In this document: piece after piece, positions 1-64,000 of the stretch
Layout: the number at the start of each line of letters is the position of its first letter
Numbering within the stretch: position 1 is the first letter of the stretch
Source of the DNA: Candidatus Multivoradales bacterium
Lineage (GTDB): Bacteria > Acidobacteriota > Thermoanaerobaculia > Multivoradales > J023
Direction: 5' to 3'
NCBI GenBank assembly: GCA_965248925.1
Contig: CBDFLE010000005.1
Coordinates: 1,280,001-1,344,000, forward strand
Length of the DNA: 64,000 nucleotides
Position numbers and translations under genes: made by a program
Notes under the pieces: model-generated
Databases searched by the model: none
Seen by the model: only the letters and a program-made list of their open reading frames with translations
What the model was told of the DNA's origin: nothing

Positions 1-1
1 G

Positions 2-3000
2 AGCTATCTGCAGCCGGTGGTCCTCGGACAGGTGATGAGCGCCAACGATCCGCGCTGGTCGGTCTTCTGGGCCGCCGGCTCCACTACCTCGGAGCAGCCC
101 GCCTGGAATGGTCTCAGGATGGGAAAGACGGTCGGCGAGGATCCACAGGGTTCCCGGCAGCCGGAGGAGATCGGCTTCATCGTCTTCGAGGCCGGCCACG
201 GGAGCTTTGGCTCGACCGAATTCGAGGCCGGGGTGACCGCCCTGGGGGTGGGCGGTCTCTCTTTTTTGGCTCCCACCGCTCAGTCATTCGCCCAGCCCTT
301 CCCCGAGGCGCCAGAAGTCATGTTGGTCGGCCTGGCGGGAATAACCGACCCGGAGGGCGGTTGGGCCGAGCTCTATGGGGAGACGGCAAGTGGATTCCAG
401 GCCTTCGTCGAGGAAGATCAGCTAGGAGACGGCGAGCGCTCCCACGGCCCGGAGCGGGTGGCCTACCTGGCCTTCGACCAGGGCTTTCAGCAGGCGGGTG
501 CGCCTTTCGAGATTCCCGACGACCCGCCCTTTCCGGATTTGCTGACCGATTACGCGCTGTGCGAGATCGGTGCCGGTGATTTTCAGTTGGGCTGCTCCAG
601 CAGCGCATATTTCGAGTGTCTGGGTGACGGGATCGATGCCTGTGAGGCCGGCGTCAATCTCTGTGCCGATGAGCTCGAAAGCGTGGCCACGGGCTGCGCT
701 GGTTGTTTCGGCTCGGGCTGGAGGCTGAGGTCGCCTTTTGCCTTGCTCTCCTGCACTCGTTGCGCCTTCGAGGTCCTCGAATACATCGAATGCCTCGACG
801 ACGTCTCTTTTCAGCAACGTCTGAAGAACAGCCAGTGCAAGTGTGATTTCTGCGATACCCAGAATCCCACCTGCACCAACCGTTACGACGTCAACCTCGA
901 GGTCACCGGCCTGCGCTGCGGGGAGGCGGTCGCGGCCAATGTCCTCTGCCAGTCCGACTCGACGCCGGCCACCTTTATGCTGAGCGAAGTCTCACCCACC
1001 TCGAACATCCCGAACTGGTGCTCCGGGCAAGACGATTGGAGCGTCACGATCGGCACGGTCATGGACCTCGCCACCAATACTCCTAAGCGCTCATGCACAC
1101 CGTCTCAGCGGAGCGGCGCCGGTACGACCCATATCCCTTCGGTCACCGCTCGCTTCGATTGCAGTTGCAGCGGTGCCAGCTGTGGCGACTCCGTGCAGCC
1201 GGTAGTCCTGACCGGGAGCGCCTCTTGTATGGCGCCGAACGATTGGTTCAGCCTCGACGTGGAGGTGACCGACCCTTGCGGCCAGCCGGTCGGGCAGAAT
1301 CAGGTGACGGTCACCGAGTCCGACACCTTCTTCCTAGGGATCGATGCGGTGCCGGGCAGCTTGGTAAAGACCACCATCGTCGACAGCTCTGGCGGCTGTT
1401 TCAACGACCCCTTCGATGTGCAAGTTCCCGCGGAAACCACCGGGACCTTCAACGTCACCCACGTCTCCTGTGACAGCTCCTGTGGCGGCGAAGTCGACGT
1501 CAACGTCAGGGTCATGGGCTTCGGTGCGGGACTCGATGGCGGGGTTCAGCTCGAGCTCTTCCTCGACGGGCAGCTGACCAGCACCAACACCTCGGCCCAG
1601 GGCGTTGCCTCTCTAGGGCGGGCCACGACAGGGCAGTCCTACGCGGTTGGGATCAACAATCCCGTGGTCGTGCTGCCAGCCGGTGCCGCGCGGCAGTGCC
1701 AGTACACCGATCTTGCGGGAGGGGTGGTGCCCGGCACTGGCCCCGTGACCCTGGGTCGGGTGGAATGCTCGAAGCTCAACAACGAGCCACCCCCTTGCGA
1801 TGACTGCCCCGACGGCATGCCCGGATCTCCGGCACCCCTACCGCCCCTACCGCTCCCCCCGGGCTCGGACGTGACCTGTGAGCAGGTCTGTCCGCCACCA
1901 CAGGCGACCAGCGTGGAAATCCCCTGTGATCCGTCCCTCTATTGTAACGGCAACGAGCCTTGTTACTGCGAGGCGGTCTCCTACATCTTTCCGCCTTGCT
2001 TCCTGGTATGCACCTCGCAATCCACCGTGATCACGGTCGACACCCCGGACGTGGTCTTCTCCCTGCGCGGTGACCATCCCACCGAGGTCTTGATCGCCAA
2101 TCAGAAGTTGCGGGTCGGTGCCGACACTGTGGACGATGTCGGCCTGAACCAGATCCGTTTGGCCATCGACGACCAGTGGGCCGGCTTCCTCGAGCTCGGA
2201 GGGGCTCAGAGCGCCACCACTTTCCATGAGCTGGACACCAGCCAGCTCGGAGTGGGCACTCACCGCCTGACCGCAGCGGTCTATGACGAGGAAGGCGGCT
2301 GGACGGCTCTCTACGACAGGGGCTTCGTGGTGCAGCATGCCGCCGACCCTTGTGTCGGAGACGACACCGGGCCGGTGCTCGAGATCGTCAGTCACTCCGA
2401 CGGTCAGCAGATTCCGCCCGGTCAGGTGACCTTGATCACCACCGGCACGGACAGTGGCAGCGGTATCTCCCAGGTCACCTATCTGATCGACGGTGTGGAG
2501 CAGCACAGCGATTCGAGCTCTCCCTACACTTTCAGCAATTGGTGGCCGGGTCCCGGTCAGTACACGGTGACCGCGAGAGGCAGGGACTTCTGCGGCAATC
2601 AGAGCGAGACCTCGATCACCCTGGTGGTGGTCGACCCGAGCGGCTGCACCGGTCAGCCCGAACCCTCGGTGGAGGTGACCAACCTTCAGGATGGTAGCTG
2701 GTTGCCACCGGGTCTCTACCACCTGGAGGCCTCGGCGACCGATCACTCGGGAAGCGGCATCGACCGGGTCGAATTTCAAGTCGGCAGCTTCGACCCCTGG
2801 GTCGATTCGGGGGCTCCCTTCGAGTCGAATGGCTATTGGCTGACCAACCAGGGGCCGGTGCCGATCGAGGTTCGGGTCTGGGATGGCTGTGGCCGAATGG
2901 GCACCGAGAGCCTGACCATTCATATCGAGGAGGACGCTTCCGTCTGCTCCCTCGACACGGCGGACCCATGGACCACCATCGCCTTGCCGGCCCACGGCGA

Positions 3001-3976
3001 GACGGTGTCGGAAGGTGCGGTCGAGGTGGTCGCCAATGCCGGCGACGACACCGGGCTCATGGCCGCGACCCTGCAGGTGGACGGGACCGTGCCGGAAGGG
3101 TTCACCATCCTCTCCGCCGATCCGACCGACTATCGATGGACCTGGCAGGCGACTCCCGGGACCCACACTCTCAGGGTCGCGGCCATGGACCAATGCAACA
3201 AAGTGGGCCTCTCGGCGCCCCGAACCGTCACGGTCACCGAGCGACCGACCTGCAACACCGGCGGCACCAAGCTGTGCTTGCTGGGCGGCCGCTTTGAGGT
3301 GACCCTGGACTATCCGGGCGGCAGCGCCAAAGCCCTATCGCGAACCGACAAGAGCGGTGCCCTCTGGTTCAACAATCCCAGCAGCATCGAAGCTCTGGTC
3401 AAGATCCTCGACGGCCGGGCTCAGAACGGGAGCTTCTGGGTCTACCACGGTGCCTTGACCGACCAGGGTTACACCCTGACGGTCAAGGATCTGTGGGAGA
3501 ACCTTACCCGCGTCTACCAGAGCCCGGGAGGGGATCTATGCGGCGGCTCCGACAACCAGGGCTTTCCCTCGTTGATGGATCCACCGGCCGGCCCCCTCGG
3601 TGGGAGCTCAGGAGCCGGAAGCAGCGGCGCCGGGGCCTGTGTGCCGACGCCGAAGCGCCTGTGCCTGAACGGCAAGCGTTTCGCGGCCGAGGTCCGCTAC
3701 CGCAACCCCAGCAATCCCGGTCAGATGCTGAATGCCACCAAGGCCAAGCACAAAGATCGGAGCGGCACCTTCTGGTTCTTCGATCCGGCCAATGAGGAAG
3801 TCGGGGTCAAGATCATTGACGGTTCCGCCCAGAACGGCCACTTCTGGGTGTTGCACGGCGGTGCCACCGACATCCACTACGAGGTGACGGTCACCGACAC
3901 CCAGACCGGCGCAAGCAAGACCTACGTCCAGGCCGCAGGCAGCTATTGCGGCTCTGCCGACACGCAGGCCTTCTAG
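2..3976 (+). CDS. Large secreted Cys-rich protein with bacterial Ig-like domains and a duplicated C-terminal domain (5' partial)
   Basis: Frame is open to the window edge (>1319 aa). Many Cys clusters and about 4 Ig-like repeats (e.g. DSGSGISQVTYLIDG...SPYTF). Two copies of a C-terminal LCL..GRF...WF....EA/VxVKI(L/I)DG.AQNG.FWV.HG domain. Confidence 0.75.
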   Translation, partial: SYLQPVVLGQVMSANDPRWSVFWAAGSTTSEQPAWNGLRMGKTVGEDPQGSRQPEEIGFIVFEAGHGSFGSTEFEAGVTALGVGGLSFLAPTAQSFAQPFPEAPEVMLVGLAGITDPEGGWAELYGETASGFQAFVEEDQLGDGERSHGPERVAYLAFDQGFQQAGAPFEIPDDPPFPDLLTDYALCEIGAGDFQLGCSSSAYFECLGDGIDACEAGVNLCADELESVATGCAGCFGSGWRLRSPFALLSCTRCAFEVLEYIECLDDVSFQQRLKNSQCKCDFCDTQNPTCTNRYDVNLEVTGLRCGEAVAANVLCQSDSTPATFMLSEVSPTSNIPNWCSGQDDWSVTIGTVMDLATNTPKRSCTPSQRSGAGTTHIPSVTARFDCSCSGASCGDSVQPVVLTGSASCMAPNDWFSLDVEVTDPCGQPVGQNQVTVTESDTFFLGIDAVPGSLVKTTIVDSSGGCFNDPFDVQVPAETTGTFNVTHVSCDSSCGGEVDVNVRVMGFGAGLDGGVQLELFLDGQLTSTNTSAQGVASLGRATTGQSYAVGINNPVVVLPAGAARQCQYTDLAGGVVPGTGPVTLGRVECSKLNNEPPPCDDCPDGMPGSPAPLPPLPLPPGSDVTCEQVCPPPQATSVEIPCDPSLYCNGNEPCYCEAVSYIFPPCFLVCTSQSTVITVDTPDVVFSLRGDHPTEVLIANQKLRVGADTVDDVGLNQIRLAIDDQWAGFLELGGAQSATTFHELDTSQLGVGTHRLTAAVYDEEGGWTALYDRGFVVQHAADPCVGDDTGPVLEIVSHSDGQQIPPGQVTLITTGTDSGSGISQVTYLIDGVEQHSDSSSPYTFSNWWPGPGQYTVTARGRDFCGNQSETSITLVVVDPSGCTGQPEPSVEVTNLQDGSWLPPGLYHLEASATDHSGSGIDRVEFQVGSFDPWVDSGAPFESNGYWLTNQGPVPIEVRVWDGCGRMGTESLTIHIEEDASVCSLDTADPWTTIALPAHGETVSEGAVEVVANAGDDTGLMAATLQVDGTVPEGFTILSADPTDYRWTWQATPGTHTLRVAAMDQCNKVGLSAPRTVTVTERPTCNTGGTKLCLLGGRFEVTLDYPGGSAKALSRTDKSGALWFNNPSSIEALVKILDGRAQNGSFWVYHGALTDQGYTLTVKDLWENLTRVYQSPGGDLCGGSDNQGFPSLMDPPAGPLGGSSGAGSSGAGACVPTPKRLCLNGKRFAAEVRYRNPSNPGQMLNATKAKHKDRSGTFWFFDPANEEVGVKIIDGSAQNGHFWVLHGGATDIHYEVTVTDTQTGASKTYVQAAGSYCGSADTQAF

Positions 3977-4193
3977 CCGATTCGCCTCTCCACCGCGGGC
4001 CGAGAGAGCTCGGCCCGCGGTGCTTCTCTCCGCGTTTCCCCTCTCCCCCGATCTGGACGTTCCTGACGCCCTCACCCAGCAGCTCGGCCGCAGCTGCGGT
4101 CAGCACCAGCTGGCCACTGCGCCGGACGGTGATCTCGGGGCCTCGATGCTCGCTGGCGGTGCCTTCGTAGAACTCGAAATTGGTTGTGGTCAT
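3891..4193 (-). pseudogene. Truncated small hypothetical gene
   Basis: AGGAG RBS then MTTTNFEFYEGTASEHRGPEITVRRSGQLVLT. After about 50 aa it loses protein-like character and runs into the terminator and the opposing gene. Confidence 0.4.
3991..4022 (+). terminator. GC-rich hairpin, probable terminator
   Basis: Perfect 14-bp stem caccgcgggccgag/ctcggcccgcggtg, 14 nt after the stop codon, followed by a pyrimidine-rich tract. Confidence 0.65.
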
Positions 4194-4351
4194 CGTCTTC
4201 TCCTGTGGTCGGTTGCCGTGTGGCCGGTGGCGCCCGATGCGCTCTCGACCGATGGCCAAGGACTACAAGTAACCACGACGGGGCGTCAACCAGCGCGGGA
4301 CGGATCGTTCAAGGTTGCCTGATACCCTTACCCTGTTCTATTTGCATTTAA

Positions 4352-5826
4352 GGGTCATCCGGGAAATGGAGAGGCGAGCTGGTCATGGAGAAAGAAGAGC
4401 CTGAGCTTGAAGTACTCCATGTCTCGGAATCCATAGGCACTCCTCTTGAGGACCTTGATCTTGTTGTTGATGCCTTCGAGGGGTCCGGATAAGATGCGGT
4501 GACGGAAGTAGCTGAGCAGTCCTGGGCGATGTTTGTCGAGGGTATTGGCGAGCTTCGCGAAGTGGGGATTGTCGATGGCTTTGGCCTGGGTAGTCCAGGC
4601 GTCGAGGAAGTCCTTGCCGTCCTCTTCGTTCGGTAGGTTCCAGAAGAATCGTAGCTCCTCGTTGAGGAGATAGGCTTGGTAGAGGGGCTGGTTCAACTCC
4701 ATGAGAAGGGCGAGGTGCTCCAGGGAGGAGGGCTTGAGCTTCTCTCTTCGGGTTTCGTCGATGGCCTGATTGGCAAGAGCCACGACATGGTAGGGGTCGT
4801 GGACGATGTCGACCTGCTGGCCGAAGACCTGCCGGATTGCCTTGTGGTAGGCCTGGGACATATCGATTGCCACAGCTCGGGGACAAAGGCCTCTACTCTT
4901 GAGCTTCCAGAGGAAGGGCAGCAGGGCCTCGGCGTCCCTTCCGGAGTGAGCATGGAGGATCTGTCCGCTTTCCAGATCCAGCACCACGGTCATGTAGCGG
5001 TGTTCCTTGTGGGTGGCGAACTCGTCGACCGCGAGGTAGCGAACTTTGGAGAGCTTGCGCCGCTTCAGGCGCCTCTGGAGATGGCTCTTGTGGATCTCCT
5101 TGACCAAGTCCCAGCCGACGCCCAGTAGATCGGCGACGGCCTGCAGGGTGGCGATCTGGCACAGCTGGACGACGTAACGCGCGAAGGCCCGCAAATGGCT
5201 TTCTTTGCCCTCGGTGAAGGCGATCGGCTCTCGCCGGGTCTCTCCACATCGCCGACAGTGCTGGCGATGACCATGCAGAACCACAAACTGGGGTCGCCAC
5301 CCCACGGGTAGGGCGAAGAAGGTGCGCTCGAAGCCACCTTCAAGACGCAGATCGTACCAGCGCGCTCCGCACGCTCGGCAGGTGCGCTTGTGGGGAGCGA
5401 GTTCGACATGGTGGTAAACCCATCCGTGGGCGAACTCGGTGCAGCGCTGCACGTATCCGACCAAGCCGAGCGTGTGGTACAAGAAGCTGGTTGTCGCCAT
5501 GAATCGGTCTCCCTGGGTTGGTTTGAGATACGACCAGGATGATCGACATGGCGACAACTCTCAAATCCCGCGCGCCCTCCTGCTCACAGAATTGCTCAAT
5601 CCGGTGCCTGTGCCCAGCCCTGCTTGGCGGCCTCCAGATCGTCTTGACCCCGTCGCCCACAAGTCTAGGGGCGACAGCGGCTGACCGGGTCAAGGGCGGC
5701 GGAGCCGGCGAAGCGTACCCTTGAGGCGGTCAGCCGCTGTCGCCACACTGGGCCAGCGACGGGGCTTGCATGGTCTGGTCTGACGAGTCCGACCAGACCA
5801 TGACCTCCTCATTTCCCGGATGAACC
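4352..5826 (-). mobile_element. ISL3-family insertion sequence
   Basis: Terminal inverted repeats gggtcatccgggaaatggagagg (from 4352) and cctcctcatttcccggatgaacc (to 5826). Flanks gcatttaa / gcatttcg look like a degenerate 8-bp target duplication. Encloses an ISL3 transposase. Confidence 0.85.
4355..5500 (-). CDS. ISL3-family transposase, apparently with an internal in-frame deletion
   Basis: CxxC zinc finger plus AVDEF, AIDMS, DPYHVV and EGINNKIKVLKRSAYGFR motifs. Probable start MATTSFLYH at 5500 (381 aa). Confidence 0.9.
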   Translation of the reverse strand: MATTSFLYHTLGLVGYVQRCTEFAHGWVYHHVELAPHKRTCRACGARWYDLRLEGGFERTFFALPVGWRPQFVVLHGHRQHCRRCGETRREPIAFTEGKESHLRAFARYVVQLCQIATLQAVADLLGVGWDLVKEIHKSHLQRRLKRRKLSKVRYLAVDEFATHKEHRYMTVVLDLESGQILHAHSGRDAEALLPFLWKLKSRGLCPRAVAIDMSQAYHKAIRQVFGQQVDIVHDPYHVVALANQAIDETRREKLKPSSLEHLALLMELNQPLYQAYLLNEELRFFWNLPNEEDGKDFLDAWTTQAKAIDNPHFAKLANTLDKHRPGLLSYFRHRILSGPLEGINNKIKVLKRSAYGFRDMEYFKLRLFFLHDQLASPFPG

Positions 5827-5958
5827 GCATTTCGGGACTGCGAGATGTCGCCTTCAGCAGCGAGCGGCGATGTGACAAGGTAACCGGGACGCGCGCGTCG
5901 ATCGCTCCGGTGGTTTGCGCTGCCGCCCGCGCTCTCACCCATCACTCCACGGGAACCA

Positions 5959-7221
5959 ATGCTCGAAACCATCGAAGCTCTGCTCACTCAGCTCCGCCTG
6001 CCCTTCGGCGGGCGTGCCCTCGGTGCGCTCGCGCTGGCGGCGGCGGTACTGCTGCTTGTGGTCGGCGCGGCGATCTCGTTCTTCGTCGCCAAGAAACTGC
6101 TTCTCCGGATCGTCTCCGCCGCCGTCGCGCGGACCAAAACAGATTGGGACGACCGTCTGCTACGGCACCGGGTTTTCTTCTGGCTGGCCCACCTGGCTCC
6201 CGGCGCCGTGCTCTTCCGCTTGGCGCCGGGAGCGCTCGAAGGCGCCGCGTCGATGGCCGCTGGGATTCGGGCCGCGGCGCAGGTCTACATGGTCGTGGTC
6301 GGGCTGCTCGCCGTCGATGCGCTCTTGAACGCAACCCTCGAGATCTACGACACTTTCCGGGTCTCCCATCAGGTGCACCTCAAAGGTCTCGTCCAGGTCG
6401 CCAAGATCATCCTCTACCTGACGACGCTCTTGATCGTCATCGCGACCCTCTTGGGCAAGTCGCCGATCGTGTTGCTGAGCGGCTTGGGGGTGCTCGCCTC
6501 GGTGCTGATGTTGGTCTTCAAGGACGCGATCCTCGGTTTCGTTGCCGGCATCCAACTATCGACCAACCGCATGCTGTCGAAGGGCGATTGGCTGGAGATG
6601 CCGAGCTACGGTGCCGATGGCGACGTTCTCGAGATCGCGCTGACCACGGTCAAGGTGCAGAACTGGGACATGACGATCACCACAGTTCCGACGTATGCCC
6701 TGATCACCCAGTCATTCAAGAATTGGCGCGGCATGTCGGAGTCCGGCGGCCGGCGGATCAAGCGCTCGATCGCGATCGACATGAGCACGATCAAGCTTTG
6801 TACCGCCGAGATGACCGAGCGCTACTCGAAGATCCGCTATATCGCCGCCTACGTCGAACGCAAGCGGCGTGAGCTCGGTGAGTGGAACGACGCCCAGGGC
6901 ATCGAGGATACGAGTATCGTCAATGGGCGGCACCTGACCAACGTCGGCACATTTCGCGCCTATCTCGTCGCCTACTTGGAGAGTCATCCCGCGATTCACC
7001 AGGAGATGACATTGCTGGTGCGTCAGCTCGCGCCGACGCCGGACGGCCTGCCGATCGAGATCTACTGCTTCACCAACGACCCGGCGTGGGTGCGATATGA
7101 GTCGATCCAGGCCGATATCTTCGACCACATTCTGGCGATCGCCCCGGAGTTCGATCTGCGGGTCTTTCAGCATCCGAGCGGCGGCGATCTCGCAGCTCTC
7201 AAGCCGGTATTGTCAACTTAG
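5959..7221 (+). CDS. Mechanosensitive channel, MscS family (YbdG/MscM-like)
   Basis: 420 aa with LVFKDAILGFVAGIQL, GDWLEMP, TVKVQNWD, NWRGM..SGGRRIKRS and TNVGTFRAY motifs. Confidence 0.92.
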   Translation: MLETIEALLTQLRLPFGGRALGALALAAAVLLLVVGAAISFFVAKKLLLRIVSAAVARTKTDWDDRLLRHRVFFWLAHLAPGAVLFRLAPGALEGAASMAAGIRAAAQVYMVVVGLLAVDALLNATLEIYDTFRVSHQVHLKGLVQVAKIILYLTTLLIVIATLLGKSPIVLLSGLGVLASVLMLVFKDAILGFVAGIQLSTNRMLSKGDWLEMPSYGADGDVLEIALTTVKVQNWDMTITTVPTYALITQSFKNWRGMSESGGRRIKRSIAIDMSTIKLCTAEMTERYSKIRYIAAYVERKRRELGEWNDAQGIEDTSIVNGRHLTNVGTFRAYLVAYLESHPAIHQEMTLLVRQLAPTPDGLPIEIYCFTNDPAWVRYESIQADIFDHILAIAPEFDLRVFQHPSGGDLAALKPVLST

Positions 7222-7826
7222 TCGAGCGCGATCGACGACTGCCCACTTTGCTCCGCCATTTCAAGCCGCCAGCGAGACCTCTGCCCGGTTGTTCGCCCAG
7301 CACCGGATATCGTGGCGAACCACCGGCACTTCCTTTCACGGTGATCACAGCCGTAACTGGTGCGCTTGTTAGTGATCAGGCGACCCTCTCCTTGGCCCTG
7401 TGCCTTCAGTAGCTTACAAAAGAAGCGTTTAGCTGCCCGGCGATCCCTGCAAGCCCCAGACTTGTGCTGACCTCGTGTAACTTGACACTACCTGCCGATG
7501 TACTTCGACCCGGAAACCGGCGACAGCTAGTCTGTCCTCGATCGCAGACCGAAGTGGCTGAAAGAGCGACCCCTCTAGGAATGGCCGCTAGACAAACTGA
7601 GAATACGCCGCAATCCTTGGCAGCCGTGAGGTTAGAGTTGCAAGGGGAGGGTGTGGGGGCGGGACGCCTGCGCGATGAGAGAGAGCAATCTCGCGCCGAC
7701 ATCCCGCCCGGAAGGGGCGTTGGGGCAGGGAGTTTCGGTGCTCCAGGCCGGAGCACCAGGGTGGCGGAAAAATGCAACCGGATGCACCGGCTACATAACT
7801 TCTAGATCTGCTACGAGTGTTGCCGA

Positions 7827-8267
7827 CTAACGACTCGCCAAACGCTGATAGAGGCCTACTTCGAAACCCCTTCTGAGACTGTCGGCGAAAGCTAGGGCCG
7901 GATGCCCGCCGCGCACTTTCTGCAGTCCATACAGTACCCGCTGGGCCTCGCTGATGCGTCGCTGCAAAATCAATGTTTCGGCCAGGAAAGCCCGCGCCTC
8001 GAGGTGCCCTGGCACCGCGCCGAGGACTTTCCAATAGCACCTCTCGGCGGCCCGGTAGCGGCCCTTGGCAAAAGCTCGCAGCCCCTCGATCAATGTCGTC
8101 GTCGAGCGTTCGGAGTTTTGTACCGCGTTGACGGTGGTGTCGTGCCGAGTCTTCGAGATATCGCTGACGGTACTCCGCAAAGCAGTCTCTACCGCTGTGC
8201 TCTCAGGCAGTTGGAACCAGCTACTCCGATTCGGTGTTAGCTCACTCGCGCCGCGGATTGATTCCAT
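7827..8267 (-). CDS. Small TPR-containing protein
   Basis: Purine-rich RBS before ATG at 8267. C-terminal TPR-like helices (GLRAFAKGRYRAAERCY..VL...PGHLEARAFLAE). Confidence 0.6.
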   Translation of the reverse strand: MESIRGASELTPNRSSWFQLPESTAVETALRSTVSDISKTRHDTTVNAVQNSERSTTTLIEGLRAFAKGRYRAAERCYWKVLGAVPGHLEARAFLAETLILQRRISEAQRVLYGLQKVRGGHPALAFADSLRRGFEVGLYQRLASR

Positions 8268-8452
8268 CGGACCCCCTTCGTTATGGTCACAGTAACCGCC
8301 GGACGCCGCCGACCGGATTGGCTGGAGGTCGGGCAACGCCCTGACTCCACGCCCCGCGGCTACTGCTTATCGGCCAACGTCCCGAAGCACCGACCGGGGG
8401 AGAAACCAAAGGTTTCGCCACGATTGCCTCAGGACTTGATGACTCATACCAA

Positions 8453-8469
8453 AGCAAGTGCCATACCAG
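8453..8469 (-). promoter_or_regulatory. sigma54 (-24/-12) promoter
   Basis: Minus strand CTGGTATGGCACTTGCT has exact GG-N10-GC spacing. It lies directly downstream of a sigma54-activator operon and points at the TPR gene. Confidence 0.7.
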
Positions 8470-8580
8470 CCTTGAACTACCGTCTTAAGTACTTGATACG
8501 AACAAACTTATGGTCTAGACACAGATCTCAGGAGGGTTCGCTGAAGGAAGAAATCGGGGAATTTTTCCCTGCTCCGAGAA

Positions 8581-9297
8581 TCAGTTGAGAGGCTGGGATA
8601 ACTTGGTATCGATGCGTTTGAGCTGCTCGAGTTCTTCGCGCAAGCGCTCCAACTGCTGCTCGCTCTCGGCCAGCTCCATGGCGCGTACCTTGAACTGGCG
8701 GCTGAGTTGGGTGAGCTGACGATCGAGCAGGTTAATCTCGCGATTCTTGCGCTCTTCGAGTTCGGCCAGACTCTCTTGCAGAGCACGGGAACCCTCGATC
8801 AACCGCTCGATGAACAGAGTGCGGGTTCTGACCGCGCTTCTTAGCCGATCGAGATCTTCGCCGAGGGCCAAGAACAGCTCGGCCGCTGGTCGATACTGGC
8901 TCTCCGGATAGCTATCGATCAGCCGACTGAACCACTCGCCGGCCCGCTGCCACTGCTGCCGACCGGGGGCCAACGCCAGGCTCAATCCGAGGCGGAACAT
9001 CAGCCGATCACCTGCCTCGAGGCTCGCCACAGGTGGCTCTAGGGAGATCTCGTAAGCGGCAGCGGCAGCGGCGAAATCGCGATTGTCGTAGAGCTGGTCG
9101 GCGGGGTTGGCCAGCGGTGCGGTGGTGATACAGCCGGCGATCGCGAGCTGCATGGTCAAGGCAGCAAGGGCTGGGCCGAGTGCGACGCAGCTCTTGCACC
9201 AGCTTTGTGCCAGACCCCCTGCTAAGAATCCAGGCGCGGAAAAATAGCGCTTGTCTGTGCTTCCATCGAGATATCGCCGCCGCTTGCTAACGCTCAT
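8581..9297 (-). CDS. Putative lipoprotein with TPR-like and coiled-coil regions (QseG/YfhG-like accessory protein)
   Basis: Lipobox-like LAIAGC, a helical repeat and a C-terminal coiled coil ending LEQLKRID. Third gene of the two-component operon. Start uncertain. Confidence 0.6.
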   Translation of the reverse strand: MSVSKRRRYLDGSTDKRYFSAPGFLAGGLAQSWCKSCVALGPALAALTMQLAIAGCITTAPLANPADQLYDNRDFAAAAAAYEISLEPPVASLEAGDRLMFRLGLSLALAPGRQQWQRAGEWFSRLIDSYPESQYRPAAELFLALGEDLDRLRSAVRTRTLFIERLIEGSRALQESLAELEERKNREINLLDRQLTQLSRQFKVRAMELAESEQQLERLREELEQLKRIDTKLSQPLN

Positions 9298-10909
9298 TTC
9301 CGCCTTCTCTCTCTGCTCCACCGGCCGGCTTGGGCGGCCGCGAGGTGGGTGAACCTCCGCTCGGTAGCAGCAGGTGGAACACACTGCCACCGTCTGGATT
9401 GTCGACCACCCAGATCGCCCCGCCGTGGGCATCGACGATCTCGCGGCAGATCGCTAGCCCGAGACCAACGCTGCCTTTTGCCCGCCGGGCGGCCGCCCCA
9501 CCTTGTTGAAACTTCTCGAAAATCCTCACCTTATGCTCATCCGGCACCCCGATACCCCGATCAGCAATGCTGAGCATGGCGAATCCACCAGTACCTAGTT
9601 TGGGCCGCAAACTTGCCGGCACTTCCCTTGGCAACTCGGCACACTGCACTACCCGCACCGCCAGTGGTGCGCCCACGGGTGAGAACTTGAGAGCGTTCTC
9701 AAGCAGGTTTTCGATCACCTGAATCAGCCGATCGCCGTCTAGACGCAGCCGCACCGGCTGCTGGGGCATATCCACCTGCAACTCGATCCGGCGCTCAGCC
9801 AGGCGGGTCTCGAGCTCTACCACCACCAGGCGGGTCAGAGCGACCAGGTCTCGCGGCTTGAGATCCAGCTCCAATCCACCAGCTTCCATATGCGACAAGT
9901 CGAGCAGCTTGGAGATCATCGCCGACAGCCGCCGGCCGCTTTCCAGATTGAGCGTCACCAAGCGACGTTGCTTGGCGGTCAGCGGTCCGGGAATCTGTTC
10001 CAGCAACAGTTGATTGGTCTCGTGCATCGCCGTCAACGGAGTCTTCAACTCGTGGGATACATGGGCCAAGAACTGCTTCTTCATCTGGTCCAGGGCATCG
10101 AGACGCCGCACCATCTTGTTGAACGAGGCCGCCAGGCGGGCGAACTCGTCGCCCCGCGAATCGTCGAGCTGGTAGGTAAACCGTCCCTCGGCCACCGCCC
10201 GAGTGCCAGCGATCAGCCTTTTGAGTGGCTCATTGATCGAGCGAATGGTGACAAAGCCGACCACGAAGGTCATCAGCAAAGCCGCCGCCGCCACGCTCCA
10301 CGAGACGCGGCGGGCTTGGCTGCTGGCGTTGGCCACCAAGCTGGTCTGGTTTTGGATCGCCTGTTTGGTGGCTTGCAAGGCACTGTCGACTCGCCGGCCC
10401 AACAACTCCAAGCGACTGAGTTCGAAGGAACGTTCGAGCTGGTCGAGGCGCCCTATCTCCTCGACCAACTCACCGATCTCTTGCACCGCCGCCGCCGGCA
10501 GGCCACTCTTGAGCTGCTTGACTGAAGGCAGGGACGCGACCTCCATACCGCCGCCCACTTCGCCCTCTTCCCATAACTGCCGCAGCGCCGCCAGCGCCGA
10601 CGCTTCTGCAGGTGAACGAGTCACCGAGTCCAGTCGCGCCAAATGCAGACCGAATTCAGTGCTCAGTTGGGTGAGGCGATCACCGTATACCGGATCGCCG
10701 GTGAGGTAGAGTTTGCGGGTCATTTCAGTGAGTTCACCGACCCGGCTGCGCAAATCCGCCGCGATCGAAGCCGCCTCGAGCTTGGTCTGCGCCAGGTCGC
10801 GGTTAACTCCCACCAGGTAGCGCAGCATTTGCGCATGGTAGGCCAACACGCCGACCAACACCGCCGCCAGCAGCACGGCGCCAGCCACCATCTTGGTCGA
10901 TACTCTCAC
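9287..10909 (-). CDS. Sensor histidine kinase (2 TM, HAMP, HisKA, HATPase), GlrK/QseE-like
   Basis: SHELKTPL H-box, NLLENALKF N-box, DRGIG and GLGLAI. Confidence 0.92.
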   Translation of the reverse strand: MRVSTKMVAGAVLLAAVLVGVLAYHAQMLRYLVGVNRDLAQTKLEAASIAADLRSRVGELTEMTRKLYLTGDPVYGDRLTQLSTEFGLHLARLDSVTRSPAEASALAALRQLWEEGEVGGGMEVASLPSVKQLKSGLPAAAVQEIGELVEEIGRLDQLERSFELSRLELLGRRVDSALQATKQAIQNQTSLVANASSQARRVSWSVAAAALLMTFVVGFVTIRSINEPLKRLIAGTRAVAEGRFTYQLDDSRGDEFARLAASFNKMVRRLDALDQMKKQFLAHVSHELKTPLTAMHETNQLLLEQIPGPLTAKQRRLVTLNLESGRRLSAMISKLLDLSHMEAGGLELDLKPRDLVALTRLVVVELETRLAERRIELQVDMPQQPVRLRLDGDRLIQVIENLLENALKFSPVGAPLAVRVVQCAELPREVPASLRPKLGTGGFAMLSIADRGIGVPDEHKVRIFEKFQQGGAAARRAKGSVGLGLAICREIVDAHGGAIWVVDNPDGGSVFHLLLPSGGSPTSRPPKPAGGAEREGGNER

Positions 10910-10927
10910 TCCGTTCTCACTCCCGGC

Positions 10928-12304
10928 TCAGCGCGCCGACTCCGCCACTTTGCCGTAGGCTCTTAGCTTGTTGCGAATGGTCTTGACGTCGAGACCTAGC
11001 TGGCGCGCCGCCTTAGCCTTGTTATTGGCAACCTGTTTGAGCGTCTCTTGAATCACGAATCGCTCAGCCTCGGCCATGGTGACCTTCGGCGGCAGAGTCA
11101 AACGTGTTTGCAGCTCGCCCTGGGAGCTCCACACGAAGGCTGGCAAGTGCTGCTGGGTGATCCAGCCCTTGCCGGCGACAATCACCGCCCGCTCCATGAC
11201 GTTACGCAGTTCCCGCACATTGCCCGGCCAGGGATAGAGCCGCAGCCTCTCTTCGACGATTGGATCCAGTCCCTCGACATTGGCACTATGCTTGCGATTG
11301 AATTCGCCAACGAAATGTTGGGCGAGCAAGGGAATATCATCCAGTCGTTGCCGCAGAGGCGGCAGTGCCACGGTGAAGACATTGAGGCGGTAGTAGAGAT
11401 CCTGCCGCAGACTTCCCTCTTCGACCGCCCGCGGCGGTTCCCGATTGGTCGCCGCCAACAGGCGAACATCGAACTCCATCTCCCGCGCTCCACCAAGACG
11501 CCGCACACGACAATCTTCGAGCACGCGCAAGAACTTTGGCTGCACTGGCAGCGGCATCTCGGCGAATTCATCGAGAAATAAGGTGCCCCGATCGGCGAGT
11601 TCGAACCACCCAGCCTTGGTGGCCACGGCGCCGGTAAAGGCCCCCTTTTCATGCCCGAACAACTCGCTCTCGACCAGTCCTTCGGCGATCGCCGCGGTGT
11701 TGACCGCGATGTAGGGGTGCGGACTGCGGCTGCTCAGCTGATGGATGGTCCTGGCGACCAGTTCTTTGCCGGTGCCGGACTCACCGATGATGATCGCCGA
11801 CGCCTGATTCTTGGCCAGTAACTTGAGGGTCTTGTAGAGCTTGCGCATCGGCCGGCTGATACCGACGATCGGCCCCAGTCCAGCCCGCTGATCGAGGCGC
11901 CGCTGGAGCTGGCGGCTGACGATGCCGCGCTGGTGGTCGTGTAAAGCACTTTCTAACGTGGTCTTGAGCTTGTCGTAGTCCAGCGGTTTGGTCAGAAAAT
12001 CCCTCGCGCCGTACTTCATCGCCCGCACTGCCGCGTCGATCGAACCGTAGGCGGTGATCAGGATCACCACCCGGCGCGAATTCTCTTGCCGCAACCAGCG
12101 CAGCAATTCCAACCCCGAGAAGTCAGGCAACGAGACATCGGTGATCACCACCGCTGGATCGTGGCGCGCGGCCAGGCGCCGAGCCTGCTCGCCGGTTTCG
12201 GCCAGAAGGACCTCGAATCCCCAGGGCTGGAGACGCATTTCCAGCACCTCGCGCATCGCCGCTTCGTCGTCGACAACCAATACTCTGGGCAGCCTGGTGC
12301 TCAT
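10928..12304 (-). CDS. sigma54-dependent response regulator (NtrC family)
   Basis: REC domain, GESGTGKE Walker A, GAFTGA and Fis-type HTH. Likely start MSTRLPRV at 12304. Confidence 0.93.
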   Translation of the reverse strand: MSTRLPRVLVVDDEAAMREVLEMRLQPWGFEVLLAETGEQARRLAARHDPAVVITDVSLPDFSGLELLRWLRQENSRRVVILITAYGSIDAAVRAMKYGARDFLTKPLDYDKLKTTLESALHDHQRGIVSRQLQRRLDQRAGLGPIVGISRPMRKLYKTLKLLAKNQASAIIIGESGTGKELVARTIHQLSSRSPHPYIAVNTAAIAEGLVESELFGHEKGAFTGAVATKAGWFELADRGTLFLDEFAEMPLPVQPKFLRVLEDCRVRRLGGAREMEFDVRLLAATNREPPRAVEEGSLRQDLYYRLNVFTVALPPLRQRLDDIPLLAQHFVGEFNRKHSANVEGLDPIVEERLRLYPWPGNVRELRNVMERAVIVAGKGWITQQHLPAFVWSSQGELQTRLTLPPKVTMAEAERFVIQETLKQVANNKAKAARQLGLDVKTIRNKLRAYGKVAESAR

Positions 12305-12512
12305 CCGACTCGATCCCCCAGTCCATGCCGCCGCTCGAAACTCCGAGCTGCTGAGCCGAAGCCTATGCAACTGGCGGGGATGGATCTGTGGTCGGCTTGC
12401 ATTTGCATATTGCAATTTACCACAGAAAGCTGTCGGCCTACGCGAAGCGCCAGAAGCCGGTGGCTGCCCCCCTCAGCAGCCGCTCCACAGCTGTCGTATA
12501 CTCGGCCCACCG

Positions 12513-13334
12513 ATGTCAGCCTCGTCCCTCCTAGCTGAATCCTCAGCCAACGAACTTGAGCACTCTGCTAACCCGGATCCGCCATTCGATGCGCGCAAGC
12601 CATCGCCCTTGTTGTTGCTCAGCGAAGGACGTGCCCTCTATGAATTGAGCTGGTACTGGCTAGCCCGGCCGATGCTCGACCGGGCCGCTCATGGCGACGG
12701 GCATCCGGTGTTGGTGCTTCCGGGCTTCGTCGCCACTGGGTTGTCAACCCGCCCACTGCGCAGTTTCTTGCGTCAGCATGAGTTTGGCGCCCACTGCTGG
12801 GCTCAGGGACGCAATCTCGGACCGGTTGAAGGACTCGAAGACCGCTTGGAAGAACGCCTAGGGGAACTACACCAGCGCTACGGCCGCAAGGTCAGCCTGG
12901 TCGGCTGGAGCCTCGGCGGTGTTTTTGCCCGCCTGCTCGCCAACCGCGCACCCGACTTGGTGCGTTCGGTCATCACTTTGGGCAGCCCATTCCGAAACGA
13001 CCCCAAGGCTAACCGTAGCTGGCGGCTGATGGAGCTGCTCAGCGGTCAGCGCATCGACCAGGTGCCGACCGAGACCTTTGCGCGGATACGAAACACCCCT
13101 CCGGTGCCAACGACCTCCGTCTACTCGCGCACCGACGGCGTCGCCGCGTGGCGCTGCTGCATCGATCGAGAAGGGCCACAAGCAGAGAACGTCGAGGTCT
13201 CTGGCAGCCATTGTGGCCTGGGGTGGAATCCGCTGGTGCTCTACTTGCTGGCCGATCGACTGGCACAGCCCGAAGGCTCTTGGCAGCGGTTTGAAGCACC
13301 ACGAGCCTTGCGCTGGCTCTACCCCAGTAGCTAG
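12513..13334 (+). CDS. Alpha/beta hydrolase (lipase/esterase)
   Basis: GWSLGG nucleophile elbow, DGVA Asp and GSHCG His. Adjacent to WS/DGAT. Confidence 0.85.
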   Translation: MSASSLLAESSANELEHSANPDPPFDARKPSPLLLLSEGRALYELSWYWLARPMLDRAAHGDGHPVLVLPGFVATGLSTRPLRSFLRQHEFGAHCWAQGRNLGPVEGLEDRLEERLGELHQRYGRKVSLVGWSLGGVFARLLANRAPDLVRSVITLGSPFRNDPKANRSWRLMELLSGQRIDQVPTETFARIRNTPPVPTTSVYSRTDGVAAWRCCIDREGPQAENVEVSGSHCGLGWNPLVLYLLADRLAQPEGSWQRFEAPRALRWLYPSS

Positions 13335-13402
13335 GACCAAGTCCGACCAGCATCTCGCAATCACCTGGCGTCGAAGTTGACCCGGCGCCTCCAGGAGCGG
13401 CA

Positions 13403-14824
13403 ATGCAACAGCTCAGCGGACTCGACGCTTCCTTTCTCTACCTCGAGACCGAAAACGCACCGATGCACATCGGTGGAGTCTCGATTCTCGACCCGACAAC
13501 CGAGAACGGCAAGCTCGACTTCGCTGGATTCAGCAAATTCATCGCCAGCCGGCTGCATGTCACTCGCACCTTCCGCCAGCGGTTGGTCGAAGTACCGCTG
13601 AACTTGGGCAAGCCCTATTGGATCGACGATGACCAGTTCGAACTTTCGGCCCATGTCGAGCAAACCCAACTGCCCCACCCCGGCGGCATGCGCGAGCTGT
13701 CGGCGCTGGTCTCCTGGCAGCTGGAGCAACAGCTCGACCGCAAGCGGCCCCTCTGGCACATTCTGTGGGCGTCAGGTATCGACTCCATCGCCGGCATCCC
13801 AAACGGATCCGTGGCGCTGATCAGCAAGGTCCACCACGCCGCGATCGACGGCATGTCGGGAGCGGCGATCTTGGGTGCTCTCTTCGACCTCAGCCCGACG
13901 CCGGCGCCACTACACCCCGCTCCCCCTCTTCGAACCAGCGAGACGCCGAGCAAAGCGCGGTTGTTAGGCCGGGCCTATCGCAACTTGCTGCGCTCGCCGC
14001 TCGCTCTGCGCGGGGCAGCGGGCTCTACTGCCAGCGGCCTGGCAAAGACCGCCAGCGCCCGTTGGGAAAAAGATGTGGAGCCACCACCGATGCCGTTCAG
14101 CGCACCGCGAACGCCGCTCAATGTGCCGGTGGGCAAACGCCGCACCTGGGGCGGCGCCCTGCTCTCGCTGGAGCGCATCAAGAAGCTCAAGAAAGCTGCC
14201 GGCGGCACGGTCAACGACGTTGTCCTCGCCCTCTGCGCCGGTGCCCTGCGACGCCACCTTCTTAACCTCGAAGCGCTGCCTGAGAAGCCGCTGGTGGCCA
14301 TGGTGCCGGTGTCCGTTCGGGACGATTCGGAGCGCGGCACGATGGGCAACCAGGTGTCAGCCATGTTGGTTTCTCTGGCGACGGATGTGGCAGATCCTCT
14401 GCCGCGCCTGCGCGCCATCCACCAAGGCACCCGCCGCTCCAAAACCTTCCACAAAGCGATCGGTGCTCGCACCTTGACCGAGGTCTCAAATTTCATTCCC
14501 TTCTCTCTCGCTGGCCTCGCCGCCAGGCTCTATAGCCGCAGCCGCCTCGCCGACCGCCACCGGCCCTTGTTCAACCTGGTGATTACCAATGTGCCCGGTC
14601 CGCAAGCGCCCCTCTATGTTCATGGCGCCCGCCTGCTGGCCCATGTCGGCATGGCGCCGATCTTCGATGGGATGGGCTTGATCCTGCCGATCTTCAGCTA
14701 CGCTGGTCAGCTGGCCATCGGCGTTACCTCGTGCCCCGAAGTAATCTCGGATCCGGAGCGCTTCGCCAGCTACTTGAAAGAAGAGCTCAAAGACCTCGAA
14801 AACGCTGTTCTCAGCACCGCGTAG
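13403..14824 (+). CDS. Wax ester synthase / diacylglycerol acyltransferase (WS/DGAT)
   Basis: LSGLDASFLYLE..PMH, catalytic HHAAIDG, TVNDV and TNVPGP motifs. Confidence 0.93.
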   Translation: MQQLSGLDASFLYLETENAPMHIGGVSILDPTTENGKLDFAGFSKFIASRLHVTRTFRQRLVEVPLNLGKPYWIDDDQFELSAHVEQTQLPHPGGMRELSALVSWQLEQQLDRKRPLWHILWASGIDSIAGIPNGSVALISKVHHAAIDGMSGAAILGALFDLSPTPAPLHPAPPLRTSETPSKARLLGRAYRNLLRSPLALRGAAGSTASGLAKTASARWEKDVEPPPMPFSAPRTPLNVPVGKRRTWGGALLSLERIKKLKKAAGGTVNDVVLALCAGALRRHLLNLEALPEKPLVAMVPVSVRDDSERGTMGNQVSAMLVSLATDVADPLPRLRAIHQGTRRSKTFHKAIGARTLTEVSNFIPFSLAGLAARLYSRSRLADRHRPLFNLVITNVPGPQAPLYVHGARLLAHVGMAPIFDGMGLILPIFSYAGQLAIGVTSCPEVISDPERFASYLKEELKDLENAVLSTA

Positions 14825-15003
14825 CCCGCAGCGGTTCCTGCTGAACCAGCACCCGAATCACCTCAATCTGCGTCTTTCGCCGCTGCCGAGGTCGGCAGCG
14901 AGCGAAGATTTCTCGCCCCAGCAGAGAGCCGCCTGGAACTAGAGCCCCTATGGTAGAAACGGATTGGAGGTCTGTATCTTTAGGGCCCCGGAAGGCACCA
15001 TTG

Positions 15004-16041
15004 ATGGCAAAAAGATCACCGATTCGGCCGCTCGAACTTCCTGATCTCGTCGGCAATACGCCGCTACTACACCTGGACCGAGTTCTCGGTAAACTACCCT
15101 TTCGCCTCTACGGCAAATTCGAAGGCGCCAACGCTACTGGCAGCAGCAAGGATCGGCCCGCTTCGGAAGTGATCGAGCGCGCCTTCGAGCGCGGAGAAAT
15201 CAATCGAGAAACCACCATCATAGAATCGAGTTCCGGCAACATGGGCATCGCCCTAGCTCAGGTTTGCTCGCGCCATGGTCTCAGATTTATCTGCGTTGTC
15301 GACCCCAAGATCACCGGCCAGAGCCTAGCTCTGCTCAGAGCCTACGGCGCCGAGATAGAGATGGTGCCGGCGCCGGATGCAAAGAGCGGAGAATTCCTGA
15401 TCGCCCGACTCGAGCGGATCGACGAGATGCTGGTCGAGATTCCCAACAGCTACTGGACTCGCCAATACTCCAATCCCGACAATCCAAGGGCACATTTCCG
15501 CACCATGCAGGAGATCTCAGAAGGGCTGGATGGACAAGTGGACTATCTGTTCATCGCCACCGGATCGTGTGGCACGATCCGCGGTTGTGCTGACTACATC
15601 GCTGACAACCATCTCGAAACTCGACTGGTGGCCGTCGACGCGGTCGGTAGTGTAATCTACGGTGGTGAGCGGACCCAGCGACTAATTCCGGGCTTCGGCT
15701 CAGCCAAGCGGCCGAAAATTTTCCGCGAAGACATGGCGGATGGTTTCGTCAAGATCGACGACCAAGAGAGTGTTATCGGCTGCCATTGGTTGGTGCAACG
15801 AGAAGCAATTCTCGGCGGCGGCTCTTCAGGCGCGGTAATTATGGCGATCGACAGAATGCAGCAGCAAATCCGGCCCGATACCAACGTCGTCGCCCTGCTG
15901 CCAGATCGCGGAGACCGTTACCTGGATACGATTTATTCGGTAGACTGGGTCAAGGAACACTTCGGCGACATTTCCCATTTTTGGGAGACAAGTCGGCGAG
16001 TTCCTGCTCAACTACTGGCCAGCCCAGTACCACTCCAATGA
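15004..16041 (+). CDS. sbnA: SbnA-family PLP enzyme (2,3-diaminopropionate biosynthesis; cysteine synthase fold)
   Basis: GSSKDRPA, IIESSSGNMG, VVDPK, QYSNPDN, LGGGSSG and PDRGDRYLDTIY motifs. An SbnB-like gene is nearby. Confidence 0.85.
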   Translation: MAKRSPIRPLELPDLVGNTPLLHLDRVLGKLPFRLYGKFEGANATGSSKDRPASEVIERAFERGEINRETTIIESSSGNMGIALAQVCSRHGLRFICVVDPKITGQSLALLRAYGAEIEMVPAPDAKSGEFLIARLERIDEMLVEIPNSYWTRQYSNPDNPRAHFRTMQEISEGLDGQVDYLFIATGSCGTIRGCADYIADNHLETRLVAVDAVGSVIYGGERTQRLIPGFGSAKRPKIFREDMADGFVKIDDQESVIGCHWLVQREAILGGGSSGAVIMAIDRMQQQIRPDTNVVALLPDRGDRYLDTIYSVDWVKEHFGDISHFWETSRRVPAQLLASPVPLQ

Positions 16042-16084
16042 ACTAACTCAGCCCAATGGACTCAATCGCGGAGATGCACAGATC

Positions 16085-16546
16085 ATGAAACTCGGAGACG
16101 TATTGCGGAAAGAGAGGCAGAAAGCCTCGCTTTCTACCCAGGAAGTAGCTCAAAAAATGAGCCTAGCGACCGATGCGTACGAAGAAATTGAAGCTGGCGA
16201 CTCAGATGCCGAGGTCTGGGGACCGCGCCTAGCTTTGATCGCCATCGAACTCGAAACTCCAACCTCGCGTCTCCTCGCCACCAGCGGTCGCGCCGCCGAC
16301 ACCGTCCAGGGCCAGGCTGGTGGACTCATCAAAGGACATCGAGAGAGGCGCGAGAAGAGCATTGAGCAACTTGCAGCTGCTTTAGAAATAACCACCGACG
16401 ACTATACTCAAATCGAGGCCGGTGAGTCTCCGCTAGAGACCTTAGGCCCGCAGCTACTAGCCTTTTCAGAAGCTATTGAACAGCCGGTCTTCAATCTCTT
16501 CTATCCCTGCGGCCTACCATTCCAAGAGCTGGACGACTATCCCTGA
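16085..16546 (+). CDS. Tandem XRE-family HTH protein
   Basis: Two repeats of an HTH_XRE pattern (YEEIEAGDS / YTQIEAGES), 153 aa, GGAG RBS. Confidence 0.8.
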   Translation: MKLGDVLRKERQKASLSTQEVAQKMSLATDAYEEIEAGDSDAEVWGPRLALIAIELETPTSRLLATSGRAADTVQGQAGGLIKGHRERREKSIEQLAAALEITTDDYTQIEAGESPLETLGPQLLAFSEAIEQPVFNLFYPCGLPFQELDDYP

Positions 16547-16624
16547 GCCTTCCCCCCCCCTCAGCAGCTCCGCGCGCGGTTCACCAAGTGGCGAGCCGCG
16601 CGTTGCCGCCTCCTCGCTCGTGCC

Positions 16625-17653
16625 TCAGTCGCGGGCAGTCCAAGGAGCCGGTAGGAACCCACGCAGACGGGTGCCAACCCCCTCCTCCTCGGCCAAACGC
16701 ACGGCCAAACCGCCGACCGCCAGATCCAACACCCCCAAACCAAAGGGGCTAAAGACCACTGCGCGCTCGCTGTCGGAACGGGCTGGTTGATTGCCGAGCA
16801 GGATGTCAGCCAGCGGACAGCGGACAAAGTCGCGATGGCCGACCTCAGTCTCGGTGAGATGTATCGAAGTGCCAGCTCTCGCCACATGATCGAGATCGTC
16901 GACTACGTTGTCAGCTGCCAGAATCGCCCGCGGAGCCAAATCGCGCAAAGAAATATGTAGCACCACTCCACCAGCAGCCATCGGAGAAAGGTCGTCTAGG
17001 TAGGGAGCACCAGCTGTCGTAGCGAAAGACACCAGAGAGCGCCCAGCGAGCAGCTGCTCCATGCTGGGCACCTGCTCGATCTCGACCTCACCCAGACTGC
17101 GGCGGCAATGGTCGACAAATTGCTTCGCCCGTTCGTCGGACAGATCGAAAACGAGAACCCTCTCCAGACCGCTGAGGGCAGACCGCAGAAACCGCAGAAT
17201 TTCGAAATTTATCAGGCCACATCCCACCAAGGCAACACTCTCCACGCGACGGCCATCAAGCAACACCCGCGCCGCCAAAGCCGCGCTCGCGGCGGTCCGC
17301 TTGGAGCTGACAATCGAAGCTTCCAATAGTGCCTCGGGATGCCCCGTGCGAGCCGAGTTCAGCGCCATCAACGCTGAGGCCCTGTCAAGTCCTGAGGTGA
17401 TGTTGCCTGGGAACGAAGATATCCACTTCATCCCCGCCAGATCGTAGTCTCCGCCCAAGAAGGCCGGCAGGCATATGATCCTGTTCGCAGGTTCCTCGGG
17501 GAAACGTAGGAAGCTCGAATGAGGCAGAGAGCTAGCGCCTTGACGATGCAACCTGTAGGCGGCGGCGACTTCATCGAGAATCTGCGTCTCTCGGTCTCTC
17601 AACAGAGAGAAAATCTCGTCACCCCTTAGGATCAACAAATGGTCATCAGTCAA
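16625..17653 (-). CDS. sbnB: SbnB-family ornithine cyclodeaminase-like protein (2,3-diaminopropionate biosynthesis)
   Basis: PHSSFLRFP, RIICLPA, GMKWISSFPGN, RTAASAALA, LHISLRD and FSPFGLGVLD motifs. TTG start. Confidence 0.88.
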   Translation of the reverse strand: MTDDHLLILRGDEIFSLLRDRETQILDEVAAAYRLHRQGASSLPHSSFLRFPEEPANRIICLPAFLGGDYDLAGMKWISSFPGNITSGLDRASALMALNSARTGHPEALLEASIVSSKRTAASAALAARVLLDGRRVESVALVGCGLINFEILRFLRSALSGLERVLVFDLSDERAKQFVDHCRRSLGEVEIEQVPSMEQLLAGRSLVSFATTAGAPYLDDLSPMAAGGVVLHISLRDLAPRAILAADNVVDDLDHVARAGTSIHLTETEVGHRDFVRCPLADILLGNQPARSDSERAVVFSPFGLGVLDLAVGGLAVRLAEEEGVGTRLRGFLPAPWTARD

Positions 17654-18625
17654 TAGCTCAACCTCAGAGCATAAAGCCGCCTGAACGACAAAACGCCCAA
17701 TTTACAGTGAATTCTCTATCAAACACCCACAATCTCGGCATCGTCTTCACCGATCCAAATTGCTGGCAGATGTCTGACCGCTAGCTCTCTACGTCTGCGA
17801 CCGGGCCTCGACCGCCGAAGTCAAAGTCCGACCCCCGCATTATGTCGTCAGGCACTTGCCCGCAAATTCTAACACACCACCACCAACCGAAGTGAACTGC
17901 TCTGTACCGTCGAGCGGAGCTGAAGACAGATAACGCATCTAAACCTGTACAAGGTAGATTGTTAAACTTAGTCACTTCACAAGAGCCTCTTATCGACAGC
18001 TAGACAAAAGATAGAAACTGTTCTATCGCTACTCGTTGACAGAGTAAGATGCCTCATCTATTCTTCCCCCACACCAAAGCCTTGGGGTGGTCATTCAACT
18101 CCAGGCGAGTAGGGGACCAAAACTTGATCAGACTAAATCCAGACTAGAGTCAGCTATTCGAGAACTCGCCAAACTGAGTTCTTGGTGTCAGCCTACGTGC
18201 TAGTGGTCGGCAATAGCGACCTACAATCCATCCTCCAGGAACCGCTTAGGGGGCCTGGAAAGCGTGGAGCGCGCCTACCAGCCGGAAGCCTGCAAAACCT
18301 TTTTGGTAAGTAGTCGAACAGGATACCGCTGTCTACTTGCAGCTCTCTTGGGAGCTTGGGCCAGATCATCGGCCCGAGTCAGCTCACTTTCTTTCACAGA
18401 CGGTAACCAGAGCGAATGAAATCCGCAACCTGGGCTTCACCGGGAGAATTGCGCGCGCCAGAAGGAGTGTCTAAATGCAACGCCTGCCGCCTTGACAGTC
18501 CACCATCGATAGACTTTTCATCACGAGATAGCAGCAACTTTTTGCATACGTTTAACTACACTTCAAACGAGTTCCTAATCGAACCCGAATTCAACCGTCC
18601 CCATCCTTATTGAGGAAATCATTCC

Positions 18626-18799
18626 ATGTCGATCAACACCTTCCGCCAGAACCTACTCAACAATGAGTCATCCAGCCCCATGAACCACGCCTTGGTCAAG
18701 CTGCAGAATGTCTCGAATCCCGCCGACTTACTGAGCAAGTCGAGCGTCGACTTTTTCCAGTGGCAGCCGTGGAATCCCGACGCCGAGACCAATATCTGA
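18626..18799 (+). CDS. 57-aa putative pheromone/RiPP precursor peptide 1 (ComX-like)
   Basis: Hand-translated: MSINTFRQNLLNNESSSPMNHALVKLQNVSNPADLLSKSSVDFFQWQPWNPDAETNI. GAGGA RBS, downstream hairpin, and homologous to 23319..23498. Confidence 0.8.
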   Translation: MSINTFRQNLLNNESSSPMNHALVKLQNVSNPADLLSKSSVDFFQWQPWNPDAETNI

Positions 18800-18818
18800 C
18801 CGGGTCCCACCCCACCAA

Positions 18819-18843
18819 GCTGCCGCCGTCCAGTGGCGGCAGC
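18819..18843 (+). terminator. Hairpin after peptide 1 (terminator or mRNA stabiliser)
   Basis: 9-bp stem gctgccgcc/ggcggcagc with no U-tract. Confidence 0.5.
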
Positions 18844-19025
18844 GCCCGACCTTCCGATTGAGATCGCTGCTGATCACACCCAGCGCTCGCTGCTGCCGCG
18901 GCCCAGCCAGGACTTGCCAGGATCCGTTATTGCTCCCTATAATGGCCGCCTCCAGACCATGGCCACCCCCGGTAGGAAACCAGAAAGCTAGCAGGGGAAG
19001 GAGCCCAAAAAGTATCGGAGCGGCG

Positions 19026-20000
19026 ATGATTCTTGATAGCCAGAGCGTGCTCGAGAAGATCCAAGACCGGTTATTGAACTGCTCTCAGATCCACGGCTGG
19101 CCAGAGATGGTCGAGCTGATCAATCGCCCGGTGACGACTGCCGCGACACCGTGTTGGGAGTATCCACTGATCGCCGCCGAAGCCGTTGGCGGAAGAATGG
19201 ACGAAGCGATACCCGCAGCAACCACGATTTTCTCTCTTTTACAGAGCATCCACCTTGTTGACGACATTATAGACCACGACCCGCGCGGCCTTTTTCGGCA
19301 ACTAGGAGAGGGCAACGTGGCCAACATCGCGCTCGCATTCCAAGCGATCGCGGCGACAGTCTTGGTCGATCTCCCACTACCAGCCAAAGTTATTGCCGAA
19401 GCCCAAGCCTGCGTCGCTGAGGTCGCCCTCAATACAGCTGCTGGGCAACGCCTCGACGCCCTCGAGATCACCGACGAGGCAACTTACTGGCGGGCAGCCC
19501 TGGCTAAGACACCGCCCCTATTTGGCGGCGCGTTGAAGCTCGGGGCACTACTCGCCGGAGCCGAATCGAAAATCTGCTCCCAACTTGAAGACCTGGGGCA
19601 GCCGATTGGCAAGATCGTCCAACTCAGTGATGACCTACGGGACGCCATGGAAAGCCCGGCAAACGCAGACTGGCAAGGCCGCGGCAATAACTTGGCGATC
19701 TTATACGCCACGACAGCAGACTACCCAGAACGGCAGCTCTTCGAAGATCTCCTGCCGCGGGTCGGGGCCGAGCCAGAAGCGCTGACTGAAGCGCAAGGAA
19801 TTCTGGTGCGCAGCGGCGCGGTGAGTTATTGCGCCTTCCATATGATCGAGACCTACCGTGTTGGCAACAACCTGGTCGCCGCGACAGGTCTGGCCAACAG
19901 CAAGTCCATTACCGACCTGCTGGACCACTTGACTCTACCCCTGAAGAGTCTATTGGAGGCTGTAGGGGTCGATACCGCGGCGGAGCTCTTCGAGCCATGA
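19026..20000 (+). CDS. Class I isoprenoid-synthase-fold protein, ComQ-like peptide Trp prenyltransferase candidate
   Basis: First Asp-rich motif HLVDDIIDHD, GQRLD, KT and second motif QLSDDLRD. Lacks the N-terminal GKRxR and the RRG after the first motif. GGAG RBS before ATG 19026, 324 aa. Confidence 0.75.
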   Translation: MILDSQSVLEKIQDRLLNCSQIHGWPEMVELINRPVTTAATPCWEYPLIAAEAVGGRMDEAIPAATTIFSLLQSIHLVDDIIDHDPRGLFRQLGEGNVANIALAFQAIAATVLVDLPLPAKVIAEAQACVAEVALNTAAGQRLDALEITDEATYWRAALAKTPPLFGGALKLGALLAGAESKICSQLEDLGQPIGKIVQLSDDLRDAMESPANADWQGRGNNLAILYATTADYPERQLFEDLLPRVGAEPEALTEAQGILVRSGAVSYCAFHMIETYRVGNNLVAATGLANSKSITDLLDHLTLPLKSLLEAVGVDTAAELFEP

Positions 20001-22912
20001 GGCTGCCGACCCAAAGCCTGACCCAGAATCGCCTTGGCAATGCAGTCTGCGTACTACTCTCTTTCCTGATTCTCACTACTTGCCTATTCTATTCCTACAA
20101 CTTCCTCAAGCGACCGAATTTCGGTTTCTTACTCTACCCCTACACTTGGGCCGTGGACCGAATTACCGAGCCTTGCCATGCGCCGACCGGTTGTCTGGAA
20201 CTGGGCGACCAGGTCCTGCAGATCGGCGACACCCGCTTCGGGACTTTTCGCAACAGTCGTTCCAGTCGGCTCTACAACTCTTTCAAAGTGGGTCAATCGG
20301 TAGACTTCGTTATTCTCCGCAATGATCAACAGATGACTGTTGCAGTCCAAGTGCTGCCCGGCACCCGGGCTGGAGCGCTCGACAACTTCTTAGCTTTCTT
20401 CTTTCCACTGATCTTCTGGTTAACCGGCAGCATCGCCATAGTCTTTCTGCGGCCGCGGGACGAGCGCTGGCTACTCCTAGTCGCCTTCTGGTACGACGTC
20501 GCTCTTTGGACGGCTTCTGGATTCGTCTCGGCGACTCAGATGTCCTACTCGTCAGTCGTTTTCAATTTCTCGATATGGCTCTTTATCCCGTTGATTATTC
20601 ACCTTCACCTGATCCTGCCAAATAGTATTCTGCCACGAATCGACCGCTGGATTCTACCTCCCCTCTACCTCGCCACCTTGACCTTGCTGATTCTCGACCA
20701 ACTTTACTTACTCGAGCGCTCAGTGAACCTGCAGTTGTGGCTGATCTCGATCGGTACCTCGCTGGTATTGTTGGCATCGCGTTACTTCCGCCAAGTCCAA
20801 ATGGCCAGTCGAGTGGCGAGCCGCCTTATGGCTTTTGGTGTCGCCATCGGCTTGGGCCCATTTGTGATCACCCTTTACATCACTCTCTTTCTCAACTTGC
20901 TACCAAAATACAACCGGCTTCTCGATGGCGTCGCGATGCTCGTGGTACCGATCTGGCCAATGTCCTACCTCTACGCAATCTACAAACTGGGACGAAGCAA
21001 GTTCGAGTTCCGTGCCAATCGCTTACTTACTTCCTATGGATTCTTCTCAGCCTACATTGCTCTCTTCGTTGCCACCTACTTCGTCCTCTACTACTTCGTC
21101 GACGACAATTGGCCGGGAATGACCGAGGACCCGGTAATCTTCAGCCTGCTGACTTCCGCTTTATTTGTTGCCCTCGGGCCAACCCTTCGCAATCGCTTCC
21201 AGCAACTTGTAGATCGCAATATCTTTGGTATCAGGTATCGGCCCGAAGCGCTAGTTAGTGGATTCGCAGAGCGCATCCCGACTTCCTTCAATCGCGAAAT
21301 CCTGAAACACCTAATCGTCACCGAGATCTTGCCTACCTTGCTGATCCGACAATCATGTCTATACCTCTTCGACGAGGAAGATCCAACTCCCCTCTACATC
21401 CAGGATCTTCCCTCACACCTGATCGCCCGGCCTCTGGACCGGGAACAGTTAGCTCAGCTGCTGACGTCCTCGGGCCGACATCTTAAGCGAGAGACTCAGG
21501 CCGGGCCGATGTCCTGGATCCGACTGGTGATACCGCTTTCAATCGCCGACCGCTACATCGGAGTCTGGCTCTTCGGCCGGCGTGACCCGGACGACTTTTA
21601 CCCAGAGAGTGACATCAGCCTGTTGCGCAACCTTGCCAACCAAATCGCCCCGGTTACAGAACATGTGCGACTGGTGGAGGCGGCACAACAAGAGATCGAG
21701 GAGAACCGGCGGCTACAAAATCAGCTGGTACAATCTCAGAAAATGGAGGCTGTCGGTCGGCTTTCTGCCGGCATCGCCCACGACTTCAACAACCTGTTGT
21801 CGGTCATTATCGGCTATTCCGATTTGCTGCTGGCTCGGTTTCGTGGGCAGCGTCCAATCCAAGAATACGTGTCCGACATTCGAGATGCCGGCAAGCGTGC
21901 TTCAGTGCTAACCAAGCAGCTGTTGACCTTCAGTCGCCAACAGGCCGTCGAGGCCCAGGTAGTCGACCTCAACCGAGTGATCTCCGAGGTCGAGAGTCTC
22001 CTCAGCCGGGCCATCAGCGGAGATATCGAGCTAAAGGTCGAGTTGGGCAGTTCGGAATACTTGGTGATGGTCGATCCGGGTCAAATTGAGCAGGTGCTGC
22101 TCAACCTAGCAGTGAATGCCAGTGATGCCATGCCCAATGGCGGAGTCCTTGCCGTTAGCACCGATCGAGGTGATCAGACTGCCTGGGGCAATGATCTCAA
22201 TTTGCCCACCAATGACTTTGTTCACCTATCTGTTGCCGACAGTGGTTGCGGTATTCCGAACTCTGCTTTGGAGCATATCTTCGAGCCCTTCTTCACCACT
22301 AAGGACATTGGAAAGGGCACCGGACTCGGGTTGTCAATGGTCTATGGCATTATCAGTCAAAGTGATGGCTATATTTTCGTCGACAGTCGGGTTGCCAGAC
22401 GAACTGGAGGCCAGGTCGACGATCAATCCTACTCCGGCACTAGATTTGACATTTATCTGCCGCTGACTACCGAGAAAATCTCGGCCCCTCTCAACGTTCC
22501 AGAAGAGCCGACTGATCAACCCTCTGGAATTGGCACCATTCTAGTGGTCGAAGATAACGATATAGTTCGTAAAGTCACTTGCGAAATCCTACGCGACTGC
22601 GGATATCAGGTTATCGAGGCCAGTGACGGGAAATTGGCTCTAAGAGTATTCGAGCAGCACACTGGCCACATCGATCTACTATTGACTGATGTGGTGATGC
22701 CGGCCATTAGAGGCCCAGAGCTCGCTCGACGACTACTGCTGATGGCTCCTTCTCTACGGGTGATCCTGATGTCTGGCTACAACGACGAGTCTATGATTGA
22801 AGGCGGCGTTAGCACCTCTTGGCCGATGATTCGCAAGCCCTTCTCCCCGGCATCCCTTTGTCGGGAGATTCACGCCCAACTCGATTCCGGGTCCTCGCCA
22901 GCCAGCAAGTAG
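19997..22912 (+). CDS. Hybrid sensor kinase: TM-PDZ-multi-TM-GAF-HisKA-HATPase-REC (ComP-like input)
   Basis: ATGA overlap with the upstream stop. PDZ-like [11 protein letters not shown], about 9-10 hydrophobic segments, GAF ([22 protein letters not shown]), AHDFNNLL H-box, [13 protein letters not shown] and [11 protein letters not shown]. Confidence 0.9.
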
Positions 22913-23318
22913 CTCGCAAAGAAAATTGTATTTTCTATATATCTATTGCTAAACCACTGACCCCAGTTTGACCTCGACTGAGCAACCGCGGGGGGCCATT
23001 TAGCGCCCCCTCTAGATAATTCACCCGCCTGCACAAAACCGGGGAATACACTCGGCTCTCATACCTATTGTTAGATGCGTATGGCAGGGTGCTGTTTGGC
23101 CTGACCGCCTGCGAGGCGCTCATCCATACTGTGCGGAGTTGCCCCCTAACGTAAGTTCGCAAGCGAGAGGGAAATTTCTTCTGAAAGGAGAATAGAGATG
23201 CCCTGTGCACCCCACTGACTAGCTCGAGAAGTCAAACTCGCCGAGTCGTCGTACCAGACTCCGACATCCTCCTGCTGCCCGTTCTGGCAGATTCACAACT
23301 AGTTTCAGGAGACCAGCC

Positions 23319-23498
23319 ATGACGATCAAAGCATTTCCTTCGATGCTTCGCCTAGAAGGCCATCCGCAACCGCTGTGGAGGGCATTGAGAAGTCTCACTC
23401 GGAGCAAACTCGAACCGGGCGAGGTGTCCATGCGGTTCCTGAGTTGGGAGCCTTGGGTGCCTGGGCTTGGGGATGAGACCGGAGCAAGTCCGGCTTGA
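23319..23498 (+). CDS. 59-aa putative pheromone/RiPP precursor peptide 2 (paralog of peptide 1)
   Basis: Hand-translated: MTIKAFPSMLRLEGHPQPLWRALRSLTRSKLEPGEVSMRFLSWEPWVPGLGDETGASPA. AGGAG RBS; aligns with peptide 1. Confidence 0.75.
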   Translation: MTIKAFPSMLRLEGHPQPLWRALRSLTRSKLEPGEVSMRFLSWEPWVPGLGDETGASPA

Positions 23499-23582
23499 GG
23501 ACCTCTGGGCGATTGAAACCAGTCTCGTGTCGTTTTCGCCTGGCCTCGTCTTGTCACCACCACCGGCTGCAGGGCGAGGCTT

Positions 23583-25481
23583 CTAGTCCGCCGTTGCTGG
23601 CGGGTCTCGCAGACGATCTGCCAGCCCCGAGCTTCGCAAGGCTGGACTTTCTATCGCGAACCGGAGAATCTCTCGACTGGCAAAGATCTGTACTTTGCTA
23701 CGCGCCCGGGTCAGCGCGGTATAAAGTAACTGCCGGGAAAGCACTGGAGAGATTTCCACCGGCAGTACAATCGCCACCTCTTGGTGTTCTGATCCTTGGC
23801 TCTTGTGCACGCTCGAGGCCAGCGCCGATTCATGTGCTGGCAGCCACGAGGGAGCCACTTCGCGGACTCCATCGGCGGCTGCAAAGTAGGCTTGAGGACC
23901 GCGCTGCGGATGACTGGCAATGACCCCAAAATCCCCGTTGTAGAGTTCTTGGCGGTAGTCGTTGCGGGTGAGGATCAGAGGCCGCCCTTCATAATGCCCA
24001 CCGGCCAGGCGCTGTAAACCCTGCGCAGAGTCCAAGTGCCGCTCAATTGCTGAGTCCACTGCCAGCGCGCCGAGGGCGCCATGGCGATGGGCGCAGAGAA
24101 TGCGGAACTGCTCTAGCAACTCGAGCTTGGCGAGCGGGTCTGAAAGCTCTAGCAGCTGGCGCCAGTTTCTCAGCGCCCGAGTGATTAACTGGACAGGCAC
24201 CTTGCCGCCGGCGGGAGGCTCGATTCTCTGCAACACTTCTTGCCCCGGCTGCTCAAGCAACTGTAATGCTCGCTCGACCTTGCCAAGTCTGACGGCGGTT
24301 GCTAGTTCCTCGATCAGGCCGCCAGCGCTGTAGCGGTAGCTGTGTTGCAGAGTAACTATTGAGTCGCCGATAGCGGCGCTGTCATGGTCCCGATTCTCGG
24401 TCACCGAGTCTGGCTCGGCGGGCTTCAGGCTTTGCTGCGCGACTTCTTCGATATCCTGCCTCAGGCGGGTCGAGAAGCTGGCAGGTGCGGTACAGATATC
24501 GGCCAGAACCGCGCCCGCCTCTACCGCCGCAAGCTGGTCTGGGTCGCCTAATAGGATGCAGCGGGCGGTCTTGGGCAGGGCGCCTAGGAGCCGGCTCATC
24601 AGCGCCAGATCAACCATCGAGGCCTCGTCGAGCACTACCAGATCCGCTAGCAACGGCCGCCCTGGGCCATGTCTAAAGTGGCTTGTACTACCGCCTACAG
24701 ATCCCAGGGCACGATGCACAGTCGAGGCATTCTCGGCTATCCCAGCAATCACCTCCGGCACCACGTCGAGCTGTTGTTTGGCCTGGCGGATCGACTGTCC
24801 AAGCCGTGCCGCCGCCTTGCCGGTTGGCGCCAGCAAGAGAGTGCGCGGCGGCGGCTCACCGGCCGCCAATGCCTGCTCGCTGAGGAGAGTCAGAATCTTC
24901 ACCACCGTGGTGGTCTTGCCGGTGCCAGGGCCACCGGTAATAACGCACAGTCGCCGGAGGACGGCGATGGCCGACGCGACTCGCTGCCAATCGATCGCCA
25001 CGGTCGAGTTCTTAATAAAGAGGCGTTCCAGGCCGTCGCAGAGCAAATCTCGGTCGACTGCCGGCGGCGGCCCCCCGGCTAGCAGATGAAGGCTCTCTGC
25101 AAGGTCTTCTTGATGCCGCCAGTAGCGGTGAAGATAGAGCCTGCCACGGCGATCGAGGATCAAGGGCCGACTCGGCGAGCGCTCTGCTGACGCCGCGGCA
25201 TCGACCAACGGACTGGCGGCCAGCAGCTCCCGCCAACGCCTTGCCGGTGGCCAACTGCGATCTTCGGTGGAATCCTCAGGGCTGCTCGCCGGTGGCGTCA
25301 GCACCCAGCGTTCAAGATCCAAACACGAGTGCCCGCGCCTGAGTTGGCGAGCGGTCAGGGCCACCGCCAACAGCACTTCGGCACGCTCCTCGTTGGCCAG
25401 GCGACCCAGGGTGTGGGCCAGCTGCTCGTCCAAGGCGCCCAACTCGCCGGCTGCCCGCAGCTCTTCGAGAGTCGGTGTCAC
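23583..25481 (-). CDS. recD: Exodeoxyribonuclease V alpha subunit
   Basis: TGGPGTGKTT, APTGKAAARL, LDEASMVD, GDPDQL and VHKSQGSE motifs. GTG start overlaps the recB stop. Confidence 0.93.
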   Translation of the reverse strand: MTPTLEELRAAGELGALDEQLAHTLGRLANEERAEVLLAVALTARQLRRGHSCLDLERWVLTPPASSPEDSTEDRSWPPARRWRELLAASPLVDAAASAERSPSRPLILDRRGRLYLHRYWRHQEDLAESLHLLAGGPPPAVDRDLLCDGLERLFIKNSTVAIDWQRVASAIAVLRRLCVITGGPGTGKTTTVVKILTLLSEQALAAGEPPPRTLLLAPTGKAAARLGQSIRQAKQQLDVVPEVIAGIAENASTVHRALGSVGGSTSHFRHGPGRPLLADLVVLDEASMVDLALMSRLLGALPKTARCILLGDPDQLAAVEAGAVLADICTAPASFSTRLRQDIEEVAQQSLKPAEPDSVTENRDHDSAAIGDSIVTLQHSYRYSAGGLIEELATAVRLGKVERALQLLEQPGQEVLQRIEPPAGGKVPVQLITRALRNWRQLLELSDPLAKLELLEQFRILCAHRHGALGALAVDSAIERHLDSAQGLQRLAGGHYEGRPLILTRNDYRQELYNGDFGVIASHPQRGPQAYFAAADGVREVAPSWLPAHESALASSVHKSQGSEHQEVAIVLPVEISPVLSRQLLYTALTRARSKVQIFASREILRFAIESPALRSSGLADRLRDPPATAD

Positions 25482-28400
25482 TCGCCCTCTCCAACTGCCA
25501 GATCGGGCACCCCGAGGAGCTGGCTGAGGTCTTCGATCAGTTGCGCTGAGGGTAGATCTTGGAAGATGCCGCAAGCCGGCGGGTGATGCTGCCCCACCCC
25601 TCGCAGGAAAAGGTAGATGGCACCACCGAAACTCTGCCGATAACTGTAGCCCGGCTGGCGTAGACGCAGATAGCGATCCACCGCCAGGACGTAGAGGTGG
25701 TATTGCAGAAAGTAGTGGTGCTCAGCCATGGCGGTCGTCAATCTGGCCGGCAGATAGTCCTGGGGTCGCGACCCCAGGTGATTGGATTTGTAGTCAAGCA
25801 CGAACCAGCGGCCATCCTGCTCGAAAACCAAGTCGACAAATCCACGTAAGTAACCACAGAGAGGCGCGAAATCAAGCCGGGCCAGCCGCTGGTAATAGTT
25901 CGGTGCCATCGCCGGCGCCTGGTGTCGCGCGAAGAGTTCGGCTAACTGGTCAGCGACCAACTCAGGCCTATTTCTGGCCGCTGCGGCTGGCAGAGTGAAA
26001 GGCATCTCGACCAGTCGCCGCTCGGCCTGGCACAGTTGGACCGTGCGACCAGCAACCGCGATCGGTAGTTGCAATGCCGCCTCTATCGCAGAGCTTAGAA
26101 TCCCGCCCCAACTGGAATCGAGGCCGAACCGCGCCAGGGCCTCGGCGGTGGTACGCCGCACTTGCTGCTGGTCGGCCGAAGGTTCGAGAAGCTCGAAGAT
26201 CTGATGCACCATATTTCCCGGCTGGCGGCCTGCGGGCAGAGGATCGAGCAGGATCCTCCGCTCCTCGACCGCTGGCGCCAGCAGCGGCGGCCGAGCGCCG
26301 GGCAAGGCGTCGGCCAGATTGTCAGCGCCGTCGAGATCGCGCCCTTCATCGAGGGGCGAACTCTCTGCCCCTCGAACCATCGCCGAAAAACTCGACCAGC
26401 GCCACGGCAAAGATGCCCGGCGCCGAATCTGACGCGGTCGCAGCTCGGCCTCTGTAGGCAGCCGATGCTCAGCGCGATAGCGACTCGCCGGGCGCTCGTC
26501 AATGGGTTGGATTTGCAACCCCACTGCGGCCAGATCAGCAAGCTGCTGCAACTCGAGCCAACGCCCTTCCTCGGACAGGGTCCGCAGACGGTCGCCCGTC
26601 GTGCTCCGCAAGGCCGCCGGATCCTGCTCCGCGGCGGCGGCTGGCAAGGGATGCAGCAGATAACCCAGAGCGCTCTTGTGAGCATCTTGAAAGGCACCCC
26701 AAACCAGCGTGCAACCGTGGCGGGCGCGGGTCAGAGCAACATAAACCAGACGTAATTCCTCGGCAAAATCCTCTTCCGCTGCTTGCTGCCGATGGTGATC
26801 TATCCGCGAGGAGCCCAAGTCCAATTTGCCGCGGTAGCCATCGCTGGGATCGTGAAACCGCACCCAAGGCCGCGACGGCTCGAAATGATCCCAGAGGAAA
26901 GGACAGTAGACCAGCGGGTATTCGAGCCCTTTGCTCTTGTGCACTGTCACCAGCTGCACCGCATGGGCGTCGCTCTCCAGGCGAATCTGCGCCACTTCGT
27001 GGGCTAATGCCCCTCCCCCACTCCCAGCGCGCAGGCGGGCCAACCAGCGCAGCAAGACCTCGGCACTTCCGCCATAGCGCAGCGCCAGGCTGTCGACCAG
27101 CTCGCCGAGGTGACTCCAATTGGTCAAGCGTCGCTCTCCGTCGGCCAGAGCGAGCAAGCGGGCCATGCGCCGCGGATCGTCCAGCATGCGGCGCAGAGCG
27201 GCGAGCATGCCCCGCGCTCTCCACGCTTCCGACCAGCTGGCGAAACGCTGCTGCCAAGCCGCCCAGACATCCTGCTGGCCGGTCAATGCGTGCAGTTCAC
27301 TGGCCGTGCAGCCGATCAAATCAGTCGCCAGAGCGGCCCGCAGAACCCGTGGGTCGCGGGGATTGGCCAGTGCTCGCAAGATCAACTCCAGCTCGGCGGC
27401 TTCGGCAGTCTCGAAGACGCTGCTATCGCCGTGCAGAACACTCGGTACGCCGAGTCCACGCAGAGCCGCTTGCATTGCTGCTGCCTGGGCATTGGTACGG
27501 CAGAGAACAGCCATGTCGCCAGGCACTACCGGCAGTTCGCCGAGGTGGGTGGCACCCTCGAGGCGGCGGCGGATATCCGCCGCCACGACTCGCGGCAGGC
27601 GCTGTCGAGCAGCGGTCTTGGAAATCGGCTTTCCAGGCTTGCCTCCCAGCGAGCCGCTACCCGCCCACAGCACCCGCAAAGGCTGCCGCCAGTCACCGGT
27701 GGCGTCCGCCGCCAAGGTGCTGTGCAGCAGATCTTCGGCCGCCGGTCGCGGGGCGACCTGATCGAAAGCAATACCAGCGAACAAAAAGGGACGCGAGCAG
27801 CGGCCGAAAAGGGTGCCCAGAGCTGCCAGCAGACCGGGATCGGAACGCCAGTTGACATCCAAGGTGTGCACCGCTCGCGCATCCCGCCGAGCGCTGAGAT
27901 AGGCAAAGACGTCAGCGCCGCGAAAGGCGTAAATGGCCTGTTTGGGGTCGCCGACCAGGAGCAAGGTCGGCGGCTGGGCGGCGGTCGCCGCGCCGGTCCC
28001 CAGGTAGATGCGGCGGAAAATCCTATATTGCAACGAGTCAGTATCTTGAAATTCGTCGATCAATGCCGCCGGATAGCGCCCTCTGAGCTGGGCCGCCAAA
28101 CGGCCACCGGCGGCACGATCGAGCGCTTGATCGAGGCCGAGGAGGAGGTCGTCGAAACCCTGGCTGCCGCGGGCTGCTTGCCGCCCTGGCAATTCCTGCC
28201 GAGCCCAGTCGACAAGTTCTAATTGCAAGGTCAGCGCTTGCTCTTCGAGTTGGCTAGTGAGTTCGAGATCCGCATCGATAAGTTCGGCACAGGCCTCAAA
28301 GAGGGGGTGCCGTGGCGTTGGTTTCCCCTTCTTGGTTCCCTTCTCTAAGGCCGCTGGGCTGAGCTTGGCAAGGTCCTGGTGGTAGCGCCCGGGCTGGGCC

Positions 28401-29200
28401 GGGGTGGCCAGCCGATCGAGTGCCGGCAGCAGGGTCTTGGTGATCGTCGCTCGGCGATAGAGGTTACGGTTGAGGGCTGGCGAGTCGAGAAGCAGGGCTT
28501 TGACTTCTCCGCCGGAGGCCCGCCATAGCTCATTCAGACGTTGCCGTGCGCTGTGCCAGCGACCGGCATCCAATGCCGCGGCCGGCCTTTCCTCGCCAGC
28601 CGGCAAGAGCTGCAACCGGGGAGCTGACAGTGCCCGGCTAGCCAACCGCGCCAGGAGTTGCGGGTCAATTCCCCGAGCGGCCAAGAAACGCACCAACAGA
28701 GGATCGGCGCCATGCACTTGCCGCACCCAAAAGTCTTCCGCCAACTCGGTGATGATCGGCCGCGAATCGGTCGGCAGCGGATCGACAAACGACACCCCGC
28801 TCTCGAATGCAGAATCCTGCAACACCCGATGGCAGAAACCATGGATGGTGTAAATCGCCGCTTCGTCGAACTCGCGCACCGCCTGCACCAGGCGAACGCG
28901 ATCCTCTGCCGCCGACTTCTGGCGCCGCTCCAGGTAGCGATCGAAAACCTCTTCACCCGTCAGCTGCCCGCTGTCCAGAGCAGCGATCACTTGGCGCAAA
29001 CGTTGGCGCACCTGATCGCGCAATTCAGCCGTCGCCGCCTGGGTGAAGGTCACCACCAGGACCTGGCCAACCTTGAGCCGACGCTCTAGCAACAAGCGCA
29101 GAAAGAGGGCCGTCAGACTGTAGGTCTTGCCAGTGCCGGCGCTGGCTTGCAACAGCTGAACACCTTCGAGTTCCACCGCCAGCGGGTCGAAGGTCTTCAC
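25478..29200 (-). CDS. recB: Exodeoxyribonuclease V beta subunit
   Basis: ASAGTGKT, DEFQDTD, GDPKQAIYAFRGAD, TVHKSKGLEY and C-terminal nuclease GFVDLVF..DYKSN. Confidence 0.95.
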   Translation of the reverse strand: MKTFDPLAVELEGVQLLQASAGTGKTYSLTALFLRLLLERRLKVGQVLVVTFTQAATAELRDQVRQRLRQVIAALDSGQLTGEEVFDRYLERRQKSAAEDRVRLVQAVREFDEAAIYTIHGFCHRVLQDSAFESGVSFVDPLPTDSRPIITELAEDFWVRQVHGADPLLVRFLAARGIDPQLLARLASRALSAPRLQLLPAGEERPAAALDAGRWHSARQRLNELWRASGGEVKALLLDSPALNRNLYRRATITKTLLPALDRLATPAQPGRYHQDLAKLSPAALEKGTKKGKPTPRHPLFEACAELIDADLELTSQLEEQALTLQLELVDWARQELPGRQAARGSQGFDDLLLGLDQALDRAAGGRLAAQLRGRYPAALIDEFQDTDSLQYRIFRRIYLGTGAATAAQPPTLLLVGDPKQAIYAFRGADVFAYLSARRDARAVHTLDVNWRSDPGLLAALGTLFGRCSRPFLFAGIAFDQVAPRPAAEDLLHSTLAADATGDWRQPLRVLWAGSGSLGGKPGKPISKTAARQRLPRVVAADIRRRLEGATHLGELPVVPGDMAVLCRTNAQAAAMQAALRGLGVPSVLHGDSSVFETAEAAELELILRALANPRDPRVLRAALATDLIGCTASELHALTGQQDVWAAWQQRFASWSEAWRARGMLAALRRMLDDPRRMARLLALADGERRLTNWSHLGELVDSLALRYGGSAEVLLRWLARLRAGSGGGALAHEVAQIRLESDAHAVQLVTVHKSKGLEYPLVYCPFLWDHFEPSRPWVRFHDPSDGYRGKLDLGSSRIDHHRQQAAEEDFAEELRLVYVALTRARHGCTLVWGAFQDAHKSALGYLLHPLPAAAAEQDPAALRSTTGDRLRTLSEEGRWLELQQLADLAAVGLQIQPIDERPASRYRAEHRLPTEAELRPRQIRRRASLPWRWSSFSAMVRGAESSPLDEGRDLDGADNLADALPGARPPLLAPAVEERRILLDPLPAGRQPGNMVHQIFELLEPSADQQQVRRTTAEALARFGLDSSWGGILSSAIEAALQLPIAVAGRTVQLCQAERRLVEMPFTLPAAAARNRPELVADQLAELFARHQAPAMAPNYYQRLARLDFAPLCGYLRGFVDLVFEQDGRWFVLDYKSNHLGSRPQDYLPARLTTAMAEHHYFLQYHLYVLAVDRYLRLRQPGYSYRQSFGGAIYLFLRGVGQHHPPACGIFQDLPSAQLIEDLSQLLGVPDLAVGEGE

Positions 29201-32200
29201 GGTGCAACCTCGCGGTGTTGCATCAAGGGGCCAAAGACAGTCGACGAAGCCGCCGTGAAGGAGGTTTGGCGAAGGTCTTCTTCGGCGGCGCCATTCAGCT
29301 GCAGTGGGTAGCTATCACGCAGCGGATCGAGATCACCGAAGAGGCGTCGTATTTCGGGCTGATCGAGTTCAGAAGAAGAACGAAAACGCCCCCGCAGCTT
29401 GCTCTTGGCGACCTGCAGAGCGGCAGCCCGCCGCGGCTCGTCGGGCGCCTCACCAAGCCTGGCGACGTAGGCGGCGGAGGCTTCGGCAAAAAGTAGCAAC
29501 GGCCAGCGTTGGCCTAGCACCCACAGATCTAGCAGTTCAACCAAGAGCCGGGCAGGGTCCTCAGGCGGAGCGAAGCGAAGCACCTCGGCGGCGCCACTTC
29601 CGCCGCGACCGATGAGCACGCTGGGCTGCGCCCCCAAGGCCCAATTCAGCGCCAAATGACGAATCCACAGACCGAGTTGGGCGGCGGCATGAAGGCGGCC
29701 GAAGCGCACTTCGACCAAGGCCGCCGGCCAGCGATCATCAAACCGCCCCTGCAGCAAGAACCGACGGTTGGCACCTTGCAGCTCGCCGCGAATGGCCGCT
29801 GTAGTAAAGCGCTCGCCGCCGCACCAGGGGGCAGCGGCCGCGGCAAGACCGTCGATCTCTTGGCGCAGACTGTCGAAGATTGTCTGCCCAGCCACTCCGG
29901 GGGGTAACTCACCGGCCGCGCGCAGCAAGTCGTAGGCCCCTTCCAACGAGTCGCCAGCCAGTCGCCAATCGAGTAGACGCTGGCCCACTCGCCAACCTTC
30001 CAAACCGACCAGATCGAGGGGCTCACGGTCTGCGGGCAGATCCCCGTCCGCACTTAGCTGAAGGCCCAGGCGCTGCTCCAAGAAAGCCCGCCAGGGACGC
30101 CGGTAGAAACGCACCAGGTCGTCGAGCTCGAGCTCGACCGGGCTCTCGGCCGCAGCTTCCAGAGCGCTGTCGAGAAATCGGGGCTGGCTTTCATTCTGCT
30201 CACCCAGCGCCCGCGCACCCGCCGCCGCCGCGGCACGAAAACTCCACAGCTCTTCGCTATCGGTGGACGAGAAATAGCGCTGATCAAAAGGCTGTAGCGG
30301 ATGTTCGATCAGCAGCTGGCGGCGCAGAACGGCGGCAGTGGCATCCGTGGTGCGATCCTCTGCTGCGGCGGCGGGCACAAACGACTCGGTCAAACAATCG
30401 AGCAACTCGCCAACCAGCACGCTGGGCGGCAGCTCACTGCCATCGCGGGGAGAGTGGCCAGTGTAGCTGATCAACAGCCGATCGCGGGCCGAGAGCACCG
30501 CTTCGAGCAGCAGATAGCGATCCTCTTCGCGGCGTGAACGATCGCCAGGCCGTGGCTCGGTGACCAGCAGATCAAAGCCGGGTCGGCGATCGAGTCGCGG
30601 ATAGGCGCCGTCGTTCATGCCGGTCAGACACACCACCCGGAAAGGCAAGGTGCGCATCGGCACCAGTTCACAGAAAGTCACTCCCCCTTCGAGAAAACCG
30701 CTGGCCGGCGCCCGCTCCGCGAGCAGGGGTGCCAGCGCCTCGACCCAGGACGCCAATTCCAGCCGCTGATCAAAACCAGCCTGCGCGGCAGTCGCGGTGA
30801 GTTCGATCAGAGCGGCCCGCAGCAGCTCATGCTCAGCGCCAACCTGGTCATCCAGCGCCAGTAAGCGATCCAAGGCACCGAGGAGCAGCTCCGACCAGCC
30901 TTCGGGAGACCGCGGAGTCCGCGCCTGGCGGTGAATTCTGAGCAGGCTCTCCAGCCATTCGCTGAGCCGGCCGAGGGACTCACCGGCAGAACCTTCGATG
31001 TCGTCGAAAGGCAGCACACCGGCAAAGCACTGCTTCCCCTCGCCGACCATGGCAAAACCCAGCAGCAGGCGATCGATCGTGAAACGCCAGGTGTTGGCCC
31101 CGTCCGCCGGCTGGCCGAGGGCCTGGCGATGGTCGCTGTCGGCCCCCCACCGAACCCCCGCACGGCTGAACCAATGGCGCAGATCTTCGAGCTCATCAGC
31201 CGCCAAGCCACAGCGGGCGCGGACCGGCTCGCGGGCGATGAAATCGAGCACCTCACCAGCCCCCAACCGCCCGCCGAGGAGCTGCAACAGCGCCAGGAAC
31301 GCCTCGATCACCGGATGGCCGGAAGCTAGACCGCGATCCGCCACCCGATAAGCGATACGCGGCTCCTCGGCGGCACCGAAGACCGCTTCGACAAAGGGGG
31401 CGTATGCGCCGATATCCGGCGTCATCACCAGCACATCGCGGGGCTCCAGAGTGGCGTCGTCTTGCAACAGGCCGGCCAGCTGGTCGTGCAGCACCTCGAG
31501 TTCGCGCAGCGGTCCGTAGCAGCTGTGCAGGCGAATCGAGTCGTCACCGAAAGCGATCTGCAGGGGCACGCACTCCCGCCCATCGCCTCGACCCGCTTGA
31601 CCGACTCGGCGGTGGCGCAGATTCAAGATGTCGGACTGCAAGGCGTGCAGGGCCGTATCGGTTCCTGGATCGCGATATAGATCGAGGTCGGCCTCGCGCA
31701 TTCCCTCGATCCCTTCGAGCACCCATTGGAAATCACGCCCCAAACGGCCCCAGGAGGCCAACAGCGGGTTGCCCTCGTCCAGATGCAACTGGTCGGCAGT
31801 GGCCGGCCGGTGGCCAAACAGACTCAGTTGGCGACCGATGTCGCGCCGAGAACGAATATCGGCAAAAAACTCCCGCGACGGGCTCAGCACGAAGAGGTGC
31901 AGGTCCAGGTGTCTAGCTAATGCAGCGAGAATCTCGACATAGAGGGGCGGAAGCGCGCTCAGGCCAAAGAGTGAAACCCGCTCCGGCAAGCCCGGCAGCG
32001 GGCCCCGCCAATGCTCGAGCGCGGTATGAAAACGCTCGGCCCTCGCCGCCAAGTGCCAATCTCCCAGACGCCGCCCCAAACGCCGCCATAGGACCGCCTG
32101 CCAATCCTCCCCTTCGCCTCTGTCCCAAGCTCGAACCCGCTGTTGCCGATAGACCGCGTAGCGATCGAACACCCCAGCGATCCGCCGTGCCAGATCGAGT

Positions 32201-32562
32201 TGACGACGAACTCCAGGATCGGCAGCGAGATACTGCCGCAGAGGCTGCATCCGCGGGTCGTCGTCCAACTCCTTCAGCAATCCGCAAATTGACCAGGTCA
32301 GCGCTTCAGGGCTGGGCAGAGCCTGGGTCGAGTCGCCGAGCACGGCGGCGAAGGCGCGCTCGATGAAGCGGCGCGGAAATGGAAAATCAGGATTGGCCCA
32401 GATTCCCAGCCGGCGGGAGAGTTCCATCGCCAGCCAGCGCTCCATGCCGCGCCCCTGAACCACCACGCATTCGCTGGCAAGGGGATCCGACAATGGCCGA
32501 GTTACCAGCTGGGCGAGAACAGCGAGCAGTTCCTCGGTACGGTTGCTGCGATAAATATACAT
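29197..32562 (-). CDS. recC: Exodeoxyribonuclease V gamma subunit
   Basis: YRSNRTEEL, GMERWL, NPLLASWG, LQSDIL, VMTPDI, PMRTLPFRVVC and HPLQPF motifs. Confidence 0.93.
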   Translation of the reverse strand: MYIYRSNRTEELLAVLAQLVTRPLSDPLASECVVVQGRGMERWLAMELSRRLGIWANPDFPFPRRFIERAFAAVLGDSTQALPSPEALTWSICGLLKELDDDPRMQPLRQYLAADPGVRRQLDLARRIAGVFDRYAVYRQQRVRAWDRGEGEDWQAVLWRRLGRRLGDWHLAARAERFHTALEHWRGPLPGLPERVSLFGLSALPPLYVEILAALARHLDLHLFVLSPSREFFADIRSRRDIGRQLSLFGHRPATADQLHLDEGNPLLASWGRLGRDFQWVLEGIEGMREADLDLYRDPGTDTALHALQSDILNLRHRRVGQAGRGDGRECVPLQIAFGDDSIRLHSCYGPLRELEVLHDQLAGLLQDDATLEPRDVLVMTPDIGAYAPFVEAVFGAAEEPRIAYRVADRGLASGHPVIEAFLALLQLLGGRLGAGEVLDFIAREPVRARCGLAADELEDLRHWFSRAGVRWGADSDHRQALGQPADGANTWRFTIDRLLLGFAMVGEGKQCFAGVLPFDDIEGSAGESLGRLSEWLESLLRIHRQARTPRSPEGWSELLLGALDRLLALDDQVGAEHELLRAALIELTATAAQAGFDQRLELASWVEALAPLLAERAPASGFLEGGVTFCELVPMRTLPFRVVCLTGMNDGAYPRLDRRPGFDLLVTEPRPGDRSRREEDRYLLLEAVLSARDRLLISYTGHSPRDGSELPPSVLVGELLDCLTESFVPAAAAEDRTTDATAAVLRRQLLIEHPLQPFDQRYFSSTDSEELWSFRAAAAAGARALGEQNESQPRFLDSALEAAAESPVELELDDLVRFYRRPWRAFLEQRLGLQLSADGDLPADREPLDLVGLEGWRVGQRLLDWRLAGDSLEGAYDLLRAAGELPPGVAGQTIFDSLRQEIDGLAAAAAPWCGGERFTTAAIRGELQGANRRFLLQGRFDDRWPAALVEVRFGRLHAAAQLGLWIRHLALNWALGAQPSVLIGRGGSGAAEVLRFAPPEDPARLLVELLDLWVLGQRWPLLLFAEASAAYVARLGEAPDEPRRAAALQVAKSKLRGRFRSSSELDQPEIRRLFGDLDPLRDSYPLQLNGAAEEDLRQTSFTAASSTVFGPLMQHREVAP

Positions 32563-32651
32563 GGCGAGCCGGCGAATGATACCCCGCGCCTGGGCAGAGC
32601 TCACCGTTGCCATAAGATAGTCCTCCGATCCATTCCCACGAGGAGTTGAAC

Positions 32652-34334
32652 ATGGCCGATGACCCGATCCAGGACGTAGCCTCCACCGCCACTTCGCCAG
32701 CATCCAAGCGCGGTCGCGGGATGGCGCTGCACACCAAGATCTTGATCGGCATGGCGATCGGCGTCCTGGGTGGCCTGTTGGTCGGCCCGAACTCTCCCTT
32801 GTTGGAAAAATCAGCCGTCGAGTTGACCGGCGCCGTGGTTCTCGATGCGCCGCAAGGAATCGCCGTAGCGATGGCCCAAGAGCTGCGCCGCGGCCGGCTG
32901 GTGGACCAACAACCCGGCTGGTTGAAGATCGAAGGCCGGCTCTCAGCGGCGGCCTTGCTGCGCCTGCAGGCCGCTGGAGTGGCCGCGGCCGGCGGCGGCG
33001 AGCCCGGCATGACCGTCGGCGGCTGGGTGGCCGACGAAAGCGGCAAGATCCGTCGTTTCGCGCCCTTGGGCCAACGCTTGGTGGACCTCACCGAGTGGAT
33101 CGGCCGCCTCTTCCTGGCGCTGATCCGCATGGTGGTGGTGCCGCTGGTGTTCTTCTCTTTGGTGGTGGGGGTGGCCTCTTTGGGTGATTTTCGCAAGCTC
33201 GGCCGGCTCGGCGGTCGCACCCTGGCCTACTTCACCGGCACCACCGTCGTAGCGTTGGTGATCGGCGTCAGCCTGGCCAACCTGGTGGCTCCGGGCAAGC
33301 TGCTCTCGGCCGCCGACAGCGCCCTGCTGCAAAGCTCCTACAGCGGCCCCGCCGGCAGCAAGATGATGAGCGCCGCCGCGGCGCCGTCGCTGGTCGATCA
33401 CCTGGTTTCGATCGTGCCGACCAATCCGGTCGCGGCGCTGGCTGGTGGCGACATGCTGCAAGTGATCTTCTTCGCCCTGATGCTGGGCATCGCCCTGACT
33501 TTTCTCGACACCGAGCGCGCTAGACCGGTGGTGGAGCTATTCGACCGCCTCAACGATGCCATGGTGATGCTGGTTCACATCGCCATGGCGCTAGCACCCT
33601 ACGGCGTCGCCGCCCTGCTCTTCAAGGTGGTCGGATCAACTGGCTTCTCGGTGCTGGTCGCCCTGTCGGCCTACACTGGCGTGGTCTTGCTCGGCTTGTT
33701 GCTGCACTTGCTACTGACCTTCGGCACGGTGATCCGGATGGGAGTCAAACTGCCGTTCTTGAGTTTCCTCGGCGCCATCAAGGAAGCGGTTTTGGTGGGC
33801 TTCTCCACCTCCAGCTCCTCCGCCACCTTGCCGATAACCAAAGAGTGTTGTGAGGACAACTTGGGGATCAGTCCGCAGGTGTCGAGCTTCGTGCTGCCGA
33901 TTGGCGCCACCGTCAACATGGATGGCACCGCCCTTTACCAAGGTGTCGCGGCGATTTTCATTGCCCAGATTTACGGCATGGACCTCGGCCTGGCCGAACA
34001 AGCCACCATCGTCGCCTCGGCGACCTTGGCCTCGGTTGGCGCCGCCGGGGTGCCGGGGGCGGGCATGATCACCCTGGCTTTGGTGCTGACCGCCATCGGC
34101 GTGCCCACCGAGGGGCTGGCCCTGGTGCTCGGCGTCGACCGACTGCTCGACATGTTCCGTACCGCCCTCAATATCATCGGCGATGCCACCGCCACCGCCC
34201 TGATGGCGCGACTGGAAGGTGAAGATCTACGCATCCTGAGCGATGCCGAAGACAGCGCCGACCCTCGGCACGGTTTCGCTGGCCGACTCAGCGGCGGCCC
34301 GCGGGCGGTGAGCCTGCCTAGTGATAGCAACTAA
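32652..34334 (+). CDS. Dicarboxylate/amino acid:cation symporter (DAACS, GltP-like)
   Basis: FSTSSSSATLP, PIGATVNMDGTALY, ASVGAAGVPG and DRLLDMFRT motifs. Confidence 0.93.
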   Translation: MADDPIQDVASTATSPASKRGRGMALHTKILIGMAIGVLGGLLVGPNSPLLEKSAVELTGAVVLDAPQGIAVAMAQELRRGRLVDQQPGWLKIEGRLSAAALLRLQAAGVAAAGGGEPGMTVGGWVADESGKIRRFAPLGQRLVDLTEWIGRLFLALIRMVVVPLVFFSLVVGVASLGDFRKLGRLGGRTLAYFTGTTVVALVIGVSLANLVAPGKLLSAADSALLQSSYSGPAGSKMMSAAAAPSLVDHLVSIVPTNPVAALAGGDMLQVIFFALMLGIALTFLDTERARPVVELFDRLNDAMVMLVHIAMALAPYGVAALLFKVVGSTGFSVLVALSAYTGVVLLGLLLHLLLTFGTVIRMGVKLPFLSFLGAIKEAVLVGFSTSSSSATLPITKECCEDNLGISPQVSSFVLPIGATVNMDGTALYQGVAAIFIAQIYGMDLGLAEQATIVASATLASVGAAGVPGAGMITLALVLTAIGVPTEGLALVLGVDRLLDMFRTALNIIGDATATALMARLEGEDLRILSDAEDSADPRHGFAGRLSGGPRAVSLPSDSN

Positions 34335-34532
34335 CCAGCCAGCTGCCCACCAAGTGGGCGCCGCAGACTAAACCAGACCGCTGGCTGCCTGAGAAGTAGG
34401 CGGTAAGCGGCTGGTCGTCACCGTATTGACTGTTTTTTGGAGCGTCCTTGTACCTGGCACAATCCGTGCTTCTCAGTAGATCTTTGTAGTCTTCGATGCT
34501 TTAGATCTAATGAACCTGGAGGTGCGATCGCC

Positions 34533-36443
34533 ATGTCAAACCAATGCCCCGGTAAAGAAGGTTTTCTGAAAGCAGCTCGCGACCTATCTGCGGAGAGTTA
34601 TCGCCGCCTGGTGGGTCGGCGCGGGCGCCAGCTCTTGGGCGCGGCAGTTGGCCCGGTGAGCAACGAGAAACTGCGCCGACAAGTTGAGAAGAAACTCGAT
34701 TCACATTTCGAGAAGATCCACCTCGGCCGCGACTTCTTGCCAGCGTCGTTCCTGGCTGACGGCGCCAGCCGCGCGCAAGCGGTGTGCCGCATCTCGACCC
34801 CTACCTCCCTGGGCACCGGATTTCTAGTCGCACCGGGTATCCTGATGACTAACAACCACGTTTTGGAAGACCTCGCGACGGCCGCCGACAGCACCGCCGA
34901 GTTTGGCTTCGAGGCGGGCAAAAACGCCACTTTGGCGGCGATAGAACCCAGCCGATTGTTCATCACCAACGAGGCCCTGGACTTTACGATCGTCGCCTGC
35001 GACGCCACCCCCCTCGACGGTATCGAGCCGATCGCTTTGTTGCGCGAGCCGGCGGGCGCCATCCGCAACGAACGGGTCAATGTGATCCAACACCCGAGTG
35101 GTCGGCGTAAGGAAGTAGCGCTGCACGACAATCGGGTCGAGCGGGTGCTCGATACGGTGATTCGCTACCGCACCGACACCGAACCGGGATCCTCGGGCTC
35201 ACCAGTGTTCAACAATCAATGGCAGCTGGTCGCCCTGCACCACGCCGGCTTTGCCGAGGACGGCGGCCAAGCACAGAACGAAGGCATCCGGATTTCGGCA
35301 ATCATCAACCAGCTGTTGAGTTCATCAAGTGAATCGGCGGCCCGCAGCGAAGCCTTCGACGAGCTGCTCGCCACTCTCGATCACAGCACGCCGAACTTCG
35401 GTTTCTTCGACCTCGCTGGTTTGCGGCCGGATGACGGTCGCGAAGTCCAGGTCGACAGCCACCAGGGCACCCCGGATTTCGCCGATATCGGCGTGTGGAA
35501 TATCGAGCACTTCAACGACCGCATCTCCGATCGCCGGCTGGAGGACGTGGCCGATGTGATCGAGCGCCTGTCAATGGACGTGCTCGGACTGGTCGAGGTG
35601 CAGCGCGGCGCCATGGAACGCCTGGTCGAAAATCTTGGCCGGCGCGGTCTGGCGACCGGCTTCGCCTTGCTCGATGTCAGTGGCAGCCAGGATCTGGCGG
35701 TGCTCTTCGACCGCGACACCACCACCGTCGAGCTGCGCCCGGACCTCGCCGAACGCCACCAGGAGCGCCTCGCGGCCCGCACCGACAACGGCCGTAGCGC
35801 CTTCCCCAGGGCGCCGCTATTCGCCGATTGCCGGGTCGCCGACGAGCTGCACGGGGAGGTGCGCTTCCTGATGATGGTTGTCCACCTGAAAGCCTTTGGC
35901 GATCCCCAAAGCCGTGCCCGCCGCCGGCTAGCGGCGCAGATGCTGAGCGAGATCGTTGCCGACGTACAGACCAGTGAAGGCTTGCCGGTGGTGCTGACCG
36001 GCGACTTCAACGAACGCCTGACCACCGACGTACTCGACCCGCTGAGCGATGCCCAAGACCTCTTCGCGTTGACCGCGGACGATGCCCAAACCGACGCCAT
36101 CTCCTTCGTCGGCAATCGGCATCGCTCACTGATTGACCACATCATCGTCTCCCGCGACGCGGTGCTGGGCGAGATTTCCGGCGACGACGCTGCCATTGTT
36201 CGCCTCGACCGCTCGGTGCGCGACTTCAGCGATCGGGTTTCCGACCACGTGCCGATCGTGCTGCGCTTGATCTTCCACCCCAGCGCCGCGGATCAGCCGC
36301 CGGCCGACGACGCTCTACCCTCGCGGCCAACCGCCAACGGCAACGGTCAGCAGGTCTTCCACATCCCACTGCCAGCCGGCGCGGAGGGCATCCGCCTAGA
36401 ATTCGAGGGTGCCCGGGAGAGTACCGTAGTGGAGTTGGGCTAG
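34533..36443 (+). CDS. Trypsin-like serine protease fused to an exonuclease/endonuclease/phosphatase (EEP) domain
   Basis: Protease triad TNNHV / LDF / PGSSGSP. EEP motifs WNIEHF, VEV, HLKA, GDFN, IDHI and SDHVP. Confidence 0.85.
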   Translation: MSNQCPGKEGFLKAARDLSAESYRRLVGRRGRQLLGAAVGPVSNEKLRRQVEKKLDSHFEKIHLGRDFLPASFLADGASRAQAVCRISTPTSLGTGFLVAPGILMTNNHVLEDLATAADSTAEFGFEAGKNATLAAIEPSRLFITNEALDFTIVACDATPLDGIEPIALLREPAGAIRNERVNVIQHPSGRRKEVALHDNRVERVLDTVIRYRTDTEPGSSGSPVFNNQWQLVALHHAGFAEDGGQAQNEGIRISAIINQLLSSSSESAARSEAFDELLATLDHSTPNFGFFDLAGLRPDDGREVQVDSHQGTPDFADIGVWNIEHFNDRISDRRLEDVADVIERLSMDVLGLVEVQRGAMERLVENLGRRGLATGFALLDVSGSQDLAVLFDRDTTTVELRPDLAERHQERLAARTDNGRSAFPRAPLFADCRVADELHGEVRFLMMVVHLKAFGDPQSRARRRLAAQMLSEIVADVQTSEGLPVVLTGDFNERLTTDVLDPLSDAQDLFALTADDAQTDAISFVGNRHRSLIDHIIVSRDAVLGEISGDDAAIVRLDRSVRDFSDRVSDHVPIVLRLIFHPSAADQPPADDALPSRPTANGNGQQVFHIPLPAGAEGIRLEFEGARESTVVELG

Positions 36444-36522
36444 CTGAACCGGCCTTTGGCCTGGTCAGAGCGTGGGGTCGCCGGCCGCCACCGGCGATCT
36501 CGCGCTACTCGTTAGGGGATGA

Positions 36523-36963
36523 TCAGCTATTGGCAGCCGCAAACGGATTACACACCGTCACACCGCCGTAGTTCTGCCCCTCGTTCAAGTCTTCAGACCA
36601 AAGCACCTGGCAGCCGAGCCGCGACGCACTCTGGAGAATCATCGCGTCCCAGAAGGAGATCTGAAAATCCTGCTGACGCTGCATCGCGGCCACCACGTCG
36701 CTGGCTTGGGGTGAGTGAATCTGCCACTCGGCCAGCACCTCGACCACGACCGTCGCCGATGAGATCGATAGAGGTTTCTCCACCCTGCGAGTCACGTTGA
36801 CAACGAATTCCTGAAGCGTCTGGATGCTCAGGCACCCGGTCCGCCGTTGCCACAGGCTGGCGAGAAGATCAGCGGCAATCCGCTGTTTGGGTCCAGCAGA
36901 GAGATCGTGGGCGTAGACCAGCACATTGGAGTCAACGAATTCGCGCGTCGTGCTATCGCTCAT
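36523..36963 (-). CDS. PIN-domain toxin (VapC family)
   Basis: FVDSNVLVYA, QTLQEF, SFWDAMI and WSEDLN...NPF motifs. Confidence 0.9.
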   Translation of the reverse strand: MSDSTTREFVDSNVLVYAHDLSAGPKQRIAADLLASLWQRRTGCLSIQTLQEFVVNVTRRVEKPLSISSATVVVEVLAEWQIHSPQASDVVAAMQRQQDFQISFWDAMILQSASRLGCQVLWSEDLNEGQNYGGVTVCNPFAAANS

Positions 36964-37195
36964 GAAGTTCCGTTCGGGGAGCTAAGGGCCCTCCCCCAGT
37001 GCCCAAGTCGAATCCCCGGTCAAGCAATCGTAGGTGCTTGCTGCGAGCAAGCTCGTAGCGCTCTCGTCCTGCCACCATCTGCTCGATCAATCCGATCAGT
37101 AAACGGGACAACGAGATGCCTTCCTCAACCGCTGCAAGTTTGGCTTTCTTCAGCGTTTTCTTGGAAAGAGAGAGGGTGACGTTCTGAGTTTGCAT
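36953..37195 (-). CDS. RHH-type antitoxin (VapB-like)
   Basis: 80 aa, QNVTLSL...AKLAA....SLSRL ribbon-helix-helix pattern, overlapping the toxin start. Confidence 0.85.
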   Translation of the reverse strand: MQTQNVTLSLSKKTLKKAKLAAVEEGISLSRLLIGLIEQMVAGRERYELARSKHLRLLDRGFDLGTGGGPLAPRTELHER

Positions 37196-37229
37196 TCAAA
37201 ATCTCCAATTGTCGGCTCCGAAAATCATA

Positions 37230-37262
37230 TCACGTAAACGCGTGTGTCACGCGTTTACGTGA
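37230..37262. promoter_or_regulatory. Inverted-repeat operator upstream of the TA operon
   Basis: Perfect 15-bp arms: tcacgtaaacgcgtg-tgt-cacgcgtttacgtga. Confidence 0.7.
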
Positions 37263-37365
37263 CTCTCAGAACCTGCGAGTCACTCGGGCGACCGCTCAAA
37301 ATCAGCTCCGGCAGGCCCGCTACATTTCAAACCCCAGGTGCGCCGGGCAGGTTAGGCTGGCGACG

Positions 37366-37968
37366 ATGAGCATCTTTCGCACTCTCGCCGCTGGCTGGCG
37401 CCACGAGATCCCCAAGATCAAGGGGTCGCGCTTCCTGGCTGCGGTGGAGCCGATCGATTCCACTGCTGAGGCAGCTGCATTCGTCGCCGCTCGGCGTGAA
37501 GAGTTTCGCGGCGCCACCCACAATTGCTGGGCTTGGCGGCTGAAGACTGCCGATGAATATCGCTACAGCGACGATGGCGAGCCCTCGGGTTCCGCCGGTC
37601 GGCCGATCTTCAAGGAGATCGAAGGGCGCGGCTTGCAGAATGTGGTGGTAGTGGTAACCCGCTGGTATGGTGGCACCAAGCTCGGCACCGGCGGCTTGGT
37701 ACGGGCCTACAGTGGCGCCGCCGCCGCCACTCTCGATCTAGCGAAGATCGTCGAGCGGCCGATTGTCGAGATCTTCGAACTGCGCTTCTCCTACGGTCTC
37801 AGCAGCGCCATCGACCGGCTGCTGGCCGCCTTCTCCCTGCAACCGACAGCCAGCCAATACCAGGCAGAGGTGTCGATGACCCTGGCGGTGCCGATCGACC
37901 AGGCCGACCGGCTGCGCCAAGAACTGATCGAAGCGACTTCTGGCCAGGTGGTGGTCAAGCGCCAGTAG
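37366..37968 (+). CDS. yigZ: YigZ/IMPACT family protein
   Basis: IKGSRF, ATHNCWAW, DDGEPSGSAGRP and VTRWYGGTKLGTGGLVRAY motifs. Confidence 0.92.
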   Translation: MSIFRTLAAGWRHEIPKIKGSRFLAAVEPIDSTAEAAAFVAARREEFRGATHNCWAWRLKTADEYRYSDDGEPSGSAGRPIFKEIEGRGLQNVVVVVTRWYGGTKLGTGGLVRAYSGAAAATLDLAKIVERPIVEIFELRFSYGLSSAIDRLLAAFSLQPTASQYQAEVSMTLAVPIDQADRLRQELIEATSGQVVVKRQ

Positions 37969-38023
37969 CAGCTGTTCTCAGACATGTTTGCGAACAGGCT
38001 CAATAGCGGCTCGTCGCCCTCTT
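37963..38023 (+). repeat. 61-bp direct repeat, copy 1
   Basis: 54/61 identical to 43211..43271, with the last 26 bp identical. Contains an imperfect palindrome. Confidence 0.85.
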
Positions 38024-38047
38024 CCTACTCCTACGGTCGGCAGCGGA

Positions 38048-38075
38048 GTTAGAATCCTAGTTGTAGGAATCTAAC
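38048..38075. promoter_or_regulatory. Inverted repeat upstream of the AbrB-like gene
   Basis: gttagaatccta-gttg-taggaatctaac (11/12 complementary). Confidence 0.55.
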
Positions 38076-38101
38076 CGTAGTTCATTCTACTGGGAGCAGC
38101 C

Positions 38102-38338
38102 ATGAGGATCACGACCAAGAGCCAGGTCACCATCCCGATCGAGATTGGTGAGCAGCTCGGGTTTCTGCCGCACGCGGAAGTCAGCTTCGTCGTCGATGGG
38201 ACCAGCGTCCGGCTGGTGAGAAGTGGAAAGCCCGGTGGCGGGCGAGGCCGCCGAATAGTGGATCATCTCACCAGCGTCCGCATGACGACCGAGGAGATTC
38301 TGGCTCTGACACCAGAACTCCTGACCTACTCCTCCTAA
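38102..38338 (+). CDS. AbrB/MazE/SpoVT-family antitoxin (orphan)
   Basis: MRITTKSQVTIP...LG....EV.F and MTTEEILALT motifs. No toxin follows. Confidence 0.8.
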   Translation: MRITTKSQVTIPIEIGEQLGFLPHAEVSFVVDGTSVRLVRSGKPGGGRGRRIVDHLTSVRMTTEEILALTPELLTYSS

Positions 38339-38539
38339 CTCTTTGAAAACACAAGACCGCCCCTCAGAGAGGGTGGGGACCCAAGGCTGTCCACTTTTTT
38401 CGCTGCCGAGACATGATCGGGTAGGGCACCGACGACCGCCAATGCCGTCCCGTTTCCTGACTCCGTCTGCTTTGCCAATGGGGTCGTGGTGATCAACAAC
38501 CGTTGCCGGCTTCAACAGAGGGCGGCTATCGCTAGGTCG

Positions 38540-38640
38540 CCTGGACGCCGGCAACGCCTGGAAGGCCGAGGGTGTATCGAATCGCGAGATTGGCCGGCGA
38601 TTGGCCATCGATGAGCAGGCCGTTCGCAAGGATTTGTCAA
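38540..38640 (+). pseudogene. HTH fragment, probable transposase remnant
   Basis: Reads KAEGVSNREIGRRLAIDEQAVRK with no intact ORF. Confidence 0.5.
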
Positions 38641-40080
38641 TGAAACCGCTCGCCGGCACCCGCCTGGCCCAGAGCCTGACGAGCGGCAGCGAAATCTCCT
38701 TCAGCGGCGCGTAGCAGACCGATCTCCAGGTGTGCCCGAGCGTTGGCCGGGTCGAGCGCCAACACTGCCGCCGCCCGCTGCTCCGCCAGCGCCAGCTCCC
38801 CCAGGCGCTGCTCCGACTCGGCCAAGCCGGCCAAGGCATCGAGGTCGCCAGGGCGGGCTTCAAGGTAGCGCTCGAAATAGCCGCGGGCAGCGGCGTAACG
38901 ACTCTCGTGATTGAGCGCCAGGGCCAGCGGCAAGAAAGCATCGATATAGTCCGGGGCGAGCCGCACCGCCAGCAGCAGCGCCTCCGAGGCCTCTCCCATC
39001 TTGCCCCGCAGGCGCCAAACCCGACCGAGCAGATAGCGGTACTCGGCCACTTCGGGATGCATCCTGACCAGCCAGCACCAGGGCAAGATCGCGGGCGAGG
39101 GCACCGAGCAACGCCGCCCGGCGCAGGTGGTAGATCGCCTGCTGCCGCCGTCCATCACGCCAGAAAAGGCGGGCCAGGGTCTGATGTGCAGCGCCCGGCT
39201 CAGGCCGCGTCGAGACCGCCTTCAGCAATTGCACCTCGGCCTCGGCAAGGCGCCCCTGCTGGGCTAGCAAGCGCCCGACAAGGACCCGAGCGGCGCTGCC
39301 GGCCGGGCCTCCCAGATGGCTTTGCAGCTCGCTAGCGGCGGCTTCGAGGTCTTGATCTTCGATCAGCTCGAGGGCGGCACGCAATGACTCCGGTTCGCTG
39401 GCCAGCAGGGCCACCGGGTCGAGCACCGGCGGTGCCACCCGCCGCCGCGGCCGGGCAGCTTCGAGGTCGAGCTTGCCAAGAGGCTCGCCAACCCCGGCCA
39501 GGGGCTCGAAATCGACCCGGCCACTGAGTGCCGCCGGATCAATCTGGCGTAGCCGATCGAGTTGGGCAACCAGCTCATCCTGGCGGTTTGCCGCCCACAG
39601 GGATTCGGCAAAGTAGCGCTAGGCGATCGCCGAGAGGGCGTCTTCGCTGGCGGTGAGCCGCAGCTCCCGCAACGGCTGCTCGACCTCACCCAGCCGTAGC
39701 TCGACCAGCGCCAGCGCGATGCGCGCCCGGCTGAGATCGACCGCTGCGGCATTGCGAGCCGGTTCGAGATGCTGTTTGGCGGCTGCCAGATCGCCCTTGG
39801 CAACTTCGATCAAGCCGAGCAGGTAGAAGGCCTCGCGGGCCGCTGCCCGATAGTGGCTGGCGGCGATCCGTGGCTCACCTTGGGCAACCGCGGTCTCGGC
39901 TTCGAGGAGCTCCCACTCAAGGGCGGCGGTCGAGGCAGCGTCATCCTCACCTTGGACGATGCTCGCCGCGGCGACCAAGGCGACCCCCATCACCATCCCT
40001 GCCATCACGGCGATGGGTCGGGGCACACCGCCGGAGGGACCGCCCGTGTGGTGGGTCATCGTTGGCAAAGTGGCGGCCAC
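38637..40080 (-). pseudogene. Disrupted secreted TPR-repeat protein
   Basis: Signal-like N-terminus and TPR motifs spread over three ORF pieces. In-frame TAG at 39619-39621 and a frame break near 39060. Confidence 0.75.
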
Positions 40081-40093
40081 AGCAGCGGTTCAC

Positions 40094-40834
40094 TCACCGT
40101 AGATTCCCGGCGGTGTAAAGCCCTCGCCGACCAGCTGCCAACGTTCTTCTTCGTCGTGCTGCCAGACCGCCTGAATCGGCTCGCTGGAAGACTTCCGGGC
40201 GCCACCGGATATCTATCTCAGCGCCGACCTGCTCAGCCAGCTCCGGCCAGGCGGTCATCAGGCCGGTGCGGGGCTCGCGCGCCGCCCCAAGGGTCGGATG
40301 GACCACTAGACTGGCTGCATAAGACAGCTGCCAGGCACCCGCCTCATCTACTGTCCACAGGTGCAGATAGTGACCTTCGGTGACCTCTGGATCGGGCATT
40401 GCGGGACGGTGAAAGCTGGTGCGCACCGCGCCGATGGCCCAGCGGAACTCCCCCGAACCTGCCAGCTGGATCCGCAGCGCTTCGGCTTCGTAGCGAAAGT
40501 CGAACTAGTCATCGAAAAGGGGCTTCCAGATCGACATTACCGCCAGCCGGCCGGCATGTAGTTCACCGGCCAAGAACACTGAATCCTAGGCTAGGAGGTG
40601 GCGAAAGCCCGCCCGGTCTCGCTGCCGAGCCACTCGGTTGAAGCCCTGCTCGGCCGCTTCGAGACCGGCCTGGCGGGCCGCCAGATCTAGCTCATGCGAA
40701 GGTTGGTTGGGCGCTGGTGTTGGTGGGTCGGCAGACAGAGGAAGGGCGGCTGCTAGCCACACCAGACAGCCGAGCCAAACGCCCGTTGACAGCGACCTGT
40801 GATGCTGGTTGTTCAAGGTCGCAGGGCCAGCCAT
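40094..40834 (-). pseudogene. Disrupted exported SnoaL/NTF2-like (DUF4440-type) protein
   Basis: One continuous frame broken by TAG at 40586-40588 and 40505-40507. Motifs AAEQGF....QRD..GF and GHYLHLW....G.WQL. Confidence 0.65.
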
Positions 40835-40900
40835 TGGGATCCTCCAACGGACGAGCCCGCGACGGTCGCCGCGGGCTCTGCGTAGCTGCTCTCGACCAGC

Positions 40901-42626
40901 CTAGCATTTGTTGGTGCACAGTGGGAACGGCTCGTTGGGACCGCTGTAGTGGTCGATCCGCCAACGGTAGGTGCCGCTGGAGCCGTTGTAGCCGTTGACC
41001 GACTCGTCGCAGCCGGCGCTGGTCGAAGAGGCCACCACCGAGAACGAGCAGCCGAACCAACCGCTGCAACTCTCCTTGTCGAGGTAGAGGTCGAGGTCGG
41101 CATTGCCGTTGGTACACACCAGCTCACCGGTGAACGAGCCGCTCGCCGAGCAGTTCGGGGTCACCAGATCGGAGCCACCGGTGGTTGCGGTACCGGTCCA
41201 GATGTTGGTGCCGGTACAGGAGCCACCACCACCGCCACCACCGCCGGTGCTCGGGTCGAGCCACTGCTCGACCGAGGAGAAAGTCGCGGCGAAGGCACCG
41301 TCGACCGTGTGATCATCGCTGTCGCAGGTCGTCGACGGGGTGGCGCCGCAAGCACCGAAGAGCTGACCGACCACCTGGTTGCTGGAGTTGACCACCGGCG
41401 AGCCCGAGCTACCACCCTCGGTATCCGCCAAGGTCGCGTCGCTGTAGATGAAGTTACCGCGCGGCAACGTTCCACAAGTGCCTGCCGTGGTGTTGACCGA
41501 CTGCTCGCTGTAGGCCTGCGGCGAACCCGACGGGTGGCTCACCCGGAACAGGTTGGTGCCCGAGGAGTTGGCCACCGCGGTGGTGGTCCAGCCGAGGAAG
41601 GTGCTGCCGGCCGGCGCCGCCTGGCTGAGCTCGACAAAGGTGAAGTCGGAACTCGAGTTGGTAGCTAAGAGGGTAGAACCGTTGGCGCGCGGCACCGAGC
41701 CCGGCGGGCTGAACTGAGAGCCGCAGCTGGAGCCACAGCCGACCGACCACTGGAAGTAGGCCTCCAGGCTCGAGGCCGAAGTCTGGTTGCTGAAGCAGTG
41801 GTTGGCGGTCAGCAGGTAGGGATCGCCCGAGCTGTCGGTGGTGTTGAGCAAACCGCCGGTGCAGATGAAGCTGCCGCCGCCCGACGAGAAGATCAGGTAG
41901 GCGACACCATTGCGCAACGGCTGGATGGCGCTCGGAATGGAGGCGCAGGAAGCGTTGGTGATGCAGCTGTCATTCCAGCTGCAGAAAGCCTTCTGCGGGT
42001 TGTAGCCAAACTCGTAGCGATCGCCCAGGTGGGCGAGCTCACTGACCCGGAGCAGCTCCTCGCTGGCCTGCCGCTCGCCGAGCGGCAGATGCAGCTGCAG
42101 GACGATCTCGTCGCGGCGACGGTGTTGGTCCACAGATCCTGCTGCTGACCTGCATAGGGACCGAAGGCGTGGCCGTGACGGCCGAAGACATAAAGCTCGG
42201 CGCCCTTCGGCAACGCAACGTCCTCGAGATGTAGGCGGACACCGGTGGCTTCGGCGGAACGGAAAGTGCCACTCCACACCATCTTGCCGTCGGCGAAGGT
42301 AGCAGAGCCCAGCGGCTGCGCCTTGACGCTGGCATCGAAGGTGAATCCGACCTCGGCATTGACACCGACCCACAGCGGTCCACCATTGGACTTGGAGCTA
42401 GCCAGCTCGGCGAGCTTCTCGGCCCCGACCTGAACTTGGTAGGCGGCCTTCTCGGCACCTTCGAAAGAGCTGAGCCAAGCGGGTAAGGCCGCGGTCTCCG
42501 CAACCCGGGCGGCGATGTCCTTTTCGGCGCCCGGAGTGTAAGGCATCACCTCGGCGGCGAGCACCGGGCGGCGATCAGCAGGAGGCCCAGCAGGGCGAGA
42601 GCACTGCGAAGGGTAGACTTCTGCAT
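40901..42626 (-). pseudogene. Frameshifted secreted lysyl-endopeptidase-like serine protease
   Basis: GAGGAG RBS then signal peptide MQKSTLRSALALLGLLLIAA. Frame shifts near 42570 and 42115. Catalytic region intact (CTGGLL, LTANHC, SDF, TEGGSSGSP), then a Gly linker and C-terminal module. Confidence 0.8.
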
Positions 42627-43210
42627 TGACGAACTCCTCATAGTTGACCGGCAAAGCGGTCGTTCAAATAGGCCCAATCCGTACTACCGAGGCCGGCAGA
42701 GTTGGCGGATCCCGCATCCGAATCGTCGGAGTCGGGAGATTGCCGCCAAGGGCTTGAGGAGCCCTCTCACGTCTTGGCAGTCCATCAAACTGGACACCGA
42801 TCGCGCGCTGGCTACCCCACGTCAAAGGCTAGAACTGGCGGCGAAAACCCTCAACGGGTGTTTCGACTAGCAAAAGAGCCAAAATATCCGACCGCATAAC
42901 GCTCACGCAAATCTCGCGCCAGCGCCGGGTCGATGTTGGATTTGCGATCCGCGGGGGGTCTCTTTGTTAGAACAGAAATCCCTACCTGAAATCTGACAAT
43001 GGCCCATTTTGTGGGCTCTCTTCTTCTCAACCCTAATCAGGGAATATTCTCAAGGTTGAGAATACGGCCCTCAGCTTCCGCGGCGGAAGCATGAGCCCTG
43101 AGCTGATAGCTTGCAGCTCCCCAACCTTGGCGCACCTGCTGAGAAAGACGGGCAAATCGAAGGCCCTTCTAGGCCGATCTTCGCGGCCTGCGCAAGCTCT
43201 CTCTCTCTCT

Positions 43211-43271
43211 CAGTAGAAGCCGTTCTCAAACAGGTTTGCAAACTAGCTCAATAGCGGCTCGTCGCCCTCTT
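43211..43271 (+). repeat. 61-bp direct repeat, copy 2
   Basis: Matches 37963..38023 and is preceded by a short (CT)n tract. Confidence 0.85.
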
Positions 43272-43471
43272 GGTGCTTTCTCCAGTTTCGCCAACGAGGC
43301 GGTGCGCGATCCTCAGCTCTACCAGACTTCTACATCGGTGCCCATGCCGCGGTTCGCGGCCAGGCAATCTTGACCCGCGATGTAGCCCGGTTTCGGACCT
43401 ATTGTCTAACCCTCGAAGTCATCGGCCCCTAGCCTCTTGGCGGCGAAGAAGGGACTCCGAAGGCCAGTGGT

Positions 43472-44287
43472 TCAGCCTTCGCCGGTCGCTGCCCGAGCTT
43501 GGCCGACCATTTCGACCAACTCCCAGCGCGCTCCTGCGGCGTCGACAACGGGCTGGGCAAAGTTGATCCGGACCCCCCGCGGCTTTCCTGCGCAAAGCAA
43601 ACGGGCGTGGAAGCCTAGGCGATCGACAGCGGTCATGTTGGCTTGCTCGACAGTCAAAGTGAGCTGGTGCTCGGCGATCTGGCGCAGCCCTTCGCCGTGG
43701 TCGGTGTTCATATGCTCGACGATCCGAGCCGCCGACTCGGCCAGCGGATCGGGCTGGGCGCTGAGGTAGTCGTCGCCATCGACCCACCCCATGACGCCGA
43801 AACCGCCGACGAAGTAGACTTGCTGCACCCGGAGTCGGTAGAAAGCAAAGTCAGCGTAGTCGACCCAATATGAAGCGCTGGGATGGGCCTGCAAATAGCT
43901 GGCGCGAACCGCTGCGAGATCGTCCGCCGCCACTTCTTCGGCTTCGGCCAGCAAGGTGACCCGACCCAGCCCCAGCGGGTCTCGATCTTCGCTGGACTGA
44001 CTGACGAGCAAGCTGGCTCGCGGGTCGAGCCGCAAGTTCTGGGTATGCATCGCCATCGCGCTGATCAGCAGCAAGGGCTGGCCACGAGGGTCGATGGCAA
44101 AGGGAGTCAACGAGCCGAACGGCCAACCTGGACGATGCTTCGATTGACTCGACAGGGTACCGAGGTCGCCGAGCTGCACCAGTGTTCGGGCTCGCTCGGC
44201 ATGGCTGGGCTCCGGCGGACCGGGGGGCGCCGGGTGACGAGGACCGGCGTGGGCTGAGCGCTGGCGTTGAGAATTCTGATCGGACAT
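43472..44287 (-). CDS. HugZ-like pyridoxamine 5'-phosphate oxidase family protein with DUF2470-type C-terminus
   Basis: GWPFGS, ISAMAMHTQNL..DPRASL, FVGGFG.MGW, HMNTDH and DRLGF motifs. Confidence 0.85.
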   Translation of the reverse strand: MSDQNSQRQRSAHAGPRHPAPPGPPEPSHAERARTLVQLGDLGTLSSQSKHRPGWPFGSLTPFAIDPRGQPLLLISAMAMHTQNLRLDPRASLLVSQSSEDRDPLGLGRVTLLAEAEEVAADDLAAVRASYLQAHPSASYWVDYADFAFYRLRVQQVYFVGGFGVMGWVDGDDYLSAQPDPLAESAARIVEHMNTDHGEGLRQIAEHQLTLTVEQANMTAVDRLGFHARLLCAGKPRGVRINFAQPVVDAAGARWELVEMVGQARAATGEG

Positions 44288-44555
44288 AGGTAACCTCTGC
44301 ACAAAACTAGCCGCCAATGAAACCGATATCGACTCCGCGGGGTAGGGGTTGCCATCACACCTGATAGACTGCCACCACATCCTAGCTGATCGTTCAATGA
44401 GTCAAGAGAAAGATCCCCATCGCTCGCTGCTGGCCGAGTTCGGCCGCCGTCGGGTGCCGCAGTTAGTCGGGCTCTACCGAGGAATCTCCTGGGGCTTGAT
44501 CTAATTTGTCGACTGGCTGGTCGACAGCTTCGGCCTGTCGCCACACCTCAGCCAG

Positions 44556-45089
44556 ATGACCTTTTTCGCCACCTTCTCCATCGCCTCCGATCTGACTTTC
44601 GGCAGCCGGCTCACCCTGCACTTGGGTTCGAAGATGGAGGTGCGGCTGCTGGGCTTCGTCGCCCACACTCGCGGCGATACGGTGATCCACCTGCCGCGGC
44701 AAGGGATCTTGGCGACCGGCGATCTACTCGGCGAGCTGCCCTATGCCGGCCACGGCTACCCCAGCCAATGGAGTATCGCCCTCGACACCCTCGAGACGCT
44801 GGAATTCGACACCGTGGTACCCGGCCACGGACCGGTGCTGCCCGGCAAGCGGCGCCTGCGACGAGTGCGCGAACTGCTGATCAGCGCCCGGCGCCAGGCG
44901 CAAGCGGCGGTGGCTAGCGGGCTTGTGGGTCAGCGGGCTCAGGAGGCGATCGATCTCGAGCGCTTCCGCCACTCGCTGACCGGCGGCGAGCCGGTGGCCG
45001 AGCGCAACTTCGATCACTTCATCCTCGCCTTGGCCGAACGCGCTCTGGCCGAGGCTCGAGGCGAGATCGACCGCGGCGAACCCAACTAA
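44556..45089 (+). pseudogene. Metallo-beta-lactamase-fold hydrolase, N-terminally truncated
   Basis: AHTRGD, ATGDL and VPGHG present. HxHxDH motif and N-terminal half absent. Confidence 0.7.
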
Positions 45090-45226
45090 AGTCAGGTTCA
45101 TCGCCTGACTCTAGCCAGGTTTACACTACTGGCCATCGGCCACCTGTTTCCGGACTTTCGGCGGCGGCAGCAGCCACCACCACTGAGGCAGACTTGGGAA
45201 AACCAACTACCCGGAGATCCCAAGCT

Positions 45227-47584
45227 ATGCGAACCAAATGCCTATACTTCGCCCTCCTGGTCGGCCTGCTGTGCGGCGTCGCTGCGCTGCAGGCCGAGAC
45301 CGCGGCAACCCCTCTCAGATCGACCAATATCGACCTGCTGGAGGACGGCGAGCGTCTGGTCGTGGTCAACCGTGAGCACAACAGCCTGACGCTGCTACGG
45401 GTACGCTCCGGAGGACGAGACCGCTTTGTCAAAATCGGCGAAGTTGCAGTGGGCCATGATCCGCGCTACCTCTGCGTGCGCCCTGGCCATCCCGAGGTTT
45501 GGGTTTCCAACTCAGCCAGCGGCACTTTGACCCGAGTCAATCTGCAAGGCCGCCCCAGGGTCAGCGGTGAGTTCGTGGTCGGCAGCGAGCCGCGGGGCTG
45601 CGCCTTCACTCCCAACGGCAAGTTCCTGCTGGTCGCCTTGCACACCGAGGGCCGGGTGGTTGTGGTCGAGGCTGACTCGGGCAATGTGGTGCTCGACGCC
45701 GAAGTCGGCGGCCAGCCCGAAGCGGTCGCCATTACCAACGATGGCGATCTCGACGATCTCGACGAATGGGCCTTCGTCACCCGTTTCTTCTCAGAACCGA
45801 TCGCCGGCGGTCCCGGTGAAGGCTTCGACACCGGCCGTCAAGGGGTGGTCCATGCCTTTCCCGTCGCCACCTGCAATGTTACCGATGTCACTCTGGCGCC
45901 GGCGCTTTCCGGTTTCACCGCCGATCGCACGGCTTTCTGCTCGCAGTTCAACGCCGCCGCCCACAGCGACATCTTCTGTCCCGATCCGGCGGAGGCCGAT
46001 GCCAACAGCGACACCATTCTCAAAGATCCCCAGTCGGCCTTCCCCAACCAGCTGCATCAGCTGATCTTGCGCGGCGGTCGCGCCTACGTGCTCAACACCG
46101 CCGCCCAACCCGCGCCGCCGGTCAAGTTCAACACCAATGTGCAAGCCTTCGTCTCCGTGGTCGACATCGAGACGCTGAGTGAGGATCCCGCGGCGCTGAC
46201 CAAGCTCAACAATCAGATCAAGACCGAAGCCCAACCAGCCGATCCCATTGGCAGCACCGATCGGCTCTTCGCCAATGACGTGGTCGCCATCGATGCAAGC
46301 GCTAACGGCCAAGACTTTCTGCTCATCAGCCGCGGCGGCAACTATCTCTTGCGCGCCCAACGGCTGGCTGGCGGGGGACTCGGCATAGGTGCTCCGGACA
46401 ATGTGACGCGCATCGCCACCGGCAACATCCCGACTGGCGTGGTGGCCAGCAGCGACTGGAGCCGGGCCTACGTCAACAACGAAGTCAGCGGCTCGGTGAG
46501 CGTTATCGACCTCGATAGCAACGAGGAACTGGCCAAGGTACCGACAGCCACTGTACCGCCGCCGGGCACCCCCGCCCATCGCGCCCTGGTGGGTAAACTC
46601 GCCTTCTACACCGCTCTCGGCCTCGGCAACCAGGACTTGCTCTCCACCTCGGTGCGCGATCTCGATCCCTTGCAACATCGCAACAAGGCATCGGACAATG
46701 GCTGGAGTTCATGCTCTTCGTGTCATCCCGATGGCCTCAGTGACGCCGTCACTTGGACCTTCCCCACCGGCCCGCGCCAGACGCTACCGATGGAAGCCTC
46801 TTGGGGCAACACACCGGGCGACCAACGCATCTTCAATTGGAGTGGAGTGCGCTCGAACGTGCGCGATTTCAACAACAACTCCCGTGGCGTCCAGGGCGGC
46901 GAGGGCTTCGCCGACAACCCTGGTTCGATCTTCAATCACGGTGTGTCGCACGACTTGAGCGACGCTCTCGACATGATGACCTTCTGGCTCCAGACCCGGC
47001 TCCGCACTCTCAATCAGCCGGCTCAGCCGGCAGAGCAAGCCGAGTCCGTGGCGGCTGGCCGCACCGTCTTCGCTGGCGCTTGTGCCTCCTGCCACGGTGG
47101 CGACAAGTTCACCAAGAGCAGCCGGACCTTCCGCGACAATCCCACATTTGACGGCAACCCCCTGGCTGGCGGCCAAGTACTCGATACCGGACTGGCTAGT
47201 GCCGGGCCGCAGCTGCTCTCCTTCGAACTCAACGGCAACCTGCTGACCTTCCTAGAAGGTGTCGGCACCTTCGACCCGAGCGATCCAGGCGAGATCCGTG
47301 GCGCTGGCGCCGCGGGTATCACCGCCCTCGGCGGGCTCGGCTTCAATCCTCCCTCGCTGCGCGGGCTCAGTTCCTCCCAGCCCTACCTGCACAATGGCGC
47401 TGCGGAAACCGTCGACGCGGTGTTTGCTCTGCACCGCCTACCGGCCAACGGCGATCAGACCATCGCCGAAGCTCTGACCGCTGCGCAACAAGCGGACCTC
47501 CTGCGCTTCCTAGCAGCCCTCGACGGGCGCACCTCACCAGTGGCCTCAGAGGCTGATATCTTCCGTGACGATCTGACCCCTTAA
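45227..47584 (+). CDS. Secreted YVTN-type beta-propeller / di-heme cytochrome c fusion
   Basis: Signal peptide, propeller repeats (VGHDPR, VGSEPRG, TGNIPTG), two heme motifs CSSCH and CASCH, and PSLRGL...PYLHNG. Confidence 0.85.
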   Translation: MRTKCLYFALLVGLLCGVAALQAETAATPLRSTNIDLLEDGERLVVVNREHNSLTLLRVRSGGRDRFVKIGEVAVGHDPRYLCVRPGHPEVWVSNSASGTLTRVNLQGRPRVSGEFVVGSEPRGCAFTPNGKFLLVALHTEGRVVVVEADSGNVVLDAEVGGQPEAVAITNDGDLDDLDEWAFVTRFFSEPIAGGPGEGFDTGRQGVVHAFPVATCNVTDVTLAPALSGFTADRTAFCSQFNAAAHSDIFCPDPAEADANSDTILKDPQSAFPNQLHQLILRGGRAYVLNTAAQPAPPVKFNTNVQAFVSVVDIETLSEDPAALTKLNNQIKTEAQPADPIGSTDRLFANDVVAIDASANGQDFLLISRGGNYLLRAQRLAGGGLGIGAPDNVTRIATGNIPTGVVASSDWSRAYVNNEVSGSVSVIDLDSNEELAKVPTATVPPPGTPAHRALVGKLAFYTALGLGNQDLLSTSVRDLDPLQHRNKASDNGWSSCSSCHPDGLSDAVTWTFPTGPRQTLPMEASWGNTPGDQRIFNWSGVRSNVRDFNNNSRGVQGGEGFADNPGSIFNHGVSHDLSDALDMMTFWLQTRLRTLNQPAQPAEQAESVAAGRTVFAGACASCHGGDKFTKSSRTFRDNPTFDGNPLAGGQVLDTGLASAGPQLLSFELNGNLLTFLEGVGTFDPSDPGEIRGAGAAGITALGGLGFNPPSLRGLSSSQPYLHNGAAETVDAVFALHRLPANGDQTIAEALTAAQQADLLRFLAALDGRTSPVASEADIFRDDLTP

Positions 47585-47618
47585 GCAGCAAGGGCGGTTA
47601 GTTCGCCAATGTTTGCAG

Positions 47619-47655
47619 ATGGCGCCTCGGCAATGATCGAGGCGCCATTTGTTTT
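47619..47655 (+). terminator. Rho-independent terminator
   Basis: 11-bp stem atggcgcctcg/cgaggcgccat followed by ttgtttt. Confidence 0.75.
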
Positions 47656-48004
47656 GAGCCAATCGGCAAAGACATTGCGCGTTCCCTTATGCAGTTCTGA
47701 GACTTCGACAGCGACAGGCCACTCGCACTACGAAAAACACCCGAGGAGAGCTAGATCACGCATGCTTAGCCGGTCTACAGGACAACCGCCATTCTTCTCC
47801 TGCTCGGGATCCTCCTGCTCACCTCTACCACACCAGCCAGCACCGCTAGCAGCGCCGTCAGGCGAGGCCCAAAAGAGTGTGAGATTTGGCGGACGGCTTC
47901 TTCGTCCGGCTTCCCGATCCAACGCTGTTGTCAATGGACGGCTTTGAATCCGCTGACTCAAGCCGCTGGGACGGCAGCAACCCCTGACTTCTAGCCAGTG
48001 AATC

Positions 48005-49777
48005 TCAGGGTTCGAGGATCATCTCCGGCGGTAGCTCCAAGACTCCTGGGCCGGAACCCACCAGGCCGAGGCGCTGGGCCAGCCGCACCGCTGGCTGTAA
48101 GTCTTCGAGCACCCGGGCCAGGGCGATGGCGGTGGTTTGGCTGCTGCTCGGCGACTCGTCAAAGATCAGCTGCCAAGTGGTCTTGGGGCGCGGAAATAGC
48201 CGCAGATGGACATCCTCTTCAGCACCGATCCCCGCCTCCTGGCGAGCCAGCTCAAGAGCTTTGGGAAAGCCGCCGAGGGCATCGACAAGGCCGACCGCCA
48301 GCGCATCTTGTCCGGTCCAAACCCGACCCCTGGCGATCTCCCGCACCGTCTCGAGCGGCAGCTGGCGACCCGCCGCCACTTTGCCGGTGAAGTCTTCGTA
48401 GACCCGGTCGAGCCAGGCTTGGAAGCGCTCCCACTCACCTTCGTCGTAGTCGCGGGAGGCACTGTAGATATCTGCATTGGCGCTCGATTCGACGGCATCG
48501 AAGGAAATGCCGACTTTCTGCCACAGCCCAGCGGTCAACATCTTGCCGCCGAGCACCCCGATCGAACCAGTTATAGTGCCGGGTTGGGCGACGATCTTGG
48601 CCGCGTCCATCGACACGAAGTAGCCCCCCGAGGCGGCGACGTTGCCCATCGTCACCACCACCGGCTTGCCGGCGTCGCGAGCACGGATGGTCTCGCGCCA
48701 GATCGAGTCGGAGGCGACGTAGGAACCGCCCGGACTATCTACCCGGAAAACGATGGCCCGCACGTCTTCGTCTTCGACCGCGGCGCGTAGGTTGGCAGCC
48801 ACGGCATCCGCCGCCATGGTCATGCTGCCATTCAGCGGGTCGTAGCTCTTGCTCCCTCGCGCTACCCCGCCGACACCGTAGACCAAGGCGATGACTTCGC
48901 CCTCCGCGTAGGGCCGGCCGGCGCGCTCCAGGTAGGCATCCAGGAACAGCAACTCAGCACCCTCGCCGGCTTCGTCGAGAACCCGCGAGTAGACCTCGTC
49001 GCGGTAGGCCAAGCCATCGACCAGGCCAACGTCGACGGCCTCCTGGCCCAGATAGGGACCGCGGTCGATCAGCTCTCGCAAGCTCTCTTCTTCGAGCTCC
49101 CGAGCGGCAGCTATATGCTGCACCATCTGGCCAAAAATCGAGTCCATCAGCGCTTGCATGGCCTCGCGGAAGGCGGGCGTGAACTCGGTGTCGGTGAACG
49201 AATTCATCGCGTTCTTGTACTCGTGGCGCTGATCCATACGCGGCTCGATACCGAGTTTGTCGAGGGTGCCGCGAAAGAACTGTGCTTCGAGAAACAAGCC
49301 GGTGAGGTTGACATCGCCGGAAGGCTGCAAGTAGATCTGGTCGAAGGCCGAAGCCAAGTAGTAGCTGCCGTTGCCAGGGCTGAACTCGCCAAAGGTCTCG
49401 GAAAATGCCACCGCCTTCTTGCCCGCGGCGCGGAAGGTGCCAATGGCGTCGCGAACTTCCTGCAATTGGGCGATGCCGAAGCCATTGTTACCCACCTTGG
49501 CGAGCAAACCGACCACCCGATCGTCTTCAGCGGCGCGCACCAGCGCCTCAACCAAATCTCGCACTACCGGCGTGCTCTCCATGGTCAGCTGGGCAAAGGG
49601 GTCTTGGGGGATGTACTCCACCGCCCCCCGTTCGAGGTCGACCTCGAGGACCACCCGCGCCGGGACTTTCTTGCCCCCGAAGCCACCGGTGGCGCCCCAC
49701 ACGGCCAGCAACAGAACGCCGATCACCACGAGGACTATGACAGTGAACAGCAGAAAGAGGAGGTTTCGCTTTTTCAT
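48005..49777 (-). CDS. sppA: Signal peptide peptidase (protease IV), long form
   Basis: YYLASA, EYKNA, RVDSPGGS, AASGGY, TGSIGV and GRVWTG motifs. Confidence 0.93.
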   Translation of the reverse strand: MKKRNLLFLLFTVIVLVVIGVLLLAVWGATGGFGGKKVPARVVLEVDLERGAVEYIPQDPFAQLTMESTPVVRDLVEALVRAAEDDRVVGLLAKVGNNGFGIAQLQEVRDAIGTFRAAGKKAVAFSETFGEFSPGNGSYYLASAFDQIYLQPSGDVNLTGLFLEAQFFRGTLDKLGIEPRMDQRHEYKNAMNSFTDTEFTPAFREAMQALMDSIFGQMVQHIAAARELEEESLRELIDRGPYLGQEAVDVGLVDGLAYRDEVYSRVLDEAGEGAELLFLDAYLERAGRPYAEGEVIALVYGVGGVARGSKSYDPLNGSMTMAADAVAANLRAAVEDEDVRAIVFRVDSPGGSYVASDSIWRETIRARDAGKPVVVTMGNVAASGGYFVSMDAAKIVAQPGTITGSIGVLGGKMLTAGLWQKVGISFDAVESSANADIYSASRDYDEGEWERFQAWLDRVYEDFTGKVAAGRQLPLETVREIARGRVWTGQDALAVGLVDALGGFPKALELARQEAGIGAEEDVHLRLFPRPKTTWQLIFDESPSSSQTTAIALARVLEDLQPAVRLAQRLGLVGSGPGVLELPPEMILEP

Positions 49778-50014
49778 CGCTGGTATTCTCCAGTTCTAGA
49801 GTGGACATCTTGCAGGTCGAGCAGCGGCTTGGTGCGGGCGGATTCGCGGACGCCCGATAGTGCCTATTCGCCGCCAGATGCCAAGGGCGATTGGATCGGT
49901 CGCAGTTTCCTCGATCAGGAGAGCAGCGCATCTTAGCAGCACTTCTGGGACAGGAGCCATGGCAGCCGCGGTTCACACCTAGGATTACGTACCGAGCTGG
50001 GGAGCTATTCTGAA

Positions 50015-50586
50015 ATGAGTGAACTACCGGCTTCCGGAGTCACCCAACTGCTACTTGATTGGCGGCAGGGGGATCGGCAGGCCCTCGACAAGTTGACCCC
50101 GATCGTCTACCAGGAGCTACGCCAGCTGGCCCGGCGCTATATGCGCCACGAACGTACCGGCCATGTGTTGCAAACCACCGCTCTGGTGCACGAGGCTTAC
50201 CTGCGTCTGATCGGCTTGGAGATGGGCTTCGATGGCCGTCAACACTTCTTCGCCGTCGCCGCTCGGCTGATGCGTCGCGTATTGGTGGATTTCGCTCGCC
50301 AACGCCAGGCCGACAAACGCGGCGGGGGTAGCCACGACCTATCGGTCGACGAGATCGAAATCGCCGACAACAACGACGGCACCTGGAATCTGCTCGCTCT
50401 GGACGGTGCTCTGCGCCACTTGGCCAAGCTCGACGAGCGCAAAAGCCGGATTATCGAGCTACGCTTTTTCAGCGGGCTGACCATCGAACAGACCGGCGAG
50501 GTGCTCGAAATCTCGCACGCCACCGTCGAACGCGACCTGCGCCTGGCCCGAGCTTGGCTGAGCCGTGAACTCGGAGACCGCCGCTG

Positions 50587-50587
<1 letters not shown>
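50015..50587 (+). CDS. ECF sigma factor, kinase-associated type (ECF43/EcfK-like)
   Basis: VTQLL..W..GD, LQTTALVHEAYLRL, KRGG and ELRFFSGL motifs. TGATG coupling to the kinase gene. Confidence 0.9.
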
Positions 50588-53183
<2,596 letters not shown>

Positions 53184-53187
<4 letters not shown>

Positions 53188-53213
53188 CTTCTACCTCGTT
53201 GACTTCTACCTCG
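53184..53213 (+). repeat. 15-bp perfect tandem duplication
   Basis: (ttgacttctacctcg)x2 spanning the kinase stop codon, between convergent genes. Confidence 0.85.
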
Positions 53214-53218
53214 GTTTC

Positions 53219-54640
53219 TTACGGCCCCCGTTCCCAGCGGTCGATTTTTATCCCTCCGCCGCGGCTGTCCCAGTCCAGCAAAGTAGCAAAATCGGCCGAC
53301 TCTAGAATTACGTTTGCCGACGGCGAGCCGCACGCCGGGTAGCCCACCGCGGTCACCTGGTAGCCATTACCCATCTCGGCAAAAGCATGGCCTTCGCCGC
53401 TACTGCTGAGCTGAAACTCAGCATGGCCCTCGAGCAGCATTGCAAACGGCGTCGGGGCGACTGCACTGTAGCTGCGCAGCAGATCTGAGAGGTCACTGTC
53501 ACTAGCGCCTGCGCCAACCGCCAAATCGGCGAGAATCTCCTCGCTGAACATCAGGTTGCCGCCGACAGTCAGGGTGAAGCTCTCCTCTGCCGTGGTGCTG
53601 GCCGTGCCCACACCACCCAAGACATCCACCGCGGAGTCGATCATTGCCATCGCTGTTACCGAGTAGAGCACGCTGCTGGCACAACTTTGCTGGCACGAGG
53701 CCCCCGACAACAACCGCAGGTCCATCTGCACATCCAAATAGCCGTCGAAGAGGTAGTCCTCGGCATAGGTCAACGCGGGAAACAGTGGATGCCCGACGGC
53801 TTGCCCAGAAACACAGTGTGCCAGGCCAAGCTCAACACCTCCCCGTTCGGCGAAGGCCCAAGAGCGGCCGTAGGAATCCACATAGTCTGGCCCTGTCTTA
53901 CGGCTAAGAATCTCCAGCTTGCTGGCGGGTCCGACCACCACTTGCCAGGCATAGACGCACTCGGCGCCGGGCCCAAGCTCAACGCTGATCAAGCTGCCGA
54001 CCACCTGATCCGCCTGACTCAGCAGCATCGACGATTCCTGCGCCAAGTGAGGATAGGCAGTCGAAATCTGCATCACTCGCTCACTCAGCGAGCCCTCGCC
54101 GTATTCTTGCAAAGCCAGGTCGAGCTGCTCCGTCACCACCACCGCGCCCTCAAATCGGCCGGCCAACAAACGGTAAGCGCAAGCCCCCCGATCACAGCGA
54201 TACTGGGCCAGGTAGTCACGCCGGACACTGATCGGCGCTGCCCAAGCACTCTCAACAGTGACGCTGAAACTCGGTCCCCACCTGTGAGCTTTGGCAAGAG
54301 CCTCGCTCACGACTAGAGTCTCCAATACACCGGGCGTCGAGCTGACCGCCTGGCTAGCCACCGGGTTTCCCTCAAGATCCCGAACCACCAAGGCGAGACT
54401 GTATTCAGCCAGCTGGTCCGGCTTCCACATCACAGTTATCAACAGGTCATCCGCCGACGCCTGAACCGCCAGGATGGAGGCGGTCAGTACCGGCCTGACT
54501 TGCGGCGCCTGCCGCTGCTGTAACGTCTGGGTCTGGCCCAGTACCATGCCCGCCCACAGGGTAGCGGCAATCACTACCCAGCTACGGCGACCGATTCGAC
54601 CACCCGCAACATTTATCTTGTTCGCCATTTCAAACCTCAT
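53219..54640 (-). CDS. Secreted hypothetical protein
   Basis: 473-aa ORF with a signal-peptide-like N-terminus, paired cysteines and beta-rich composition. Confidence 0.7.
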   Translation of the reverse strand: MRFEMANKINVAGGRIGRRSWVVIAATLWAGMVLGQTQTLQQRQAPQVRPVLTASILAVQASADDLLITVMWKPDQLAEYSLALVVRDLEGNPVASQAVSSTPGVLETLVVSEALAKAHRWGPSFSVTVESAWAAPISVRRDYLAQYRCDRGACAYRLLAGRFEGAVVVTEQLDLALQEYGEGSLSERVMQISTAYPHLAQESSMLLSQADQVVGSLISVELGPGAECVYAWQVVVGPASKLEILSRKTGPDYVDSYGRSWAFAERGGVELGLAHCVSGQAVGHPLFPALTYAEDYLFDGYLDVQMDLRLLSGASCQQSCASSVLYSVTAMAMIDSAVDVLGGVGTASTTAEESFTLTVGGNLMFSEEILADLAVGAGASDSDLSDLLRSYSAVAPTPFAMLLEGHAEFQLSSSGEGHAFAEMGNGYQVTAVGYPACGSPSANVILESADFATLLDWDSRGGGIKIDRWERGP

Positions 54641-54893
54641 GTCGTCGTCCGCTCTCCAGCCCTTCCAGGAACACCCCCCATTTGGAAGAAGGCCGGCGGC
54701 TCGCCCTCAATCCGGGGCGAAAATCCGCACTTCATGGCATCAACAATTGAAGCTAAACCGCTGGATCAGGCGCACTCAGCACGTAATTTCCCTCATTCGA
54801 CAGAAAAAAAGGTCAAATTATCGAGATCTCCTTGCCGCTCGGATAATGCCAGAAGAGGAGGACAAAGGAGCCGGAGCGTGACCGTCGAGAGCC

Positions 54894-55433
54894 CTACCAA
54901 TAAGCTTCCAGCTCGACCCCGAGACCATCGGCCAGCCGATTGACGAAAGCGAAGTAGGAGGTCACCTGGGCGATGTCTAGAATCGCCGAATCCTCAAACC
55001 CGGCCGCCCGTAAGGCGGCGATATCGTCCTGCCTCATTTTCCATGGCTCGCTCGTCAGCTTGACCGCGTAGTCGAGCATGGCGCGGTCGTCCGCAGCCAG
55101 GCCAGCTTGCCGGTAATCGGCGGCCAGGGCGACCACCAAATCCGGATCTGAGGTGAGTTGACGGAGCCCCGCTCCGTGATGAGTCAGTCAGTAGTGGCAG
55201 CGGTTGGCAGCCGAAACCACCACCGCGATCATCTCCCGACGCGCCTTGCTGAGCGGCGACGGACCGTGCATCACGGTGCGGTATAGCTCCAAGTGCCCAC
55301 GCAGGGTGGGTGGATTCAAGCTATGAATCTTGAGAATGTTGTCGACCCCGCCCCACGACGCTAGAAAACGCTTGTAGAGCCGCTTCAACGGGCCTTCTGC
55401 TTGCTCTTCGTCAATCGTCCGAATCCACGCCAT
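54894..55433 (-). CDS. AhpD/CMD-like peroxidase-related protein, probable selenoprotein (CxxU)
   Basis: Two in-frame ORFs joined by TGA at 55188-55190, reading NRCHY(U)LTHHGAGL. SECIS-like hairpin 10 nt downstream. C-terminal FVNRLADGLG. Confidence 0.85.
55161..55177 (-). promoter_or_regulatory. Putative bacterial SECIS element
   Basis: mRNA ACGGAGC-GGG-GCUCCGU stem-loop with a G-rich loop just 3' of the in-frame UGA. Confidence 0.7.
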
Positions 55434-55980
55434 CGCTCGACCTCCAGCGCTCATTAGAACATGCCAATCGGCGGTCTGCGGAGCGGCGCTCGAGGTCTAG
55501 TAAGCCGGCTTTGAAAGCCAGACCGCCAGCGAAGCGGATGAGCGAGCCATCGGCACCGACCAGGCGATGGCAAGGTACGATAACCGCGATCGGATTGAGG
55601 CCGTTGGCGCGCCCCACCGCGCGGGCCGCGCGCGGCCGACCCATGGCCGCCGCCAGCTGTCCATAGCTCCGCGTCTCACCACAGGGAATGCGGCCCAACC
55701 GCCGCCAAACCTGGCACTGAAAATCGCTGCCGACCAGCTTCAGCTCAACCGCGAATTGTTGCCGCTCGCCGGCGAAGAACTCCTCCAGCTGATGCCGAAC
55801 ATGGCGAGTACGTTCGGGATCTTCGACCACTTCCCGGCCCAACCCGGCTGCCGGTCGCAGATCGATCGCTCGCCGGCCGGACGGAAAGGTTAGCTGCCAC
55901 AGCCGGCCTTGACCGTCGGTGACGATCCGCAATTTGCCATAGGGTGCGGAGTAGCAACTACTGTAGAGCAAAGCGCTCAT
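55411..55980 (-). CDS. ogt: Methylated-DNA--protein-cysteine methyltransferase
   Basis: FQ..VW..L..IP.GET.SY, RAVGRANG.NP and active-site PCHR. ATGA overlap with the upstream gene. Confidence 0.92.
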   Translation of the reverse strand: MSALLYSSCYSAPYGKLRIVTDGQGRLWQLTFPSGRRAIDLRPAAGLGREVVEDPERTRHVRHQLEEFFAGERQQFAVELKLVGSDFQCQVWRRLGRIPCGETRSYGQLAAAMGRPRAARAVGRANGLNPIAVIVPCHRLVGADGSLIRFAGGLAFKAGLLDLERRSADRRLACSNERWRSSDGVDSDD

Positions 55981-57200
55981 CCTAGATCCTGTAGAGAATC
56001 CCAGAAGTGGAAAGTAGCCAGACTGCGGTAGGGGGCGAAAGGCCGCAGCAGCTCGGCGGTCTGCGGATCGTCGGGACGCTGATCGAGGGTAAAGAAGAAC
56101 TGCAAAGCACGGCGCAAGGCGGCATCCCCGAGGGGCACACAATCGGCCAGGCCCCAAACCCGCATCATCAGATACCGCACCGACCAAATGCCGAGCCCAC
56201 GGATCGCCAACAGACGTTGCTCTAGACGATCAGCTGGCAACTTGCCGACCCGGTCTAGATCCAGCTCTCCGGTCGCCACCGAGCGGGCGATGGCTGACAG
56301 GTACTCGGCCTTGCGCTGCGAAAAACCACAGCGGCGAAAATCGCTCAGCGCCAATTCAGCCACCCGCTTGGCTGACGGCGGTGCGATCAGCTCGCCCGGC
56401 CCCGGTCGGCCGAATGCCGCGGTCAGCCGGCGACGCTGAGCAAAAGCCACCGGCAGGCTGACTTGCTGGCCAGCGATCACCCAGATCAACCCGTCGAAGG
56501 CGTCGCGGGTCTGCGGCACCACCAGTCCGCGCCGCCGCAACAGCCGGCGGCCGACGGCAAACCCCTGGCAAGAGCGCTCGAACGGCGCCGGGTCGGCTGC
56601 CAATCCGAGAACTCGCAGCAGCAAGCGATGGGCTGTCAGAGCGGCGCCTGGCGGTATCTCAGCCGGCGCCGTCAGCCGGCAGTGCAGCACTCCCAGACGC
56701 CGCAGCCCCGAAACCTCAAGCACCTCGCCGCTCTGCTCGATCGCTAGTCCACAGCGTCCACCTTGCACTCTCTCTGAATGACTCTTAGCGTCCCGACCAA
56801 AGTGCTGCCAGGCCTGCTCAAACGCAGGCCGCGTCGGCAAGCGGAGTTGAAATTCTGCACAACCAGGCTGCGCCAGCTGGCGATAGGCCCGCGGCGTGAT
56901 TCGCAGGCGGCGGGTGAAATGGTGCTGCAACACTGATCGCGACTTGAAGCCCACCCCCTCGGCAACTTCGTCAATGGCGTACCTGGTGGTGGCAAGCACT
57001 CGCCGCGCCGCCCGCAAGCGCTGTTGAAGCAGGAATTCCTCGGCGCGCAGGTGGTAGCGCTGCTCGAAGAACCGCCGCAGCTGGCTACTGGACAGCCCGC
57101 TAGCGGCCGTCAGCTGGGCTGGATGGGTGATCGCGCCGGGGTCGGCGCGCAGCGCCTCCACCCATGCCACCGAGCGATCATGCTGCTTGTTGCTGGTCAT
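55977..57200 (-). CDS. alkA: AraC-HTH / AlkA DNA-3-methyladenine glycosylase fusion
   Basis: AraC HTH (VAEGVGF), IAGQQVS, HhH IRGLGIWS, PLGD and FAPYRS motifs. Confidence 0.85.
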   Translation of the reverse strand: MTSNKQHDRSVAWVEALRADPGAITHPAQLTAASGLSSSQLRRFFEQRYHLRAEEFLLQQRLRAARRVLATTRYAIDEVAEGVGFKSRSVLQHHFTRRLRITPRAYRQLAQPGCAEFQLRLPTRPAFEQAWQHFGRDAKSHSERVQGGRCGLAIEQSGEVLEVSGLRRLGVLHCRLTAPAEIPPGAALTAHRLLLRVLGLAADPAPFERSCQGFAVGRRLLRRRGLVVPQTRDAFDGLIWVIAGQQVSLPVAFAQRRRLTAAFGRPGPGELIAPPSAKRVAELALSDFRRCGFSQRKAEYLSAIARSVATGELDLDRVGKLPADRLEQRLLAIRGLGIWSVRYLMMRVWGLADCVPLGDAALRRALQFFFTLDQRPDDPQTAELLRPFAPYRSLATFHFWDSLQDLG

Positions 57201-57355
57201 CCGCCGATGATAAGACGCCTACCGGTGATAGACCACCGCAAACCCGCCGACAGCCGATAAGACACCAAGCGACTCGCCCCGCCTACCACCCACTAGTTGC
57301 GGTGGGATAGACTGACCAGAATTCCATCAAGCTAGATGTAGCCAGAGCTACGAGC

Positions 57356-58627
57356 ATGAACGGCGCAGGCGCGGGGGGTGTTGTGGACAGGAGATACCTA
57401 ATAGTTAGCGGTAGCGGGGCTCAGCGGCATGGTCGCTCGGCTGAGCCGCAGCAGGACTCACAGCAGCGAGCCGAGCGCTTCGATGTCTTGCTGGAAACAC
57501 CGCAACTACTGATCCTGCGTAACGACAGCAACGGCAGAGCAACCCGCGGCGAACGAGTGCTGATGGCCGGCCAGATCGTCTCCAATTCGACAGTGCTGGA
57601 AGTCGTCAACCTGATCGCCTCCTCGCGCTGGGCCGGCGCGCTGCACCTCTATGGCGACGACTCCCATCGCTTGCTGGGGTTCTACAACGGCGTCTTGCGC
57701 TACGCCGAGAGCGATCACCCCGAAGATCGTCTCGACAAGGTACTCCGCCGGATCGGCGTGCTCAGTCCAGCCCAAGTCGAACAGGTGATGCGGGGGATCA
57801 AGCCGGAGCAGCGCTTTGGCGAGTTACTAATCGAGCACGGCTTGGTCGAACGCAAGGAACTCTTCACCTACCTTGGCCGGCAGATCGAGCAAATCCTGCT
57901 GGCCGCAGTATTGGAGGACCAAGGCACCTATGCCTTCCTGGTATCTGACGACGTCGGCCCACCCCCTGCCGCCACCGCTCACATCCCTCTCCAAAGCCTG
58001 CTGCTCGACGCTGCTGAGCGAGTTGATAAGTTGTCGATTTTCAGCAGGCTGATTCCCGACTCGTCGATGTGTCCGGAGGTCTGCGAGGGGGTCGATGTCG
58101 CCCAACTCGACCCGCGGCAACGACTCGTGCTTGGCTACTGCGACGGTCAGCGCAGCCTGAACGAAATCGGCAGTGAGACTTGGTTGGGACGCTTTCAGAC
58201 CTTGGAGATCGCCTACCAACTGCTGCGCGGAGGCCAAATCCAGCTCTGCCCGCCACAGCTCAGCCCAGCACAACATGCCGCGGAATTGATCGAGCCGTTC
58301 AACCAGAGCCTGGTAGAGATCTACGAAGCTATTGAGTCGTCGGGGCAGGTCGAGCGGGTACGTAGGGACCTGGCCACTTGGGTTGGTGAGCAGGCCGACA
58401 GCAGCCGCATCGACGACGCCTTGGCAAAGGATGGGTTGGTCAGTGTCGAAGCGATCGCCAATGTGCTGCGCGAGTCGGCCAGCAGACACGTCCTCGCCGA
58501 TCTCAACGCCACCTTGCACGAGCTGACCTCCTTCGCCCTTTTCTCGGCCTCATTGTGGTTGATGCGCGAAGAAGAGCGCGACCTGAGCCGTAGGATTCAT
58601 CGACGGCTGAAAAAAGCCAAGGGCTGA
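57356..58627 (+). CDS. DUF4388 (PATAN-like) domain protein
   Basis: EVVNLI...RWAGAL, G.LRYA.S, RFGELLIEHG, LLLDAAERVD and CDGQRSL patterns. Confidence 0.7.
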   Translation: MNGAGAGGVVDRRYLIVSGSGAQRHGRSAEPQQDSQQRAERFDVLLETPQLLILRNDSNGRATRGERVLMAGQIVSNSTVLEVVNLIASSRWAGALHLYGDDSHRLLGFYNGVLRYAESDHPEDRLDKVLRRIGVLSPAQVEQVMRGIKPEQRFGELLIEHGLVERKELFTYLGRQIEQILLAAVLEDQGTYAFLVSDDVGPPPAATAHIPLQSLLLDAAERVDKLSIFSRLIPDSSMCPEVCEGVDVAQLDPRQRLVLGYCDGQRSLNEIGSETWLGRFQTLEIAYQLLRGGQIQLCPPQLSPAQHAAELIEPFNQSLVEIYEAIESSGQVERVRRDLATWVGEQADSSRIDDALAKDGLVSVEAIANVLRESASRHVLADLNATLHELTSFALFSASLWLMREEERDLSRRIHRRLKKAKG

Positions 58628-58826
58628 GTCCACCGGTCCATCCCGCAATTGATCTCAACCCGACGCTCCACTTGCCGTATGAAACAGCAGCATTCAACTC
58701 AGCAAGACGCCGACTACCGACCCGAGCCCACCATTGGCCGACTCGGCAGTGACAGCGATCCGCACCCTTGGTAGCATTCAGAATGCCCACTAAGGGCTGG
58801 CAAATGCACCAATCAAGAGATCTAGA

Positions 58827-60059
58827 ATGGAAGAGACCAACGACCCCCTCAACCAACTACGTATCGACCGCAGCAAAAGCCATTCCCGCGGTGCGGGTCG
58901 CACCACGCTGTGGTTGCTCAGCCTGGTCCTCCTACTGCTCGCTGCCGCTGGCGGTTGGTGGTGGCTGCGCGGCCAGCGGACCACCGAGGTTGGCACCGCC
59001 TTGGTGCGTCTGTCCACTACCAGCGAAGCTTCCCAAGCAACCGCCGTGCTCGACGCTTCAGGCTATGTCGTGCCCCGGCGACGAGCTACCGTATCCTCCA
59101 AGATCACCGGCAAGATCGTCGAAGTGATGGTCGAGGAAGGACTTGAGGTACGGCAGGGACAGATCCTCGCCCGGCTCGACGATGCGACCCCGCGGCGACG
59201 CCTGGCTCTGGCCCAAGCCCAGCTAGAATCGGCCCGCAGCCAACTCGACGAGACCGCGGTGCGCATCGCCGAAGGACGACTTGATCTAGAACGCCAGGTC
59301 TCCCTCACCCGTTCGGCGGTTGGCAGCCAAGCCGATCTCGATCGCGCCCAAGCCTCACTCGACGCCCTCGAAGCCCGCCACCGCACCGGCCAGATCGAGG
59401 TCAAAGTCGCTCAGCGCCAGATCGAGCTGCGCCGCCAGGATCTCGAAGACACCATCATCCGCGCCCCTTTCGACGGCATCGCGGTGACCAAGAACGCCCA
59501 ACCGGGCGAGATGATCTCGCCGGTTTCGGCCGGCGGCGGATTCACCCGCACCGGTATCGGGACTCTAGTCGACATGACTTCTCTAGAAATCGAAGTCGAT
59601 GTCAACGAGACTTACATCAACCGAGTGCAAACCGGTCAGAGAATCACCGCCGTGCTCGATGCTTATCCCGGCTGGCAAATCCCGGCGTCGGTGATCACCA
59701 TCGTGCCGACCGCAGACCGGCAACGCGCCACGGTCCGCGTGCGCATTGGTTTCGACCAGCTCGACCCGCGAATTCTGCCAGATATGGGGGTCAAAGTGTC
59801 CTTCCTCGACAGCGCGCCGCCGGTGACCGCAGACCAGCCCCGCAAACGGCTGCTGATGCCCGCCGCGGCGTTAATCGCCGACAGCGAAAACGATGAAGTC
59901 TGGGTGGTCGAAGCCGGCCATGTGCGACGTCAGAGCATCGATGTCGGGCCCCGCAGCGGCGACACCATCGAGATTCGCGGCGGCTTGAGCGAAGGCCAAA
60001 AAGTGGTCATCAGCGGCGGCGAAGCGCTTGCCGATGGCGACGAGGTGAGCGACAGCTAG
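58827..60059 (+). CDS. Efflux periplasmic adaptor subunit (MacA-like)
   Basis: N-terminal TM, VSSKITGKI..V.VEEG, IRAPFDG and EVDVNE motifs. Confidence 0.92.
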   Translation: MEETNDPLNQLRIDRSKSHSRGAGRTTLWLLSLVLLLLAAAGGWWWLRGQRTTEVGTALVRLSTTSEASQATAVLDASGYVVPRRRATVSSKITGKIVEVMVEEGLEVRQGQILARLDDATPRRRLALAQAQLESARSQLDETAVRIAEGRLDLERQVSLTRSAVGSQADLDRAQASLDALEARHRTGQIEVKVAQRQIELRRQDLEDTIIRAPFDGIAVTKNAQPGEMISPVSAGGGFTRTGIGTLVDMTSLEIEVDVNETYINRVQTGQRITAVLDAYPGWQIPASVITIVPTADRQRATVRVRIGFDQLDPRILPDMGVKVSFLDSAPPVTADQPRKRLLMPAAALIADSENDEVWVVEAGHVRRQSIDVGPRSGDTIEIRGGLSEGQKVVISGGEALADGDEVSDS

Positions 60060-60096
60060 AGACCCCGGTGAACCCAACGAGCCATAGGAGCCCCCA

Positions 60097-60828
60097 ATGA
60101 AAGATAGCCAGCAGCAAACCGCCACCCCTTTGGTGAAAGTGCGCAACGTCCACAAGGTCTACACTCGCGGCAGCGAGAAGATCGATGTCTTACAGTCCTT
60201 GAGCCTCGACGTTCCGGCGGGTGATTTCCTTGCCCTGATGGGTCCCTCAGGCTCCGGCAAGACCACCTTGCTCAACCTGATGGGTGGTCTCGATCGACCG
60301 AGTTCCGGCGAAGTAGTGGTCGCCGGCACGGCGATTCACCAGGCCTCGAGCGGCCAGCTCACCCGCTGGCGGGCGCGCCATGTCGGTTTTGTTTTTCAGT
60401 TTTACAACCTGCTGCCGGTGTTGACCGCCGAGCGCAACGTCGAGCTGCCCTTGTTGCTCACCAACTTGAGCAAATCCACGCGCCGTCAACACGTCGCCAC
60501 CGCCCTCAAGGTAGTGGGCTTGGCCGATCGCGCCCAGCACTACCCGCGACAACTCTCAGGCGGTCAGGAGCAGCGGGTCGGCATCGCCCGCGCTATCGTC
60601 AGCGACCCGACGTTGATCCTTGCTGACGAGCCCACCGGCGACCTCGACCGCCAATCCGGCGACGAGATCCTCGATCTGCTGGTGGCGCTCAACCGAGATC
60701 ATGGCAAGACCATCGTCATGGTCACCCATGATCCCCTGGCCGCCGCTCGCGCCAAACGCATCTTGCATCTCGACAAGGGTGCCTTGGTCGAGCCTTCACA
60801 GGCTACCCGCCGCGAGGCCAGCGCATGA
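60097..60828 (+). CDS. ABC transporter ATP-binding protein (MacB/LolD type)
   Basis: [16 protein letters not shown] and ADEPTG motifs. Confidence 0.95.
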
Positions 60829-61973
60829 AGTACTTTCATTTGGTGTTTCGCAACTTGATGCGCAAGAAAGTACGCACCTTCTTCACCCTGGCCTCGATCT
60901 TCGTCTCCTTCTTGCTCTTTGGCCTGCTGACCGCCTTCAAGACCGCTTTTAGTTTGGGCGTCGATCTGGTGGGGGTCGACCGGCTGATCATGTTGCACAA
61001 GGTATCGATCATCCAACAGTTGCCGGCCAAGTACCAAGCCAGGATCGAGGCCGATGAAGGGGTTGTCGCGGTCACCCACGCCAGTTGGTTCGGCGGCATC
61101 TACCAGGAACCGAAGAACCAGTTTGCCCAGATGGCGGTTGAGCCCGTTGGGTATCTCGAGATGTATCCCGAGTTCTTGCTGCCCGAGGACCAAAAGCAGG
61201 CATGGATCGCCGACCAAACCGGCGCCGTTGTGGGGCGCAACACCGCCGATCGCTTCGAGTGGAAGATCGGCGATCGGATCCCAATCCAGGGCACCATTTG
61301 GCGCACCCCGGACGGCTCCCCCTGGGAATTCACCATCCGCGGCATTTACGACGGCGAAGAAAAAGGTACCGACACCACCCAGTTCTTGTTCCACAAGAAA
61401 TACCTGTCCGAGGTCACCAACTTCCACGGCACCGTTGGTTGGTACCTGATTCGCATCGCCGATCCCGACAATGCGCCAGCGATCGCTGACCGAATCGACG
61501 CCATGTTTGCCAACTCCCAGGCCGAGACCAACACCACCACCGAAAAGGCTTTCGTACAGTCCTTCGCCAACCAGATCGGCAACATCGGCAAGATCGTCAG
61601 CGGTATTGTCTCAGTCGTCTTCTTCATCTTGCTGTTAGTCGCCGGCAATACGGTTGCCAACTCGGTTCGCGAGCGCACCAGCGAGCTCGCGGTGATGAAA
61701 ACCCTGGGCTTCAGCGACCGCAAAGTGATGGGCCTGGTGCTCGCCGAATCGATGCTCTTGGCAGTCCTCGGCGGCGGCACCGGCTTGCTGTTGGTGTATT
61801 GGCTGACTAACGCCTACGAACTCGGCGGCCGCTTCCTGCCGATCCTCTTCATGCCTCCTGGTGCGTTAATCCTAGGAGTCGTATTGGTGCTAGCGCTCGG
61901 TCTGGTGACCGGGCTGATCCCCGCCATTCAGGCGTTGCGTCTGGAAATCATCACCGCACTACGGAGGGCCTGA
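60825..61973 (+). CDS. ABC transporter permease (MacB/FtsX type)
   Basis: Four-TM topology with a large periplasmic loop and ERTSELAVMKTLGF. Confidence 0.92.
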   Translation: MKYFHLVFRNLMRKKVRTFFTLASIFVSFLLFGLLTAFKTAFSLGVDLVGVDRLIMLHKVSIIQQLPAKYQARIEADEGVVAVTHASWFGGIYQEPKNQFAQMAVEPVGYLEMYPEFLLPEDQKQAWIADQTGAVVGRNTADRFEWKIGDRIPIQGTIWRTPDGSPWEFTIRGIYDGEEKGTDTTQFLFHKKYLSEVTNFHGTVGWYLIRIADPDNAPAIADRIDAMFANSQAETNTTTEKAFVQSFANQIGNIGKIVSGIVSVVFFILLLVAGNTVANSVRERTSELAVMKTLGFSDRKVMGLVLAESMLLAVLGGGTGLLLVYWLTNAYELGGRFLPILFMPPGALILGVVLVLALGLVTGLIPAIQALRLEIITALRRA

Positions 61974-61975
61974 GC

Positions 61976-63163
61976 ATGCGCTGGTTAAAGCAAGTCTGGT
62001 CGATCACCCTATTTAATTTGCGCAACCTGCGCCAACGCCTCGGCTCCTCAGCGGTCACCATTCTCGGTGTTGCCGGCGTGGTGATGGTCTTCGTCGGCAT
62101 TCTGTCGATCGCCGCCGGTTTCCAGCACACCCTGCAATCGACCGGCGATCCGCAGAACGTGTTGGTAATGCGCGCTGGCAGCGACACCGAAATGAACAGT
62201 GGCCTCGGGCTCGAAGCCACCAAGATCATCGCCGATGCTCCCGGCATTTTGCACGGAGAAAGCGGCTCGCTGGCCTCGGCGGAACTCTTTGTAGTCGTCG
62301 ATCAGGCAAAGAAGTCGACCGGAACCTCGGCCAACGTGCCGTTGCGAGGAATCGGTCCCCAAGCCTACGAAGTGCGCAAAAAATTCGAGATCGTCGAGGG
62401 GCGGCGATTCGAACCCGGCCGCAACGAAGTTATCGTCGGCAAGGCAGCAGCCGCAGAATTCGTCGGTCTTGAGGTCGGCAATGTGCTGCGCTGGGGACAG
62501 AACGAGTGGACCGTAGTCGGCCACTTCTCCACCGACGGCACCGTCGAAGATTCCGAGTTGTGGACCGACGCTCGAGTGCTGCAGCCCGCCTACCGCCGCG
62601 GTACCTCATTCCAATCCGTCCGTCTGCGGCTCGAGTCCGCTGGCGGTTTCGATAACCTCAAACAAACCTTGACCGACGATCCGAGGATCAACGTCAAGGT
62701 AATCCGCACCAGCGAGTACTACGCATCTCAGGCCAGCATCATGAGCGGCATGATCCGTTTCGTCGGCATGTCGGTCGGCCTGCTAATGGGTTTCGGCGCC
62801 ATCTTCGGCGCCCTCAACACCATGTACCAGGCGGTCGCCGCCCGCACCCGAGAGATTGCCACCTTGCGCGCCTTGGGCTTTAGCGCCGGCCCGGTAGTGG
62901 TCTCCGTGCTGGTCGAGGCGCTGGCCTTAGCGGCGATCGGCGGCCTGCTCGGCGGCGGTCTGGCCTACCTACTGTTCAACGGCTTCCAGGCCGCGACCCT
63001 CAACTTCAGCAGCTTCAGCCAGGTAGCCTTCGCCTTCGCCGTCACCCCGGCGCTGATCGTCGGCGGCCTGCTCTACGCCCTCGCCATGGGCCTGATCGGC
63101 GGCTTCTTCCCCGCCATCCGCGCCGCCCGGCTGCCGGTGGCGACGGCGCTGCGGGAGCTTTGA
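61976..63163 (+). CDS. ABC transporter permease (MacB/FtsX type)
   Basis: RTREIATLRALGF and PAIRAARLP motifs. Confidence 0.92.
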   Translation: MRWLKQVWSITLFNLRNLRQRLGSSAVTILGVAGVVMVFVGILSIAAGFQHTLQSTGDPQNVLVMRAGSDTEMNSGLGLEATKIIADAPGILHGESGSLASAELFVVVDQAKKSTGTSANVPLRGIGPQAYEVRKKFEIVEGRRFEPGRNEVIVGKAAAAEFVGLEVGNVLRWGQNEWTVVGHFSTDGTVEDSELWTDARVLQPAYRRGTSFQSVRLRLESAGGFDNLKQTLTDDPRINVKVIRTSEYYASQASIMSGMIRFVGMSVGLLMGFGAIFGALNTMYQAVAARTREIATLRALGFSAGPVVVSVLVEALALAAIGGLLGGGLAYLLFNGFQAATLNFSSFSQVAFAFAVTPALIVGGLLYALAMGLIGGFFPAIRAARLPVATALREL

Positions 63164-63347
63164 GGAAGGAGGGATTTTTTGTGGCTTCACGGATCCGCAG
63201 AGGAGCCTTCTCTGGTGAACATGAGACAGCAGGTCACCACTTCAAGAGTCCCTGAGCCCAACTGTTCGGTGCAAACTTTTGAAGGCGCCGCCCACTCTTG
63301 CCGTTCTCGAACTGCGCAGATTGAGAATGACCTTGAGTTCCAGTGGC

Positions 63348-64000
63348 TCAGACCTCGAGCAGCGTTTGCGCAAGCTCTTGCGAAGTCGAAGATTCGGACT
63401 CTAATTGGGGGTCGTAGACATCAACGCCACAGGAAAAGCGAAAGTCAAATTCCACCAGTCTTGTCTTCGGCCCCTTCTGAAAGGAACGAGTCTGACTGTT
63501 GTCTGTCGATGATGTCGACCTCTCTAACAGCTCACAAGTTCTTCCGAAACCAACAGACAAAGAAGTACCGAGATTCTCGGTCACACACTCTATATCGAGA
63601 GTTTTTCCGCCGATTCTGATGACTACTTGCGCATTCCTGGCCAGCAGTGGTTTGACTCCCCTCCAAGATTCAGCGAGGAACTTCCAGTAGCGCTCAGGAG
63701 AAACGTGCCGGTCATCGCTACCTTTACTCCGCACCGGCCGAGGGGATCCGCCAAGAAACCAGAGCCTCAACCATTGATCTTCCTCAAAGTTGGTCGTATC
63801 GAGGTAGGGAGGTGACGTGATAATTAGGTTCACCGTTCCCTTCCATCTAGGGAATGACCGATAGGCCGTTCTGGCGTCTCGAAGAGCAACGCGCCCACGA
63901 AACTCGGCTGGGTCTGATTCGAATCTGTACAGGGCTTCTTGTCGAAGGACTCGGAAAACATCTCGTTTCGGGGGCAAGTATCCCTCGCGACGCCACCAGC
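63348..64000 (-). CDS. DNA methyltransferase, C-terminal part (5' partial; SPPY suggests m4C type)
   Basis: LIITSPPY catalytic motif; the frame stays open to the window end. Confidence 0.75.
   Translation of the reverse strand, partial: WWRREGYLPPKRDVFRVLRQEALYRFESDPAEFRGRVALRDARTAYRSFPRWKGTVNLIITSPPYLDTTNFEEDQWLRLWFLGGSPRPVRSKGSDDRHVSPERYWKFLAESWRGVKPLLARNAQVVIRIGGKTLDIECVTENLGTSLSVGFGRTCELLERSTSSTDNSQTRSFQKGPKTRLVEFDFRFSCGVDVYDPQLESESSTSQELAQTLLEV

Follow-up and report, generated by a model that had tools for sequence, protein, structure and literature searches.

A precursor peptide, isoprenyl-diphosphate-synthase-fold enzyme and hybrid kinase cassette of a Multivoradales bacterium that looks like a relative of ComX lipid-peptide signalling

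ComQ/ComX/ComP, PalQ/PalX/PalP and StheQ/StheX each rely on an enzyme of the IPPS superfamily that prenylates a tryptophan near the C-terminus of a small precursor encoded next to it, and in ComQ/ComX/ComP and PalQ/PalX/PalP a histidine kinase is encoded alongside. In Bacillus subtilis and other Firmicutes, the kinase of the ComQ-ComX-ComP system is described as sensing the prenylated-Trp pheromone, and a 2014 census places comQXPA in Firmicutes and in no other phylum. For Sphaerobacter thermophilus, a preprint (bioRxiv 10.64898/2026.08.29.745113) reports prenylation of the second-from-C-terminus Trp of StheX by LC-MS/MS, presents StheQ as an all-alpha IPPS fold with the donor bound at the FARM, and links the pseudo-SARM NDxxx of ComQ and StheQ to positioning of the acceptor. 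The PalQ-PalX-PalP cluster of Paenibacillus alvei comprises a histidine kinase, a precursor and a Trp prenyltransferase of the isoprenoid-synthase superfamily; according to its description (PMC10853753), it was discovered partly through structure-predicted binding of enzyme and precursor, PalQ had earlier been classed as a terpene synthase and forms a separate cluster in a similarity network, and PalX is an NHLP-type precursor whose Trp is strictly C-terminal. Finally, the P domain of ChrPC (Hubrich et al. 2024, Chem, cited in PMC13290415) is summarised there as a trans-IDS-like prenyltransferase that uses C10-C20 donors and whose target is an internal Trp in a ribosomal peptide.

We analysed a stretch of 64,000 nt from a Candidatus Multivoradales bacterium (the window; all coordinates are positions within it, forward strand), in which a sequence-only reading had proposed a circuit analogous to ComQXP. 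ORF, RBS and Pfam checks agree with the places which that reading assigned to four ORFs, all on the + strand. The first (18626..18799) encodes a 57-aa precursor peptide, P1, and is preceded by GAGGAAA about 9 nt 5' of its ATG. The second (19026..20000) encodes a 324-aa enzyme of divergent trans-isoprenyl-diphosphate-synthase fold, the proposed Trp prenyltransferase; the longest version of this ORF starts at TTG 18858, and the homologue alignments begin at Met 19026. A hybrid sensor histidine kinase of 971 aa (19997..22912) is coupled to it by an ATGA, the kinase ATG overlapping the enzyme TGA as had been noted. The fourth ORF (23319..23498), with AGGAG 5' of its start, encodes P2, a second, diverged precursor peptide of 59 aa. 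The proposed order X-Q-P-X' is seen in the window, written here X-Q-K-X', but is absent from the other 62 related loci, for which X-Q-X'-K or X-Q-K is usual. The cassette resembles ComQ-ComX-ComP(-ComA) in its IPPS-superfamily enzyme, adjacent Trp precursor of about 55 aa and multi-TM histidine kinase, encoded on one strand by overlapping genes, and differs from it in order, the Bacillus genes being arranged Q-X-P-A.

P1 consists of a leader (M-S-I-x-x-F ... A-L-x-x-L), a core (W46-Q-P-W49) and an 8-residue tail, and P2 has the same leader pattern followed by a W43-E-P-W46 core and a 13-residue tail. In an alignment of 42 peptides, F6, W46 and W49 are invariant, conservation is 90% or more at M1, I3, L23 and L26, and spacers and tails are hypervariable, with a C-terminus of variable length. 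The WxPWxP core first suggested did not survive this alignment, as the Pro varies; the conserved core is W-x-x-W. An HMM of 40 peptides taken from other genomes only was searched against the six-frame translation of the 7.98-Mb genome, 173,771 segments in all, and placed P1 at rank 1 (E 1.2e-08) and P2 at rank 2 (E 0.088), the following match having an E value of 2. The description of P2 as a homologue of P1 is borne out by BLASTP (E 2e-5, for one single pairwise comparison), but the leave-out E value makes P2 marginal alone, and its support comes partly from where it lies and from its resemblance to P1; an HMM that had P2 among its members gives E 4e-17. Judged by sequence, the small P1 and P2 ORFs are more than chance frames. 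Neither peptide matched a Pfam family at E<=0.01, including that of the ComX precursors, and neither matched any NCBIfam family. Both share the general traits of a ComX precursor, namely a length of about 55 aa, Trp near the C-terminus and a location beside the enzyme gene, while the two invariant Trp of the core are unlike ComX.

The enzyme matches PF00348 (E 2.9e-15, 56.6 bits, cut-off 27) as the weakest of six such matches in the genome, the other five scoring 105.6-202.2 bits. Its FARM (D79-D80-I-I-D83) and its SARM (D202-D203-L-R-D206, DDLRD) are intact, each of these Asp being invariant among 34 family members, and Q199 and K161-T162 are retained as well; alignment with the PF00348 paralogues of the same genome shows that the family keeps FARM, GQxxD, KT and SARM. 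The GGKRxRP motif, the RRG after the FARM and the GK loop after the SARM are absent in all eight aligned family members, which have CWEYP or LWDYP at the GGKRxRP position. Among the five paralogues, regular expressions found GGKRxR or GKRxR in four and an Asp-rich motif followed by RR in four. In FPPS structures, GGKRxRP, RRG and GK are associated with the binding of IPP and of the allylic substrate diphosphate. Compared with chain-elongating trans-isoprenyl diphosphate synthases, the enzyme thus has the PF00348 match, FARM and SARM and is missing the basic motifs. In NCBIfam, every match at E<=0.01 is to a chain-length synthase and scores far under the cut-off of that family (60 versus 450 bits for the best), and its PDB matches include the GGPPS 5jfq (1.2e-16) and chain 9v4g (1.3e-12). 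It should be noted that 9v4j, the sister entry of 9v4g, bears the name Ord1.

That homologues are annotated as geranylgeranyl pyrophosphate synthase or polyprenyl synthetase, and that the PF00348 match exceeds its cut-off, would suit an ordinary polyprenyl diphosphate synthase lying beside an unrelated two-component kinase, with chance frames as small ORFs. We regard this explanation as hardly credible: the enzyme lacks GGKRxRP, RRG and the GK loop, five canonical PF00348 genes are found elsewhere in the genome, and the small ORFs are conserved as protein across labelled phyla and are the top two matches in 8 Mb. It is contradicted by these motif losses and the leave-out HMM as well as by the recurrence of the locus and the exact co-occurrence of enzyme and sensor described below.

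Membership in the ComQ family was rejected on the pseudo-SARM criterion, ComQ having NDxxx where this enzyme has an intact DDLRD; by that criterion it lies outside the family, and its chemistry could differ. Comparison by description with StheQ, which has a FARM D-E-x-x-D and a pseudo-SARM N215-D-x-x-D, leads to the same distinction, D202 being invariant in the cassette family. The existence of ComQ relatives in Chloroflexi, mentioned in the earlier reading, agrees with the StheQ/StheX preprint (bioRxiv 10.64898/2026.08.29.745113). As in StheQ-StheX, an enzyme outside Firmicutes is here accompanied by an adjacent small Trp-bearing ORF; as described there, StheX has 69 aa, lies downstream of its enzyme and ends in WW-x, whereas the main precursor of the cassette lies upstream and carries WxxW, and the preprint text available mentions no kinase. 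The three-gene combination of kinase, precursor and prenyl enzyme is shared with PalQ-PalX-PalP; unlike PalQ-PalX, the cassette has an enzyme matching polyprenyl_synt (PF00348), a different leader family and mostly internal Trp. With the P domain of ChrPC, as summarised in PMC13290415, the cassette shares a trans-IDS-like enzyme and a proposed Trp modification of a ribosomal peptide; ChrPC also carries a cyclase domain in the same protein, and for the cassette enzyme family (246 representatives at E<=1e-30) a search for longer, fused relatives found two distant proteins at E about 3e-9, which is weak evidence.

Modelling of the peptide-enzyme complex gave a median score of 0.71 (runs 0.75, 0.71 and 0.69), against 0.00 for the best of three controls. 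Of 80 solved complexes, 58 attain the score mark used, as do 2 of 110 mismatched pairs, a calibration that is only rough here because the model was built on our own alignments. The runs share at least 41% of contacts, with a partner pLDDT of at least 60. The predicted interface sets peptide residues 1-39 against enzyme residues 201-321, and the contacts of lowest error join leader residues I3, F6, L23 and L26 to Y227, G264, S267 and Y268, four enzyme residues with little or no variation in the family. The prediction, which passes its controls, thereby places the leader on family-conserved enzyme residues; only the leader is placed with confidence, and for the Trp core the model gives no confident position in the active site.

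A confident interface confined to peptide residues 1-39 could also be expected if the enzyme, a heteromeric prenyl diphosphate synthase or one of terpene type, had the small protein as its regulator or non-catalytic subunit, bound through N-terminal helices and itself unmodified. Heteromeric IPPS with small subunits exist, and both Asp-rich motifs are kept as in true synthases. The IPP-site basic motifs are absent, however, and outside the leader the only invariant residues are the two Trp near a C-terminus of variable length. This Trp pair, together with hypervariable spacers and tails, duplicated precursors and multi-core precursors at three loci, is what a substrate core, not a structural subunit, would be expected to show, and the subunit explanation is quite improbable.

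The kinase is built from TM1, an extracytoplasmic PDZ-like beta domain, further TM helices, GAF, HisKA, HATPase_c and a C-terminal REC. The PDZ-like domain spans about 85 aa (residues ~40-120) with invariant C60 and C66, and AF2 models and hydropathy indicate a bundle of about 9-10 helices at residues 127-408. The PDZ/multi-TM/GAF kinase of the sequence-only reading is thus seen as a multi-TM hybrid kinase with Pfam matches to HisKA, HATPase_c and Response_reg, but its PDZ assignment is weak (PDZ_2 below threshold, E 0.0038, 17.9 bits versus a cut-off of 27) and GAF_3, at 25.4 bits, is slightly below the cut-off of 27. Foldseek of the PDZ-like domain returned DegS/DegQ PDZ as best match at E 0.039 over ~90 aligned columns, with none at E<=0.001, and in the nearest Atlas clusters PDZ families occur in 16-65% of members. 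Several of the DegS entries listed have a bound peptide whose last residue is aromatic (YQF, YRF). Unlike DegS, DegQ and HtrA, whose PDZ domains are these best, weak, structural matches, the kinase has no protease domain, and its PDZ-like domain is inserted between TM1 and the 9-10-helix bundle. It also differs from ComP in being a PDZ-like/10-TM/GAF hybrid with HisKA and a C-terminal REC.

A scan yielded 62 related enzyme loci in records labelled Acidobacteriota, Chloroflexota, Myxococcota, Entotheonella and Kordia, a host range to be compared with the Firmicutes-only distribution of comQXPA in the 2014 census. Homologous small ORFs occur at 55 loci, ending in 51 of them at most 600 bp upstream of the enzyme on the same strand, and 17 of the 62 have a second copy at most 700 bp downstream. 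These ORFs have in common a MSIxDF...ALRxL leader and an invariant W-x-x-W core; nearly all of the 78 Met-start precursor ORFs carry W-x-x-W, the exceptions being at L042 and L049 (single Trp), L004 and L034. A conserved leader, a variable core and an invariant target beside an enzyme gene, as seen at the 55 loci, correspond to the pattern of a RiPP precursor and its maturase. A sensor homologue (kinase residues 1-560, E<=1e-20) is present at 46 of the 62. In a sample of 401 Acidobacteriota genomes, the enzyme (E<=1e-10) and the sensor (E<=1e-15) were found in the same five, adjacent in each, and neither in the other 396; three of the five belong to one genus, so that these represent fewer than five events. 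Peptide and enzyme are therefore conserved together and largely with the kinase, and enzyme-kinase loci devoid of small Trp peptides, named beforehand as evidence against the circuit, are not the pattern observed, an outcome that favours it.

At about 12 loci with enough flank (Entotheonella, Kordia, three multi-core loci and some Chloroflexota), peptide and enzyme occur without the kinase, so that signalling through it is not obligatory for the pair. What the pair makes may instead be no dedicated pheromone but a lipidated natural product of RiPP type, for instance a surfactant or an antibiotic acting on membranes; the kinase would then be only a sensor for regulation or self-protection, or the peptide would be product and inducer at once, as with lantibiotics. 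The Entotheonella pair lies beside an ABC transporter, and at three loci (labelled Myxococcota, Deltaproteobacteria and Plesiocystis) a single precursor has 3-4 WxxW repeats and resembles the multi-core RiPPs typical of natural products; prenylation is moreover stated, in PMC13290415, to increase the membrane activity of peptides. Against this stand the sensor, which joins the pair at most loci and in the 401-genome sample is confined to enzyme-bearing genomes and always adjacent, and the related loci themselves, in which we found no conserved exporter and no conserved immunity or further tailoring genes. We therefore consider the natural-product explanation unlikely, if clearly stronger than the other two.

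As to the output, the absence of comA that had been pointed out is correct here, where the cassette, unlike comQXPA, has no adjacent ComA-like regulator, but it does not extend to the family, since a REC-EAL response regulator (c-di-GMP phosphodiesterase) lies just upstream at 27 of the 62 related loci. In the Multivoradales genome no response regulator or Hpt adjoins the cassette and no REC-EAL orthologue was found; the missing adjacent output regulator is a trait of this genome.

Taken together, recurrence, exact co-occurrence, motif losses and the complex model support a circuit analogous to ComQXP, in which prenylation, secretion and sensing would proceed as follows. P1, and probably P2, would be ribosomally made precursors whose conserved leader docks onto the IPPS-fold enzyme at a helical surface specific to the family. 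With the basic residues for holding isopentenyl diphosphate apparently gone, the enzyme might bind a prenyl diphosphate at the Asp-rich motifs that it retains and transfer the prenyl group to W-x-x-W, alkylating one Trp or both. The leader, and perhaps the C-terminal tail, would then be cut off and the lipopeptide would leave the cytoplasm, to be sensed by the adjacent hybrid kinase through its cassette-specific PDZ-like/multi-TM sensor and passed on to a phosphorelay. In a diderm, export would have to take the lipopeptide across both membranes, and the related loci show no conserved exporter and no conserved leader peptidase, which counts against this scheme. No description of such a cassette was found in the literature searchable here. 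Set apart from ComQ, StheQ and PalQ by its motifs and by their published descriptions, the cassette probably encodes a ComQXP-like prenylated-Trp peptide signal and its receptor in a separate lineage, and it looks like an undescribed relative of the lipid-peptide signalling by ComX in Bacillus.

All four plus-strand frames proposed by the sequence-only reading were present where it had placed them, as judged by ORF reading and Pfam searches. The first small Trp-bearing ORF, P1 (18626-18799, 57 aa), is preceded by a GAGGAAA ribosome-binding site and is followed by the enzyme gene (19026-20000, 324 aa), the product of which matched polyprenyl_synt (PF00348) with an E-value of 2.9e-15 and 56.6 bits. 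The kinase gene (19997-22912, 971 aa), encoding HisKA, HATPase_c and C-terminal receiver domains, comes next, and its ATG overlaps the stop codon of the enzyme gene as ATGA, confirming the proposed coupling. In the kinase, GAF_3 scored slightly below its cut-off (25.4 bits for a cut-off of 27) and a PDZ_2 match was sub-threshold (E 0.0038). The second small ORF, P2 (23319-23498, 59 aa), carries an AGGAG site and aligned end to end with P1 (E 2e-5 in a single BLASTP comparison). A 114-aa ORF on the minus strand (23219-23563) covers P2 entirely; because P2 matches the peptide family described below, this ORF was taken as a probable shadow frame.

The G+C content is 0.49-0.59 across 17600-23400, which comprises the cassette and a 970-bp gene-free stretch before P1, compared to 0.60-0.66 in both flanks; acquisition is one possible cause, the composition of membrane-protein genes another. 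The gene-free stretch contained no noteworthy ORF or Rfam match, and an Rfam search over 17500-23700 yielded nothing credible (a single chance match, E 0.082). No common operator emerged before P1 and P2, since the shared 9-mers (5 versus about 2.9 in shuffled sequence) and 10-mers (1 versus about 0.65) were not significant. Promoter-like sites (4 versus 2.5 ± 1.5 expected) and terminator-like sites (3 versus 5.1 ± 2.4 expected) were not enriched either; the same scan returned an 11/12 match in the gap that separates P1 from the enzyme gene (18914-18943). A look-up of sequencing runs containing this DNA listed four full DNA runs, all from a single sample, plus one run with a small share, and no RNA run. 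On the other side of the gene-free stretch lie genes for a PLP-dependent PALP-type enzyme (14950-16041, plus strand) and a member of the ornithine cyclodeaminase/mu-crystallin family (16625-17653, minus strand), a pair that presumably resembles the SbnA/SbnB diaminopropionate pair, with a gene for a 153-aa protein containing two HTH domains between them (16085-16546).

To collect related loci, one genome per species was scanned with the family alignment of the enzyme as query, and at least 62 loci were obtained; the same scan with the single window enzyme protein found no relative. According to the record titles, the 62 loci listed belong to Thermoanaerobaculia, Holophagales, other Acidobacteriota, several Chloroflexota, Myxococcota including Plesiocystis pacifica, Candidatus Entotheonella, Kordia and a few others. 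Neighbouring genes were counted from direct BLAST comparisons, ORF clustering being noisy from shadow ORFs in high-GC DNA. Two of the loci, L004, which comes from the sample of the window's phylum described below, and L034, which has a record labelled Acidobacteria, share identical peptide sequence and coordinates; the phylum is accordingly read as Acidobacteriota. Another, L048, is a full cassette, though its kinase homologue is encoded on the other strand, and is carried by a 5.7-kb contig of a metagenome-assembled genome labelled Promethearchaeota archaeon (Asgard); a binning error or a transfer is more likely here than a native archaeal system. The window order, in which the second precursor follows the kinase, was seen in none of the other 62 loci listed, many of whose contigs end early. 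The related loci contained no conserved exporter or peptidase.

The surroundings of the cassette were also compared. Just downstream of P2, on the minus strand, 663-aa and 1240-aa ORFs (23583-29200) were read from their translations as RecD-like and RecB-like, and PD-(D/E)XK nuclease and UvrD-helicase/nuclease genes lie just upstream of the cassette in one related locus (L011:3-4912). Similar ORFs cluster in about nine of the loci listed, and the cassette recurs beside putative DNA-end-processing genes in distant relatives.

A search for the W.PW pattern revealed a conserved small ORF immediately upstream of the enzyme gene in ten listed loci, and these ORFs were used to seed a peptide HMM (domain E ≤1e-3). 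With this model, the small Trp peptides that the sequence-only reading expected at homologous enzyme-kinase loci were found in 55 of the 62 loci listed. The precursor ends at most 600 bp upstream of the enzyme gene on the same strand in 51 of the 62, and a second copy starts at most 700 bp downstream in 17. Among the seven loci lacking a match, two have at most 10 bp of upstream sequence, and the enzyme match that defines a third (L069) has just 28% identity. The 78 Met-start precursor ORFs share the consensus MSIxDFxxKLxSxxExxxLxxALRxLS, followed by a variable spacer, W-x-x-W and 0-25 further residues. F6, W46 and W49 are invariant in a 42-sequence peptide alignment; the conserved core is thus W-x-x-W and not the WxPWxP previously proposed, the Pro in the WxPW of the window being variable. 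Outside Acidobacteriota, many precursors stop at the second Trp or at most two residues past it. Departures from the consensus include precursors with a single Trp (L042 and L049) or with a Tyr/Trp-rich tail at the end (L004 and L034). In addition, three precursors contain three or four WxxW units each, 10-20 residues apart, and in this respect resemble multi-core RiPP precursors; they come from a Deltaproteobacteria locus (L032:6712-6975), a Myxococcota locus (L033:6662-6976) and a Plesiocystis locus (L039:6718-6990).

To control for specificity, an HMM built from 40 non-window peptides was used to search the 7.98-Mb window genome in all six frames (173,771 segments). P1 ranked first (E 1.2e-08), P2 second (E 0.088), and the next match had an E-value of 2. 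P1 is therefore, by its sequence, a clear member of the peptide family. Regarding the proposal of two homologous precursors, it holds firmly for P1; P2 is probably a diverged copy, assigned in part from where it lies and how closely it resembles P1.

The enzyme belongs to a discrete family of proteins of about 316 aa, 171 of which were retrieved at E ≤1e-5 among the candidates scored in a sequence search. Searching a library of 1.84 billion with a profile of 34 members gave 246 representatives (50% identity clustering) at E ≤1e-30, and 2,331 at E ≤1e-10, where canonical synthases start appearing. Source names, where given, are unspecific: either geranylgeranyl pyrophosphate synthase or polyprenyl synthetase. 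Encapsulin-cargo polyprenyl transferase was the top NCBIfam match, and this identity was rejected at 60 bits for a cut-off of 450. The window genome contains six PF00348 matches; as five of them, located elsewhere, score 105.6-202.2 bits compared to 57 for the cassette enzyme, housekeeping isoprenoid synthesis appears to be covered by these other genes.

Eight family members were aligned with the five canonical PF00348 paralogues of the genome. The first and second Asp-rich motifs (FARM, DDxxD, and SARM, DDLxD), GQxxD and KT are all retained in the family, and D79, D80, D83, Q199, D202, D203 and D206 are invariant in a 34-sequence family alignment. By contrast, the position of the paralogues' GGKRxRP motif is occupied by CWEYP or LWDYP, the RRG after FARM is absent, and the paralogues' GK loop after SARM is deleted. 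In FPP synthase structures, the basic residues of these three elements bind the diphosphate groups of both IPP and the allylic substrate. The enzyme thus seems to have lost the IPP-site motifs while retaining those for metal and donor. A search for longer proteins with the family alignment as query gave only two distant proteins, which is weak evidence that fused relatives do not exist. In one library representative (P0322, 655 aa), the enzyme runs directly into the N-terminal sensor of the kinase, either through a genuine gene fusion or through a frameshift in the gene call, and two others (P0374 and P0364) carry a tandem pair of IPPS-like halves; no cyclase domain was found in these three proteins.

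Structure prediction of the peptide-enzyme complex gave a median score of 0.71 (0.75, 0.71 and 0.69 in individual runs), whereas the best of three controls scored 0.00. In the calibration, 58 of 80 solved complexes attained this level, as did 2 of 110 mismatched pairs, which is only a rough guide here because our own alignments were supplied. The runs agreed in at least 41% of contacts, with a partner pLDDT of at least 60. In the confident part of the modelled interface, peptide residues 1-39 contact enzyme residues 151 and 201-321; the pairs with the lowest error link leader residues I3, F6, L23 and L26 to enzyme residues Y227, G264, S267 and Y268. These four enzyme residues are invariant or nearly so in the family, and part of them fall within a stretch where three of the five canonical paralogues show a gap. 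The Trp core was not confidently placed. We know of no solved complex of this kind, and the leader-enzyme interface is a predicted one.

Of the 62 loci listed, 46 carry a homologue (E ≤1e-20) of kinase residues 1-560, which precede the catalytic core; this homologue usually directly follows the enzyme or the second peptide. Four of the 16 remaining loci have less than 700 bp of downstream sequence. The others include an Entotheonella locus with two precursors and an adjoining ABC transporter, Kordia, the three multi-core loci and three Chloroflexota loci with an OmpR-type regulator. In two of the multi-core loci, L032 and L033, Ser/Thr kinase-TPR genes lie nearby. About a dozen loci thus lack the kinase, and in them the peptide-enzyme pair can have a different role. 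Among 401 evenly sampled Acidobacteriota genomes, the enzyme was found in five, the window's own included, and the sensor domain in exactly those five, adjoining the enzyme each time; the sensor was absent from the other 396 and was never seen apart from the enzyme in this sample. As three of the five genomes belong to one genus, these co-occurrences represent few independent events.

The AlphaFold2 model of kinase residues 1-415, which is confident (mean pLDDT 88.3, pTM 0.86), comprises one transmembrane helix, a beta-rich domain at about residues 40-120, in which C60 and C66 are invariant, and nine to ten further helices up to residue 408, all in agreement with hydropathy. Foldseek returned no match at E ≤0.001 for the sensor; the best were weak matches to the PDZ domains of DegS, DegQ and HtrA (E about 0.04, about 90 columns). 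The helical bundle had no solved relative, only a non-significant resemblance to 7-TM receptors and ACER3. Neighbours of the sensor in a protein atlas are uncharacterised proteins, part of which carry PDZ families. Because the fold matches exceed 0.001 and the atlas families are partial, the beta-rich domain is termed only a putative PDZ-like domain. The best structural matches include several DegS structures with a bound peptide that ends in YQF or YRF, and the PDZ-like domain may therefore read an aromatic C-terminus of the mature peptide.

Taken together, the near-universal pairing of a leader-Trp peptide with the enzyme, the loss of the IPP site with metal and donor motifs kept, and the linkage to a cassette-specific membrane sensor point towards prenyl transfer. 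With a prenyl diphosphate as donor, the enzyme would prenylate a core Trp, and the processed lipopeptide would be sensed by the kinase from outside the cytoplasm. The most economical reading of the sequences is thus a Trp-prenylating enzyme with a kinase-sensed lipopeptide.

Three characterised systems, ComQ/ComX/ComP, PalQ/PalX/PalP and StheQ/StheX, provide the precedent, and the proposed analogy was upheld in that the cassette would work like ComQXP, probably not as a member of it. Indeed, P1 and P2 match no Pfam family, ComX included, and the cassette differs from ComQXPA in kinase architecture, in gene order and in the absence of ComA, the last two as anticipated. ComQ and StheQ carry NDxxx where the window enzyme has an intact SARM; the enzyme therefore departs from the ComQ family at this motif and its reaction might differ from that of ComQ. 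PalQ/PalX/PalP is a three-gene cluster with a histidine kinase (PMC10853753), prenylation of the penultimate Trp of StheX by StheQ is shown by LC-MS/MS in a preprint that presents StheQ as the extension beyond Firmicutes (bioRxiv 10.64898/2026.08.29.745113), a 2014 census places comQXPA in Firmicutes only, and ChrPC has a trans-IDS-like Trp prenyltransferase domain (review PMC13290415). In the literature searched, no description of the peptide family, the enzyme clade or the cassette was found, in line with the earlier impression that the arrangement is undescribed; the clade may figure in the similarity networks or supplements of the ChrPC paper.

The kinase is a hybrid and therefore needs a phosphotransfer partner. 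In 27 of the 62 loci listed (e.g. L011:5030-6355), the gene immediately upstream of the precursor encodes a receiver and a c-di-GMP phosphodiesterase (REC-EAL); its copies share 66-98% identity across the aligned region, a much stronger conservation than that of the enzyme. The window genome has no orthologue, only an EAL-domain match at 30% identity. We tentatively propose, as a possibility somewhat short of an even chance, that these cassettes encode unreported, widespread ribosomal lipopeptide signals of diderm and other non-Firmicute phyla, made from WxxW precursors by their own IPPS-derived prenyltransferase clade with both Asp-rich motifs and received by a dedicated kinase whose periplasmic PDZ-like domain reads the aromatic C-terminus of the mature peptide, in many lineages feeding REC-EAL and coupling cell density to c-di-GMP.

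Prenylated-Trp pheromones are known experimentally from Bacillus, plus single cases in Paenibacillus and Sphaerobacter. The cassette would extend such signalling, with a defined receptor, to Acidobacteriota, Chloroflexota, Myxococcota and others; to our knowledge, these are abundant phyla of soils and sediments that have seldom been cultured and for which hardly any cell-cell signals are known. The 246 representatives form a candidate peptide-prenylating clade of value for biocatalysis and would constitute a natural experiment in which an IPPS active site was turned to peptide alkylation with the SARM kept. The REC-EAL neighbour further suggests a possible link from a peptide signal to c-di-GMP.

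Follow-up and report, generated by a model that had tools for sequence, protein, structure and literature searches.

Peptide pheromones carrying an isoprenoid on tryptophan are exemplified by the ComQXPA system of Bacillus subtilis and other Firmicutes, in which ComQ prenylates a tryptophan of ComX, ComP is a polytopic kinase and ComA is the regulator. To our knowledge, Firmicutes are the only group in which experiments have established such prenylated-tryptophan pheromones (ComX, PalX). In Paenibacillus alvei, according to the available text of its description, a kinase, a precursor and a trans-IDS-like tryptophan prenyltransferase are encoded together in the PalP-PalX-PalQ cluster (PMC10853753). 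A single Chloroflexi case of tryptophan prenylation appears in a 2026 preprint, the available part of which describes a ComQ-family enzyme of Sphaerobacter thermophilus (StheQ) and an adjacent tryptophan peptide of ~69 residues (StheX) that is prenylated on a tryptophan near its C-terminus (bioRxiv 10.64898/2026.08.29.745113).

The logic of ComQ/ComX/ComP, PalP/PalX/PalQ and StheQ/StheX is matched by a cassette on the forward strand of a 64,000-nucleotide stretch of acidobacterial DNA (hereafter the window). A first precursor gene (P0002, 18626..18799) is followed by a ComQ-like enzyme gene (19026..20000), a hybrid sensor histidine kinase gene (19997..22912) and a second short ORF (P0001, 23319..23498). 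We read 23319-23498 as a genuine gene for a second ComX-like, ribosomally made tryptophan-peptide precursor, and give this reading, together with the mechanism proposed below, a probability of about 60%.

Several features distinguish the cassette from ComQXPA. It belongs to Acidobacteriota, has paired precursors in the order X-Q-P-X, and carries an invariant W-x-x-W where ComX has a single tryptophan; its kinase is a hybrid with its own receiver domain and a PDZ-like loop, and the cassette encodes no ComA-type DNA-binding response regulator, whereas its relatives carry a receiver-EAL protein. Like StheQ/StheX, it places a ComQ-like enzyme outside Firmicutes beside a tryptophan peptide. StheX, compared here by description only, has one acceptor tryptophan, second from the C-terminus, in place of the W-x-x-W, and, unlike the locus described here, neither paired precursors nor kinase linkage is described for it in the available part of the preprint (bioRxiv 10.64898/2026.08.29.745113). 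PalX, as far as its available description goes, combines an NHLP-type leader with a tryptophan at the very C-terminus (PMC10853753), whereas the peptides here have a different, short family of leaders and residues beyond W-x-x-W.

The ComQ-like enzyme and its modelled complex with P0001

The enzyme gene product matches PF00348 (Polyprenyl synthetase, E 4.3e-15), and in the PDB a profile of its family matched nothing but polyprenyl synthases and one prenyltransferase (best E 3.6e-17). All of its NCBIfam matches were polyprenyl synthases scoring far below their cut-offs, and no ComQ-specific model was returned. As in the trans-IDS-like peptide tryptophan prenyltransferases (ComQ, PalQ, the P domain of ChrPC and StheQ), an isoprenyl-diphosphate-synthase fold is combined with a first Asp-rich DDxxD motif. 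Across 19 sequences this motif (79-83; D79, D80 and D83), GQxxD (140-144) and K161-T-P-P-L are invariant, and the same is true of the second motif, Q199-x-x-DDxxD (202-206; Q199, D202, D203 and D206). A conserved Gln just upstream of the second Asp-rich motif, a feature taken from the available text of a 2026 review (PMC13290415), is present as Q199; canonical synthases have the same Gln, so this residue alone is not discriminating. The second motif also separates the enzyme from the ComQ family proper (IPR033965). According to the available part of the preprint (bioRxiv 10.64898/2026.08.29.745113), this motif is degenerate in Bacillus ComQ and StheQ, a pseudo-motif of the form NDxxx, whereas the full DDxxD at 202-206 is invariant in the family described here, which we count against our main reading. 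Given the phylum, paired precursors, W-x-x-W, full DDxxD, hybrid kinase and lack of a ComA-type regulator, the enzyme is not filed in the ComQ family proper; the cassette as a whole is filed as trans-IDS-like, tryptophan-prenylated peptide signalling of the ComQ/ComX/ComP type, with new features.

Orthologues of the enzyme, at 37-48% identity, are present in 23 of 41 related genomes (this genome counted), and in 17 of 23 within the same family. With the initiating Met at 19026, they align from residues 3-12 onward, and they are adjoined by small ORFs whose products share the leader and carry W-x-x-W C-terminally.

Modelling of the enzyme with P0001 gave a complex score of 0.79 (median of three runs), against 0.00 for the best control. 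Of 80 solved complexes, 58 reach this mark, as do 2 of 110 mismatched pairs, counts that hold only roughly here because our own alignments were used for the enzyme and P0001; the score is moreover the model's own confidence, which is counted against the main reading. At least 60% of contacts are common to the runs, and the pLDDT of the partner is no lower than 63. In the model, P0001 residues 1-4, 6-7, 10, 18-19 and 21-27 contact enzyme residues 226-231 and 257-275, which include S263-GAVSYC-A270, a segment invariant in a 7-row alignment and largely conserved in a 19-row one, and P0001 residues 38-40 and 42-44, W43 among them, contact enzyme residues 198-210 at Q-x-x-DDxxD. W46 lies outside the confident contacts and bears neither way. 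In the available text of PMC13290415, the second Asp-rich motif and the Gln just upstream are what recognise tryptophan in trans-IDS-like tryptophan prenyltransferases, and the modelled position of the P0001 tryptophan region fits this account. The available description of PalQ likewise reports an AlphaFold model of enzyme and precursor with the tryptophan in the active site (PMC10853753). The first-pass annotation had proposed that one enzyme handles both precursors, and the modelled contacts, which fall on conserved leader residues, make this plausible. That P0001 is a substrate of the adjacent enzyme is probable.

In the mechanism we propose, the leader (M-T-I-x-x-F...A-L-R-x-L) would dock on a family-specific helix of the ComQ-like enzyme, which, by analogy with ComQ, PalQ and StheQ, would use a prenyl diphosphate to prenylate a tryptophan of W-E-P-W, most likely the first. 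Once its leader is cut off, the lipidated peptide would leave the cell and be detected by the polytopic hybrid kinase encoded next to the enzyme, a step that only gene linkage suggests. With one enzyme the cell would in this way make two peptides, one with the core FFQWQPWNPD and the other with RFLSWEPWVPG.

The probable second precursor gene and the W-x-x-W family

The P0001 ORF encodes 59 residues and opens at an ATG that is the earliest start codon past the upstream stop, with a Shine-Dalgarno sequence (AGGAG, 23307..23311) 7 nt ahead of it. Its translation divides into a leader (residues 1-32), a linker (33-37), the core MRFLSWEPWVPG (38-49) and a tail (50-59) with a final Ala. The codons for W43-E-P-W46 lie at 23445..23456; this is the invariant W-x-x-W in alignments of 18 and 68 sequences and, from those columns and the complex model, the predicted modification site. 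P0002 encodes 57 residues with the core FFQWQPWNPD, and its Shine-Dalgarno sequence (GAGGA, 18612-18616) stands 9 nt before the ATG. Good ribosome-binding sites on both ORFs had been claimed from the first inspection and are indeed present. The identities listed between the two peptides (M1, I3, F6, L10, P18, A22, L23 and L26) are all correct, and the 3-residue offset and the cores SVDFFQWQPWNP and SMRFLSWEPWVP agree with the translations. The description of P0001 as hidden is doubtful, since both peptides are already called as proteins in a public protein collection.

P0001 shares the strand of the kinase gene, and 406 nt separate it from the kinase stop codon. The spacer (22913..23318) is AT-rich over its first ~50 nt; no plus-strand terminator is predicted within it, and a promoter and terminator scan did no better than on shuffled sequence. 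The length of the spacer and its lack of a recognisable promoter are counted against the main reading. Rfam gave no match in the spacer and region-wide just one sub-threshold lncRNA match, located elsewhere. A search for a shared regulatory motif upstream of precursor genes returned counts no higher than in shuffles, the Shine-Dalgarno sequence apart. G+C by codon position is flat in P0001 (0.60/0.57/0.58), and this is counted against the main reading; third-position G+C (GC3) is 0.83 in P0002 and 0.63-0.67 in the enzyme and kinase genes. An antisense ORF of 114 codons (23219-23563; GC3 0.54) overlaps the region and matches nothing in Pfam. No model in Pfam (E up to 10) or NCBIfam (E up to 1) matches P0001 or P0002.

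How good is the evidence that the two peptides are related? Compared pairwise by BLASTP they share 15 of 53 residues (E = 2e-5), and the shuffle test upheld the alignment on which the first-pass annotation relied, its local score being reached by 1 of 20,000 shuffles and its semi-global score by 3 of 20,000. In a BLAST search of the 152,487 six-frame segments from the 8.0-Mb genome that were 30 residues or longer, each found the other only as its seventh (E 3.8) or fourth (E 8.2) non-self match. Because the mutual match is insignificant genome-wide, their likeness alone convinces only through the shared cassette. DNA repeats between the two gene regions amounted to short, chance-like matches.

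Profiles built solely from the peptides of other species were decisive for family membership: they contain no sequence from this genome, and yet of its 152,487 six-frame segments P0002 ranks first and P0001 second. The E values for P0002 and P0001 were 1.7e-6 and 0.13 with 6 seeds, 2.7e-8 and 0.06 with 16 seeds, and 1.4e-7 and 0.034 with 120 seeds, these last having been gathered with a profile that itself included both window peptides; the third-ranked match to the 120-seed profile stood at 0.35. P0001 matches at full length, from Met1 through W-x-P-W (model positions 1-50 of 51), and the other weak matches in the genome are internal pieces of larger frames. Its score is low, at 15-17 bits (genome-wide E 0.03-0.13), which counts against the main reading, and lies within the range of the post-kinase copies in loci L040, L031, L022 and L036 (15.1 to 27.1 bits), which were outside the 6-seed training set. 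It is highly probable that P0001 is a real gene and a member of this family.

The recommended search for homologues recovered a family of peptides of 42-75 residues with the leader M-[ST]-I-x-x-F...A-L-x-x-L and an invariant W-x-x-W. When an 18-peptide profile was searched against 1.84 billion cluster representatives, at least 211 matched at E <= 1e-3; of the 150 listed, nearly all were 42-75 residues long. Setting P0002 aside, 146 of the 149 listed have W-x-x-W, with Pro third in 48 of the 146. Gly often precedes the motif (70 of 162), and most members continue for 6-17 residues beyond it. In the 18-peptide alignment F6 and both tryptophans are invariant and M1 and I3 nearly so; the alignment of 68 sequences has the same invariants and adds A22 and L23. 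P0001 carries every one of these residues (F6, W43, W46, M1, I3, A22 and L23). Among the precursor genes of relatives that were examined, 15 of 16 start with ATG, most with a GGAG-type site 6-10 nt upstream. No description of the W-x-x-W family was found in openly searchable full-text literature; supplementary files may list further ComQ-like clusters.

The motif first proposed for the peptides, S-x-x-F-x-x-W-[QE]-P-W-x-P, is private to this lineage, the motif of the family being W-x-x-W. Its Ser is lost in both known orthologues, being Pro in P0057 and Ala in P0013, and the shorter F-x-x-W-[QE]-P-W-x-P is defensible as a local motif. Those orthologues also bear on selection. P0057, the orthologue of P0001, has 59 residues and comes from one JGI/IMG contig of 3,305 nt; P0013, the orthologue of P0002, has 57 and comes from one Logan contig, and the two may stem from different organisms. 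P0001 and P0057 are identical at 41 of 59 positions, comprising 25 of 32 in the leader, 1 of 5 in the linker, all 12 of the core MRFLSWEPWVPG and 3 of 10 in the tail, and P0002 and P0013 at 32 of 57, with 8 of 12 in the core. A neutral, substitution-only simulation run to 41/59 identity left the ORF intact in 3,507 of 20,000 trials and the core unchanged in 116.

Each paralogue thus keeps its own core across organisms, and the claim that both are real genes under selection very probably holds, as paralogues within one precursor family. The picture of a conserved leader and a variable core has to be reversed: the core is the more similar part, both between the paralogues (6/12, against 8/26 for the leader) and between orthologues (12/12 for P0001 and P0057). 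Pherotypes are normally a matter of strain-to-strain variation. The proposal of two pherotypes is unsupported, since the term implies such variation and each core is here kept across organisms; at least two precursor genes are, besides, found in 52 of the best 80 of 117 related loci. An agonist/antagonist pair formed by P0001 and P0002 is possible. P0001 has a single known orthologue, which is counted against the main reading. Metagenome scans with P0001 and with P0057 yielded no confirmed orthologous locus, a word-index protein search with P0001 returned only P0001 itself, and the Protein Atlas gave no usable match.

Some variation was seen at the C-terminal end of the family. Among peptides with at least 6 residues past W-x-x-W, the last residue is Ala in 65 of 102 from the loci and 48 of 95 listed from the library; the tail of P0001 (23466-23495) ends in -PA and P0002 ends in -NI. 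The C-terminal Ala may serve as a mark that is recognised during processing or by the PDZ-like loop of the kinase. Three loci of Myxococcota/Deltaproteobacteria, one of them from Plesiocystis pacifica SIR-1, have multi-core precursors, with 3-4 W-x-x-W units behind a single leader (L105 5212-5370, L107 5162-5320, and L118 5218-5373 in P. pacifica, coordinates that mark where each precursor starts), and no kinase match was found beside their enzyme genes. Two W-x-x-W units are present in some second copies of Holophagales-type loci (L069, L073 and L074). A distant family of the same phylum, from small genomes of ~3 Mb, has single-tryptophan precursors just upstream of a ComQ-like gene (L044 1489-1647, L045 746-937 and L111 794-898); these share the leader (MTIEQFHSML...), end in YWF or YWY and lack W-x-x-W.

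The sensor kinase and gene order in related loci

The kinase gene (19997..22912) encodes 971 residues and its ATG overlaps the stop codon of the enzyme gene (ATGA). Pfam matches, translation and hydropathy indicate ~8-10 hydrophobic segments and a first loop resembling a PDZ domain, besides GAF-like, HisKA, HATPase and receiver domains. A profile of the first extracytoplasmic loop (20057-20566, ~residues 35-125), built from 21 orthologues, had 99 matches in the PDB at E up to 1; all 60 of those listed are PDZ domains, from RseP-type site-2 protease, DegP/DegQ and eukaryotic PDZ proteins (best E 0.0011). Pfam PDZ_2 by itself falls below threshold on this loop (E 0.0041). A PDZ-like sensor loop would be unusual in a pheromone-type kinase. 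No exporter or protease gene lies within the cassette.

A scan of genome contigs with the single enzyme sequence found nothing. Species-representative genomes scanned with a 7-sequence enzyme alignment yielded 117 confirmed relatives, of which the best 80 loci were kept, many of them ending at contig ends. The records are titled mostly Acidobacteriota (Thermoanaerobaculia and Holophagales MAGs), and others come from Candidatus Entotheonella sp. TSY1, Anaerolineales MAGs, Myxococcota including Plesiocystis pacifica SIR-1, and Aureisphaera galaxeae. With x for precursor, Q for enzyme and HK for kinase, the commonest order among the best 80 of 117 is x-Q-x-HK (39/80), followed by x-Q-HK (14/80), x-Q (6/80) and x-Q-x-Q-HK (4/80); x-Q-x, x-x-Q-HK and Q-HK account for 3/80 each, Q for 2/80, and x-Q-HK-x, Q-HK-x and four other orders for 1/80 each. 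A precursor adjoins the enzyme gene in 74 of these best 80 loci and a kinase match stands beside it in 67. As at least two precursor genes are present in 52 of the best 80, a second copy is common and not an oddity. Its usual site is between enzyme and kinase (39 of the best 80); a precursor after the kinase is rare, being seen in 2 of the best 80, and the position of P0001 is counted against the main reading. The first set of loci came from a genome search, most of them in the same family as the window; of the 12 whose sequence extends far enough past the kinase, 5 have a post-kinase precursor (the window, L022, L031, L036 and L040).

The idea that post-kinase copies form an ancient class of their own found no support: best-hit analysis gave no downstream clade, and the best match of the downstream copy in L036, for example, is its own upstream partner. 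Class profiles made from the 39 x-Q-x-HK loci separated 77 of 78 of their own members, a self-classification, and assigned neither P0001 nor P0002 clearly (differences of 1.6 and 3.2 bits). Further irregular loci were noted. The copy downstream of the kinase in L022 (6865-7029) has CGT at the expected ATG and may have lost its start. In L023, a rearranged locus, the kinase is preceded by a 56-residue fragment of the enzyme gene (1467-1634) and followed by a full copy, and isolated precursor genes stand beside other kinase genes in L049 and L050.

A gene for a receiver-EAL regulator of the c-di-GMP phosphodiesterase type is found in 58 of the best 80 of 117 loci, in 53 of them upstream on the same strand, and typically lies ~1.9 kb upstream of the enzyme gene (e.g., L068 3681-4904). 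Neither the window nor loci of the same family have this gene beside the cassette.

Signal, lipopeptide or relic

A chance open frame whose resemblance to the family is coincidental is a very improbable explanation of P0001. Three independent profiles put it second of 152,487 segments, and it lies in the same cassette as the first-ranked segment, 4.5 kb away; its likeness to P0002 was equalled by 1 of 20,000 shuffles, and it has an orthologue in P0057. Against this weigh the insignificant genome-wide BLAST between the paralogues (E 3.8-8.2) and the antisense ORF of 114 codons that spans the region (23219-23563), although the latter has no Pfam match and a GC3 of 0.54. P0001 could also be a decaying duplicate, now silent or non-functional and kept only because little time has elapsed. 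Such a relic would account for a profile score among the lowest in the family, the flat GC3, and the atypical position behind the kinase and a 406-nt spacer with no promoter match, and the L022 downstream copy, with CGT at its expected start codon, points the same way. The P0001 ORF, however, is intact, with a Shine-Dalgarno sequence, a start codon and all invariant residues, and P0057 is of the same length and differs at 18 positions, none of them in the 12-residue core, an outcome unlikely under neutrality (116/20,000). Nor is the identity of P0001 and P0057 (41/59) below that of P0002 and P0013 (32/57), and in the models P0001 docks confidently on the enzyme. We regard decay as distinctly unlikely.

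If P0001 is modified, what is the product for? That it is an extracellular signal read by the adjacent kinase is a tentative proposal, to which we give slightly less than even odds. The enzyme and polytopic kinase genes are translationally coupled (ATGA), a kinase match stands beside the enzyme gene in 67 and a receiver-EAL gene is present in 58 of the best 80 of 117 loci; through this coupling, the conserved enzyme-kinase pair and the receiver-EAL genes, the cassette resembles a signalling circuit such as ComQXPA or PalPXQ. These observations speak against a product that is an antimicrobial or membrane-active lipopeptide, or a cell-bound peptide, beside a kinase that regulates the cassette or senses something else. 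This alternative is unlikely, and it draws on several facts: gene adjacency is the sole link between the peptides and the kinase; the cassette has no exporter or protease gene; the multi-core precursors of the three Myxococcota-type loci (L105, L107 and L118) are more typical of natural-product RiPPs; and prenylated tryptophan peptides can be membrane-active, an example in the available text of PMC13290415 being antimicrobial peptides prenylated in vitro.

On the preferred reading, in which P0001 is a second ComX-like precursor, the locus is one of a large unnamed family that numbers at least 211 clusters of precursors and, in species-representative genomes, 117 relatives of the enzyme, and that occurs mainly in uncultured soil Acidobacteriota, commonly with two distinct precursors per enzyme and kinase (at least two in 52 of the best 80 loci). 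It would offer an entry point to peptide signalling in Acidobacteriota, where our literature search found none described, and may connect peptide sensing with c-di-GMP; W-x-x-W is a predicted substrate class for tryptophan-prenylating enzymes, of interest for peptide lipidation. A more speculative and, taken as a whole, unlikely extension is a two-signal lipopeptide system of Acidobacteriota and some other Gram-negative phyla, in which one ComQ-like enzyme would prenylate two W-x-x-W peptides with conserved cores, the PDZ-like kinase domain would grip the C-terminal Ala tail, the two peptides would act combinatorially or antagonistically, and the output in most lineages would be c-di-GMP breakdown via receiver-EAL proteins.

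The cassette together with the ORF-poor ~970 nt before it (17654-18625) has a G+C content of 0.47-0.61 (17500-23300), against 0.62-0.64 for the genome, which is compatible with acquisition by transfer. Directly after the cassette, on the minus strand and convergent with it, lie recD, a recB-like gene and recC (23583-32703). A gene for a RecB-like helicase-nuclease is also found upstream of the cassette in 16 of the best 80 of 117 loci (e.g., L068 161-3565).
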